Origin: Asterias rubens
Taxonomy: Eukaryota
Assembly: GCF_902459465.1 (NCBI RefSeq)
Contig: NC_047072.1
Location: 14,818,001 to 14,882,000, forward strand
Direction: 5' to 3'
Length of the DNA stretch: 64,000 nucleotides
Shown: in pieces, positions 1 through 64,000 of the stretch
Layout of the letters: every line of letters starts with the position of its first letter
How positions within the stretch are numbered: the first letter of the stretch is position 1
Made by a program: the position numbers and the translations under genes
Notes under the pieces: model-generated
Seen by the model: only the letters and a program-made list of their open reading frames with translations
Databases searched by the model: none
Told to the model about the DNA's origin: nothing

Positions 1-161
1 AAACGCGCGGAAACAAGGGTGGGTTTTCCGTTGTTTTCTCCCGACTCCGATGACCGATTGAGCCTAAATTTTCACAGGTTTGTTATTTGATATAGAAGTT
101 GTGATACACAAAGTGTGGGCCTTGGACAACACTGTTTACCGAAAGGGTCCAATGGCTTTAA
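1..161. mobile_element. Right end of a TTAA-flanked MITE (Kolobok/piggyBac-like target site), truncated by the window start
   Basis: Ends GGGTCCAATGGCT|TTAA (TTAA at 158-161). Internal GATTGAGCCTAAATTTTCACAGGTTTGTTAT resembles CAATTGAGCTCAATTTTGCACAGGTTTGTTAT in the complete element at 10878-11248. Confidence 0.6.
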
Positions 162-464
162 GTGTGACTGTTTAATAATAAATGTCAGTCATAGAAAATA
201 GTGTTACTCTTGTAAAACTTTAAGTCCAAAGTCCATTAACAATTCTGCACTGACCTTTGGTTGGAAACATAAAAGGCTTCAGTCCATTTCATTTACAACA
301 TTCCATTGACTTAATTATTTGTCATTTTGTTCAGCAGAATCATTATTGTATTTTTTCTCTTTTGGTGTAGCTAAAAAAGGGGCCTTGGATTTTATTGGCA
401 AGCTTGGACCTTATTGCACTTTCAAAACTTTCTACTAATGAAAATTACTTTGACAAAACAGTTT

Positions 465-922
465 GGCCGGTGTCGCATGCAATTATGTCCTCTATGCAAT
501 ACTGTCCGGAGGACATTATTGCATATGCAATAATGTCCGCCGGACAGTTTGGCATATGCAATCGTGTCCACCGGACGCTGCTGCATAATGCAATTGTGTC
601 CGTCCGGACGTATTTGCATGTAGTTGTGTCCGCCATCGTGCAAAACCGTCCCTGCAGTAAATTAAACGCCCTTGGTCGACGGAACACGTTCGCCATTTTT
701 TTTTTACAATGTCATGAATGCCATGGGAGATGTTCGGCCGTGGTGTATTCGCTGCAATCATAATACATGCACGCTATGCTTACGCGCGCACATACATGTT
801 GTACAGTCATCATGAACATGTCCACTGGACGGTTTTTGCATAGCCCGGACACGATTGCATATGCAAAAGTGTCCGGATCGGACAGTATTGCATGGCTGAC
901 ACAATTGCATCTGACAACGGCC
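465..922. mobile_element. Foldback-type non-autonomous element with long imperfect inverted arms made of ~30-bp subrepeats
   Basis: Left arm GGCCGGTGTCGCATGCAATTATGTC...; reverse complement of the right end is GGCCGTTGTCAGATGCAATTGTGTC.... Both arms repeat GCATATGCAAT..TGTCC..GGAC. No clear target-site duplication. Confidence 0.7.
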
Positions 923-1499
923 TTGCCTTTAGTTTACACAAAAATGAGGTTTACTTTAAATAATTGACATTTTGAGCAATCTAATATTGATAAATAAAGG
1001 GTTTTAAAACAGTAGTATCAATGATTGGTAGCCTCTTACCAGTTGTTTTTCAAAATGTCATTACATGACGCTTGAACTTTGAAAACAGACAAAAAGGAAA
1101 ACTGGTGAAAGAAGGACAAGTCTAGTGCAGTTAGTTTCCTAAATTAAAAAAATGCAAAAATGGGCTTAATTAAATTACAGACAGTGGAGTGCTACTCAGG
1201 AGCGCATAGTTTTGGGTAGCGTTAGGCTAATTTAAGTTATTCAGTTAAAGATTTAGAATAATTTCACCGGTAACTTCACGTTTTTTACTTTCTAAATTCT
1301 TGGCATGTGTTTGGCCGGCCCACCAAAATAAAATAAAACAACACAAAAACATTCACTTGAATTGAATGAAATCCTCTTCACTTTGCGCGTGTTCTAGTAC
1401 ATGATATATTATGTTAATAATTGATATTTTAACTAAGTCTTTATGTATTTAATGAGTATAAATTGGAAGTCACAAATAAAGACTTTAATGAATATTCAA

Positions 1500-1680
1500 C
1501 AAGCATTCAAAAACTACACAGGCCGGCTATAGGCTAGGCGCAGGACGTAGACGACGACGACGTAATTCGGAAAACTGCGCTGAAAGTTCTCATGGAAATT
1601 GAACATATTGATTGGTTTCAATCTACCACGTGACAAATGAGACTCATCCACTTTTAAATGGGTAATCGCGGGAGGTGAAG
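1500..1680. promoter_or_regulatory. CpG-rich putative promoter upstream of DONSON, possibly bidirectional
   Basis: Local CpG cluster in AT-rich DNA, inverted CCAAT (ATTGG 1611-1615) and E-box CACGTG (~1627-1632). The DONSON ATG exon has an acceptor at 3153, so an upstream UTR exon is needed. TSS not observable. Confidence 0.35.
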
Positions 1681-2134
1681 TATCTAACTTGATTCATACA
1701 AATACAAATAACTCCATAAAGATATGAGTTATAATTAATGTTTTTAATATAGTTTATATTTAAAGCAATTTTTTGTCTATAAATACTGATTACTTCATAA
1801 TACATTAAATCTACAACTAGTTTGTTAATATTGTTCACCGATTGTGAATTAGTTTTTCCTTATATTTTGTTAAGCAAAACATGTGCTGTTGTTTACAAGC
1901 TTTGTGTACGAGTTAAACTGAACAGAGTCTGGACACCAGACATTCAGACAGCCGCGATATTTGACCAGTAAAAAGCAAAATCTCCACACCGAATTATCAG
2001 GTAAACTTTCACATTTGATTGAAGTTTGCTTGTTTGAATGTGTGTTTGTTTGAATGATATTAAGGGATATATAAACACCAAGCTGGCAATAGCCAATTTC
2101 TTTCACAAACATAGGTTTATTTATTTTAAATAAC

Positions 2135-2292
2135 GTCTACTCTACCGCCGGGCTACACAACACACATCAAGAAATTGTGATTCGTTAACTACCGTAGAGG
2201 GACGACGAAGTCAGCAGTTAGCTGGGGGATTCGAACCCACAACCTTGTGATTGCAAGTCTTGCAGTCCAACCACTTGACGACCACGGTGACT
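2135..2292 (-). mobile_element. tRNA-derived SINE remnant
   Basis: Minus strand has an A-box-like TGGTCGTCAAGTGG and B-box GGTTCGAATCC, followed by non-tRNA body sequence. Acceptor and anticodon stems do not pair. Confidence 0.65.
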
Positions 2293-2528
2293 GTACGGGA
2301 TCCACTGTACGTATGGAGATATCAGAATTAAACTGCTATGTTTTATATTTACAGAGTTAAGCTTTCAGTGAACCCCTTCCTTCTGTTTTCTGACAAAAAC
2401 ACTCACTCAGCTTATTCATTTATTTAATTTGATATAAAACAAAACTTTGTTTGTGAAACCAACTGAAATCGGTGACTGTGTAATGTGTAGTTTGTGACTA
2501 GACTGTGAGTGAGTCAGTGTGACTGTGA

Positions 2529-2620
2529 GGGGCGACTTTTGAGAGGGGGCGACTTCATAATTGAGTGGCGACTTTGTTAGGGGCAACTTTGTAGTGGGCG
2601 ACTTTGCTGGGGCGAGTTTG
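2529..2620. repeat. Degenerate short tandem repeat, 6 copies of GGGGCGACTTTG-like motif
   Basis: Motif copies at about 2529, 2545, 2565, 2580, 2595 and 2609. Confidence 0.7.
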
Positions 2621-2733
2621 GAATACTGGCATTAAAAAATTAAAAAATCCACTTAATAAGCGATTGATTGAGCCGGATGTTGGCAAAAACTGAACCCCGC
2701 TCTCTGGGACACATTACATTTTTTTGATGTCAT

Positions 2734-3075
2734 TAGTTGCAATAATCGTAACCCTCCATCCATCCTCCCGTTGGCGTTGGTCGGAGAAGACCAGGAGGAA
2801 AGAGGGTTACCATTATCGCAACTAACATGAAATAGGCATAGCAAGCAGGTTCAGACTGTGCACTAACAATTTTGTTAACCCACCCCGCCATGCCCACCAG
2901 ATAACCGAGTGGTACAAATAAAAATAGCACATTAGCAGGGAATTGTGTTGTAATTTTGTTTCCATGCTCAACGCTCACCTCCAGTAGTTGCGATGATCAT
3001 AACCCTGCACATCTTTTCGACGGTGGTAGATGATGGAGGGTTATGATTAGTGCCTAGTTATGATTATCGCAACTA
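2734..3075. mobile_element. Two ~90-bp palindromic mini-elements (2734-2824, 2985-3075) of the family at 34233
   Basis: Both begin TAGTTGC(A/G)AT.ATC.TAACCCT and end AGGGTTA...ATTATCGCAACTA. Confidence 0.65.
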
Positions 3076-3165
3076 CACAAATATCCAGGTGGCAGCATTG
3101 TGAAAGTGTTGTTAATATCATAACCCTCCAGTTTTTATTTGATGTTTGTGTAGTTTGTTATCACT

Positions 3166-6100
3166 ATGGCCGACCAAACCAATGTTGCCAACTCTCCTGC
3201 TTGGAAGAAACCTTCTGATATTATGAAAGTACGTCTGAAGAAACAACGGGCCAGCAGTGTGGATAGCTTCCAAGCTCTTAAAAACAAAACAGTACCAAGG
3301 AACAGATTCTCAAGCAGTGAGGACGAAAGAAACAATAGGCATGGAAAGAGGAGGAACCCGTTTGGTCAGGATGGTGCACCTCCAGCACGGCGCAGAGTCT
3401 CACAAAAAAGCATCGATGATGAAAAGGTTATTGAGCAAGAAAGTGAGCCTGGCTTGAAGAGAGGGGACTCAAGAGAGGAGGAGAGTGGTACAGAAGGCGT
3501 CAGTTTGTTTCAGGCTTTAGACTCCGAGAATACTAAGGTTTGATATTATTTCTTTCAAATATCAAAATCATTATTTAGTCATGAAGCAAAACATTTGAAA
3601 CTAAAACTGAACTGGATGCTTGGAACCAGGAAACTCTAGACTCCATGAACAAATTAGTATGCTCTGGCAAACTAAACATCTTCTCTGTGTACTCCAATGT
3701 AGTATGACTAACCACATCGCAAGCATAGTCAGTTGAGTTTGACTTGCTTTGGTGTATTTCCGTAAGGTTATTAATTAAAGTGACATATTCTCAAGTAACC
3801 TCAAATGTGTAAATCATGTTAACTTCTATACTTTTGTTACTTTTCATTAGGCCTGGGCGACTAGTGCGACTAGTGTCGTAGTCGCGACTATTGACTGATT
3901 AGATAAGTCGCGATTACCATTTTTCAACAACTCGATCAATCATGCCGCCAGGACTACTAAAATAATAATCGCAACGACTAAAATAATTGTCGGAACTACC
4001 TGTTTGGTGAACCTATTGTGTCGCTTACAGCTATTCGCGACAACATAATTTACTTTCAAAGCACAATCAGAAATCAGTAACACAATCCTTCAATCCTTCA
4101 ATCCTTTTAGCTTGATTACTAAATTGCGCCTGCGACAAACATTGCCATAATGCATCTTGAGAATTAAAATTTAGTCAAGACTAGTGTCAAAGTCGCTACT
4201 ATTTGAGTAGTAAATTTCACTAGTCGCCCAGGCCTACTATTCATGTCCATAAATAAGGGAATCAATATGTGGTGAAGAGGTTTTCAACTAGTGGTTTAAT
4301 CCCAACGAGGCCAGGTTCTTGATTATTTTACCGAGACGAAGTCAAGTTAAATTATCAAGAACCAGGCCTCGGCGGGTTTAAACCACTAGTTGAAAACCGA
4401 TTCAACACACTTTGATTCCCATTCATAAATACCTTATTGGTAAAATAAACATCAACACATTGTGTCAAAAAATTAAATAAATGCAAAAGTTATAATTGTT
4501 CAATGATTTCTTTCAACACAACACCCCTCCAGCTATGAAATGGTAAGGCCCTCCGCCACCATCGGGTAAACAACTCCTTCTAATATAAGGGAATGTTGTG
4601 CGATCGCACGTATCGCGTGATGTGGCCCAAATGTCCCAGCCGTTGCTCTCGACCAATAGGAATGAAGAAACTGTCCTATAATCACAGGTGCAAGCTAACG
4701 TGTCACGCCCATGTTTCATCACTTTTTACTGGTCATAAACAAAGGTTTATACACACCCACGTGACCACTCTCCACCAATAGGAATAGCGAAACTGTCTGA
4801 GGTATTTATGAATGTTGTTTTTTGTGTATTTTTAGTCGGTTTTCTCAGAAGAAACACATAAACAAGACACAGCAGAGTACCAGGAAGCATTGAGAGTTGA
4901 CAGTTCCGTTGAGACAGAAAAGCGCAATGAGAAATCCAACACCGATGAACAAACTGAATCCAATCTATGTGTGAGTACCCTGATATCTAATAAGAAATCG
5001 CCTTTGATTTCACAACAGAAATTGAACTAGACTACTGTATTGTTCAGTTTAGTTTAGTGAATTTTTCATTCAATCAGTTAGCTTTGACAATATAATATAG
5101 TAGGTTTAAATGATAATGATCAAGTTGTGGAGGTCGCCAAGAAGCAAGCTTGTAGGATGGAGACCCAAAATATTTTAGCATAAGTTGGCACAAAATAGTT
5201 CAGTTTTGGGGGGAACCAAGGGACTTGAAGGCAATGGACTCCAATACCTCTCAAGTATTAAGCTTGCATCTGTACAGTGACTGTTTTTTACTTTTGAATA
5301 ATGTTTTATCATATTGCAATCTCCATTACTTTTCAGACATCTGAATTCTTGCCACTAGATTGGAGCATTAAATCCAGGGTTCGATTTACCTCTCCCTGCC
5401 CCTTCAGTTGGAGCGCTCCCCTCAAGACGACTGAGGAGGCTCAAGGACTCTGTTCTTTTGTCAGATGTGAAGATAGGAGAGGCCACCAGAACAGCAAATC
5501 AGAGGTATGGAATCCTTTGTCCGCATACTTGCTCCTCTTGCTAAACCATCGTTTATAATGATTATATTTGGTATTTTGTATTTAGGCGAGGCATTTGCTT
5601 TTGGGGTCTTCATATTTGTGTGTCTAGGCCTACACGTTGTTACTGACGAATCTGGGTGGTATGACAACCAAAGAGGGAACTAAAGTTCTCATAGACTTAC
5701 ATTGGGTTGAATTTATCTACACCTATTTTATACTTAGCGTGCAAAACCAATGTGTATGTCTAGAAAAAGTCCAAACATTGGAAGAACAAAGAGTCCTTGA
5801 TTTACCAGGTCAAAAAATTTAAGTGTGCGGGTTGTGTTCATGCCTTCAAATATATTTAAAGATCTTAAATGTTTATCTTGATCTAAAGAGAGTGTGTACA
5901 TGTAAATTTAGTTTTGCTACCATTATGTTCCATCACATGGATGTTGAACATGTTTGTTTTGTTGAATGTGTCTTGGTTTCAGAATGTCAGGGAAGCACAC
6001 AGTCAATGGAAAGCTAGACTTCAGCAGTCTGTCATGATGTGGAGCCATCCTCATTTACCATGGATGAAACTGTTCCCGAGAATTGTGTTGCGTTCAAAAG

Positions 6101-9100
6101 TCACCACGTGAGTTAAACTGACTGAATATAGCACAGAGTGTAAAACTACTCATCATGATTTTTTATATTTTTTATTATCTTATAAAACCATCAATGTAAT
6201 GTGTTTATTTTATTTTATTTTTTGTCAGCAATTCCTTTGCAGCGAGTGATGAATCAATACAGAAAGAACTGATGGCAAGCTGGTAAGTCCAAGTAGCAGT
6301 TTCTCACAGTCACATGTACTCTTAAAACACTTTCAGGTTCTCAGAACTATGGAAAAAGTATCCCACATTATTACATTTGAGTCATTATAGATAACTTGCG
6401 CCCTAGCAACAGCATCACACTTCCTCAAGATCATATCCCTCTAAAATACCCCACTGTGTTTTCACAGATAACGGCACATGCAATTCCACTAACACTAATA
6501 AATTTGTCCTTTTATGAAGGTCTGAGAGTTTGCGTTCAGTGTTCTATCTATTGAGGTCTGGTGACTGCCCTTATTTCTACCTGTTAGCCCATCAGTATAC
6601 AGTACTATTCAGGGCAGCAGGAGTAGGTGGAATCAAACACCTTCATGCTCTGTTTACTCCTACTACTAAAGGATTGAGAGAAGCTTTCAAAGAAGAAGGT
6701 AAATATGGAGCAAGAGTGGCACTTTCAAAATAACCGTTTTTGTTTTTTTGCTCATTCATGAAAGGTGAAAATAAGCATTGCTTTAAGGTGATCCCTCTCC
6801 TACCACTTCCCTGTGGTATGGTAAACATGAGTATGATTCCTGGCTATAGACCCATTGCATATGCATCACACTCTCCAAAAGGAGGCAGCTAGATCATTGG
6901 ACAATAGCTTTTCTCTGTGCATAAAAACGTGCGCGTGACCTCAGCGTACCGCGTTATGCAAGGGGGAGCTATTCTTACACAATACAGAACGCGCCTCCGA
7001 ACAATGCGCATTATTTTGGGCGTCAACTCTCTTTTGTGCATGTTGGTATACGATTTTGACACCCAAAATGACACCCAGGATAGGCACGTGGAGTACGCTG
7101 GGCGTATTGCGAGGGCTATATGGCACTTGGCAGTTAAAGGTTGAATGGCTTCCGAGGGGCACTCATGTACAAACACATTCACGAAGTAGAGAGACCGTTA
7201 ACATAAGGGCTAGATTGCTTAGTTGGTAGAGCACCGGCATGTTAATCCATAGGTTGCAGATTCAAGTCCCACTCTAGTCAATTCTAATTTGTTCAACTCC
7301 AAATTGCTGTTTTTGTTAACATATGTCTACTGCAGGTATTGAATTCAGTATGCCACTGCTGAAGATGGATGCCCAACAAGAGAAGTCTACAGTTCAAGAC
7401 CTTGAGGATGAATACAAAGATACAGACAAACAGTCTTCTTCTGTGGAAGGAGAAAAACTTGACACCACAAAATTGGGGTATTTTCAAATTTTCTGCTTCT
7501 GCACAAATTAATATGGATAGGACTCACAACTTAGTATTAATGCCAGGCTCAAGCAGAGGGGTCGAATGGTGAAGATTCTGTTTTCTACCTTGTGATGGTT
7601 GTCGAATGATTTGCATATTCTGGTAACCGGTTCCAGTCTTTAATACACGGAAACAAATTATACTTGTAGATGTTGAGGCATATGATATTTGATAAGGATA
7701 AGTATTATTATTGGAGAATGCCTGCAACATTGGTGTCAGGTACTGGTCAGTGAGAATGATGATGAGACTTTGCTTTATAATAGGTGGGAGTACATTTTCC
7801 TATCTTGTAAGGGCTGCTAGTTTAGTTTAGAAAGTATGTTTCTCACAAAACCTGCTGTTTGGATTTCTTTGGATTTGTCCCAGTTTTTGAACATGTTTTA
7901 CAGTTTGAGGGTCCCAAAGTCAAAGTGGATGGTTGTGTTTAACCATGATGAAATGCCTATTTTCTCACTATTTGTGCTAATTTTCCTTTGCAGTGATACA
8001 GCTTTAGATAAGCTGCCGAAAGCAGATGATGAAGACCAAGATGTAGATGATGATGAGCTGGAAATAAGTCAAGATGACGGTGCAGCTTCGTCTTGGCTTC
8101 AAAGCATGGGTCTTGATAAGCAGAGTTTCCCCACGCTGGAACCAAGTAAAGTCAACTTGTATCCTTTCAATATCATAATCATTCATGCAACCGGCAGCTT
8201 TAATAAAAAATAACCTGACAACAAGGCCAATAGTACAGTTCCCTAATCTATCATTACAGATTAAATGTACAAGTTTTGCATTGCGTTTATAAGTGTGCAA
8301 CTTTTTGTGTTGTTATTCAGTGAACAGTGCTACAGGATAAAGCCCTTTCCACAATGTTTTGATATTTATGATTTTGTGTGTGTATAGTTGTAGGTTCAAT
8401 TTGTTTTCCTTAATAAGTATCACCAGCCAACGTGATAATTTAATGAAAGTAGACAACCGGCCCCAGTCTACAGTTCTCATCCAGTCTTCGGATACCCAAG
8501 CACTGTACAACTTCCTACTAAACACAAAGACAACAGTAGCTACCACTGGTTCTACAGCAGGAGTTCCACCAACTATACTAGCTCCAGTTGCATTCCAAGG
8601 GTCAACACTAAACAGCCATAAGGTACATATCATGTCTTAGTGTTTGTGAAATTCTGTTATTATAAACAACCATACTCCATGTCAAGTTTGGATATACATT
8701 TTTTAATTGGAAGTTGCTTCATTAAGTCTATCACATTTATCAGTCCCTACTTGCTTGTAACTTTGGCATGGAACTGTCCACCCAGACTTATTGCACGCAC
8801 TAACTTGGCTCTCAAATCTCAAGTCTGCTACTTAACAGAGGCAACAAAGGCGATTGCCTCTATGCCCCCTGGTCATTGCCTTGGTGCTCTTGAAATGCTC
8901 CAGTAGAAATTTTCAATTTCCTCATAGGGTGCCCTTTACCAAGGAGAAAATGCATTGGTGCCCTTTCAAACACGAAGGATACAGGCTTGATAATATCTAG
9001 ATAGAATTAGCAGGCATGTGGCCTCATACCAAGCTGTATTGTTCTATATTCAATCATTATCAATTCAAGCCACTGAATTTTTTTGTATGGAGGAAGGGTT

Positions 9101-9489
9101 TTATGAATTGGGCTGATCAAATTAATGCATTTTTGAATGAATTCTGTTTTTGTTTTTAGTGGAGACCGAATGTGATGAAGCAGGCTGTTGGTAACACCCT
9201 CAAAGAATCCTACAGTCTTGAAGTGACTGGTCCACTTCTTCCACACAATGTCTTCAACATATGTCAGCTTCTACAGGAATCTCAGAGTGGAGACTTTGGT
9301 GGAAACTTCAGCAGTCATGAACCCACACTACCATTCAGTCAGGTATTTCAAAATAGTGAAGAGAACCTTGAAAACATGAAAAGAGAGTCCGATACTTTTT
9401 CAAATTTTCTAGCTGTGAAGGGAGAGGACAGATATGTTAGTGTTGTGAAGGAATTAAACTGTGAAGCCGGAATGTACCAGTGGTTATGA
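3166..9489 (+). CDS. DONSON: Protein downstream neighbor of SON (replisome/CMG assembly factor), 621 aa
   Basis: Exons 3166-3537, 4836-4970, 5337-5504, 5983-6107, 6229-6282, 6520-6698, 7336-7477, 7994-8158, 8427-8622, 9160-9489; 1866 nt, phases consistent. DONSON-family motifs: LPLDWSIKSRVRFTS, WSHPHLPWMKLFPR, CPYFYLLAHQYTVLFRAAG, PTTKGLREAFKEEGIEFSMPL, AGVPPTILAPVAFQG, YSLEVTGPLLP, C-terminal YQWL*. Confidence 0.95.
3848..4236. mobile_element. hAT-type MITE in DONSON intron 1
   Basis: Perfect 19-bp TIR TAGGCCTGGGCGACTAGTG / CACTAGTCGCCCAGGCCTA. 8-bp flanks CTTTTCAT and CTATTCAT match 7/8, the hAT target-site length. Confidence 0.85.
4254..4813. mobile_element. ~560-bp dispersed repeat, copy 1 (inverted copy at 21543-22097)
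   Basis: Collinear reverse-complement match to 21543-22097. Contains a ~120-bp hairpin (4279-4398) and a module bounded by ATTCATAAATACC (4421) and GGTATTTATGAAT (4813). Confidence 0.85.
7207..7305 (+). mobile_element. tRNA-derived SINE-like repeat with a tRNA-Asn-like head, degenerate
   Basis: GGGCTAGATTGCTTAGTTGGTAGAGC...GTTAA...ATTCAAGTCCCACTCTAGTC. Acceptor stem GGCTAGA/TCTAGTC pairs, but anticodon and T stems are broken. Same family as 58360-58500. Confidence 0.7.
8159..8426 (+). other. U12-type (minor spliceosome) GT-AG intron of DONSON
   Basis: Donor GTATCCTTT matches the U12 consensus RTATCCTTT. Branch site TTTTCCTTAAT (8404-8414) lies ~12 nt before CAG with no polypyrimidine tract. 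Frame joins correctly (phase 2). Confidence 0.85.
8836..8989. mobile_element. Dispersed MITE-like family rich in GTGCCCTT motifs
   Basis: Shares TTGGTGC.CTTGAAATGCT.CAGTAGAAAT...TCCTCATAGGGTGCCCTTTACCAAG with ~17720-17840. More distant relatives near 11475-11640, 17260-17375 and 23945-24112. Confidence 0.7.
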
Positions 9490-10469
9490 CATTTTTTAGT
9501 TGAGATGTTCTTTATCAACTGTAAGATGTGTGATGCTAGGGCTGGCCCAGTGTGATTTTACTGCTTTTAATGTGACAAAGGATCCGTTCTGCTGGGCTCA
9601 AATGCCTCTGATGGCTGATTGATGTTTGGTCCTCACAATACAATAGAACGGCATTTATATTCAACCTGGAAATCTTTGGATCTAAATGGCTTGTTTTACA
9701 TAGACCCCTTGTACCATCTGCCCATGGTCTGCCATTTTGGGAATTAAAATGCATGTAAAGATAGCAACGTGAACAGTGACCTGACATCAACAGAATCAGT
9801 GATTGTGATGTTCATGTATGCCTCGTATTGGAAAACATTTGGCGTAAGTGCAACACCTATTACATTTTTCCATTGAAATAACAACCCTACATGTAGCTAT
9901 TATAAATTTATTGATAGAGCTATGCAAGTACATGATAATCATCAGGAGAATATACCTTTCATGTTACAAGTATAATACTTAGGTTGTATGAAAAACATTA
10001 GTACCTTCATCATACCTTCTTCAGTACCTTCTTCAAAATATCTTCATATTTTCTCTGTCGCAAATTTTGGAAAAATCCATTCTTCTAAGATATTTTTTTA
10101 ACATGATTTGTTTTGCATATTTCATCATTCCCTCCATCAGGACATTCAACAAAAACTCTTTGTGTGAAATAGATTTAATGTCATTTTATATAATAGCTCT
10201 AAAAATGAATACAAATTTAGCTTTTAAAGTATTTAATAATATGTCTGCTGAAAGCAGTCGAATACTCCAGAGTGTGTGTACTTGTATATTTTAGAATTCT
10301 ATTTATGTGCCTCGGAGAAGTAAATTTCTTCTTGAATGAGAATTTTTTGTGAAAAAATGAATTTCTAAAATGTTGCTACTTTAAATTGATCAAAACTACT
10401 TGATATAAAATAACTGAACAACAAAAACAAGACGAGCATCTACAAAGGTTTGTTTTTCAAATGAATGTT

Positions 10470-10874
10470 TTTATTTCTTGCTGACCTCATCATCTATCAT
10501 ACATTATAAAACAGTGGTGGGATAGTAGTCATGAGCTTTGCATGAAAACTTTCTCAGGTAAATTTTTTTCTCTGAGCAGAGGCCTTTTCCAGAACTGCAT
10601 CCTGATAGGCCTATATGTATTGTAATTGAATAAAGTAACTAATATAAAAACTTACATAAGATCGTCTTGATTCATGATTTTATCACAACATTAAAATAAT
10701 CGCAACATTAAAAAAGAAAAGTTCTTGAGAGATTGTCTAGTGTTTAAAAAGCATTATTTTGTGCAAATAAAAACCATTTCTTCTCACAATCCCGCTTTTC
10801 ATGCACTAAAGAATACCACACAAAACATTTCCTTTTTATTGAAAGAGTTTTGTATGCACTGTATTGTCTTTATT
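10470..10874. terminator. Candidate polyadenylation signals of the convergent DONSON and SON transcripts
   Basis: Plus-strand AATAAA at 10629-10634 and 10766-10771. Minus-strand AATAAA (TTTATT) at 10470-10475, 10835-10840 and 10869-10874. Actual usage unknown. Confidence 0.4.
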
Positions 10875-11252
10875 TAAAGGCAGTGGACACTTTTGGTAAT
10901 TACTCAAAATAAGTATTAGCATAAAACCTTACTTGGTACGAGTAATGGGGAGAGGTTGAAAGTATAAAACTTTGTGAGAAACGGCTCCCTCTGAAGTAAC
11001 ATAGTTTTCGAGAAAGAAGTAATTTTCCACGAATTTGATTTTGAGACCTCAGAATTAGATTTTGAGGTCTCGAAATCAAGCATCTGAAAGCACGGAACTT
11101 CGTGTGACAAGGGTTGTTTTTCTTTCATTATTATCTCACAAGTTTGACAACCAATTGAGCTCAATTTTGCACAGGTTTGTTATATTATGTTCAGATACAC
11201 CAAGTGAGAAGACTGGTCTTTGACAATTACCAATAGTGTCCAGTGTCTTTAA
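10874..11252. mobile_element. Complete TTAA-flanked MITE (Kolobok-like AG..CT termini)
   Basis: TTAA|AGGCAGTGGACACTTTTGGTAATT ... AATTACCAATAGTGTCCAGTGTCT|TTAA, with internal hairpin GAGACCTC/GAGGTCTC. Fragments of the family at 24120-24220 (inverted) and ~59590-59720. Confidence 0.85.
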
Positions 11253-11765
11253 CAAAGTATTGACTGGCTTATTGACAAAAAGTCAGCTACCATAGCTCAC
11301 CCATGCAATGCATTAGGTGTGTTCTCACAAATGATGACTTTGTGGAAGTTTGCAACTGTTATGATGAGCCAGTTTTAAATATGTCTTCCCTTGTCTATTT
11401 TGTAGCTTTATCATGTACCTATTAGGGAGTATACTTTACATTTCATGTTGTGTTTCTGTACTGATACTGTTAAAGCCACCACAGGCATTGAACTTGGCTT
11501 TTGAAGGGGCACAGCAATTTGCCTCTGGTAAGGGGCACTCTATGAGCAAAATGAAAGTTTGTGTCATTTTTTTTTCAAATGGCACCTCAGCAAAAGCATA
11601 TGGCGCAACTGCTGTGAGTTATTTCAAGGCCCGCCACCACATTGTGTAATGTTGCGTTTTAAACATAATGGGTATCAGTCCAAGACGCAAGGTCAAAACA
11701 AGGAATGCTGTTATATGTTCCTTCTCCATCCTTCCTTAAGCTCACATGTTAAAAATGTCTTTCTT

Positions 11766-14700
11766 TCATAATGATACGCAGCTATCCGCTGGGATGAGCC
11801 CCATTTTCTGCAGAGCAGCGGCAGCGGCTTGTGCCTTGGCTTGTTTTTTGTTGGGGCATGACACACTGGGTTGATACTCCTCATTGTTGATTCGCACCTG
11901 GAGTAATAAAAATAAATACATTTGATAACCATTATATCATCAAAGTGTATGAAAGTCTTGTTGTCAAACCTGACCCCTACTTCCACTCTGTTAGGCTTTC
12001 TCAGGCTACATTTGGTTATTGCGAGTATAATGTATACTAAACCCAACTACTCTTCATGACATGGGACTTGCCTTAAAGATAAAGCTCTTCTTGTGGGCTG
12101 GTCCTTTGTCTTCCACCAGATCAAAAGAGGGTGGTGACCACTTTCGCTTGTTGCAGATTTCCATGAGTGCAGAGACGGGATGCTTCCCTGATAAATCTTT
12201 GAAGATGGCCTTAGGGACTTGGTTCTTCTTGCGGCGTTGCTCATCTTCAGCTACAAGACCTGAGATGAGAAGTATAAAGCAAGCATTGAGTGACCAACTT
12301 GATAAATACCACTATTTTCAATTGCAACCTTCTGTACTTACCCATACATCCCCTCAATGGTCGCACTTACCGTGGTAAGCACTCCTTTTCTTCTATTATT
12401 AAGGTCAAATTTGTAGTATACTTTATGATTAAGTTTTTTTTAAATACTGTGTAGTCGGGTTGATTTACAGTGGACATTTTGTATGAGGCATTTTAATTTA
12501 TCTTAATCTGACCCCTTGAAAAAAAACTAACATGTGTCTGTGTAAAGTTATTTACCATGTCACTCAAAAACCGTACTATTAAGTCAAAGAACTAACCCAG
12601 GGTAATTTGACAATTGGCATGCTCTTTGGCTAGTGTTTAATAAGGAGCTTGAAACGTTGACATCTTTGGGTGAAATATTTGGCGGAGTACACTTTTGTGG
12701 ACAAACATAATATTTTAGAACAGTGCAGTGTCTTTATGCACAGTTTTATAATGAATTAACCACTGGCTTGTCTTACACCTCTAAATAACATTTAAAATAA
12801 AAGAGTTATGAAACTAAACATGTCGCAATTACATCACTTCGGTACCTTTTCTGTCTGTTTTGACGTCCAGTGCCAGCGGTTCCAAGACTCCTTCATTATT
12901 CTTGCCAAGACCTTCTCCTTGCTTCCATCCCATCTTGGCCATCAGCATGGCCCCCACGCCTCCCTTCAAAGGAGTCTGGTTGTGAAACATATCCTGTAGC
13001 AATACCGAAAAGTTTCAATGTTGGGGAAGGTAAGGGGAGACAATGGAAAACAATGTGTTATAATGTGCATTAAAATATCCCAATTTACAAACATTGTTTT
13101 ATAACGGAATAGGTTTTAAGACTGACTATTCTGCTAGTGTTTCATTAAAATCATATCACTTTCACACCAGATCTAAGAATGATCAAAAAAGGGTCGTCTA
13201 TTAGGATTTACCCAAGAAACCATTGCACTTGCCTTTTTGCAAATGTTTTGCAGTTGAATTTGAATGTATTGTTCTTTGCCAAAGACTTGAATTTTCTGCA
13301 ACTTTCTTTCAACTTAAATAATGTCCAAAACGATGTTACTTAACTAAAATACTTTGTACTTGTAAGGGTCTCTGCTTTATAAGACACCTTTCATGAAACC
13401 TTCAACACTCGCACAATATTTCACATGTTATCATCGCTAATAGTTTAGCTTAACTAATAGTTTAGCTTAACTAATAGTTTAGCTTAACAAAGTAGAAACT
13501 AAACTGATCTGTTGGAACTACTAATAATTGCATGTTGAAAACACTCCATAAATAGATTCTGCCTTGTCATTGGTTTAGAGTGCATCACATGACATGTACT
13601 ATACCCGTAGCAACCAATGTAATGTATCAATAGTAACTGAGGTACAGTACCAGTAGCAACAATCGTACTACACATGTAGCAGTGCTAGCTTCTTGGTACC
13701 TAGAAGTCAAGGCAGAATTTATATATGGGGATGTTATACAACAAATATGGACTGCTTTTACTCATGCTATGGTTTAACAGACTCCCTCAGTGAACCCAAT
13801 CAGGGATAGATAAAGTGCTCCTGGGATCACCTTAGAAGTTGCAGTTTCCATAGCACTCGGAGGAGTCTATATTTGTGTACTAGTTGATTTGTATAAGAGT
13901 TATTTTAAGCACACAAGTGAACCTCCCATTTTGCCAAGACAAAAAGGGTAAACAACATAATATAGTTGCGTTCGATTCCAGCATCTATCAGACACATGTA
14001 TGCTTAAATTACCTCTTACCTACCCATACCGCGTTGTACATTATCAATCCGATCTCTCCGTCGCACAGTTTATTTCAAGTCAGATGGATCTTCCAGAGAG
14101 AGCTGCAATGTGCTTGGTAACGTTTGCCTGTAACAAGTTTCCAGTGTTGTCAAGAGTGCTGCCCACACCCATGGCAGGAGTGGAATAGACCTCTCCTGTC
14201 ATGGGTGCATGTGTACATTGGGTGGATTTATTACGGGTTCAAGGGGTGGTGTATAGGGTACTGCAACAATCTATCTATAAGTGGGTGCTCACCAATGCTA
14301 CAAGTCCCTAGTTCCCTAACTGTATATTAGTATCATTAGTAGGCACTAAGAAAGCAAGAGTAGTGCCTTTTTATTTGAGAATAAGCCCCATCACAAGTTC
14401 AGTAACTTTAGGCAGCATCAGGTAACTTTGGCTATAGCTATGGCTTTATATGCCTTTTCAGCAATCCAGTCATAACACAGCTACAGTAAAAATGGATATA
14501 CTTTTTAAAGTGTAACTATTCTATGTAGCATTACATTTCAAGGTGATCTGTCTATAGAATTAAGAATAAAGGGATAGTACAATCCCTTATATGAAGTGGG
14601 ATTTAACAGTAGAGGTACTATGGCAGCACTCTTGTGACAAGTAACATACAATTTGAGCAAGGGAGGCCAAGTTCAGGGAAATGTTCAGCCAGAACGGCAA

Positions 14701-17700
14701 AGCTCCCCCCCCTCAGAAACAAGGGGGGAGTATTTGTAACTCAAAAGACAGCAAAGTTAGGAATGATCATGAAACAATATGGATTCTGTACCATGGGTTT
14801 TAAAACTTGAGTGGGTCAGGCTCAGCAGCCCCTTAGTGCATTTATGGAGTTTTAAAAACTATTCGATTCCACATGTTGGAAAGAACAATTGGAGGAACTT
14901 CAAGTAGATTGTTCTGTATAGTCTGAGAGCTATAAATGTCATTATAATGATAATAAACTGAATTAAATGATAAAGATTGTGTTTCAACCATGTTTATCAC
15001 TTTTACAGTTTTGAAACAAACCAGCAACAAATCTTCACAATTTCTTTACCAATGTGCCACATTACTATGTTAACCAACAACATTGTTTACAGACTCAACT
15101 GATCACAAGCCTCCCTTTACTAGTTGGCCAGTCCCCTGCTCAAATTGAACTGGAAACCTGCTAGGGTTCATACACACATATATCTTCTAAAACTACATCT
15201 AACTAGAGAAAGTAAAGAAATTTCAAGCCACAAAATGACTTCGAAATTTTCCTATAGGGCTTTTTATTGTTTGACAAACATAGGAGATTGAGAAATAGTG
15301 TTTGTATAATTTAAAATGGACCCCACTGAAAAATAAAGATAAAAACTGAAGTTAACATTGGATTTTAATCTCCCCCGGTTATAAAATGGACTTTTGTGAA
15401 TGTCAATATAGTGCAGACAATTGGAACGCAAAGGTTAATAAGAATTCAGAGACAATTGTGTAGCTAACCTTCTTTGCCCATGCCTGAGCTCTTGGGTCCG
15501 AGTTGGCAAGTTGCTCAGGGCGGAGTGTTCGCAATCCGGTATCACCGGTAAACATTCCTGGCTTCTGCTTACACATTGTCCAGTTACGAATCTGCGCAAA
15601 ACAAATTTAATGCAAACAATAAAAATTCTTTATTCAAATATTCTAGTTATTACATTTTCATGAAAAACACTTCTTTGTTTCTGTATACTTATCCCTTAGC
15701 GCTAAATTCAGCAGCTTTGGCTTGTATGCTCCTCAGGGAGTTGAGAAAGTTTGAGGAATGGTTTTAGTACTTCTGATGAACAGGGATTTTAAAGTTGTAT
15801 GTACAAGTATTATTATTGTTATTAACTAATGTAACTTGAAATGACTTTGTTGCACCGACAGATTTACAGAAAAGTGGATGAGAAAAGACTGGATGTAAAA
15901 CTTTCTGATGATGCCAGCAGGTAACATACAATCCTTTGAACAATTTATGAAAAAAATGATTTAGTTTGTACCTGTGTCTGAGCCTTATGCATGACTGATA
16001 AAGCCTCCACATCATTAGGGTTACTCTCAAGCCGTCTTGCTGCCTTAAGTCTTGCCGATACCATCGCTGCAATGTCGACTTTCTGTTAAGATACAATCAG
16101 AAAACATCTGGGTTAGCAGCTCTTGTTTATGAAGTAGCCTTTTATTTGCCAATGTTACAACGGAAAATTAGTAACTTTCTTTTTGATTACAAAATGTGAA
16201 GTTTGTGCAAGTGTCTTGTACATTTTCTCTGAACTAGATTGCATATATTGTTCCTTCCTCCTGTGCATATATTGTTTCCTTCCTGTGCATATATTGTTCC
16301 TTCCTGTGCATATATTGTTCCTTTACTAATTTATTTGGGTTTACTGTCTTAATGTTTTGCCATTTTTACTCTTCAGATTGTTTTGTAAGGTCCTTGTACT
16401 TTCATTTGTTTTGATTGCTGTATATTTTCCTGTTGTAAAATTTTAATATTTTTATAACTACTTTGTTATGCGCTTGTGTACATTTTATGGAATGGGCGCA
16501 ATATAAATGAATAAATTATAATAATTTTTATTGTATTACTTTGTGAAGCATGTACCTGAATTGGAACTTCCTCAAACACTGGTTCTACTTTCTTTGGTTG
16601 AACTGGAGGCACTGCAGCTACTCCTATAGGAACTGGCAACTGTGCTGCGTGTGCAGCTGTGTGTACCTCTGCTGCCCTTTGAACGGCAGCTGCAGCAGTT
16701 ACAGCTGCATATTCAGCAGCAGCGGCTGCAGCAGGTATGGCAGAAGCTGCAGCGATGGCACTAGTGGATGGCAAAGCTCCAGCTATTATTCCAGCAAAGG
16801 TTAGAGGAGCTTGTGGCATTGGAATGACGGGTGCTGTAACAACAGGCGTTGCAGCAGGGATTGCAGCAGCAGGGATTGCAGCAACAGGGATTGCAGCAAC
16901 AGCAGTTGGTACATTAGTGGTGAGTGGTGGTGGCATAGCAGCTGCAGCTACTGCTGCATCAGGAGCTACTGCAGGGGGAGCTACAACTGCTGCAACAACT
17001 GGTTGCATTGATGTTTCTGTGTGTGTAAACAAAAGTACAAATTAATTGTTGTTGTAAGCGGCAATTTCTACAACTCCATCATCAATATCATTTACAGTGG
17101 TAAAACAATACTGGATTTGCCAATTTCAATTGATGACGATAGTGACAAATTTGTCTTCATCTCAGAAATGCATCTGTGAAAAATAAAACCAGAATTTGCT
17201 ACAGATTTTTTTGGAAAAAAAACCAAAAAAACAATATACAGGCCTCGAATTACACGCAGGCCATGGAGGCCCCCTGGATTTAGGTTTCCCATTAGATTTT
17301 TCAATGGGAATGCCCTTTGCAAAATGAAAATGCCCTTGTCCTTTCAACATGTTCAAGATGAAATTCCAGACCTGAATATAGATAGCGAGACCTACCAGTG
17401 GCTGTTAATGTTGCACCCACAGCTGCTACTGTTGCTTCTGCAGATGTCATTGTAGTAATCCCAGGGATAGGTATTATCTTAGTAGTTGGTTTAGCTACAG
17501 GGTCCATCATTTTGGGTTTCTTCTCCACAGCTATCCAATCTCCATAGGGATTGAGTCCCAACTCATCCTCTTTCTTACGGTGTTGGGAGCCGCTTGAGAC
17601 GGGGAAGGTCAGGCGGAGCATCTCTTTGTCTTGGATTGGCTTCTGGACAGCATTCTGGTAAAACAAATTTTTCACAATAATTTGCTAAGCAGGAATAAAC

Positions 17701-20700
17701 AAGAGACCAAGAAGCTCATTCCCTTGGTGCCCTTGAAATGCTACAGTATGCTACAGTAGAAATTTACATTTCCTCATAGGGTGCCCTTTACCAAGAAGAA
17801 AATGCCTTGGTGCCCTTGCCCTTTCAAAAATGAAGCATACGGGCCCTCCTTTGTACTATGGTTCCTACAGCCTGTCAAGGCCAAGCCGGTCTTGAGCCAT
17901 GAACAAAGTCATCACCACCCCCCTCCCTCCCCCATCAACAAGAGGCACATGTTTTCTTACCTTGATATTCATCACAATCCCCAGTGGAGCTTCCCTGACT
18001 TTGAATGGATGCCTGATAAATGGTTCATCATTCTCTTCATCTGAACCAACGGGTCTGTTAACAGGTGAATCATCAGAGTCGGAGTAGTCCTTCTGCTTGC
18101 TGGAGATCTCCTTACAAACAGCCGTTAACTCTGCAACACTTCTCCCCTCTGCAAGATATTCAGTTTTAATAGACTTTTTAAAGAAAGATAAATAAATATG
18201 TGATTTGTGCAATGCATGTACAGTTTGTAAACATAAATCCAACCCGTGGTAATTGGGTGCTTGGCGCAATGGTTCATGTGTGACTGATTTAGCTCCCAAC
18301 AAACTGGAATGCACTTCAAGAGTTCAGTGAATGAGTTGTCCCAACAGCTTGTCCATAGAACGTCTTGCTTGATGAGAAATTAAGTATTGTCATACTTGAT
18401 TTTTATAAAACACATGGTTTATATAAAACACAACAAGTAAATTTGGGGGTCTGCTGCAATTTCAAGCACTTGCCGAAAGATACTGCAACAAAGCCAACAA
18501 AATTACCTGTTGTGTTTTGTAACCCTTTTGTTGGGAATCGTTAGAGTGGACGGTTACAATCATTGCAATTGCCAAAAACTTACCTTTTTTATCAACTCTT
18601 GTTACAGTACTTTTTGGAGTCAACTTCATGTACGGCGGAAACTCCCCACTCTGCATTTTGGCATAGGCATTGGCTTTAGCAATCTCAAGCAGTTTAGCTT
18701 TGTCAATTCTAAACTCATCAACCTTATAAGGAGATCTTGAGCGAGATCGCCGTCTGTGCTTTAAGTCACGATTTGAGTAATGCATGTCATATGTCCTTTT
18801 TCCATAGTAATCTCTTTCTCTTGAGTTGGATTTGTGTTTGTGATCTCTTGGTGATTTGGATCGGGATCTTGATGAATGACGTCGCTTCTTGTGAGATGAT
18901 GATTTATGTATTGATGGGGATTGAGACCTGGAACGTGACTTATGCTTCCTCTTACTGCTGCTTTTACTCTTTTCATCCTTTTCATCCCCTTTATCTTTGT
19001 GTTTACTTTTATGTTTCTTGTCATGTTTGTGTTTTTTCTCCGTCTCTAAGTTCACCACTTCAGCACCATCCTCTTTGTCCTGTGCATCTTCCTTATCTTT
19101 TGATTTTGATTTCTTTTTGTTTTTGTCCTTATGCTCTTTCTTGTCTTTGTCTTTTTTCTTCTCCTTCTTGCTCTTGTCCTTGTGTTTATCCTTGTCTTTT
19201 GGTGATTCTTTATCCTTAACCTTTTCCTTATGCTTATGTTTCTTATGTTTGTGTTTCTTGTGTTTCTTTGATTTCTTTGTGTTCTCATCTTTAATTTCTC
19301 CACTTGAGTATGAGTCTTTGTCGTCTTCTTTGTTACTCTTTATCTCCCCTTCTCCTTCTTCATCATCACTCTCACTAGATGGAGACAACTCTCCCTCTTC
19401 ATACACCTTCCTCCAGGGCTTCCCGTCTTTCATCTCTGCATCATCCTCATTTTCACTGTCATCTGAACTACTTCCTTCATCATCGTCATCTTCTTCCTTT
19501 TCCTCAGCTGCATCTTCCTTTTTCTCCTTTAATACTTCAGTTTCAATTGTCTTTGTAAAGAGCTTGATAGTTATTTTCTTGTCTTTGCTGTCTTTACTGG
19601 TGACGTCTGCTTTCTTTTGATTTGGTTCCTTCACCTTTGCATCTGTTTCTGTTTCATTGATGTACGACTCTTTTTCTGAAGGCTTCATTTGTTTATTCTC
19701 ACTCTCGACTGTTTCTTGGGATGGTGTATGATCTGTTTGTTCATTGATTTGCGCTTCATCTTCAGGTTTTCCTTTGGTTTCTTTATTTTCAGTTGTTTCT
19801 TCTTGAACACCGTTTTTGTTGCTTTGTATGATCATGTCCTCAGTGGTATCCCTAAAAATAGATAATCAAATAAAATGCAAGTTAAATAAAAGATGCAGGG
19901 GTTATCACAGAATAGCAGGAACTACATTGAGCACCACCTCAGAATTTTGTTCAATCAACCTGGCTTCACCTACAAGGTTTGTTTGACGTTGATTTAATGT
20001 AACAATTTTGAATTATTAAACTTTCATGATTGACTGCTCAAACATTGGATGAAAAATAGCCCAGGTTGCATGCAACGCGACAGAGTCCAGGGTATAAAGG
20101 TCCTGTACCATTGGCCTGTACTCCTACGACCGAAAATTTGAGTACAGCGCGCAAGTTACTGGGTCTTACTCCAAGCCATGCAACTATGAGCTCACACTAT
20201 CACACTATCACATACTTCATGATGATCACATCGCTAATTTCCTCCAGGGATATATTTGTTACTGCTGAGCTCATCGAAAATGCATTGTATTTGTATTCGT
20301 GGTTTCCAGTACCAGACGAGTGTCCATATGTTTTGTACACAAAGCACGGATTGGGTATTTTTTCTTTCCAGGACGAACGTGTGCAGATAATTATCCACGT
20401 TTGTCCTGGGAAAAAAATACGCGCACGACCCCCCCACCCATCACAACAGGCTGGGCATGTGGTCAACCCCCCCCCCCCCCAAATCATGCCTATGCCCCTC
20501 CCCCTTTCCCCAGACCCGGGGCGTGCGAGTGTAAAAATGTACGAATTCAATTCTTTTGTATTGTGTCAATAAACGTTCGATCTATAGTAACATATACAAC
20601 TGTACAGGTTTGTTTGAGCTTACTCGGTTCCTTGTTTTTCCTTGAGTTCCTGCATTTTTTGCAACGAAAAAGTTCGTAGCACCTCGTCCAGACTGGCCAT
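11766..20700 (-). CDS. SON: SON splicing cofactor (K/H-rich and RS regions, G-patch, dsRBD), 984 aa
   Basis: Exons 20700-20624, 19851-18584, 18148-17961, 17654-17396, 17016-16556, 16082-15972, 15591-15469, 12993-12846, 12259-12072, 11897-11766; 2955 nt in frame. N-terminus MASLDEVLRTFSLQKMQEL; motifs IDKAKLLEIAKANA, FPVSSGSQHRKKE, YGDW; G-patch GGVGAMLMAKMGWKQGEGLGKNNEG; dsRBD KDLSGKHPVSALMEICNKRKW...PNKKQAKAQAA. Confidence 0.95.
11898..12071 (-). other. GC-AG intron, last intron of SON, splitting the dsRBD
   Basis: Donor AAG|GCAAGT. The GC site is needed to join ...FIFK to VRINNEEYQP... in frame. Confidence 0.85.
13437..13488. repeat. 17-bp tandem repeat x3 (CTAATAGTTTAGCTTAA)
   Basis: Three exact copies. 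Confidence 0.9.
16240..16321. repeat. ~21-bp tandem repeat x4 (TGTGCATATATTGTTCCTTCC)
   Basis: Four near-identical copies in SON intron 5. Confidence 0.85.
17720..17880. mobile_element. Copy of the GTGCCCTT-rich MITE-like family in SON intron 3
   Basis: Direct similarity to 8836-8989. Confidence 0.65.
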
Positions 20701-21231
20701 TTTGGTTTTCATGCAAGTAAAGTGGCACCAGCCCGTCAAGGGTTGTTGAACATTTTTTGTACGGGTAATCTTCTGTATTAAAAGAAGTAAAAACTACTAT
20801 AATACATTTTAAAGCAAAAAATGTTGCAAGTATTTTGTTTAATATTTATTAAAAAATCTTGAAATTAATTTGTTAACTTCATAATAAAAGCAATGGGATA
20901 TCTTTACTACTTATTCTTCTCTTCTAAAAAACAAACACCCTTTTAAAACATGGACTCGCCCAATTAGAGTTAGTGTGTACTCTGACACCCTGTCTTCTTG
21001 TCGTATGCACTGCATGCATTCCGTCGTAAAGCAAATGCCTCTGCATTCTACAAAGTACACAACAAATTTAACACATGAGAGTACGTGCGTACGTGTAATG
21101 GTCCCATGGTCTGCTGATTTTAGTGAACGGTACGTGAATTATTCGCTAAAACAAAGTACGTTTTATTGGGTTATATAAAATAGTTCTAAATAAATATGCA
21201 TTTTTTTTATTCTCGTAAACTTTAAGCCTAA

Positions 21232-21330
21232 AGGCTGCAGCGCTGGTAGCCCCACTTGTGTGGCCAAAGGATAGCTGAACAGGATTCTTAATCCTTGGCC
21301 ACACAAGTGGGGCTACAGTGCTGGTGGCCT
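21232..21330. repeat. Inverted repeat / hairpin with ~40-bp arms
   Basis: GTAGCCCCACTTGTGTGGCCAA (21246) pairs with TTGGCCACACAAGTGGGGCTAC (ending 21316), with weaker outer extension. Confidence 0.8.
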
Positions 21331-21426
21331 GGAATGGAAAGGACTTCTTGCAAATTGTGAAATTATTTGATTGAATTGTTTCACAGTTTCATCCCCCAAA
21401 TGTGATAAAGGTTGGATAACTTTCCG

Positions 21427-21542
21427 TATGGCGCCACCACCTTTTCACTAATTTTTACAAAAAGGGATATCTCATTTGAGGTAAATTACTTATATTATAA
21501 TACTATATTATTTCAATCAAATGAAAAAGTGGTGGCGCCATA
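21427..21542. mobile_element. 116-bp mini-MITE with TA ends
   Basis: TIR TATGGCGCCACCAC.TTTTCA / TGAAAAAGTGGTGGCGCCATA. Confidence 0.8.
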
Positions 21543-22097
21543 CAGAAACTTTTCCGTTTTGCTATTTTCCTATTGGTGGAGAGCGCGTCACGTGGGTGTG
21601 TATATAAAACATTGATAAACCTTTGTTTATGACCAGTAAAAAGTGTTGAAACATGGGCACGACACATGAGCTTGCACCTGTTCTTATAAGACAGTTTCTT
21701 CATTCCTTTTGATCGAGAGCAACGGCTGAAACAGTTGTGCCATGGCCCACATCACGCGATACGCGCGACGTGCACAGCATTCCCTTATAAGGAGTTATTT
21801 ACCTGAGGGCGGCGGAGGGCTTTACCATTTCATAGCTGGAGGGGTGTTGTGTTGAAAGAAATCATTGAATTTTGCATTTATTTTACTTTTTGACCAAAAA
21901 GTGTTTATGGAAAGGTATTTATGAATGGGAATCAAAGTGTGTTGAATCAGTTTTCAACTAGTGTAGTAGTTTAAACCCGCCGAGGCCTGGTTCTTGATAA
22001 TTTACCTCGACTTTGTCTCGGTAAAATTATCAAGAACCAGGCCTCGTTGGGATTAAACCAATAGTTGAAAACCTCTTCACCACCATTGATTCCCTTA
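21543..22097. mobile_element. ~560-bp dispersed repeat, copy 2 (inverted relative to 4254-4813)
   Basis: Reverse-complement match to 4254-4813, including the long hairpin. Confidence 0.85.
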
Positions 22098-22248
22098 GTA
22101 TTACTTTTTCTTTTTTTGATTTTAAAGCCAACTTTATATTTTCACAATTTTATTTATTTGTTATGTCTACAGAAAAGTAGTTTCGATACAACAAGGGAAA
22201 GTTGACTTTCCTTTTTGAAGTTGTTGGATTTGAATGCAACCTATCAAG

Positions 22249-25200
22249 ATGGGTGTACTATCAACACTTCCTAAGGAGTATGGATATGTCGTCCTGGTGG
22301 GCTCAGCCAGTTATGTTATGTTGAGCTATTTGGGAATTAAAGTCAGTATGGCTAGAAAGAAATATGAAGTAGAGGTTGGTATTTCTCTATCTAATTTTGG
22401 TCCTCTCAAATAATAACACTGTACACATGAAACAATTGCTATTGTTCCTGGATTTGGTAGAGCGCTGGCACATTCATCCAGAGGTCGCAAAACCAGCTCC
22501 TGTCAACTCCAAATTTCTTTAACAAAACTCTTTCTTTGTTTTGTTCAGTGTTGAGAGGTTCAGCCATTAGAATTTAAGCAATTCTGTCATAAAATAATGG
22601 TGTCACTGTAAATACTAGAGCAAATAAATAAATGTAAATTTGTCAATACAAAAGCATTTTAAACAAGAGGTGTTTCGCTAACAGCAACACCTAAACTAAA
22701 AATGTATACAAAAAATTCTAGATAAACAACTTTTAAGCTTATGAATAAAGTATACACTGTAGGCTTGTATGATTACACAAACTACTGTATCTTTTTGGTT
22801 ATATTATAATTGTAGGTTTTACTGTGTGTAATCTTTTATTTTAACTGGTTCTTAAGTAGAGGTTTACAGAGTTTTATTTTCTGTGTTTGTTCTTGAACAG
22901 TACCCAGCTATGTACAGTGATTCTCAGCCATTGTTTAACTGTGTACAGAGAGCTCATCAAAACACGTGAGTAAGCTAAACTGAATTCAAAATTACAGAAT
23001 AGTTATTCAAATTGCCTTGTTAACAGCATTTTGGTGTGTAAAAATATGATATGTAATTCGAAAGTTCCCACCAATGGTCTTCCTTTGTTGAAGATAATTT
23101 CAAACAACCAATAAGTGTAACTTGAGATAAATACTTGGGCCTTAAAGAGTTGCATAACCACAACAAAATAGCCGAGTACAATCAAATTAAGCTTTCCAAA
23201 ATAAGTTTACCATCCAACATACCATTTCTTATGTTTCCTGTGACTAGTGTAGTATCCTGCTCATTTCTTTTAAGCTAACAAGTTTTAAGGCTATTTTCTC
23301 CTCAAGTTAAGTCGCTCTATGAATTGTAAACTTCATTTACATTGTAGTTCTGAAGCCTTGGACATCGCCGAGGTTGGTTAATTGAAATAACTCGATACCT
23401 CGATCTGCCTTCTTTTAAATGCTCTGTAGAACCATTTAATTTTCTACACCAGTTAACATATCCCTTGTTCAAGTAATGGTTTTGGTTGAATTGCCAGTGC
23501 CTTCCTGAATGGTTTTCTTCTCTTCAATTTAAAATAACTGACAGTCAAAGATCCAAAAGTTAAAACTGGTTGTGTTTTGTATATCCATTGCAGTTTGGAG
23601 GCGTATCCACCATTCCTGTTTTTCCTGGCAATGTCAGGGATTAGATTTCCGGTAAGAAGTAGTCTAGTGGCCAAAATGCAGCTCGGGCAAAGACATCATT
23701 TTGGAAGGCTATTTAATATATTGAACCATTTATATGTGCATTTGTTTCAATTTTATTTTGGACGTGGTGGATGCAGGGTTCTTAGTTCTTAGTTTTTGTG
23801 TTTTGTTTTCTCAAAATGAGGGCCTTCTAATTTATGACATTTTCATGGGTTGGTTTACTGATGTGAATGTTGAATAGAGTGTTGGGATTAATTAAAACCT
23901 TGATCTAGATTAAATGTCAGGAGATGAAATATGTATACATCAAACCAGGCCCCCCCCCCAAAAAAAAAAAAAAAAAAAACAGCCTTGGAGGCCATAACCT
24001 CTGTTTTTGTGCCCGTTCAAAGGTGTCCCATAGACTTTAGTATGTTCCAATGGAATTTCCCTTTGCAAAATGAAAATGGAAAGCCCTCTCAACAGATTAC
24101 ATTCCAGGACTGGTACACACATATTGGTACTGTCAACAGCTCCCCAATACTCATTACCAAGTAAGTTTTTATGCTAACAATTATTTTGAGTAAATTACCA
24201 ATAGTGTCCACTGCCTTTAATGCAAAAGGTGGTTACACATAGAATAATCCTCACCCTGAGGCGTAAAGTCATTGTCAGTTGTTACTTTTGACAACCTCTT
24301 TATTACCACACTCTTGTTATTGTAGAGAGCATCAGCTGCATGTGGTGCAGTATGGATCTTGAGTCGATTCAGCTATGCTCATGGCTACTACACAGGAGGT
24401 AAACAGAGTTTACTGAATAAGGATTCATCAGTCATTGTTTTATAGTAATGCAAGAAAAGATGATGGGGGTTGCTGGATAAAGATTCTGCTGTGAATTCTA
24501 AAAACTCTTTTGAGAATCATGCTTGATTTATACAGTGTGTGCCCTTTTCTTGCAAAGGATTTACCCATATGAATGAATTGAATGCTATGTGAGGAACGTA
24601 CCTCTGCCATCCCTTTTTAGTGTGAAAAGGCCTAAAGTTGGACTTGAGCATACCAGTGCTAATCAGTTATACAGGATGGCAGGGCATATTGGTGGTTCTA
24701 TTCTAAAACAGTAAAGTATTAAGAAGTATCATCACATACCTCAGGGTTCTGCCCACAGTGGCCGGTGCCAGAAAACCCGCCCGGCACTTCACATACCTCA
24801 GGGTTCTGCCCACAGTGGCAGGTGCCAGAAAACCCGCCCGGCACTTCACATACCTCAGGGTTCTGCCCACAGTGGCCGGTGCCAGAAAACCCGCCCGGCA
24901 CTTCACATACCTCAGGGTTCTGCCCATAGTGGCCGGTGCCAGAAAACCCGCCCGGCACTTCACATACCTCAGGGTTCTGCCCATAGTGGCCGGTGCCAGA
25001 AAACCTGCCCGGCACTTCACATACCTCAGGGTTCTGCCCATAGTGGCCGGTGCCAGAAAACCCGCCCGGCACTTCACATACCTCAGGGTTCTGCCCACAG
25101 TGGCAGGTGCCAGAAAATCCGCCCGGCACTTCACATACATCAGGGTTCTGCCCATAGTGGCCGGTGCCAGAAAACCTGCCCGGCACTTCACATACCTCAG

Positions 25201-27683
25201 GGTTCTGCCCATAGTGGCAGGTGCCAGAAAACCCGCCCGGCACTTCACATACCTCAGGGTTCTGCCCAAAGTGGCAGGTGCCAGAAAACCCGCCCGGCAC
25301 TTCACATACCTCAGGGTTCTGCAAACAGTGGCCGGTGCCAGAAAACCCGCCCGGCACTTCACATACCTCAGGGTTCTGCAAACAGTGGCCGGTGCCAGAA
25401 AACCCGCCCGGCACTTCACATACCTCAGGGTTCTGCAAACAGTGGCCGGTGCCAGAAAACCCGCCCGGCACTTCACATACCTCAGGGTTCTGCCCATAGT
25501 GGCCGGTGCCAGAAAACCCGCCCGGCACTTCACATACCTCAGGGTTCTGCCCATAGTGGCCGGTGCCAGAAAACCCGCCCGGCACTTCACATACCTCAGG
25601 GTTCTGCCCACAGTGGCCGGTGCCAGAAAACCCGCCCGGCACTTCACATACCTCAGGGTTCTGCCCATAGTGGCAGGTGCCAGAAAACCCGCCCGGCACT
25701 TCACATACCTCAGGGTTCTGCCCATAGTGGCCGGTGCCAGAAAACCCGCCCGGCACTTCACATACCTCAGGGTTCTGCCCACAGTGGCAGGTGCCAGAAA
25801 ACCCGCCCGGCACTTCACATACCTCAGGGTTCTGCCCACAGTGGCCGGTGCCAGAAAACCCGCCCGGCACTTCACATACCTCAGGGTTCTGCCCACAGTG
25901 GCAGGTGCCAGAAAACCCGCCCGGCACTTCACATACCTCAGGGTTCTGCCCACAGTGGCCGGTGCCAGAAAACCCGCCCGGCACTTCACATACCTCAGGG
26001 TTCTGCCCATAGTGGCCGGTGCCAGAAAACCCGCCCGGCACTTCACATACCTCAGGGTTCTGCCCATAGTGGCCGGTGCCAGAAAACCCGCCCGGCACTT
26101 CACATACCTCAGGGTTCTGCCCATAGTGGCCGGTGCCAGAAAACCCGCCCGGCACTTCACATACCTCAGGGTTCTGCAAACAGTGGCCGGTGCCAGAAAA
26201 CCCGCCCGGCACTTCACATACCTCAGGGTTCTGCCCACAGTGGCCGGTGCCAGAAAACCCGCCCGGCACTTCACATACCTCAGGGTTCTGCCCACAGTGG
26301 CAGGTGCCAGAAAACCCGCCCGGCACTTCACATACCTCAGGGTTCTGCCCACAGTGGCCGGTGCCAGAAAACATGCCCGGCACTTCACATACCTCAGGGT
26401 TCTGCCCATAGTGGCAGGTGCCAGAAAACCCGCCCGGCACTTCACATACCTCAGGGTTCTGCCCATAGTGGCCGGTGCCAGAAAACCCGCCCGGCACTTC
26501 ACATACCTCAGGGTTCTGCCCATAGTGGCCGGTGCCAGAAAACATGCCCGGCACTTCACATACCTCAGGGTTCTGCCCACAGTGGCCGGTGCCAGAAAAC
26601 CCGCCCGGCACTTCACATACCTCAGGGTTCTGCCCACAGTGGCCGGTGCCAGAAAACATGCCCGGCACTTCACATACCTCAGGGTTCTGCCCATAGTGGC
26701 AGGTGCCAGAAAACCCGCCCGGCACTTCACATACCTCAGGGTTCTGCCCATAGTGGCCGGTGCCAGAAAACCCGCCCGGCACTTCACATACCTCAGGGTT
26801 CTGCCCACAGTGGCCGGTGCCAGAAAACCCGCCCGGCACTTCACATACCTCAGGGTTCTGCCCACAGTGGCAGGTGCCAGAAAACCCGCCCGGCACTTCA
26901 CATACCTCAGGGTTCTGCCCACAGTGGCCGGTGCCAGAAAACCCGCCCGGCACTTCACATACCTCAGGGTTCTGCCCATAGTGGCAGGTGCCAGAAAACC
27001 CGCCCGGCACTTCACATACCTCAGGGTTCTGCCCACAGTGGCCGGTGCCAGAAAACCCGCCCGGCACTTCACATACCTCAGGGTTCTGCCCATAGTGGCC
27101 GGTGCCAGAAAACCCGCCCGGCACTTCACATACCTCAGGGTTCTGCCCATAGTGGCCGGTGCCAGAAAACCCGCCCGGCACTTCACATACCTCAGGGTTC
27201 TGCCCATAGTGGCCGGTGCCAGAAAACATGCCCGGCACTTAGGATTCCCCAACCACCACTGGAAAAATGTCCTCTGTTTCCGTCCACCACACATTTTACT
27301 AATTTTTAAATCACCCTTGCAATGTCCTATCAAAGGTTTTCAACGAAATGTAAATTGGGTGTTTATCAGTAAGAATGGTATCCGAAGCCATTAATTTTGA
27401 GCACTTCTTTGATTTAAGTCTACCATGTAACTGATCCATCTCGCAATGGTTTCCAGGGAAACATTTTTCCACCACTAAAGAAATTCTGGGCAGAACCCTG
27501 ATACCCTCCCCATCCAGTCAACAAGCATTTATTTTACCATTCAATTTCATTGTATTTTATTCTGCCTTTGTTTTTTGTCAAGAACCGAAGAAGCGTACGC
27601 GTGGAGCCTATGGATATCCAGCCATGCTTGGACTCTTTGGAATGACAATTGCCTTCGCTGTTCGTCAACTCCAGTGGGTCTAA
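22249..27683 (+). CDS. MGST3: Microsomal glutathione S-transferase 3 (MAPEG family), 140 aa; absent from the ORF track because its exons are short
   Basis: Exons 22249-22374, 22901-22965, 23594-23651, 24326-24398, 27583-27683; 423 nt. Translation [21 protein letters not shown]...[18 protein letters not shown]...[22 protein letters not shown]...[20 protein letters not shown]...LQWV*, with the MAPEG motif FNCxQRAHQN. Confidence 0.95.
24120..24220. mobile_element. Terminal fragment of the TTAA-flanked MITE family
   Basis: Reverse complement of the left ~100 bp of 10878-11248, ending GTGTCCACTGCCT|TTAA. Confidence 0.75.
24733..27240. repeat. Minisatellite, exactly 44 x 57 bp, in MGST3 intron 4
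   Basis: Unit CACATACCTCAGGGTTCTGCCCACAGTGGCCGGTGCCAGAAAACCCGCCCGGCACTT; 2508 bp = 44 x 57; no indels, a few recurrent substitutions. Confidence 0.98.
27193..27500. mobile_element. 308-bp MITE with CAGGG termini (hAT-like) whose left end forms the 57-bp array
   Basis: 14-bp perfect TIR CAGGGTTCTGCCCA (27193) / TGGGCAGAACCCTG (27487-27500). Flanks ATACCT and ATACCC(T) look like a degenerate target duplication. Confidence 0.8.
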
Positions 27684-29467
27684 AACGTCTAGCACTGATT
27701 TTGAATTGATTAAGAGGTGTGCAGTATAATTAGACTAGATAGTGCTGATCAGTTATATGAATATGGTGCATGTATAAATGTCTTGATTGGTCAGAGCTCA
27801 TTTGTAGTTTAGACATTTATTTCAATATTGGCAACAACAAACAAATGTATGAAGTATCCTATAAGCGTTACATACAGACTACAAACAGTGCTTGAAACAT
27901 CATTATTACAAATTTATGATACCTAGACCTAGACTGTTAATGTTATATTATTCATTGGACAATCTGAGATTTAAAAAATTGTATCAGGAAACTACTTGAA
28001 CATTATGCATTGTTCATTATTTAATCAGGTGGTAGCCATAGAGCAAGGCCGTTTTGAATCATTTGAATCCAAAAGCATCCAATCAGACACCTTCAAGTTT
28101 TGGATTTAGTCCCCAGGGAAATACAGGACGGCTTGTAGGTAGGTTGTTATTTGAAAATGGAGCTATATATTGAAATAGTTGCATTGTACGTGTTTAATTG
28201 TATTCCATTGTTTCTTTTGGAAGAATTTAATTATCTTTGTAATCTAGTGTTCGATTATTTTCTAACTAATCTTGTTTGTACTGCAGAATAAATTAGTCCG
28301 AGTAAATTTACTTGCAATATCAAAGCACAAAGACATTCTTAGTTTCCTTTTACACATGGTTGGTAGGACACTGTTGGAAAAATTACTCTTGCATTACTAA
28401 AATGTTCCTTTGCACCAATGCAGTCAATCGCCTCCAAGTTGCCTGGCAAAGTTGCCTTGTGTATTTTCAAGTCACTTACTCTTAATTATATATTAAGGCA
28501 AGTATACACGCACATAGGTTGTTATATTGATAAAGGATATGCAGTATCCCTTTTGTGTTGGTGTTGCGCAAAATATTCACAGGGCTTAGTGTATGCCAGT
28601 ACAGTTAGTGATTCCTCAATGATGGCAACACTTGTTTTATGGATAAGCTATTTTTCATATACTTAGGATATTATATACTTTGAAGATTACCTTTAAAATT
28701 AGCTAAAATATATTCTCATATTGACAGCTGTGTAATACAATTCCACCTCAGTGAGATCCCTGCAAATTTGTCATTTTGTATTACCACATGAAGCAAGGAT
28801 CACCACATGAAGCAAGTTAGTTTTAGCTGACCAACTGCCTTCTGATTAACAACTCAAATTATGAATTTGTAAAGATGGGTTGAAAATATTGATGAAAAGA
28901 GTATAATATATATTTTTACAATTCAGATTTTAACTGTGTACAATTTATTGAGGACAGAATGAAATAATATGCAAATATATTAGATTTTGTAATTCCTAAT
29001 ATTGGATTGTATGATTGTGTTATTTTTGTGACGATCTGTCTGTCATGTCTGTTATGTTAGTGAAAGCTTGCATCTTTTCAGTTTAAGAAACTGAAGGATT
29101 GAGATATGACATACAGTCTTGTGATAATGCTTTCTTATGATTATTACTTTTCATGAAGACTTGTGTACTTTACAGTATTACCCCTGTTAATCAGACACTA
29201 AGCAGTCTCCCTAGGAGTATGCAGCACCATCAGCAAAATGGGTGCACAATGTGCTTAAAGTTCACACAATCCAATCCCCACCTTCACAGCTACCCATTTA
29301 CTTATCGGTGATAAGAAGCAATGTCAAATGTCTTGCTAAAAGGGAACAAGTCTCACACGAACCCACACTCCAATGTATCAACCATTAGAACTTGAGGCGC
29401 TCTTAGCGCTACCCATTTCTTCTATACTGGGGGGGGGGGGTAACTGATATGTGCGTTCTTGCCTCGT

Positions 29468-29658
29468 GGCCCGTATTTTATAAAACCTGTAAGCACAAAA
29501 ACTTGCTAATCACAGAAGATACTGCTTAACAGAAACAGGTTACCAGCCAGAATGTCATTAAGTTTACATTGTTGCAACTGGGGTCCCATTCAATTTTTAA
29601 TTAGCAAAGAAATTTGTCGAGCAGTGTTTTCTGCTTAACAGCTTTATGAAATTGGGCC
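29468..29658. mobile_element. MITE with GGCCC termini (Harbinger-like)
   Basis: Left GGCCCGTATTTTATAAAACCTGTAAGCA; reverse complement of right end GGCCCAATTTCATAAAGCTGTTAAGCA. A second partial copy lies at ~29730-29810. Confidence 0.65.
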
Positions 29659-30683
29659 TCTCCTATTTTCTCAGTGTCCCTTGAAAAACTTCAGTAAACG
29701 TTTCTCTTAAAAAGGGGCTCTTTACCAAGGTCCCATTTTCATTAAAGCTTGTAGTAGGCACAAACAACTTGCTAAGCACAAAAAATCTTGCTTAACAGAA
29801 ACGGGTTACCTTATTGCAATTAATGAAAAGGTCCAATCATACAAACAAATAAGAATCTTACAACTCAAGATCATACTTTCAACAGTTTGTGTGTTTATTC
29901 CAACAAACAAAAATATTTTACATTCAGTATGTACAATATACATGGCTTTTTGAAAAGGACGGTTTCCTGATTTAAGAAATTGAAGTACACGGAATATTTA
30001 CAACTTGGAAAATTTAAGATTTGGTTCAACTGTCATTTTCCATGGGTTGAAGACGAATGAATTAAATGCAATATGAAATATAAAACTATTAAAAAATATT
30101 TAACACAAAGGGCCACATCACAAATTTTCAAACAATTTAGCCCTGAAATAAGGCAGTTAACGTTTGTAAGATTGGTGGGCTGGAATCTTGGTTCCACAAA
30201 TATAATGACCCCTTGATGCTGCTTAAATATCTCAACTGGAAATTCCAATGGTCTAAAAAAGAACTATTTTAAACGCATTCAAGAAAATGTGGCCATCATC
30301 AAGGCCAAGTAAGGAAATGATTTGCGAAAAGATGATGCTATTTTTAATTAGCAACCACCATCACAATTCATTTTTATTTTTTATTGGCTGCAAATATATA
30401 TTTGAACACTTCTGAAGAATGGCAGAATTATTGTTGTAATTAAGGTATGTTTTAGACAAGCCTCATAACCCTGGAGCTGAATCCAGTTTGTGAAATCCTC
30501 AAAAAGATTTATCTAGTACCCCAAGTCTATCTCGCAGCTTTCAAGTTAAATTTAAGGCATCAACATTCTGTGATTTCTGGTACCAACCAAACAGAAGTCA
30601 TCCATGAATCACATACATTTGAAGAATGCCCAATCTCTTGAAGCCCCTCCCTGGATTAAACAATATTTAAAGACTGTGTGTTA

Positions 30684-33600
30684 CTACAGTAGTGCTTCCT
30701 TAACTAGATGCTTCTTCTCAGGTATAAGCTGTTTAGGAAACTCGATGTCAAATCGGATGACGAGATTGCCTTTATGCTCGGGGGCTTTGGATAGCGGCAT
30801 GCCTTCACCGGGGACAATCTTCTCATATCCGGGGCTGGAATAAAACAAAAACAAACAAAGTATAATTATTATCGGGAAAATCAGAAAAACTGTAATTAAA
30901 CAGTTGGTTAAACCATACACCATATGAACACGTTGGTCGGCCATAACATCACATGGTCTAATGAATAATCAAAGTTTCATTAACATAAATTGAAAGCAGT
31001 GTCTCATTTGCAGCTACGACTGACTATCGCCGGATTTCCACATCAAAGTGCATTGAAATACGGGCTGACATTGTGACACATAAAGCAACAGTCACAGTCA
31101 AAAATTCAGAAATGGATCAAAGCATCAAAGGAAATGCACAAGTTAAATTCCAATATCAGTGAAGTTGTTTCTGACCTGTTACAAATCAAACTATCAATGA
31201 TATTTGTTTTGATACTTTGTATAGGACAGGAACTTCACAAACAAATCTTCACAAGGATGAGGATACCAACCTGATAATGTCATTGATTGGAATATTAAGG
31301 AGACGTCCATCTAACGTTGGCACCTCAACACTACATCCAGTCAAGGCTTTGCCTAGAAGGACTCTAGCTGTAAAGACGAGGTCATTGCAATCTCGCTTGA
31401 AGCGAGGATGAGGTTTATCCCTGACAATAAAGACGATATCAGCTGGTACATTGTTGGGTCCTTGGTCACCTTCCTTGGGGAATGTGATGCGGGTGCCTTC
31501 ACGCCACCCTTTCTTTACGGTGATTGTCAGGATCTTATCACGGATACTGGAGGTGTGACCATCTTCATTCATCACCTGATGATACATAGGGATATTTGTG
31601 AGTATTTGGAAGAATTATTGTGACTTTTATAAGAGTGGATGAACCATTAAAACTGTTTAAAAAGTTTTTTTACAAGTAAAAGTCTGTCTGTGTCGTAAGA
31701 TTGTAATGACATTTAGGATCTTTGGTTGTTTTGTATGATTACTGGCCTTTTAAGGATCAAGAACATTTAAACCTGTTTTTTTTTTAAGACTTAACATACA
31801 TGTACCATGTCCTCTGTCACATCTTTTGAGGTGAACAGACTATGTGGCACAAAAACAAGAAGCTGCCAAGATACACAGGTTTAATAAGGGTTAAATTAAG
31901 AATATAAACTTTTGGTTTTACCGTATACACTGATGTGTGTTAGCCATAGAGCTATATATATTGACTAGAGTGCTAACTTGCTCTGCGTTTTGAAGCCACC
32001 CTGGGCGCAGACATGTTTGGTGTGTTGCGTGAACTCGGAATTTTAAGAGAACACATTTTGCCGCGATTATCTTACATTCTGCGTGTGCGTATACGTACGC
32101 AACTGTCCACTGGCGTACGTCCGCGCTACGAAAACCATAACTTCGACTTGGTTGCCGTACTAAAAAAAGGTAAACGCGCCTTTTAATCATGACGCACATG
32201 ACGCTCGCAGTTTGTGCGCTGATCAGCAGATTGTGCGTTCACATTTACTTTTTTTTGCTTCGATGGCACATAAAAAAAGAACAGACGCACGATCATGCAA
32301 ATAGCCGTACAATTGCCGTACAAAATTTCAAGCTTTTGTATTGGTTTGTACATAAACATGGATGCGCCCACACGGCTTCAAAACCTTAGTGCGTGTATAA
32401 CGGGGTGTTAGCGCTCTAGTCAATATATATAGCTCTATGGTGTTAGCACTGTTTACTCAGTACTTACCCGAGCTCTGTGATTTTTTGCATATAGAGCAGT
32501 ACTGATGAGTATACAGTGCTAAAACACATCAGTGTATATGGGTAAAACCAAAAACTTAATATTCTTTATCCCCGATGCAAATTTACCCATATTAAAAGTT
32601 AAATTAAGGTTTTAATATAATCTTTGGTGCAGACCGGCATTAATTACCTGTGATATAAGTTCGAGGCATTCAAATATCATTTGTATTGATAACATAATTG
32701 AACTTACTCTTCTGGAGATCTTCATCTTCTTTGTGCATCCATGGAAAATCTCTTCAAGAGACAGAGTTAAATCTCTCTCAATAGATGCATCTTGCTTCTT
32801 TCTCCCACGTCCTCTCAGACCACCAAAGCCCATACTTGGATCTCCATCGCTTTCATCAAAGAATTCTGACAAGACAAATCATGGATTGATTCACAGTAAG
32901 GTAAAACAATGACCTACAATGTTGTTATATTTGCAAGTCCTGTATTGCCTTTGCATGCTTTTATTAGTTGCATATTCTGAAATTCTATATCAATACAATG
33001 ACAAATGAATCAGGTAAAAAGAATGCAGAGCAAACAGCTCTCATAATTGAAAATTAAGATGATCTTGTGTGCTTACAGATTTGAAAACTATAGCATATCG
33101 CTTTGTGGGGTGTACACATCCTTCAATACCTCCGCAAAATTCTTATTTTGAAATGGTATAATTTTCTGAATTGTGTAGAAATGTTTTCGATTGACCCCTT
33201 GCATAATGCACAGTGCACCTACATGCGCTTAACCTATCCGCAATTTTGGGAGACAAAATGTACACAAAGGAGTTGACTCCCAAAATGGTGAGAATGAAAG
33301 TCGCTCATTGTGCGGAGGTGTGTTTCACGTTGAGCAAGGGGTGAAGATGCCACTGTTGTACTTACCACTGAATGGATTGTCCCCACCAAAGAATTCTCTG
33401 AACACCTTGTTGGCATCACCATGAAATGTGTATCCGTGGGTCCATGCTCCACTCTCCATCTTGCCCTCAGGAACACCATTCTTCAATCCTTCCTCGCCAA
33501 ACTGGTCATATACTGCCTTTTTCCTTGCTGTAGAGTAAAGTGCATTTAGAGATAAATCAGTATTTGGTAACTTGAGAATTTTGAGGGTTCAATCTTTAGA

Positions 33601-34838
33601 AATTGACTTGCATTTACATGTACACAGTTAATTCTTTGGCAACTCACTGCAAAATGTTACCAAGTTCGGAGGGTTAATTTACTCTGGTTCTTTCTAGTAC
33701 TTATTGATTCATGTGTTAAAAATTGCAACTTACGATCGCACAGCACATCATATGCCTCAGACACTTGCTTGAACTTCTCTGGGGCACCCGATTCTTGGTT
33801 CTTGTCAGGGTGGTATTTCAAAGAGAGTTTCCGATATCTGGAAAAAAAGAAAAAAAAGGGTAAACATAATGATACTCATAATAAATATGCACACATAACT
33901 ATTTCTTGCATTTATACCATATTATGTCCCTTTGTGTGATGTGATAAAGCAGTTTGCAACAGCTAAATCTATTTTCTGAATGCTTAAGTGTAACATAATT
34001 CTCTGTATGCTACATCCATTTTACACAAACTTTCTCCACTGTTTACTTCAAAAAGGAATTGCATTGAGAGCTAGCCCCATATTGAGGTTTAAATGTAAAC
34101 ACACTTCAACTCAATATGTGTGTCATTTGAGGTGATAGTGGGTGTGCCACTCAACAGTCCTTTGCTATTATTTATTATTAGGATTGATGACTTTGACATG
34201 TGTGATTTTGGGTCAAGTTACTTACAATATGTTAGTTGCGATAACGTAACCCTCCTGCCGACGCCATCGGCAGGAGGGTTACGACGTTACGTTATCGCAA
34301 CTAACAATATGTAAAACTAGCTTTGGGGATGGAAATAGCAAAAACCTGGGCATGTTTGGTGCGATGCCGATGAATTACCACACACACACACATCAGGATA
34401 AAAAGATAATTAACAGTCATTCATGCATAATCAACCAACAACTAATAAACAAACAATTTGAATTATCATTATTTATATTTATAACATTTAGTCATTACAT
34501 TTATTAGGGCTAGGCCTAGTCCTTATTTATATGGAAATTCACTTATATTTAGGATTGAAGTATACATCATTACAATACATGTATGTAATTACACAACTTG
34601 AACATGATTGTCATGCTTCAGTGCTTCGCAAACTTTGTTTTTTAATAAAAATAAATTAAAACACTGAAGTGAATTAAGTTGGTCGGTTGGAAGTGTGGAG
34701 AAACATGAGAAGTGAAACAAAAAAGTAAAGCAATTTATAAAAATAAGAAAAACTGAATGTGAACACTTACGCCTTCTTGATATCTGCATCTATTGCCGAC
34801 CTCGTTAGGCCCAGAATACCGTAGTAATCCTGTCCCAT
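30684..34838 (-). CDS. DNAJB13: DnaJ homolog subfamily B member 13 (radial-spoke HSP40), 315 aa
   Basis: Exons 34838-34771, 33837-33734, 33527-33366, 32865-32708, 31575-31271, 30834-30684; 948 nt. [11 protein letters not shown]...LKYHPDKN (J domain with HPD), [58 protein letters not shown]. Confidence 0.95.
31888..32588. mobile_element. Foldback element in DNAJB13 intron 4, interrupted by a nested MITE
   Basis: Arms TTTTGGTTTTACC.TATACACTGATGTGT.TTAGCACTGT.TACTCA are restored on both sides when 31945-32439 and one target copy are removed. Confidence 0.75.
31945..32439. mobile_element. hAT-type MITE nested in the foldback element
   Basis: 33-bp TIR CATAGAGCTATATATATTGACTAGAG(T/C)GCTAAC with one mismatch; exact 8-bp target duplication GTGTTAGC (31937-31944 and 32440-32447). 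Confidence 0.85.
34233..34303. mobile_element. 71-bp palindromic mini-MITE with a 9-bp target duplication
   Basis: TAGTTGCGATAACGTAACCCTCCTGCCGA...TCGGCAGGAGGGTTACG...TTATCGCAACTA flanked by ACAATATGT at 34224-34232 and 34304-34312. Confidence 0.8.
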
Positions 34839-35280
34839 TTTAATTGGAAATTATTAGAAAACTTCTAGTAGGCTAATGGTAATTATTGGCGAGTCTAAAA
34901 TGGGTGCTATGTAAGGTGCTGCTATTCCTGCTGCAGAGTTCTCCTTTTATTTTTTAACAATCGCCAACCCGTAATCCAAGTCGACGATGTTTATATTGTT
35001 GCCATGGATGATTGAACACAAGAGGGCGCTGCTAAAAATTATCGTATGCCTGCGCAGCCGCACACGAAAATAAAAGGTACTGCTGTTTTTATTATCGTCT
35101 GCGAGTTCGAGTCAGTCGGCCCCTAGCGGGCAGCAGACGATAAACGGCAAACTGTGCTTGGCAACAACTTTATGAGCAACAACATGGCAGCTTTTTGAGA
35201 AACTTCTCAGCGAAACGTCAACTTAATTTCCCCCAAAAAGTTTTTTTTTAGAGCTTAGTTTGTTAGTTTTTGTGTTCAAT
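34839..35280. promoter_or_regulatory. Bidirectional promoter of DNAJB13 and CFAP47 with RFX- and Forkhead-like sites
   Basis: 442 bp between the divergent ATGs; CpG-rich. GTTGCCATGG at 34998-35007 (X-box-like), TGTTTAT at ~34988-34994, TGCTTGGCAAC at 35155-35165. Confidence 0.7.
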
Positions 35281-38200
35281 ATGGCAGGAGACATATCAGG
35301 GGTACGAATTATTCCTCCAGTGATTGAGTTTATGGATGCAGAAGCCAACGTCGTCCACGCTCAAACTGTCACGGTGCAAAACATCAGCAAGTGCAGCAAG
35401 CAAATAAAGTTCCACGGACCAAATACAAATGTAAGCGAACTCGGGTACAAAATTTTAAAACCATTATTTTCGAAACGAATTGTTACTCGAAAATACATTT
35501 TGCATGTCGTTCATTTTTTTTTACAAGGAAAGCCTACTTATTGTCTTTTCTTTTTTATTCATGTTATTGTTACTCAGCTGGTCAGGCCTATTCCATCTTC
35601 ATGATCATGATGATGCAGCTAATTTCCTTGAAAAATTTTTTGACTTTCAGTTTGATAGATTTTTTAATTATTTTTATATATATATATATTATTATTATTA
35701 TTATTATTATTTTTTTTTTTTTGGGGGGGGGGGGCTGAGTTAAAGCGCTTGCAAAACCCTTTCAAATGTAACTTTTAATAGGCCTACCAATTGTTCAATT
35801 TCAACCCCAACAACAAATTATTTCTTTTTCAATTTACCAACCACCAAAGGAGAATTAATAAATATCCTACACTGTCCTAGTAGCCTAGTAGTACTAGTAG
35901 TAGTAGTAGCTATGTTGTAGTAGAAAATAAAGGCATACAATTTTGTTTGTGGAAATAGCCTACTAGTACTACGTACTAGTATACTATTTGATAGTTTTTA
36001 GTTGTCCTTTTTTAAAATGACCACCACCGAAACATGAACAGACCAATGTGTTGGAGTGATTAACTATTAAATTTAATGTTTTTCTTTACATAGGGAACTT
36101 ACTTTTGCTGAAATTACATCCGAACTTGATAATTATTTAATAGGCTTAACACAAGTTTCTGAATCCTGTTTTTTAAAAGAAACCACATTATTGAACTGCA
36201 CAGAAGAGGTGGGTTCAATTCAAATGACAACAAAGGCTTGTTTCAAGACTACAATAGGAGACATCTAACTGGGGTCTAGATGCCATAATGCAGGGCTTTG
36301 GATAATTAAATTGTAAAACCACAATTGATGTCTAAGGGGATTAACAATAGATGCAAAACATGGTGTAAAATACCCACTAGACCTGTAAACTTCTGCAGTC
36401 TAGCAGTCTAGTATATTTTCAGATATCAATATAAAATATTTTCAAATACATATTTTTGAAGACCTTAAGTGTTACCTTTAAAGTTTAATGCAAGCCTCAT
36501 AAAAGTTCATTAGATATATAAACAAAATGTTAATATTTAGGAAAAGATTTGTATGGTCCAGTAAACATTCTGAGTTGACCTACCATTACAGTAAAAGTTT
36601 CTGAACTACATGACCTGTGGTGTAGTGGAGAAAGTCAAGCTCTAGCAAACATTCAAATTTGTGTTTATGAGTAAAGAGAATGACGGTGCATTTATAATAA
36701 TAATAATGAACAGTTTTTGTATTGCGCACAGTTACAATTAAGTCTCAAAGCGTTTGATGTACTGTTCTCATTTAAACTCTCAAGTTGCAGATGCAATCAA
36801 AGATTATTATATCATTGGAAAAAGAAGCATCAGATCTTTTCAATTGATGGAAATGCATTAGGGTTGCTGTTAATGATGCTTATCAATCTTGTTTTTAACA
36901 TTTTCTCTAATACATGTAGTTTGACTAATTTGAATGTGTAACCAAAGCTATAGGAAAATAGAGACTGAAACCAAACACTTTCCCTCCCTCTACAGTTAAA
37001 CATGAAAAACTATACACTGCCCACAATATCTTTTACAGAAATTCAAGTTGATTGTGAAGAACCCAGACAGACCAGTAGCACCAGGCCTGGAGGTGACAGC
37101 TACTGTTGAATTCTTCACTGAAGAACCTCAGGATTGCCAGGATGGCCTCATCCTTCTTGTAGATGAAGATGTAGTTGAGATACCCCTCTGTGTGTAAGTA
37201 ACCATTGCCAAACTGTGTGAGCTCCCTTAGTGTTAGTGAATCTAACCCAATCCATGTTCAATGCTGTTTGTTATAATTAGCTGTGTGATTAGTGGTGTGA
37301 TCTGACATTCAGCTGACAAAAAGCCATTTTAAGATGCGGTGGACACAATACTAGACATGGTTAGGTTTGGGTAAATTTGTCTGTAGACGCTCAAACCAAA
37401 CAGTGCACTCCTATAATGGCCACCATACGTCAAACCTCTAAAAGGCTAATGTACATTTTCCTCTGTTGGATTACGTTTTAAATTGTTTGAATCATTTATA
37501 ACTATTGTGGTTAATCCTTCCCACATTGTAAAAAGGACGCAACTTCAGAAGAATAACCTCACGGTATCATATTTTTAACTCATAATAGTTTTTAAATAAA
37601 TTCTTTTAGAATATAATGGGTAGTTTTTATTATTATTTAAAGTAACTAAGTACATTCCATTATGCCATCTTCATTCCTGCTGAAATGTAACTTGATTACA
37701 CTAGCAGACCTGTAAACAAAACATTAAAAATGAAGCAGTCAGTGATAAGTCATTTAAAAATTCATCTCTAGTTGACATTTCATTTTTTTTTACAAATATT
37801 TGCAATGTTTTAATTTTTTTGTTCAACAGCTACAGCCCACAACCCCTTCTTGACTTGGAAGGGCCAGCCAATTTTGGCACAGTAGTTCGTAATAGCAAAG
37901 TACTTTCTACTCAAGTTTCTCTGTATAACCATGGCTCCTTGCCAGGGAACTTCAACATTAACTACACTGGTCTTCAACCAATCACCATCTTCCCTACAAC
38001 TGGTACCCTGAAGCCCAAGACTGCACAGGTCATTAAGGTAGGTTTGTTAAACATCACATTTAATTCAAAGCACGTCGGCTTTAAGTGGTCGCCTCATAGC
38101 AATGAAAATGACGTCGGATAGGACCACTTTGCCCTCAATAAGCCTTTTTGAGGTATGGCGGACACAATGCTACAACACTGTAAAGTTGTGGTAAATTTGT

Positions 38201-41200
38201 GCGTATTGACCATAGAAATAGAACGTATGTTATTCAGTGAAGTGCGCATTTTAGGCGACGCGGCGTTTACACGTAAACCTAATGACCACCAACATGGTGA
38301 GCGTGGCATCAGTCGCGGCGTGTGACACGCGCGTATCACGTCCGCCATACCTCAAAAAGGCTTATAGCCTGACTTTCTCTTCCCTTAACCGTCCTTTATT
38401 TGGCATCTGCAAACAACAGATGCAGTCTGACCTCCATCGAGGGGAGGAGGGACGATTGTCGAATGTTCAATCACAGCGAAGTCTTCCTTGATTGACGCCA
38501 CAAAAAGGGATGGACGGAGTCACCTCCAAACAACTTTGTCTGTTTTTTTTAACATATAATTCCTGGCAAACAAATACTCTAACAATTTTTTTTTTTTTTA
38601 ATAAACATATACTTTTGTGTTTAAAAAGAAGAAAAAAATTCTATTTGCAATTGTGTCTTTAACACTGTATTTTGTCTCTTTTATAGGTTGAGTTTGTAAC
38701 TAAAAATGCTGGAGTTTTGAATGAAGAAGTGCCGTAAGTGCAGATGTTTATTTTGGTTTCTTTTTAGAAATTGTTTAAAAAACCTTTGTGAAGCTGTTAT
38801 ACTAAAAACAAAACAAAAACAAATGTTACGTCTGTGTATAAATTTGTGGATTTTTCCATCAGCATTTGCTTTGAAAGTATTGGTTTCAAAAGTTGGCCCG
38901 GAACAAAAAAAACTTCTGTTCAAAATTAACTGTGAACTGTTAAGTTAGCAAGTGTTTCGACCCATGCTCATCATTCATTGTTGGCAGCATTGCCTTTTTT
39001 TAAATTAACATACCTCTTCTCCCCGTCTCTCCCCATAGGGTTCAACTGGAAGCCCAGCAGCCAGCCACCCTTCAGATTCAAGCCAACGTTGTTGAGCGTT
39101 GCCTTGAGCTATACGCTCCTGAATCTGAGGATCAGATTGACTGCATTCAATTTGGCTGTACATACTATGGCACAGATAAGACCCAGTTTGCTATGCTTTA
39201 TAATAATGGCCCTGATCCAGTCAGCTTTGTCACAGTACTGGAGGAAGATGCTGAAGGCATGGAAAGTGTAAGTATTTTTTAAACACTAAGTAATTATCCC
39301 ATTTGCTTAGATGTTCTGTTAAACGTGACGTGTCTTGGCCGAGCGGTTAAGAGCGCTGGACTGGAGCTTGTGTGTTTCCCTGAGCAAGATATTTACTGTT
39401 ATTGCTTTGTCCTTCAGATGGTAAATTAAGCAGTGGGTCCACTGTACTAGGATTGGTAGTGCACATAAAAGAAACTAGAATACTTATCGTGAAAAAAGTA
39501 GGGGTTAACCCCAATGTTTCTGGTCAGAAAGCACCCATGTTTACAGGAATCCTCTGGCTTGCTAGCTACAGTGATTAATTTTACTTATGAGGCATCCTTG
39601 ATATTATTAACAGAAATATATACATGTAATAAAAAAATAAAAACACTAATCGGTTTGTAGCAGTGTTTTTTTACATAATGGAACATTTTTAGTCTTCTTG
39701 AAGCTTTTGCAGTCGCATTTCTAAATTTTGCTCCATTTATGTAATTTCTTCTATCCAGGGAACTGACTTCACCAAGTCAACAGTTGCAACGCTTGCTACC
39801 AAGGACATGGATAGAGTACGCACTAGCACAAATGAACTGACCTCAATGGTCACAGCCATCCCTTCCCAGGGAAAGCTGGCACCCTATCAGCGTGCTCCAG
39901 TTTTCTTCCGTTTTAGCCCCCGCTACAACTCGGCTAGACAGGGTTGGAAAGGGACAGCCACTCCTCCTCCCAGGCAAGACTTTGCTTTGTTCATGCAAAT
40001 TGTTGTGATTGGAAGCAGCAAGGGGTTTGGCACCGACAAAGAAGGTGGAAAGCAGAATGGCAATGAAGGTATAGTTCTTACTGTTTTGACCAGAATAAGT
40101 ATACTTATTTTCATGTTGTTCCTCCTTTTAAAGTGAAACTTTGCCTCAAGTTTTGTTTAAGGCATTTCTTTGTGTTTTTTCGACAACTTAATTTTTTCTT
40201 ACAATTTTCCCCTTTAGGTACTAAGGTAGAAGTTGCCCTTACTGGCACAGCCCTCCCTGTTCTGCTCAGCCTCTCTCCAACTAAACACTTTGACTTCGGT
40301 GATTGCCCAGTTGGTGAGCATGTTGACACCCTATGCACCCTCCGTAATGATGCCACCCACCTCCCAGTTTCTTTCATCTGCAAACAAGTGGCTCAGTTCT
40401 GTATTTATCCATCATTTGGGAAGTTGAAACCAGGCGAGTCTCAAGACCTTATCTTCTCCTTTAAGCCTAACCAGTATGGCTCCTTCAAGAAGATCCAAGT
40501 GATGGATGTGTTAGGATCAGTAGCCGATGAAGGAGATGAGGCCAATCCAATGGCTACACACCTGGAAGCAATCTATGCCTTACACATATCACTGCATGGA
40601 CTAAGTAATGCTGAATCAAAGAAGAGAGAACCTAAATTCAACCCAGGTAAATAATTTTTGTTTGACTGCTGCACACATCATTACAAAAAGAAATTAAATG
40701 TAATCTCTTGTCATTTGTTATTATGAGATATCACCTAACATCACAAGGCCGGATCAAATAGTTTGTTTCAGGTTGGTATGTTAATAATAATATAATATCA
40801 AAGTCTTATATAGCGCACGTATCTACCAAACAAGGTACTCAAGGTGCTGAGTGTAAACTTTCAGAAAGATAGGTAACTGCACTGATGAATTTTGAGACCC
40901 AATTATTAAGCCTGAAGAGAAAAGGGAACCATGCATTGAGAAAAGCTAATTGATCAATTACACTTAGATTTTGTACTTGCTGTTTCATTGTTGTGTGTTT
41001 TCTTTGATTACAAACCCATTCCCACCTCAGGTATTACTCCTCGTGTTGTTGGTGAGGTTGGTCAGTTCGTTGATGTCACTGTTGATAATGCTAAGACTTT
41101 TGAGCCCAGAGCAGCTATGGTTGGAGCACCAAAGACTAAGGGACTTCATGCAACTAAGTCTGCAGGCCATGTTCCAGACAGTAGAGCTCTAGTAGCATAC

Positions 41201-44200
41201 CCTAATGACCGAGCTCGAAGCATCAGGCCTAGCTACAGACGAGATCAGTACAAGTAAGTCTTATGCAAGATTCTTTTCTTGCATTTCTTTATCTGTTGTT
41301 TTCTTAGTGCTTGCCAACATAGACTAAAAGATTTGTGTTTTGGATTGATAATATGAGGTGTTGTAGGATCTTTTGAAACTTCTCAATAATTCCAAACAAG
41401 GAACAAACAACACTGATTATTCTGCAACCATCTTGGTCAAACAATCCCTGTATATGACAGGTTGTACAAAAATATACCAGACAGTTTGCCCTTCCAGCCT
41501 AGGTTTGGTTACATTAATTTTAATGGGAAAGAATCAAGATAACTGCATCATGTTAACAGTCTATTGCACAATCATAAATGCCTGGTTCATTCTTCAATCA
41601 AATTGCTAACCAAACGAATTTCATTGCGTCACTTACTTGATTGTTTGCGTCACAATACTCGCTTCTTATTCACTTTCGAAGTATGAACTTGGCTGAAGAC
41701 TTATAATTCATGATTGATTGCTTTGTAAGTGTTGTTTGAAGCTTTGCATGGTGTGGACAAATGATGTGTTTATGACTGTGTTTGTGTCTACCACCACAGG
41801 ACTATCTTCACCAAGACAGAGCGCCACACCTATGTTGATCCAGACTATGCATATGATGATAATGAACTTGCTGCTATACAGAAACACAAGAACAAGTATC
41901 ACAACTACCTGAGAGAGAGTCGACAACACAGGATTGGAAAGACAAAAGCCAAGTAAGAATTCTGTTGAACTTAAAAGTTTTGTACAAGAAAATAACTTCA
42001 AAAGATTTCAATATTTGTCATGAAAACTTGTTAAGTACCCAATATGTAGGCTTTAAATTACACAAGTGCCAATGATTGCATTCTTTGTCAAGGTCATGAC
42101 GAGCTCCTTTTAAAAAAATCCTTTGGATGTCGGGTTATTCTTATCTAATGGAAGTTATTTTAACCTAAGTTACATTTACAGATGATCTTTATTTGCACAA
42201 ACTTCTTGATTAGCCTTCAGAGTGCAAAAAGTTTCACAAAACGGTACATCAAATGTTAAAAGATTAATTTCTTAAAATTTTCAGATGGCAGAGAGAACAA
42301 GAAATAGCTCGTTGCAGGTTGATAATACATTCAAAATTTTGCATTGTAGCCCATTGTTCACATTTCTCATCATGATTTATTCTTTATCATCCACAAAAAT
42401 GTGCCAAGAAGATTCATAAATTTGATAGCACATTGTGTACATCTGCTTCTAAATTGTTACTGTTGTACATGCCAATTGTAAGCAGAAGAAACAAAAGCAT
42501 CTGCACTTGTATTGCAGATCTTCAGTTAATGCGTATCATTAGAAATTCATGACAAAGTCGTTCTTCATTTATTCAAAGCCAACTTTTTCTCCATTACAGC
42601 CGGTCATGTCTGACCTAAAAACCATTTGTGTATCACTTTTAATAGATACATGCATAGAAATCAACATATTTTCCCCCTTCAGCACTGAACACTTGTTTTT
42701 TGAATCAAAATCATGTTTCTATTTGCCAAAATATTTTAAAATTGCCAATCTTTATCTTTGTACTTGCTCATAATGTTTCTTAGTCTTATTCATCTAGCTA
42801 TGTTTTTTTCTTCAAGGAAACTTGTTTTCTCATCCATTTTTTTCCATGCTCCAAACTTTATCCAAAGCTTGTCACCATTTATATACTCAAAGTCATCTGC
42901 CTCATCCATGACAGCCAATCATGGTCTGTTCTGAAAACCATTTGTCCATTACTTTAGATGCATTTAGAAAACACCATGTTATAGAGGGTTGGAAAATACA
43001 TAGCCAGAAACCAAAGCTTTTATTAATTGTCTTTATAATGTATTCCCAGGGAGTTTGCAGAACTGGATAATGACAAAAATATTGGTCTCAAGCCAGCGTC
43101 AGGATTGAGGCCTCCTAAACTCAAAGTAGATGAAGTCAAACCACCGACAAAAAGTAAGTGTGACTTATGACTTTTGCCTAATTCCTGTTTTGACTCTACT
43201 TGCACCACAATACTTAAGTGTACAAACATTGACTGCTTCGGGTGCTATGGTTAAAGCTATGACTCCTGAGGTGAACCCTGGAGCGTTCTACTTTCCCAAG
43301 GCTTGGTATTCGCACTCATCTTTGAGAACTAAAACACAAAGATGCACAACTGATAATAATAGCAAAAACTAAAAAACTGTCATGAAATCTGAACTGATGA
43401 GATCAAGAAAGGCAAAATAGACATCTAGTTATCATGGAGCTGCCATTGCTGTGGGTATAGTGCATTGGTTGCTATTGATATGGTACATTGGTGGCTATGG
43501 GTATAGTAAAATGATTGCTATTGGTTTAGTGCGTTCCGATCTCACTGCCTTATAGTAAAATTAAGACCTGTTATGTGATTGCGACCTACTAGAATCTTGG
43601 TATTGCCTTTAGCAAAATTTAACTTGTAAATTTAAAAAAAATTGTTTTATTGATTGTTATTAAAAAATACTATTGGACAAAAATCGTCTTGGACTAAATC
43701 TTAAGAGAATAAGAGGTCCATAAATACATTGCCTTGAATGAAAGCATTTAGTAAGAATTATACTATTTAATGTTTGAACTCAACAGCACCAAGTCCAAGA
43801 GACAAAAATCGCAGAATGTTGAGCTCCAAGCATTTAGCAGAGAAAGAGCTGAACTCGACATCTCGTCCAATTAGTCGTGGACTTAATGCAATCCCGATGA
43901 CGTCTCAGGAGAAGGCTGACTGTAAGAAGATCCTGACTCCTCAACAACTACACCAGGTGGTCATTGGTAAGGCTCTCTGCTATTTCATTAATCCCTGTTC
44001 TTGTGCTTAAAACTGCTGGAAAATTCATTGATGATACTTTTCCAGGAAACTGTACTTCTATTAATAGGCTTTACTTTTAAGCATCCTTGGAAGCTTTTTT
44101 AAGTAATATAAGAAACCCGTGCATTTTGTTTCACTTCTTATTTATAGCAAAATCTTTTCTCTTTTATGACTTGACTTCATTCGGCTGACGTCATTATCAC

Positions 44201-47200
44201 AATAATCTTGTTTGCGCCATTTTGCGAGTCAATGTCCCAGTGTGTTTCGCAGTGCAGTTCCCATTTTTGGCTAAGTGGTATTTACATTTGACTATAATTT
44301 GTGTGTGCAATTTGACTCCCAAGTTGGGGAGCATGGCAAACAGTTGCCATGTGAAGATGGTGCAAGGGGTCAATAGTTGAGGAGTTACTCCTTAAACAAA
44401 ACATGTTGTCTTTTACACTTTAAAATTGTGTTTTATTTACTATAGGTCCTCCCACCTTAGACTTTGGTCAAGTGTGTCTTAAATCAACAAGTGTGCAGAA
44501 ACTCAACATCATCAACAATCTTGATCAGTTCATCCATGTGGAAGTTGATGTAAGTGCATTCAAAAAGTCCAATACTAATGTGATGCTTTCTTATATAGTG
44601 ACATCCATTTTCGAAAGGAAAACGTCAACCATTCCTCAAAAGCAAACTTTGCTGTATGTTTTTAATGTTAAGGCTTGATGTTTTGCTAAAGTTCTGCATG
44701 TAAAGTATTGTTAAATGTTCACTTTGCTGTTTAGATTGATTGTCGGGAGTTGAGACAAACCAGTCCTTTGTCTCAGGTGGTTCCACCAAACTGCAAAGCA
44801 GCTCTTCCTCTCATCTTCGAATCCAACACTAAAGGACGCTTTCAGAGGTGAGTCAAAACTATAGAATCTTCTCAATTTTGTTTTTTTATTAGTTTGTTCC
44901 AAGTGATAGTGGTGACTGATCTGACACCTTTAAAGCCGTCAACCATGGTACTTTAACTTGCATCTAACCTTCATTTTTGTTGCAATGTAATTTTAAAGCT
45001 ATGTTTCTGTTTTCAGGAATGTGACATACACAGTCAATAAAATCAACAAGGAGCATGTGATAGTATATGCTGATGTAGTTACAGTAGCATTGGAGTTGTC
45101 TTCAGAGAGATTAGAGTTGCACCCAGCCCCTGGATTGCCAGCTGAAGCAGGTAGGTAGATTTGTTTAAACTATGTTGTTCAAACAAGATCTAGCTGGACT
45201 TTAAAGTTGTTAAAATGATAATTTTAAGGAAAAACAAATTAGCGTACAAAGTTCAAAATATTTAGGACTTTCTTTTATACTTACTTGACCCCATACATTT
45301 TGTATATCTGTACTTGCTCAAATTTGAAAACCTTCTTCATCAGTCCCCTAAATTACTCAAGTATATATTTAAAAATATGTATATTTTAGCAGTTTAAACT
45401 TTTGAAACTTAGAGATCTTGAAATTTAATTTGTTTGTCCTTGGTTGTCAATGTACAGGTCTACGAGATGTCATCAGTCTGCGCAATGAGCGTAACTACCC
45501 AGCAGAGTTCACCTGGCAACCTATCCTTGGTGAGAGGGGCACAGCCTTCTCTATAAGACCTGCTTCTGGTACAGTAGATCCCCTGAAGGATCTAGAGTGT
45601 GAAGTGGTATTCCATCCATCTTACCATGCTCCTGAGGATGGAGAGTTTGCTCTTCAAGTACATGGTGGGGAAACCCTGACACTCAAATGCTTTGCTGATG
45701 TAAGTAAAGATACGATTCATCTTTAAGAAGCAATGCACTGCTAATAACAGGTCATGTTTTCAAGCATAGCTTTGTAGTTGACAATTCTTAAAGTGAACAT
45801 CTCATACAGTATTAAAATTGAGAAAATAGAATTAGCTGTTGCAAACAACTTACCAACCAAATGGACCGAGAGTATAAATGCAAAAAATAGTTAATGGCCT
45901 GACGTTTCGACCCTAGCAGAGTCTTTCTCCAGGCTAAAAGAAAGCCTTCGAGAAAGACTCTGCTAGGGTCGAAACGTCAGGCCATTAACTATTTTTTGCA
46001 GTATCATAATTGAAAAAGTTGTTCAAAGTTTTTACAATTTTCTAAATTGTTCGTGTTCCACAGCTTGGTCCAACCCAGGTGATGTTCATGGAAAGACGAG
46101 TGTTGTTTGGTCAGGTCCCTCTTCATTTAACAACCTCCAGATCTGCTGTACTTCACAATGCAAGCCAGAACCATGCCTACTTCCAGGTAAAAGACTCTTC
46201 GTAGGGCAAAGTACAATATTTTTAAAATATTTTGTTTTCAGTGATAGTTTTTACCAATTTCACAGAAAACAGTACATCAGTATTTAAGAAATGTTTGACA
46301 AATAATTTGTCAAGTTTTTCATTTGTGCTGTCATTGTATTATGTGTTGTTGTATTTATCATAGGTGGTGGATCCCAATCCAGTCCCAGGCCTCAATGTTT
46401 CTCCAGTGCAGGGTGTTGTCCCAGTTGGTGGCACCACAGAGCTAGGGATATTCCTGACCCCTAGTGCTGTCATGAAGTTTGATACAAGACTAGAGGTAGC
46501 GATTAGAGGCTGGAAAACTATTGAACTTAGAATGGGCGGCACAGTGGAACCGCCAATGGTAGACATTGATGTGGTAAGTAAAGCTTTACCATTAAACCAC
46601 TCTCTTGAAATTTAAATAGACCTGTTCTATGGTTCGTTGAAAGACTGTGATCACCCGTTCCTGAAATAAATGAACTTGCGACAGTGAAACCTGACCTAAA
46701 TGCTTTTGAGTTTGTTGTTACTGATAAACATACAGTAGTTTGCAGTGTACCCGCTTGACTCCAATGTATTTGCTCGTTTTTGTTAACTGTTGATGCTTGT
46801 AATTATATAGAAATTGTGGGCATACTTTTTAGAATTCAGTTATGATCAAATACTTAAACCTATATGTAATTTGTAACAGTCAGTAATTTTGCTTGTTTAC
46901 ACACTCTTGTCTTTTTCAGCCCACATTCCAACTTGGTGGTGTCTATTGTGCTTCAAACTTGACTGTACCATTTAAGCTGATCAATAAAGCCAGAACAAGA
47001 TCAAAGGTTGTATTTGACCTGTCACGCTACAGAGATTTCTCACTCAAGTTTGATGCTGATGTCATGGAAGGTAAACCACCAGTTTCTCATAGTTATCTCT
47101 TTAAGATGTCTTTTAAAATCCCACCTCAGACTTGAGCCTTGCATGTAGAGTGGGTTTTCAGTTCCTGCCTGATTGCATGTGTTGTCCCATTGGGTTTTCC

Positions 47201-50200
47201 TCCCACATCTAAAAACTTATAATTTCTTCTTGTTGCCTATTCATCCTGTTTTTTGGGCTAATTGTGCTGTTAAAAGTGTAACAAAATATAGTGGAAGAAA
47301 ACGAAATGCTTTTGTATGTAGCATAGCTGACTTGAAATGCACATTTTGGTGAGATTTTCTTCTACAAGTACTAAAGGGAAACCTTTTTTAAAATTAAGAT
47401 GATGGAATTGCCTTCAACATTATTATTATTTTTACTTTTAGAATCTGAGGACACTATGAACCCAGGCGTTTTCAAGGTCACTGTAGGAGGGATGCAAACC
47501 ATTCATTGTCAGTTACACTTCCAACCTACTGAGGTAGCATCTTATGACTTCACTATGCCTGTCTCTATCAACCAAACTGATGCCCCTAGTCCGGAGTCTA
47601 CCCCATTCCCTCCTACTCCAGCTCCATCCACCAAGAGCATCAATCACATTATCACCCCTCGTCCGGTAATCGTCACCGTTGCCACACCACGCCGTCGTAT
47701 TGTTGCAACTGCTCTCCGTCAACCTCTCCAGTTATCACATTCCAATCTTGACTTCTCCCTACCATCTGGCTACTTGGATTTTGGCATTGTCGGCTCACCG
47801 TCTCAGACCCAGGGATCCTTGTTAGTGAATAACAGTGATAAATACCTTGGTTGGAGTTTGGACCTGAGTGCAAGTGGTAAAGCTATGGAGGAGGGTATCT
47901 TCCGGTTCTTGATGCCCAATGGGATGCCTTTCATGTCCTTCAAGGAGGGAGGAGCAGCTGTCAAAGATACCTTGGCTCCTGGGGAGACATACCCACTAGG
48001 AGTCATGTTCTGTCCTGGTGAGTAAAAGTTAATTTTATTATTTTATCTTAACAAAAAATACCCTACTTCCCTTATCTTGTCATGTTGAAGTTTCTTCAAT
48101 AAAGATATGCGAAAACGTCACAGAAGCAGAATGTTAAATTTATCCTAAAACAAGCTGTTGCATAATGAACAATGAACTCATTCTCATTTCTACAGAGGAG
48201 CCAGGAGAATTCCATGCTAAAGTTCCCATCATCCTGAATGATGACACATCAAGACCCTACCTTCATCTCCATCTCTTTGGTATCCTCAAGTCACCCCAGC
48301 TAACCTTTGACCCATTGGCTATTGTACTGACCCCTGTTCCCTTGGCAACCAAAGTGTCAGCAGACTTCACCATCCAGGCTGCCGGTTTCAGAAAGTAAGC
48401 TTTTTAAACACCTCTTTCTAGTAAGGCATTAGACTACTTTGCAATCACATCAATGTTAACCATCCAAACTCGTCATCTGAGGTTGTTTCATTTTGTTGGA
48501 CCTCATTGAGATGTTTACACTTGATACACTACAAGGGATGATATTCTTCCTACTTTACTCTGATTTCAATTTTTTTGCACTGAAATTTTAAATAAAAATC
48601 ATTAAGTTTTTCTATTACAGTCTGTACTATGTGTACTGCGTATTAAGTCAGCCCTTGTTCTCATACATAACATTCTCCTACTTTTTTTCTTAAGGCCAAA
48701 TATCAAGCCTACATTACATAAAAATGGTTTATTCTTAGTGATACACATTCAAACCATCAACAATGGTTTGCATTAGACATCTATAAAACTTACATTTATC
48801 AGAGTCAATGATTGGAGTTATACAAAGTTGTTTATTTGGAACTGTGGTTTTGACAATGGGGGGCTCAAAGTGATTTACCTCTTAAAGTTAGTGTTAATAA
48901 GCGTTTACCTATGGCTAACATTTTGTTTTTGTAGACATGGTTTTAAAATCTTTTTGTATTAATCATATTAGGGTGACATTGATTGATGTTGAACTACCAG
49001 ATGTTGAGCTTGATGACGGTAGTAAGATGTCTGTCCTTAGTGTAACATTCCCTGATGGGCAGAAGATCCAGCCATGTTGTGGAGATGAGGGGGATGAGGA
49101 ACCATTTATCCTCAAGTGTAAAGTCACTTTCTGCTCTCCAAGACCTGTGTCCTTCACTCAGCCAGTCAAGTTTGTAGACACCGAGGGAAACAGGTTAGCT
49201 ATGTCTTCATTTCCAACCAAAGTAATACTGATTTTTGTACAAAACCTTCAATCAATAAAGAAAAGAAGACCACACAAAATTTTGTCACATCGGTGTATCA
49301 ATGTTTATCGGTGCCATTCGAATATCAACCATAGGGTGCGTTTGTTTGGCTTCCATGGGTCAACCCCGGTCTTCCCCCGGTGCCTTCGAATAGCTTTGAC
49401 GTCATTCCAGGGGCTCACCCGGGTCAGCCTCCAGTGCCCTGCTTGAGGAGTGGGTCACTTGGGGGTGACCCGAGGTGCATGGCAGCACCACGAAAGGGCG
49501 AGTGTGATCGTTCGATTAGCTCTTGTCAGGGGCTCACCAGAGTGAGCACCGCGGGGTCGACACAGGGAAGCTAATTGAACGCACCCATAATATGATTTTT
49601 GTAAGCACTCTGTGATATGCATTAGTTTTCTTGTGCCATTTTGCGTAAAAGTTTGATCTGTTGGACGGTAAGATCATAACATAATGTGCTGTGAAACTTT
49701 ATGTTGTTTGGAAAATCCATAGAGGATGAATTTAGAAAAATTGTAAAAGGTAACTAAATTCCCCCAAATTTGTCTGTTTAGTTTCTCTATCCCAGTGACA
49801 GCCACAGCAGATAACTGTCTCCTCACTGCCTACCCCTTCGTTGCTCAACATCGTACTGACTTCCAGATTGTGACTGAGCAAGGCCAAACCCTCCGAGGTC
49901 GTAATTCATCAGTGACATCCAAAGATAGTAATGGGAACGTTGGAGAAGCAATTATGATTCCAGTGGAATCTCCAAGTAGACCGTCCACCCAGAGAAGTAC
50001 AAGTACAAGCTCACGTTTTGGAGCTACAACCTCAACATATGAGGAGTCGTCTGAGAGTATCACTGGTAAGTTCAACGTGAGACTCTGTGTATTGTTAAAG
50101 TGCTTTATACATGAGTACAATGAGTTTGAGTAAGATAACCTCACCCTCACACCCCAATATCTCATCGCATTACACTGAACTCCACAAAAGAGAAGCAATG

Positions 50201-53200
50201 TTGCTCATCATTAAATCGCTGTATCATCACTATCCACTAGCAACTTTTTGTTTATTTCGGCCATCAAGATTTAATTTCTGAGGCTTTTGACTTCTTTTAG
50301 GGTCATTGTTGACTTTGCATTACAATTAACAAACTATTCCAAATTAAAACAAGTTAAACTCATTATTTAAATGTTTTTTGTTTTTGTTTCACCTTGATAG
50401 AATCCACTTATCGAAGCACTCCCCGTGATGGAGCTGTCAACCATGCAATAGCTGACCGCTCTATTATTGATCCTGATAGTCGAATGGGTCTAGCCTCTCG
50501 CTCTCTGGGCTCAGCAGCCTTCCCCAATGAGGATACAGAAGAAGGGGTATTTCACCAAGAAGTCTTAATGGGGGTACAGAGATGGATCACACTGCATGGG
50601 TGGTCTGGTGGACCTTACCCTGTATCTGTGCCTGAAGGACTAAGAAGGTAAGACAACAAAGTATAAATATCTTGTCATGTGGTTAAAGATTAACAATGTT
50701 ATTGCAAAACAATTTATGTATGACTTTGCTGCTACAATTGCACATCACAAAAACATGTTGAAATTAATATTGGTGTATGCTATTAATTTCAGTGGAGTTG
50801 CCAAGAATTCTGCACCTGAGAAGGCTTCCCATGGGAGCCCATCCACCAATAACTCCAAGCGCACTCAAAGTAAAACTATTTATGATCTAATGGCACACAT
50901 GAGTGGACGTCTGGTACCTGGAATCCCCATCAATCAAGCTTTGCCAGCGGATCCTACAGAGAGAGTGCTTCAACTTCACTGGCAGCACTCTACACTGCTC
51001 ACATTTTTAAGGTATGAATGAAAGTATTTGTTTCTATTGAATTATAGTAAGGACTTGTTATCCTGAAACGATAATGACTGGCACGCCAAAACAAGGATAT
51101 TGACAAAATCTGAAGATCCAGTTGGTTTCCCTTGTGGTTTATTACTTGATTTTTTAAACATTGTGAGAAGCAAGAAATTTAAGAAATTAAAAAAATGCCA
51201 ATGTTCATTACGTTTCCTCCTGTTATCTTTGCAACATTTAATTGAGTTTGTCGAAAAACTTCAAGAAAAAATTGCTAATTTCTGCTAAACTTTTCTTTGT
51301 AGGAGCCAAGGTGCCTCTGTGGCCAACATCAAGCCAGAGTATCTGTTTGAACCTCAGGATTACCAGCGTTGGGTTAAACTGCAAGAGCAGATTCGTGAGA
51401 GAAAGAAAGCTCAGCAGCAGGGTAAGAGCATCGTAGCAATCCGCATCCAGGAGGCTCCTCTAGATGAAATCCTATTTGAGTCTGTTTCTAAGAGAGCTTG
51501 GACCGATCTACTGCTCCAGACGTTGAAGGTGAGCTCAAGAGGAGATTTTAAAGACTTATTTCTGTCATTGCACTTCTTGACTTTGTAACATGCATTTTAC
51601 TTTTAGTAAAGCTGAGATTTATGGGCTGTGTTTGTAGGATGAGTGTTGAGATGGATAAAGACAGAGTATGGGAGAAGTCTTTTAGCTGGATGAGTCTGTA
51701 GTAATATGGTAATAAGACTGTATACATATTTGTTGCAGGCATTGGTGTTGGCCCGCGTGACACCTCGTCAGTTCAAGACACTATCATCCTCTGGTAGTTC
51801 AACCAGCCTACCCAGCATCAATCCAGATCCTTTGTGTAGTAACATCTACAGTGTAGGGGAACGTATCCTGGTGGCTTGGCTTAACCATCACTATGAACAG
51901 CAAAGACATAAGATATGGAAGGACTGTGACAAAGGTATGTTTCTTACCCTCATATTTGTTTAATGTGCTTTTGTTTGTTGTGAAGTTAAGTCCAGTGTGT
52001 GTGTTCATTGTTGCTGTGTGAGTCTGCCCTATGACAAACTCCTTACTTTTTTACATTTTAGAACTTATATCTGTTAAGTTGTATTGACTGTAGAAGTAGA
52101 AATGGTTCAGTACCCGATGATTTATTTCATACTATAAAGGAATACCAAAACTTGCCAGCAAAAAGACTCAATGAAATTGTGATTTTGTTTGAGTTGCTTT
52201 TCTTTCAAACATCTTTGTTTGAAATGCGCACCTTTTTTTTTGGGGGGGGGGAACAGATGGTCATAGTCAGACATATTATTTACCCTAGAAGTATAGACAC
52301 TGAAGTTATAGACACTGCATTTTAATTTCTTAAAATGTAGAATACAATTTCCCTTTTTTGTCCCTTTGTTAACTTTCAGTTTTGTTTTATTCTTTTCAAC
52401 TGTACTGTTCTCATTTCAAATTGGTTTTTCTTCTCATTAACTTTTGTCTTTGACAGAATCCTCATTTTATTTTGAAGCTCCAAGAGGTAACTTGCCATTT
52501 TCTCTTAGCAGAAACTGCTTGCACACAATGCTTTTAGCTGCTTCAAATCCTTGTATATTGCATAGAAATATTATCACACAAAATATTATGTAGGACTTTC
52601 CTAAAATATCTAAAGTTGTTAAGGAGCACCCATGGCTTACTCCAATTAGGAAAGTAGTGTTGTTTTGTACATGTCGTGACATGAAGTTCTGGATTGATGC
52701 TTTACTATGTACTGCTGCAGAGATGAACACATTTTAGGATTAAGATGCATAATATAAACCACTGCCTTAATGTTCATTTAATGCTGAGCAAGAGACAGTA
52801 CATTTTTTAGTCAACAGTTGATTGTACTACACTTCTTCACTTCAATCAACTTCCCTTCATTTTTTACAATGTAGTATTCAGATTACACAGTTCTTGTGTT
52901 GGTATTTATGGGGCACCGGGGTTTCTTTTAAGAAAATTCTTACTTGTCTGTGATAATATTTCAAAATTGCACTATCTGTATTGCAACATATTTACAGTAA
53001 CATCTAAACAGTAACATCTGAATATGCCTTCATTGTTTATTGGGATTATAAAGTGGAGCCATTGCAGTTGACATATTGTTTGAAGAGTACATACCAAAGG
53101 TGAAGGGTGGTTGGAAATATCTTCCTGTGTAAAAAGACACAAATTTATCGTCCATAAAATGTCCTTTCCAAACTGCAGTTGATTTGTAAAGGTTAAACAT

Positions 53201-56200
53201 TCAGAAAATGTATCAATGCTGGCTGGCATTAGCATGCACACAATGTCCACTCGTCTGAAGTAATAGATTTTTATTACTATTGATACCTCACCTTGCAATG
53301 CCTCAAATCCCATATTACCTTACCTGATTATAAATCCTGCTTTAACATTGATCATTCCTTCAATGTTTCCATCATGCATTCATTTAATTGTCAAATCAAA
53401 TGCTCATAAAATACATCTGCATAATGCTAACACTCTCTGCAAAAGTGTATAGGATCAAAGAATGATATACAGATTGCTATAAATGTGCTGTTTAATGTGT
53501 GCATTTATTTTAATGCTGGGTCAAAAGAGTAAGTATGGAACCACACTTAGAGGAATATCAGATGAAAAAGAAAATGTTCTGTGTTTTGGTATTTATTTTG
53601 GTATTTTGGGAGTCGGATTTCTGTCAGAGTCCAAGGGGAACATTTGAAAAGACTTTTTGTTTCATGTGTGAGATTGCTTGTCATAAAGTTAGTTCAATGG
53701 TAGACTTTGAGACTATAACTGGCATCCCACTCACAAGCCCTTTTCTATTGTTCTTGTCGCTGATAATTTGGGGACTGGTGTGTTGGACACCCGCTACTGA
53801 AAAAAGACAGTTTTTAACTTAATAAAGTGTCTGTTTGATAAAGGTTTCCTTTATCTAAATTTCATTTTTGTTTAAGCTACTTAACTTTGCTTCTTCTACT
53901 TGTGGGAAAGAAGTTAAGTTTTTAGAACGTTCATGTTTTTGAAATGATTTAATTTGTGGTTGTATCATTTACTATCAGGTGGTATTCCTCCATCTCGATG
54001 GGTGGTCAATTTTGACTATGATCTCTTGGATGGGTTGGTGCTGGCAGCTGTCTTGGCTGCGCACGTGCCTTTTCTGGTAAGTGGAAGAAGTAGTGAGTGA
54101 AAAGATGTGGAAAAGCTTTTCAATAAGATGTCAAAGTTGAATTATACAAATCTCTGCTTTGTTAACTGTTGCCCATCTATTGTCGTAGTTTATAGCTCAT
54201 AATCTAACTCAGATTTTGTTCGATTTTTGAAATACACATTATTCATTTGATGAACTTGTAGTTATTTTTCTTTTTATTTAATTTTTACACTGGTAATAAT
54301 CACATGGAAAAAATGATGGTTCTGAAAAAAAACGTATTGCTTTTTTCTGAATGTTGTGACAAATGTTATGTGAGGCAAAAGTATTAATCAATGGAGTGCA
54401 ACAAGAATTCACTGAATATTGATCCCAACAGTGTAAACCCTAAAACTGTACACGATTTGATCTACTTGTAGATTAAGACCCATTCACTGAATATTGATCC
54501 CAGCAGTGTAAACCCTAAAACTGTACATGATTTGATCTACTTGTAGATTAAGACCAATTCACTGAATATTGATGCCAACAGTGCAAACCCTAAAACTGTA
54601 CATGATTTGATCTACTTGTAGATTAAGACCCATTCACTGAATATTGATCCCAACAGTGTAAACCCTAAAACTGTACATGATTTGATGTACTTGTAGATTA
54701 AGACCCATTCACTGAATATTGATGCCAACAGTGTAAACCCTAAAACTGTACATCATTTGATCTACTTGTAGATTAAGACCCATTCACTGAATATTGATCC
54801 CAACAGTGTAAACCCTAAAACTGTACATGATTTGATCTACTTGTAGATTAAGACCCATTCACTGAATATTGATGCCAACAGTGCAAACCCTAAAACTGTA
54901 CATGATTTGATCTACTTGTAGATTAAGACCCATTCACTGAATATTGATCCCAACAGTGTAAACCCTAAAACTGTACATGATTTGATCTACTTGTAGATTA
55001 AGACCCATTCACTGAATATTGATGCCAACAGTGTAAACCCTAAAACTGTACATGATTTGATCTACTTGTAGATTAAGACCCATTCACTGAATATTGATGC
55101 CAACAGTGCAAACCCTAAAACTGTACATGATTTGATCTACTTGTAGATTAAGACCCATTCACTGAATATTGATGCCAACAGTGTAAACCCTAAAACTGTA
55201 CATCATTTGATCTACTTGTAGATTAAGACCCATTCACTAAATATTGATCCCAACAGTGTAAACCCTAAAACTCTACATCATTTGATCTACTTGTAGATTA
55301 AGACCCATTCACTAAATATTGATGCCAACAGTGTAAACCCTAAAACTGTACATCATTTGATCTACTTGTAGATTAAGACCCATTCACTAAATATTGATGC
55401 CAACAGTGTAAACCCTAAAACTGTACATCATTTGATCTACTTGTAGATTAAGACCCATTCACTGAATATTGATCCCAACAGTGTAAACCCTAAAACTGTA
55501 CATCATTTGATCTACTTGTAGATTAAGACCCATTCACTGAATATTGATCCCAACAGTGTAAACCCTAAAACTGTACATCATTTGATCTACTCTACTTGTA
55601 GATTAAGACCCATTCATTGAATATTGATCCCAACAGTGTAAACCCTAAAACTGTACATCATTTGATCTACTTGTAGATTAAGACCCATTCACTGAATATT
55701 GATGCCAACAGTGTAAACCCTAAAACTGTACATCATTTGATCTACTTGTAGATTAAGACCCATCTACAGAGTATGTACACCCAGCCAGCTACAGCTGAAC
55801 AGTGTCTTCATAATGCTCTCAAGGTGGTGAATGCATTTAGATACATCGGACTAGACTATGATATCCAGGCTATAGACATCACTGATCCTAATCCTATCTC
55901 TCTACTGCTACTATGCGTTCATCTGTACCAGCGATTGCCTCAGTATACACCAAGAACAACTGTGGAGTTTATTGGATCCTTGCATGCATGTGTTGCACGA
56001 CAGGTGAGTCTAATGCTTTGAAGTACTTGTTCTACTCACTGTACACCAAATTAATTGAAATCTCACTAATAAATGCATGCATGAGTTTTTCTTTTTTGCT
56101 GTGAACAAAAATTACAATGTTTCTTGTATTTTTTGTTCTTTGATAAAGGTTCGTCTGACCAATCCGAGTAGCAAGCCCCTGACATATCATGCAATGATCG

Positions 56201-59200
56201 CTGGCCGAGACGCTCGTGACTTCACTCTCCCTAGAGGCAACACTGTCGCCATTGCACCAAAAGGCAAGCATGATCTGGCTGTAGAGTTCACTAGTAGGTT
56301 CCTACGTCCTGCAGAGGGAGTGCTGGTACTTGTTGGAAGGAGGGCTGGTTCTGCTTGTGGAACTACCTTGGTATTCAATCTGAGGACTTCAATTGATAAT
56401 ATCACACCATCTGTAAGTCAGATTACTGTTAGAAATTTCTTTACATCAGCATGTCCAAACTTTTCTTTAATCTGCTTAAATTCTGTATACATTTTAAAAT
56501 GTTTTTGTATGGTTTATGTGGGTACTTATGAATAGGAGTAAAAGAGAGGTGACTCAGTCTTAAACGGCTGTTTAAAACCTTGCAGGGCCTTGGCTGTGCA
56601 ATACAGGTCCTTGTTTTCGGCTCGGCCCTGTAATGCGCGGCCACGAACCTGTCCATTTTAAACCATTGCCTACTTTTTTATTCCCTAGTCAATATTATTA
56701 TGTTGCAAAAGACCTTTGATATTGAAATATTCTTAATAGCAAAACTGTTTTTTAATTCTTGATTACAGACAACAGTCAAGTGTGAATCACCTTGTTATGA
56801 ACTGCACAAGGTGGAACTGGACGTTACTAATCCATTTGATGAAGGAGGGGAGTTCCGTATCGTCTTGGTTGAACCCAAGACATCCTTCCCTGGCACTGAT
56901 GCTAAAACCCAGAAGACTGGATTGTTGAACTCTAAACAAGGAGCTCCTAAGAAAGTACGATCCAAGACGGATCATGGTCAGAAGAAGGAGAGGACCCCTA
57001 CACCACCAAAGCAGGATGACATGAGCCCACGGACAGAAATGTTGGAACGTGAGTTAATACTAATGATTTTGTAGTATTCAATTCAAAATCACATCCACAT
57101 TAATGCATATATGGCTCACCATTAGATTTCATGCAATTATACATTAATCATTCTTAAAATGGAAGAGGGAGCTGAGGATTCACAAAACTTGTTTTCTTAG
57201 TTGTATCTACAGTGGTTTCCACACCAATTTGAAATAGATAACTGGTGATTGATTTATATAAGTTACATGGTCAATATTTAAGCAGATCAATATGATTGCA
57301 TCCTAGGCTGCAATTTGCAATTGGCTGTAATTTTTTGTTGTCAGTTCTACATTTTATTTTCCTGTAATTTGCGCAATGCACCTTGCCTATCATTGCCCCC
57401 ATTTTGTGAGTCACATACAAAGAAATTGGTTGAAATTGGTAGATGTGCATTATTCCAAGTTGCATTCTTTCTTTGCAAAACCAAAGCACTGTTTGTGTTA
57501 CCACATGAACAACAATGAATACTTAATGTTTGTTCATATAAAAAACAGGCTGTCTACTACCCTCTTATTATCAGTAACTTGATTGGAAATATGTTATTTT
57601 ATCATAGAAAGGGTTTATTACTTAGTGCAATGTTATCTAGAATCTTATTAATGAAGAGCTTTGTGTTTTTTATTGAATCCACCCAGAGGACAACGGTAAT
57701 CAGTTGAGTGCTTTCTACTGTGCCCGTCAATCCCTCCAGTTAGACAGTCACAGCTCAGCAGTCATTGCTATTGACTTCCTTCCCTTCCATACTGGCAAGA
57801 GACAATGCTCTATCCTGTTTGTCAGTGAGTCTATTGGAGAGTTTTTGTATTCCATTGAGGCTGTAGCTGGACTACCAATGCCATCTCCATTACCTTACAT
57901 GCCTTCTAAACACAGCGTCAGAATCAGTAGTGCTGCAGCTGCAGGTAATTATCAACCAATGTTTGTATTTGATTTTTGTATTGCTTTTGCCTAAGTTGTT
58001 GTCAACTTACTGTTGCTTAATGTGTTTCCGATGAGCTATTCTTGTGAATTAAATGACAGTGTAGTATCTAAAGTGCTGCTTTCTATATTCTTCAATTGCC
58101 ATTTCATTGGTTTATCACTCACAGCTTGGAATGCCATCTGCATAACAAGTTTAGATTTGTAAAAATAAAAAATCATTTAACAGGTTGTGAGACTAAAACA
58201 AAATGTTGTTTATTGTATCCTATGATTGGCATGTACAAGTTCTTCTACAGCTAGACTAGCCATCTGATTATTTTTGTTTTTAAATATCAAATATTATAAA
58301 CCATAAGGGAAACTGACTGGGTAAGTTTTTAATGATCTGGGATCGAACAAAGAAAATTGACTGGAGTGGGACTCCAACCATTGACCTCCGGACTAACGTG
58401 CCGGCTTGCTACCACAAGAGCTATCTAGCCCTATGTTGGCAGTCTCCCTATTTTGTCAATATCTTTGTTCGGGGGTGCCAGTCAGAAGCCATACAACCTT
58501 CAAATTTTGTTTAACAATAATTGTTGTCTTTCTCCAAGGCAATGGTCGTGGTGTGTATGGGGGTGATGACCGCATCATCTACTGGCGTTGTGACAGTAAC
58601 TCTGTTCTTCATGAAGAGCTTGTTATACCTATCACTAATGCTGCTAGGGAGAAGGCTTTGGTCATCGCTGCTCAGCAGAGGATGTCACAAACAGAGATAA
58701 GACGTAGACATGTGACAGGGACACTTGCTAGTGGCTCAGTCACAGCAGCCATTGCTGCTTTAGGATTGACCGATGAGTCGGTTCTTTCAGGTATGGTAAT
58801 CTCATTATCAACATTAATGTTTTGCTGACTGACTAAAAATACCAATATTTAAATATGTGTTCATAAATTAAACAAAAAGGATTGACTTTTGAAAAAGTTT
58901 CCTGTTCTCATTCTTCAATTTGAAGATAAAGTTGTATTATTGCTTTTATGACTTTGATTTGATTAAACATCATGAGAGATAACTCTGGTGTAAACAAAAA
59001 ACATTTATTTTAATGAATTTGGATTTACTAGGCACATAAGAAGAAATATGGCTTTTGTATGGACTATTGGTAGATTTGCTAAATAATCAAATCCTTACAT
59101 TGAGCCTAGGAAAATTGTTGTATTGAGTATTTTGTTTAAGCACAAAGTTAATATAATTTCAACCTTACACACTTCACTTATCTAACAGGTAAAACAAGTG

Positions 59201-62200
59201 CCAATCCCAACAGCAAAACTGACAAGCCAGAGGGGACCAATTTCAGTGTTGAGGTCAACTCCAAGTATTTTGAGACGACCCCAGCAATGTTTGTACCTTC
59301 ACCTTTGACCTTGAAACCCAAATCAGCGGCTGAAATTGTGATGAATGGTCACACTGTGGACACCTCACCTGCAGGTCTTGTTGGTAACAGGGGTGAGTCT
59401 TACAAATTTACATCTCTGTTCCAGACATCTATAAATTATTTGAACTAGACCATTTTCTTCACTTGATGTATTCCATGTACTGAATTCATTAGATAACAAA
59501 CCTGTGAAATTTGGGCTCAATTGGTCAATTAAGTTGCAAGAAAATAATGGCAAAAAGACACCCTTGTTACATAGAATTGTTGGTTTTCAGATGCCTGAGA
59601 AAGGCTTCACACATAAAGCCTGTCTCAGATTCAAATTTGGGGTGAAAAATTACCTCTTTCTCTAAAACTACATTACTTCAGCTCTCTACTGCACTTTACC
59701 AAGTCAAGTTTTTTGTGTTTCATTTACATAAATGGATTTTAAACTATTTATTTACTGCAATTTGTATATTTTGTTGTTATCTAGGAGTGATTCTGGATGA
59801 TGGGACAGTCAGCCTTCCAGTCAGGTTCAGTCCTAAGAGTGCTGGTCACTACCCCTGTCGTGTTGTTCTTCGTTCAGCTAATGATATCCGTGTGTACCTG
59901 ATAGAGTGCACAGTTAATCCAGAAGGAACTGCAGCACAGATTGAGTTCATGGCACCTGTACATCAGTCAGTTTCACAAGAAATACCAATAGTAAGTTCCT
60001 TCTTAAAGGAACACGTTGCTCAGGAACATCGGTCGAGTTGGTCTTTGAAAAGCGTTTGAATCCATTGTTATGAAATGCATATGGTGAGAAAGATATTTTA
60101 AAAGTAGAATACAATGATCCACACAAGTATTACTCGAAATTGCACGGTTTTCCTTTTACGTCACAAACTAACACGGTCGGCCATTTTATGGAGTCAAAAG
60201 TTTTGACTCCATAAAATGGCCGACCATGTTTTTTTCGCGACGTAAAAGGAAAACCATGCAATTTCGAGGCATGTTTGTGTAGATCATTATATTCTGCTTT
60301 TAAATTGTCTAACCATTTGCATTTCGTAAAAAGTGACTTCAAACGCTTTTCAAAGACCAACTCGACCGATCCAAGGCAACGTGTTCCTTTAAATAAAAAA
60401 AATGGAATCAATATTGCTGGTTTCTTGTCAATCATTCGATAGTCGCATGACTGAAACTTTGACACGAGATCATAAAAATAAAACAAAGCCTATAGTTATC
60501 GCTATCTGTACAATTTCATGAACTGAAAGATAGTGAGTCATTCTTTTTGGGGAAGTCCAACAACAAAATATGAATTGAATTGAGGAGCAGTGTTGTTGAT
60601 ATTTTCAATGTTTACCTAATTTCCTTTTGGTGCTTAGTTCATTGCTCAACAAACCTGTGTATATTGTCAGGAGGTCCAGTTACTTTTAGCAATGAAGCCA
60701 CACTCACTAAAACAACCTAAGAAGTATGATTTCACAATTTGCTATATTTCTGTTTGCATTGACCAGGTGAACCAGACTAGTGTGGATTGGCCACTGACAG
60801 CATCCATTGAGGGTCAAGGCTTCTATGGACCTCCCTTCATCCTTGCTAAGGCAATGCAGACCACACAGTTTCCTCTCATGTTCAGACCAGCCTTTGAGTC
60901 ACTTGTCTCTGTAAGTTAATAAACTTGAACACCCAGCAGGGTGGATATGTGCGCATTACAAGTCTTACTTATTATTATTATTATTATTATATTATTTCAA
61001 TCGAGAATAGAAACAAATCATGCTATTTGGCTGTTTGGTGTTTACGGAACAATGTACTTTAAAGTTGCACTTTGATTACTTAGATGTTGATAATGTTGTA
61101 AAAATAATTCTAATTATTTTCTTTTAAACTAATTTGTTATTAGTAATCTCATCGCAGCACCATTGCTTTGTTTCAAAGTCTGCACATATTCTTTTTCTCC
61201 GCAAAACATTTCTAGAAGCTGCTTTAAAATACTTGATTTGCATTATATTTTACCAAGCCTGCTCGACAAGGTGGTCAAACCCACTTCAAGCATGATTACA
61301 TGGTAAGGCTCTGACGTGCACGCTCCACACTCACCTTAACATTGCTTCAAGTCACAGCTGAGACTAAAAGTCTTTATACCCTGCCATGCACTACACAACC
61401 CTCGGCTTATGCACACAGCCATGCATAAACACCTGCTACACATCCAAGGGATTGACGTTTTTATTGATACCCCTCTGGCCTCACAAATCCTTCCCATCCC
61501 ATTCATACATTTCATATGAATCAAACTTTGCCATGGCAACCACATTTGGAACTATCTTTCTTCCTATGTAGGAAGTACATTGAGCTGATCATCCACCATT
61601 GGCCCTCACTTTTCAGCCTTCAATTCAATATTACAAACATGAGCATCTTATTAACATTTGAAATAGAAGAAAGTTTTAGTCATTTTCACAGAGGTGCCAG
61701 GGTTCATTTGTTTTGCATTTTGCATTTTTGTTTAAACTGTTTAAGTCATAGTAAGGGGAATTCAAAAAATTCTTACCCAAGGTGTGTTTAATGCAAAATG
61801 ATGCAGATAGCATTTCATAATTGAAATGAAAAAAGTAAGCAACGCGCTATCACAAACATAACCGTGAGGTTGCGTTGAAGAGACAGTATCGGCTCAAGAC
61901 CAAATCTAGTGGCAATGATCAAGAAAGCAAAATAATTCTAATCTATTATAATATTCTGTACATGTTTATATTTTTGTCACCAGGGAAAATTGGTGTTGAT
62001 GAATGGTGAGGATGGAACGGAACATCATTTCAGACTGAAGGGAGAGGGACAAAAACCTCTTGCATTAGACAATGTGGTTCTGGAATGTGAGGCTCGCAAA
62101 TCGTAAGTACTGCAAGTCAATTCAAAATTATTTTATTTGTGTTTAAATTTTTAATAGGAAACCCTTTTTAAAAATACCAGGTATTATTTAATTTTTGTCT

Positions 62201-63876
62201 AACTTGGAAACTATGTTTTTGTTTCTGTTATCTTGTAGAATGAAACGTGTAATCCGTGTTCCCAATGTAACAGCTCAGAAGCTGACGTACCGTGCTGTTT
62301 CAGACCTCTCTATAGTAAGTGGTACAGTCCCAAGTGTGACTGTTCTACCAGGCAAGGAAGCTGATTACATCATGACAGTATCACCATGGAAGCGTGGCAC
62401 ATTCAGGGGCATCTTGTCTTTCATAGCTGGCGGTACTGATAATCTCAAGTAAGTCATCTTCTTTCCTCATAATGCAGGTTATTATTGGTTTATTTTTATT
62501 TCATCTATATTGATTAAACAGACACTCGCAGTAAAAATACTGAATTGTGGTCTCTAGAAAGGTAGTTGGTACAAGAAAAAGCAGAACACATTAAAATGCA
62601 GATTCAAAACATAACCCCAAAGATAAAAGGGCAAAATAAACAGAATTGCACAAAGACAAATGTTTCACAGAACTGTCCCTAACCAGGTCACTAAAATATT
62701 GCACAATGAAAACAGTTTAAAAACAAGGACAGCAAAATTACAAGGGATGGAATTTATTATTCCTCCTGGGAGGAAGCCAACCACTGTGAATGTTGGAGCA
62801 TGTGTTTGTATGTTTAAAACAAAATCATAGAAAAGTTTATGGTGAGTGGTTGGTATGTTCAGCCTTCTCGAATCATGAAAACTGAGTAAAATGTCTCTTT
62901 TTAACCATTGTCAATTAGGGATGAACCAGCCAATGATAGTGGCAGCACTTCGCGTCCAGAGTCCGGTACACGTCCAACTAGTGGCAAGTCTACAACGAGT
63001 ACAGCATCAGTCCAAGTCCATCAAACCAAGCCGGGTTACCGTGTGTGGTATTCAATAGAGGTACGCTGCAGCCCCCCACCACCTGAGAGAGACATTGATG
63101 TCATCTGTGCTGCTCAGTCAGCTGTTGTAATGGAGGTAGAGATCTTCAATCCAACCATGAATGATCTGATATTTACAACAGTGATTGAAGGGGATGGATT
63201 GAGAGGAGATGAATCAGTCATGTTAACTCCTGCTCAGAAGAAAATGTATCAGTTAGTCTACGCACCAGCAATTGTTGGAAAATCACAAGGAAGGTAAGAT
63301 GCTACTCATAGGAGTCAAAGTATTCATTACCAATTAGAAATTCAATTGTATTTGTGCAATTGTTACCTATAAATATATGTGTTAGGGTAAAACAATATTC
63401 CTAATCCACAATACAAATTAAACATGTATAGTACAACTCAAAAAGCCTCTACTTATGAACAAAATTAACTTGAAAATGTAAATTCAGATACATTACAAAT
63501 GTGGATTACACTTCTATTATAAAAAACTTGCCATACTTCTATATGGTTAAACATATCCATTCCAAAGATTTCAGATCAATTCCATGTCAAATTTTTCTGT
63601 TGTGCATTGATATCAACCAAGCTCATCAAACCAAAATGTGTTTTATCTGTTTCCAGTTTGATATTCCAAAATGAGACTGTTGGTGAGTTCTGGTACACCC
63701 TAAGCCTGACAGCAGAGCCACCTTCCCCTGCAGTCCTTCCTCATATGGACTGTGAGTTGGGTAAATGGAGTCGTCAGTTTATCACCTTGAGTAATCCTAC
63801 TGAGGAGACACTAGAGCTTACCCCTAGCTGCTCCAACACTAATAACTTTACTCTTGAGGTTGAAGGAGAAACCAAG
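35281..63876 (+). CDS. CFAP47: Cilia- and flagella-associated protein 47 (ASH/Ig-like repeats plus CH domain), 5' part; 2772 aa in window, gene continues
   Basis: 39 GT-AG exons with consistent phases: 35281-35430, 37039-37193, 37830-38037, 38687-38733, 39039-39267, 39759-40068, 40218-40646, 41031-41253, 41800-41952, 43050-43153, 43787-43966, 44446-44549, 44735-44847, 45017-45150, 45458-45699, 46064-46186, 46364-46573, 46920-47070, 47442-48017, 48196-48394, 48972-49193, 49782-50065, 50401-50647, 50793-51011, 51303-51528, 51739-51934, 53979-54076, 55752-56003, 56149-56412, 56769-57048, 57687-57944, 58539-58790, 59189-59392, 59785-59990, 60767-60910, 61984-62102, 62239-62448, 62919-63293, 63657-63876. 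Motifs ANFGTVVRNSKV, RQDFALF, KVEVALTGTALPVLL, ALVAYPNDRARSIR and CH-like NFDYDLLDGLVLAAVL...DITDPNPISLLLL match CFAP47 as recalled. Confidence 0.92.
38141..38362. mobile_element. TA-flanked MITE in CFAP47 intron 3
   Basis: Perfect TIR AGCCTTTTTGAGGTATGGCGGAC / GTCCGCCATACCTCAAAAAGGCT with TA on both sides. Confidence 0.8.
39326..39528 (+). mobile_element. Degenerate tRNA-derived SINE
   Basis: A-box-like TGGCCGAGCGGTTAAGAGC, then the SINE-type body motif GTTTCCCTGAGCAAGAT. B-box lost. Confidence 0.55.
40783..40910 (-). mobile_element. 3' tail of a non-LTR retroelement or SINE
   Basis: Minus strand ends GTGCGCTATATAAGAC...(ATT)n, typical of L2/CR1-mobilised tails. Similar tails at ~16480-16530 and 60925-60996. 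Confidence 0.5.
45879..46000. mobile_element. Inverted pair of Penelope-like terminal fragments; 51-bp perfect inverted repeat
   Basis: 45879-45929 is the exact reverse complement of 45950-46000. Each arm carries GAGAAAGACTCTGCTAGGGTCGAAACGTCAGGC. Confidence 0.7.
49334..49586. mobile_element. PIF/Harbinger-like MITE in CFAP47 intron 21
   Basis: Imperfect TIR GGGTGCGTT...GCTTCC.TG.GTC.ACCCCG; ATA on both flanks (3-bp duplication); GC-rich body. Confidence 0.7.
54407..55761 (+). repeat. Minisatellite, 18 x 75 bp, overlapping the 3' splice site of CFAP47 exon 28
   Basis: Unit ATTCACTGAATATTGATCCCAACAGTGTAAACCCTAAAACTGTACATGATTTGATCTACTTGTAGATTAAGACCC; 1355 bp = 18 x 75 + one 5-bp TCTAC duplication in unit 16. 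Confidence 0.98.
58360..58500 (-). mobile_element. tRNA-derived SINE-like repeat, same family as 7207
   Basis: Plus strand GACTGGAGTGGGACTCCAACC...GAGCTATCTAGCCC is the reverse complement of the GGGCTAGATAGCTC... head. Confidence 0.7.
60003..60392. mobile_element. Fully palindromic TTAA-flanked MITE (Kolobok-like termini)
   Basis: TTAA|AGGAACACGTTGC ... GCAACGTGTTCCT|TTAA. The halves are imperfect reverse complements along the whole length, centred on GGCCATTTTATGGAGTCAAAA-G-TTTTGACTCCATAAAATGGCC. Confidence 0.9.
60925..60996 (+). mobile_element. Short retroelement 3' tail with (ATT)n
   Basis: CTTGAACACCCAGCAGGGTGGATATGTGCGCATTACAAGTCTTACTT followed by (ATT)n. Confidence 0.5.
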
Positions 63877-64000
63877 GTGAGTTCTTGTTAATTTTGAAAT
63901 TTGTTTTAACCCTGAGGAGTAATTTGTTTTCCTTCTACAATTAAGAAACACTTTCTTCACCTTTATAATACCTTCAATAACGCTTGATGTTGTAAGGCTG

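What the first reader, a model, noticed from the sequence alone, without database searches (positions are those of the whole stretch)
24733..27500. 2.5-kb minisatellite born from a transposon-host junction inside MGST3 intron 4
Seen: the unit is 9 bp of host flank (CACATACCT) plus the first 48 bp of a MITE beginning CAGGGTTCTGCCCA. After copy 44 the sequence runs on into the MITE body and ends at the single matching right TIR (27487-27500). The locus therefore carries 44 left TIRs and one right TIR. This records the origin of a satellite from a DNA-transposon end. Inference: a cognate transposase could pair the right end with any left end, excising variable lengths and driving copy-number change, and the array may titrate transposase.
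Basis: partly seen in the sequence, partly recalled or inferred. Interest (0 to 1): 0.7.

Follow-up and report, generated by a model that had tools for sequence, protein, structure and literature searches.

The report
Minisatellite spanning a transposon-host junction
A 57-letter piece made of the left tip of an old miniature transposon plus nine letters of its insertion site has been copied head to tail 44 times inside the last intron of a sea-star MGST3-like gene; this is real and shows its origin clearly, but it is an ordinary local repeat expansion in a genome full of such repeats.

Summary
Window 24733-27240 holds 44 copies of a 57-bp unit at 97% identity. Each unit is 9 bp of host flank plus the first 48 bp of a roughly 310-bp MITE. 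The last unit runs on into the MITE body, which ends at one right TIR (27487-27500). I add that six of the nine host bases are the element's 6-bp target-site duplication: ATACCT on the left and ATACCC beyond the right end.

The MITE is an old dispersed family of about 140 copies, 82% alike on average, each with one left end and its own flanks. The unit-to-unit junction occurs 43 times in the 417.6-Mb genome, all of them here.

An RNA-like run shows the intron spliced out normally. A relative about 3.7% divergent has the MITE at this site, apparently with a single left end.

The array most likely grew by a chance tandem duplication followed by slippage or unequal exchange. This genome carries about one minisatellite per 15 kb, so roughly one such junction array is expected for this family by chance.

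The transposase-pairing and titration idea has no support: no autonomous partner was found, the family is old, and the unit boundaries do not coincide with the transposase cut site.

The scan noted the same design earlier on other DNA of this genome (s1-150515).

The parts
24326..24398 (+). MGST3-like coding exon 4 (peptide ending ...[12 protein letters not shown]), followed by a GT donor at 24399
   Evidence: Frame translation and DNA. An RNA-like contig in run X3 joins its last 30 bases to the last exon (loose end before 27581).
24399..27582 (+). Last intron of the MGST3-like gene, 3184 bp, of which 2768 bp (87%) are array plus MITE
   Evidence: GT at 24399 and AG at 27581-27582. Spliced contig in X3.
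24733..27240 (+). Minisatellite of 44 units of 57 bp. Each unit is 3 bp of flank, the 6-bp left TSD and the first 48 bp of the MITE.
   Evidence: TRF. There are 8 variable sites and 11 unit types in interspersed order, and mean unit divergence is 3.1%.
24736..24741 (+). Left target-site duplication copy ATACCT, in the first unit and repeated in every unit
   Evidence: Compared with the right copy ATACCC (5 of 6 bases match). Perfect 6-bp TSDs are seen in L004, L015 and L028.
27193..27500 (+). The complete MITE (308 bp), formed by the element part of unit 44 plus the unrepeated body. It has 14-bp TIRs, CA...TG termini and no coding capacity.
   Evidence: BLAST and alignment to 19 full-length family copies covering positions 1-308.
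27487..27500 (+). The single right TIR, TGGGCAGAACCCTG
   Evidence: Inverted-repeat scan: 100% complementary to the left termini.
27501..27506 (+). Right target-site duplication copy ATACCC
   Evidence: Direct reading; family TSD length.
27583..27683 (+). Coding part of the last MGST3-like exon ([16 protein letters not shown]...QLQWV, then stop)
   Evidence: Translation. Exact RNA-like contig 27581-27836 in X3.

Best explanation
This is a locus-specific minisatellite. An old non-autonomous DNA transposon inserted into the last intron of an MGST3-like gene. The element is about 310 bp long, with 14-bp TIRs beginning CAGGG and a 6-bp target-site duplication, and is probably a hAT6-type MITE. Later, a 57-bp segment that happened to straddle the left host/element junction was duplicated in tandem. 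That segment is 3 bp of flank, the 6-bp TSD and 48 bp of the element, and the duplication joint has only 1 bp of microhomology. The dimer then grew to 44 units by replication slippage and unequal sister-chromatid or allelic exchange, which also shuffled the unit variants. The array is removed with the intron and has no demonstrated function. Shown here: the anatomy, the uniqueness of the junction, the dispersed single-end family, normal splicing, and the high background of minisatellites. Inferred: the duplication and expansion mechanism, and the timing relative to the divergent relative.
For: The array and its anatomy are established. The family is dispersed, and each copy has one left end and its own flanks; perfect 6-bp TSDs are seen in L004, L015 and L028, and 5-of-6 matches in four further copies including this one. 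The unit junction is found only here, 43 of 43 hits. Family copies are 82% alike on average, against 97% among units, so the array is much younger than the family or is being homogenised. There are eleven unit types in the mosaic order ABACDCEFGHIIICCAGCBABACCCIABJGCKAJGCABAGACCK, with repeated multi-unit blocks, as unequal exchange produces. The derived CATG variant of the terminal unit is shared with three internal units, whereas the divergent relative has CCCG there, so the terminal unit takes part in the exchange. Background density is 13 arrays with period of at least 10 and at least 4 copies in 201 kb of other loci, six of them at least 750 bp long at 95-97% identity, plus a second 1.4-kb array in this window. 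With about 190-280 family ends, that density predicts about 0.7-1 array seeded across an end by chance. In run X10 (about 3.7% divergent), one contig bridges the MITE right end and the flank. Another matches 27183-27396 and then runs 535 bp leftward into sequence unlike the array, as a single-copy state would. In run X8, an exact contig across the unit 43/44 junction has depth 304 against 11 for single-copy flank, indicating tens of units. The standard two-step model of minisatellite origin is summarised in PMC6947457.
Against: The founding duplication has only 1 bp of microhomology (T), not the 5-10 bp flanking repeats of the classical Haber-Louis model. The unit's hairpin is no stronger than shuffled sequence (z -0.8), so no structural trigger was identified. 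Two family members, and possibly three, have an end amplified, where about one is expected. An earlier scan note (s1-150515) claims that transposon ends are hot spots in this genome. A modest end-specific enhancement therefore cannot be excluded. The single-copy reading of the relative rests on one short-read contig whose left 535 bp I could not compare with the left flank.
Confidence: 0.8

Rival explanations
1. Transposase-driven origin or dynamics. A cognate transposase cutting at the left end started the duplication, through a break at the TSD/TIR joint that was repaired with re-synthesis. It may still pair the one right end with any of the 44 left ends, changing copy number and being titrated by the array.
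For: The unit contains the transposase cleavage site, an intact TIR and 34 bp of subterminal sequence. This locus holds 41 of the 116 exact TIR 14-mers in the genome and 40 of the 83 well-preserved left-end 20-mers. A second family member has its left TIR amplified 18 times. The genome has hAT transposase ORFs with long open frames.
Against: No element bounded by this TIR with coding capacity was found. Of the 13 extra left ends fetched, 12 are MITE copies or fragments and one (L070) is a solo left end with no recognisable element behind it. No listed TIR lies within 10 kb of a hAT domain hit. The family is old, at 82% pairwise identity. The duplication boundaries lie 9 bp outside and 48 bp inside the element, not at the cleavage site, so nick- or break-defined duplication at the transposon end does not fit. 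From established knowledge of Ac/Ds alternative transposition, pairing of a right end with internal left ends would delete units or break the chromosome rather than build an array. All units share identical breakpoints, so there was one founding event.
Confidence: 0.1
2. Rolling-circle or extrachromosomal amplification. A 57-bp circle or a looped template was copied many times at once and integrated by homology at the locus, and point variants accumulated afterwards.
For: All 44 units have identical length with no indels, and the junction has almost no microhomology. The TE-to-satellite literature lists rolling-circle routes (PMC12628747).
Against: Nothing specific points to this route. The variant mosaic needs later exchange in any case. 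Minisatellites of many periods are common throughout this genome, which is explained more simply by one general replication or recombination process.
Confidence: 0.06
3. The reverse direction: a pre-existing 57-bp satellite supplied the left end of the MITE family, so the element captured satellite sequence.
For: Capture of tandem repeats by MITEs has been proposed for other families, for example miDNA4 (PMC12628747).
Against: The unit contains 9 bp that no other family copy has. All 19 full-length copies align over positions 1-48 with a single copy of it. The TSD brackets a single element and its right copy lies outside the array. The divergent relative appears to have the single-copy state.
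Confidence: 0.02

Closest known systems
Minisatellites born inside dispersed repeats (human Alu-derived and LTR-derived minisatellites, mouse Ms6-hm in a MaLR LTR, the B1-derived VNTR family), with origin by a small duplication followed by slippage or unequal exchange (Armour 1989, Kelly 1994, Bois 1998 and Haber & Louis 1998, as reviewed in PMC6947457)
   Same: A single old TE copy at one locus supplies the founding unit. The array is locus-specific, has interspersed variant units, and is non-coding.
   Different: Here the unit crosses the element boundary and includes the TSD and 3 bp of unique flank. The founder is a DNA-transposon MITE in an echinoderm. The founding joint has only 1 bp of microhomology, not a 5-10 bp flanking repeat.
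MITE-derived and foldback-derived satellites: Xstir and miDNA4 in Xenopus, Tetris in Drosophila virilis, tandem-repeat-containing MITEs of bivalves (PMC12628747, PMC4079207, PMC9659126)
   Same: Tandem repeats are made of DNA-transposon terminal or subterminal sequence, and the array sits next to an otherwise intact element.
   Different: In those systems the repeats are internal to the element, are carried to many loci by transposition, or have become genome-wide satellites. This unit includes host flank and exists at only one locus.
Junction-spanning and boundary-spanning minisatellites already noted in this genome by this scan: s1-150515 (TTAA-target element end plus flank), s1-150678 (MITE-internal arrays), and the splice-junction 'mirage' arrays in s1-150317
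   Same: Same genome and the same design: a short tandem array whose unit straddles a recognisable sequence boundary. All were judged to be local expansions.
   Different: This involves a different transposon family (6-bp TSD, CAGGG termini), a larger array (44 units, 2.5 kb), and indirect cross-sample evidence for the single-copy precursor.
Multi-end Ac/Ds configurations that undergo alternative transposition in maize (from my own knowledge of the hAT literature)
   Same: Several transposon ends in direct orientation sit close to one opposite end.
   Different: Those cases have an active transposase and documented rearrangements. Here no transposase partner was found and the family is old.

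Membership tests
Minisatellite (VNTR-type local tandem array) | Head-to-tail array of a 10-100 bp unit with high identity between copies | tested here: met
   57 bp x 44.0 copies, 97% matches, no indels.
Minisatellite (VNTR-type local tandem array) | Interspersed variant units indicating exchange within the array | tested here: met
   8 variable sites and 11 unit types in mosaic order with repeated multi-unit blocks.
Minisatellite (VNTR-type local tandem array) | Copy-number variation between individuals | tested here: inconclusive
Short-read contigs give only a depth ratio of about 27 in X8 and a probable single-copy state in the divergent X10.
MITE (non-autonomous cut-and-paste DNA transposon) | Terminal inverted repeats | tested here: met
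   14 of 14 bp complementary, and conserved in other copies.
MITE (non-autonomous cut-and-paste DNA transposon) | Target-site duplication of fixed length | tested here: met
   6 bp: perfect in L004, L015 and L028, and 5 of 6 in four more copies including the window copy.
MITE (non-autonomous cut-and-paste DNA transposon) | Short, non-coding, with many dispersed copies in different flanks | tested here: met
   About 310-330 bp. At least 141 candidates, 40 scored, on many contigs. About 69 left ends and about 124 right ends are recognisable.
MITE (non-autonomous cut-and-paste DNA transposon) | Autonomous partner sharing the TIRs | tested here: inconclusive
   None was found behind 13 extra left ends or near 32 hAT-domain hits.
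hAT superfamily, hAT6 group | 6-bp TSD (hAT6; classical hAT gives 8 bp) and short TIRs with CA...TG, YARNG-type termini | tested here: met
   6-bp TSD and CAGGG...CCCTG termini. hAT6 is defined by 6-bp TSDs in PMC12730594. The YARNG motif is from my own knowledge.
hAT superfamily, hAT6 group | Derivation from an element encoding a hAT transposase | tested here: inconclusive
   hAT transposase ORFs exist in the genome, but none could be tied to this TIR.
IS3EU/GingerRoot (the other 6-bp-TSD superfamily) | TA...TA termini (occasionally TG...CA) | tested here: not met
   The termini here are CA...TG. The criterion is from PMC10045372.
Transposon-borne satellite DNA (Tetris, miDNA4, Xstir type) | The same repeat unit present as arrays at many loci or carried inside mobile copies | tested here: not met
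   The unit junction is confined to this locus. Other copies have one left end.

The most novel reading that the evidence does not exclude
Ends of cut-and-paste transposons may be preferred birthplaces of minisatellites in this sea-star genome, because end-specific nicks, breaks or bound proteins stall replication there. If so, this locus with 40 intact left termini facing one right terminus would be a natural multi-end substrate, whose copy number a surviving hAT6-type transposase could still alter. My data show two arrays, perhaps three, at ends of this family where about one is expected, which neither establishes nor excludes this.
Probability: 0.1. Interest if true: 0.55.

Novelty: new member of a known kind. 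Interest (0 to 1): 0.25.

Why it matters
The locus is a very clear record of how a minisatellite is born. The precursor can be read from the last unit, from the family's other copies and probably from a related lineage, so both breakpoints of the founding duplication are known to the base. The founding unit turns out to be arbitrary with respect to the transposon boundary. That makes the locus a good teaching case and a possible copy-number-variable marker. It is also a warning for annotation: three of the six reading frames are open through the array, for 839-878 codons. It does not reveal a new mechanism. The array is spliced out with the intron, and this genome produces such arrays everywhere.

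Tried and rejected
Following the tool's own advice I laid only the last nine units plus the right side, so the left flank could not be compared and allele lengths were not measured.

2. The hairpin idea fails. The unit's imperfect palindrome folds no better than shuffled sequence, with z of -0.8 to -0.3.

3. I considered a 6-bp microhomology (CTCAGG) between the flank/TIR joint and family-consensus positions 46-51. It would give a 48-bp unit, not the observed 57 bp, and this copy has T rather than C at that position. Rejected.

4. Hunt for the autonomous partner. Of the 13 extra left ends, 12 are MITE copies or fragments and one (L070) is a solo end with nothing recognisable behind it. I did not try another tool to get round that. 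I only compared coordinates, and none lay within 10 kb.

5. The third array at C14:15152397-15153670 could not be assigned to the left or right end, or to a chance 11-mer. Its letters were no longer printed and the lists were truncated.

6. IS3EU was considered because of the 6-bp TSD and rejected on its termini.

7. The scan's own index found nothing by sequence.

8. The spliced MGST3 protein was not assembled.

9. The large protein searches were not used, since no claim here rests on a protein.
Full report
**Observation**

Tandem Repeats Finder reports one array at window 24732-27240: period 57, 44.0 copies, 97% matches, no indels, score 4640. Read directly, every unit is CACATACCT followed by 48 bp that begin CAGGGTTCTGCCCA. 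After unit 44 (27184-27240) the sequence leaves the repeat and runs through 260 bp of unique-looking sequence. It ends at TGGGCAGAACCCTG (27487-27500), the exact inverted copy of the unit's 14-bp terminus. Forty units keep the exact 14-mer and four carry CAGGGTTCTGCAAA.

**Is it a transposon?**

- The body 27241-27500 has at least 141 candidate copies in the window's own genome (417.6 Mb, 150 contigs). The 40 that were scored are 74-86% identical and lie on many contigs.
- With the single-copy equivalent 27193-27500 (308 bp) as query, the other loci show one left end each and a total length of about 310-330 bp.
- Their termini are conserved and their flanks all differ. Three copies have perfect 6-bp target-site duplications: ATGAAA in L004, ATGATA in L015 and CATGGG in L028. 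Four more match at 5 of 6 positions.
- The window copy is one of those four, with ATACCT to the left of the element and ATACCC to the right (27501-27506). The "9 bp of host flank" in the unit is therefore 3 bp of unique flank plus the left TSD copy.
- Nineteen full-length copies align over the whole element with mean pairwise identity 0.82, and positions 1-48 of the unit are homologous to the single left end of each.
- There is no coding capacity. This is a MITE family of moderate size: about 69 recognisable dispersed left ends and about 124 right ends.
- The CA...TG termini and the 6-bp TSD fit the hAT6 group, which PMC12730594 defines as hAT families with 6-bp TSDs. They do not fit IS3EU, which also makes 6-bp TSDs but has TA...TA ends (PMC10045372).
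- I could not link the family to a transposase, so the superfamily assignment remains probable rather than shown.

**Is the unit locus-specific?**

The 27-mer across the unit-to-unit joint (end of the 48-bp element piece, CACATACCT, start of the TIR) is found 43 times in the genome at up to 3 mismatches. All 43 lie in this array, and there are no control hits. Neither is the second, the absence of dispersed elements with this TIR.

**Gene context**

I read the exons one by one by reference and did not join them.

- Five MGST3-like coding exons lie on the + strand, at about 22249-22377, 22900-22966, 23590-23650, 24326-24398 and 27583-27683.
- The array and MITE occupy 2768 bp of the 3184-bp last intron, 24399-27582.
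- In run X3, which behaves as RNA, an exact contig starts at 27581. Its overhang is the last 30 bases of the preceding exon (24367-24396, with two synonymous differences). The intron with the array is therefore spliced out normally.

**Other samples**

Following the tool's advice I laid 26728-28100. All runs were short-read contigs.

- In X1 (organism A, probably the source sample), exact contigs cover the step from the last unit into the body, and from the right end into the flank.
- In X8 (organism C), an exact 87-bp contig bridges the unit 43/44 joint at depth 304, against 11 for the single-copy flank. That indicates an array of tens of units.
- In X10 (organism D), a 458-bp contig with 17 differences (about 3.7%) bridges the MITE right end and the flank, so the insertion is shared.
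- Also in X10, a 749-bp contig matches 27183-27396 with 6 differences and then continues 535 bp to the left into sequence that does not match array units. It stops matching exactly where a single-copy state predicts (T, CACATACCT, element).
- A contig passing through both would-be branch points also argues for one unit in that lineage. I could not compare those 535 bp with the left flank, so this stays a strong hint rather than a demonstration.
- X10 has CCCG at 27227-27230, where the window's terminal unit has CATG. CATG is shared by three internal units, so the terminal unit takes part in exchange.

**How the array grew**

- The 44 units differ at 8 sites and fall into 11 types. Their order is ABACDCEFGHIIICCAGCBABACCCIABJGCKAJGCABAGACCK.
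- Variants are shared by non-adjacent units and multi-unit blocks recur (ABAC, JGC, III). This is the usual signature of repeated unequal exchange or slippage.
- Mean unit divergence is 3.1%.
- All units share the same breakpoints, so there was a single founding duplication.
- The founding joint has 1 bp of microhomology, a T that precedes CACATACCT in the flank and ends the 48-bp element piece. That is less than the 5-10 bp flanking repeats of the classical Haber-Louis model as summarised in PMC6947457.
- The unit's imperfect palindrome is not more stable than shuffled sequence.
- The breakpoints lie 9 bp outside and 48 bp inside the element, not at the TSD/TIR joint where a transposase cuts. 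A break or nick at the transposon end therefore does not define the unit.

**Is a junction array surprising here?**

- In 201 kb of other loci from this genome I found 13 arrays with period of at least 10 and at least 4 copies. Six are at least 750 bp long at 95-97% identity.
- The window itself has a second array, 75 bp x 18.
- At about 6.7e-5 arrays per base and a mean unit near 50 bp, a given point falls inside a founding unit with probability of about 0.35%. With 190-280 family ends, about 0.7-1 end-spanning array is expected by chance.
- I found this one and a second at C2:8502822-8503059 (L005). There the left TIR itself is repeated 18 times with a 14-bp period, flanked by the CAG...CAG microhomology of element positions 1 and 15.
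- A third array, at C14:15152397-15153670, has a period of about 90 bp and carries the 11-bp TIR core. It does not match the left end at up to 2 mismatches, and it could be a chance 11-mer.
- Two observed against about one expected is not significant. A modest preference for ends cannot be excluded.
- Earlier notes of this scan describe the same design at another element family in this genome and claim many such arrays (s1-150515). Others describe MITE-internal, SINE-internal and splice-junction arrays that were judged ordinary (s1-150678, s1-150633, s1-150317). Those notes also name the organism as the common sea star. I did not verify the name; the runs I saw are coded.

**The transposase inference**

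- This locus holds 41 of the genome's 116 exact TIR 14-mers and 40 of the 83 well-preserved left-end 20-mers, so on paper it is a large cluster of ends.
- However, the family is old.
- Of the thirteen further left ends I fetched, twelve are MITE copies or fragments and one (L070) is a solo end with nothing recognisable behind it.
- The genome's 32 hAT dimerisation-domain hits include open frames of 523-757 codons. None lies within 10 kb of a listed TIR.
- The search was not exhaustive: no further genome DNA could be cut out, and the last rows of the lists were not shown.
- From what is known of multi-end Ac/Ds configurations (my own knowledge), an active transposase would delete units or break the chromosome rather than build the array.
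- I therefore rate the transposase reading at about 0.1.

**Comparison with what is known**

Minisatellites that arise inside a single copy of a dispersed repeat have been known since 1989 (Alu, LTR and B1 cases listed in PMC6947457). MITE- and foldback-derived satellites are well reviewed (PMC12628747, PMC9659126, PMC4079207). This array behaves like the first group. It fails the defining feature of the second group, because its unit is not carried to other loci. Its particular point is that the unit crosses the element boundary and includes the TSD, which proves that the array arose after insertion and in place.

**Verdict**

The functional inference is unsupported. This is a new member of a known kind, and it is of low to moderate interest.

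Noticed in passing
L005:1782-2035 (G000:C2:8502822-8503059, minus strand): Another copy of the same MITE family has its left TIR itself (CAGGGTTCTGCCCA) repeated 18 times with a 14-bp period, directly abutting the flank and followed by the normal element. The CAG at element positions 1 and 15 provides the flanking microhomology.
   Followed up: partly
G000:C14:15152397-15153670 (not fetched): An array of 15 copies with a period of about 90 bp, each containing the 11-bp TIR core GGTTCTGCCCA. It does not match the left end at up to 2 mismatches. Its relation to the MITE family is unresolved, and it may be a chance 11-mer.
   Followed up: partly
window 54407-55763: A second large minisatellite in the same window, 75 bp x 18 at 96% matches. 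The scan has already noted it as a CFAP47 splice-acceptor array.
   Followed up: no
L011:2301-3123, L014:2509-3268, L018:2249-3136, L028:2452-3261, L030:1-830: Five unrelated high-identity minisatellites (periods 168, 68, 89, 45 and 139; 95-97% matches) within about 95 kb of arbitrary loci. Three of them run off the end of the locus. This shows how dense such arrays are in this genome.
   Followed up: partly
window 24703-27394, three reading frames: Because 57 bp equals 19 codons, the array is open in three of the six frames, giving mechanical ORFs of 839-878 codons. Gene predictors could mistake these for a repetitive protein.
   Followed up: no
run X3, contig record 22 (1861 bp, depth about 1060): Another member of the MITE family sits inside a highly expressed transcript in an RNA-like run. 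It aligns to the TIR and the right end but differs in the middle.
   Followed up: no
window 24367-24396: The RNA-like contig differs from the window at two synonymous third-codon positions in the penultimate MGST3-like exon, while the last exon and 3' region are identical. This is probably allelic variation.
   Followed up: no
L070:201-228 (G000:C14:13169313): A solo left end of the family: 28 bp of terminus followed by unrelated sequence, with no right TIR within 8 kb.
   Followed up: partly
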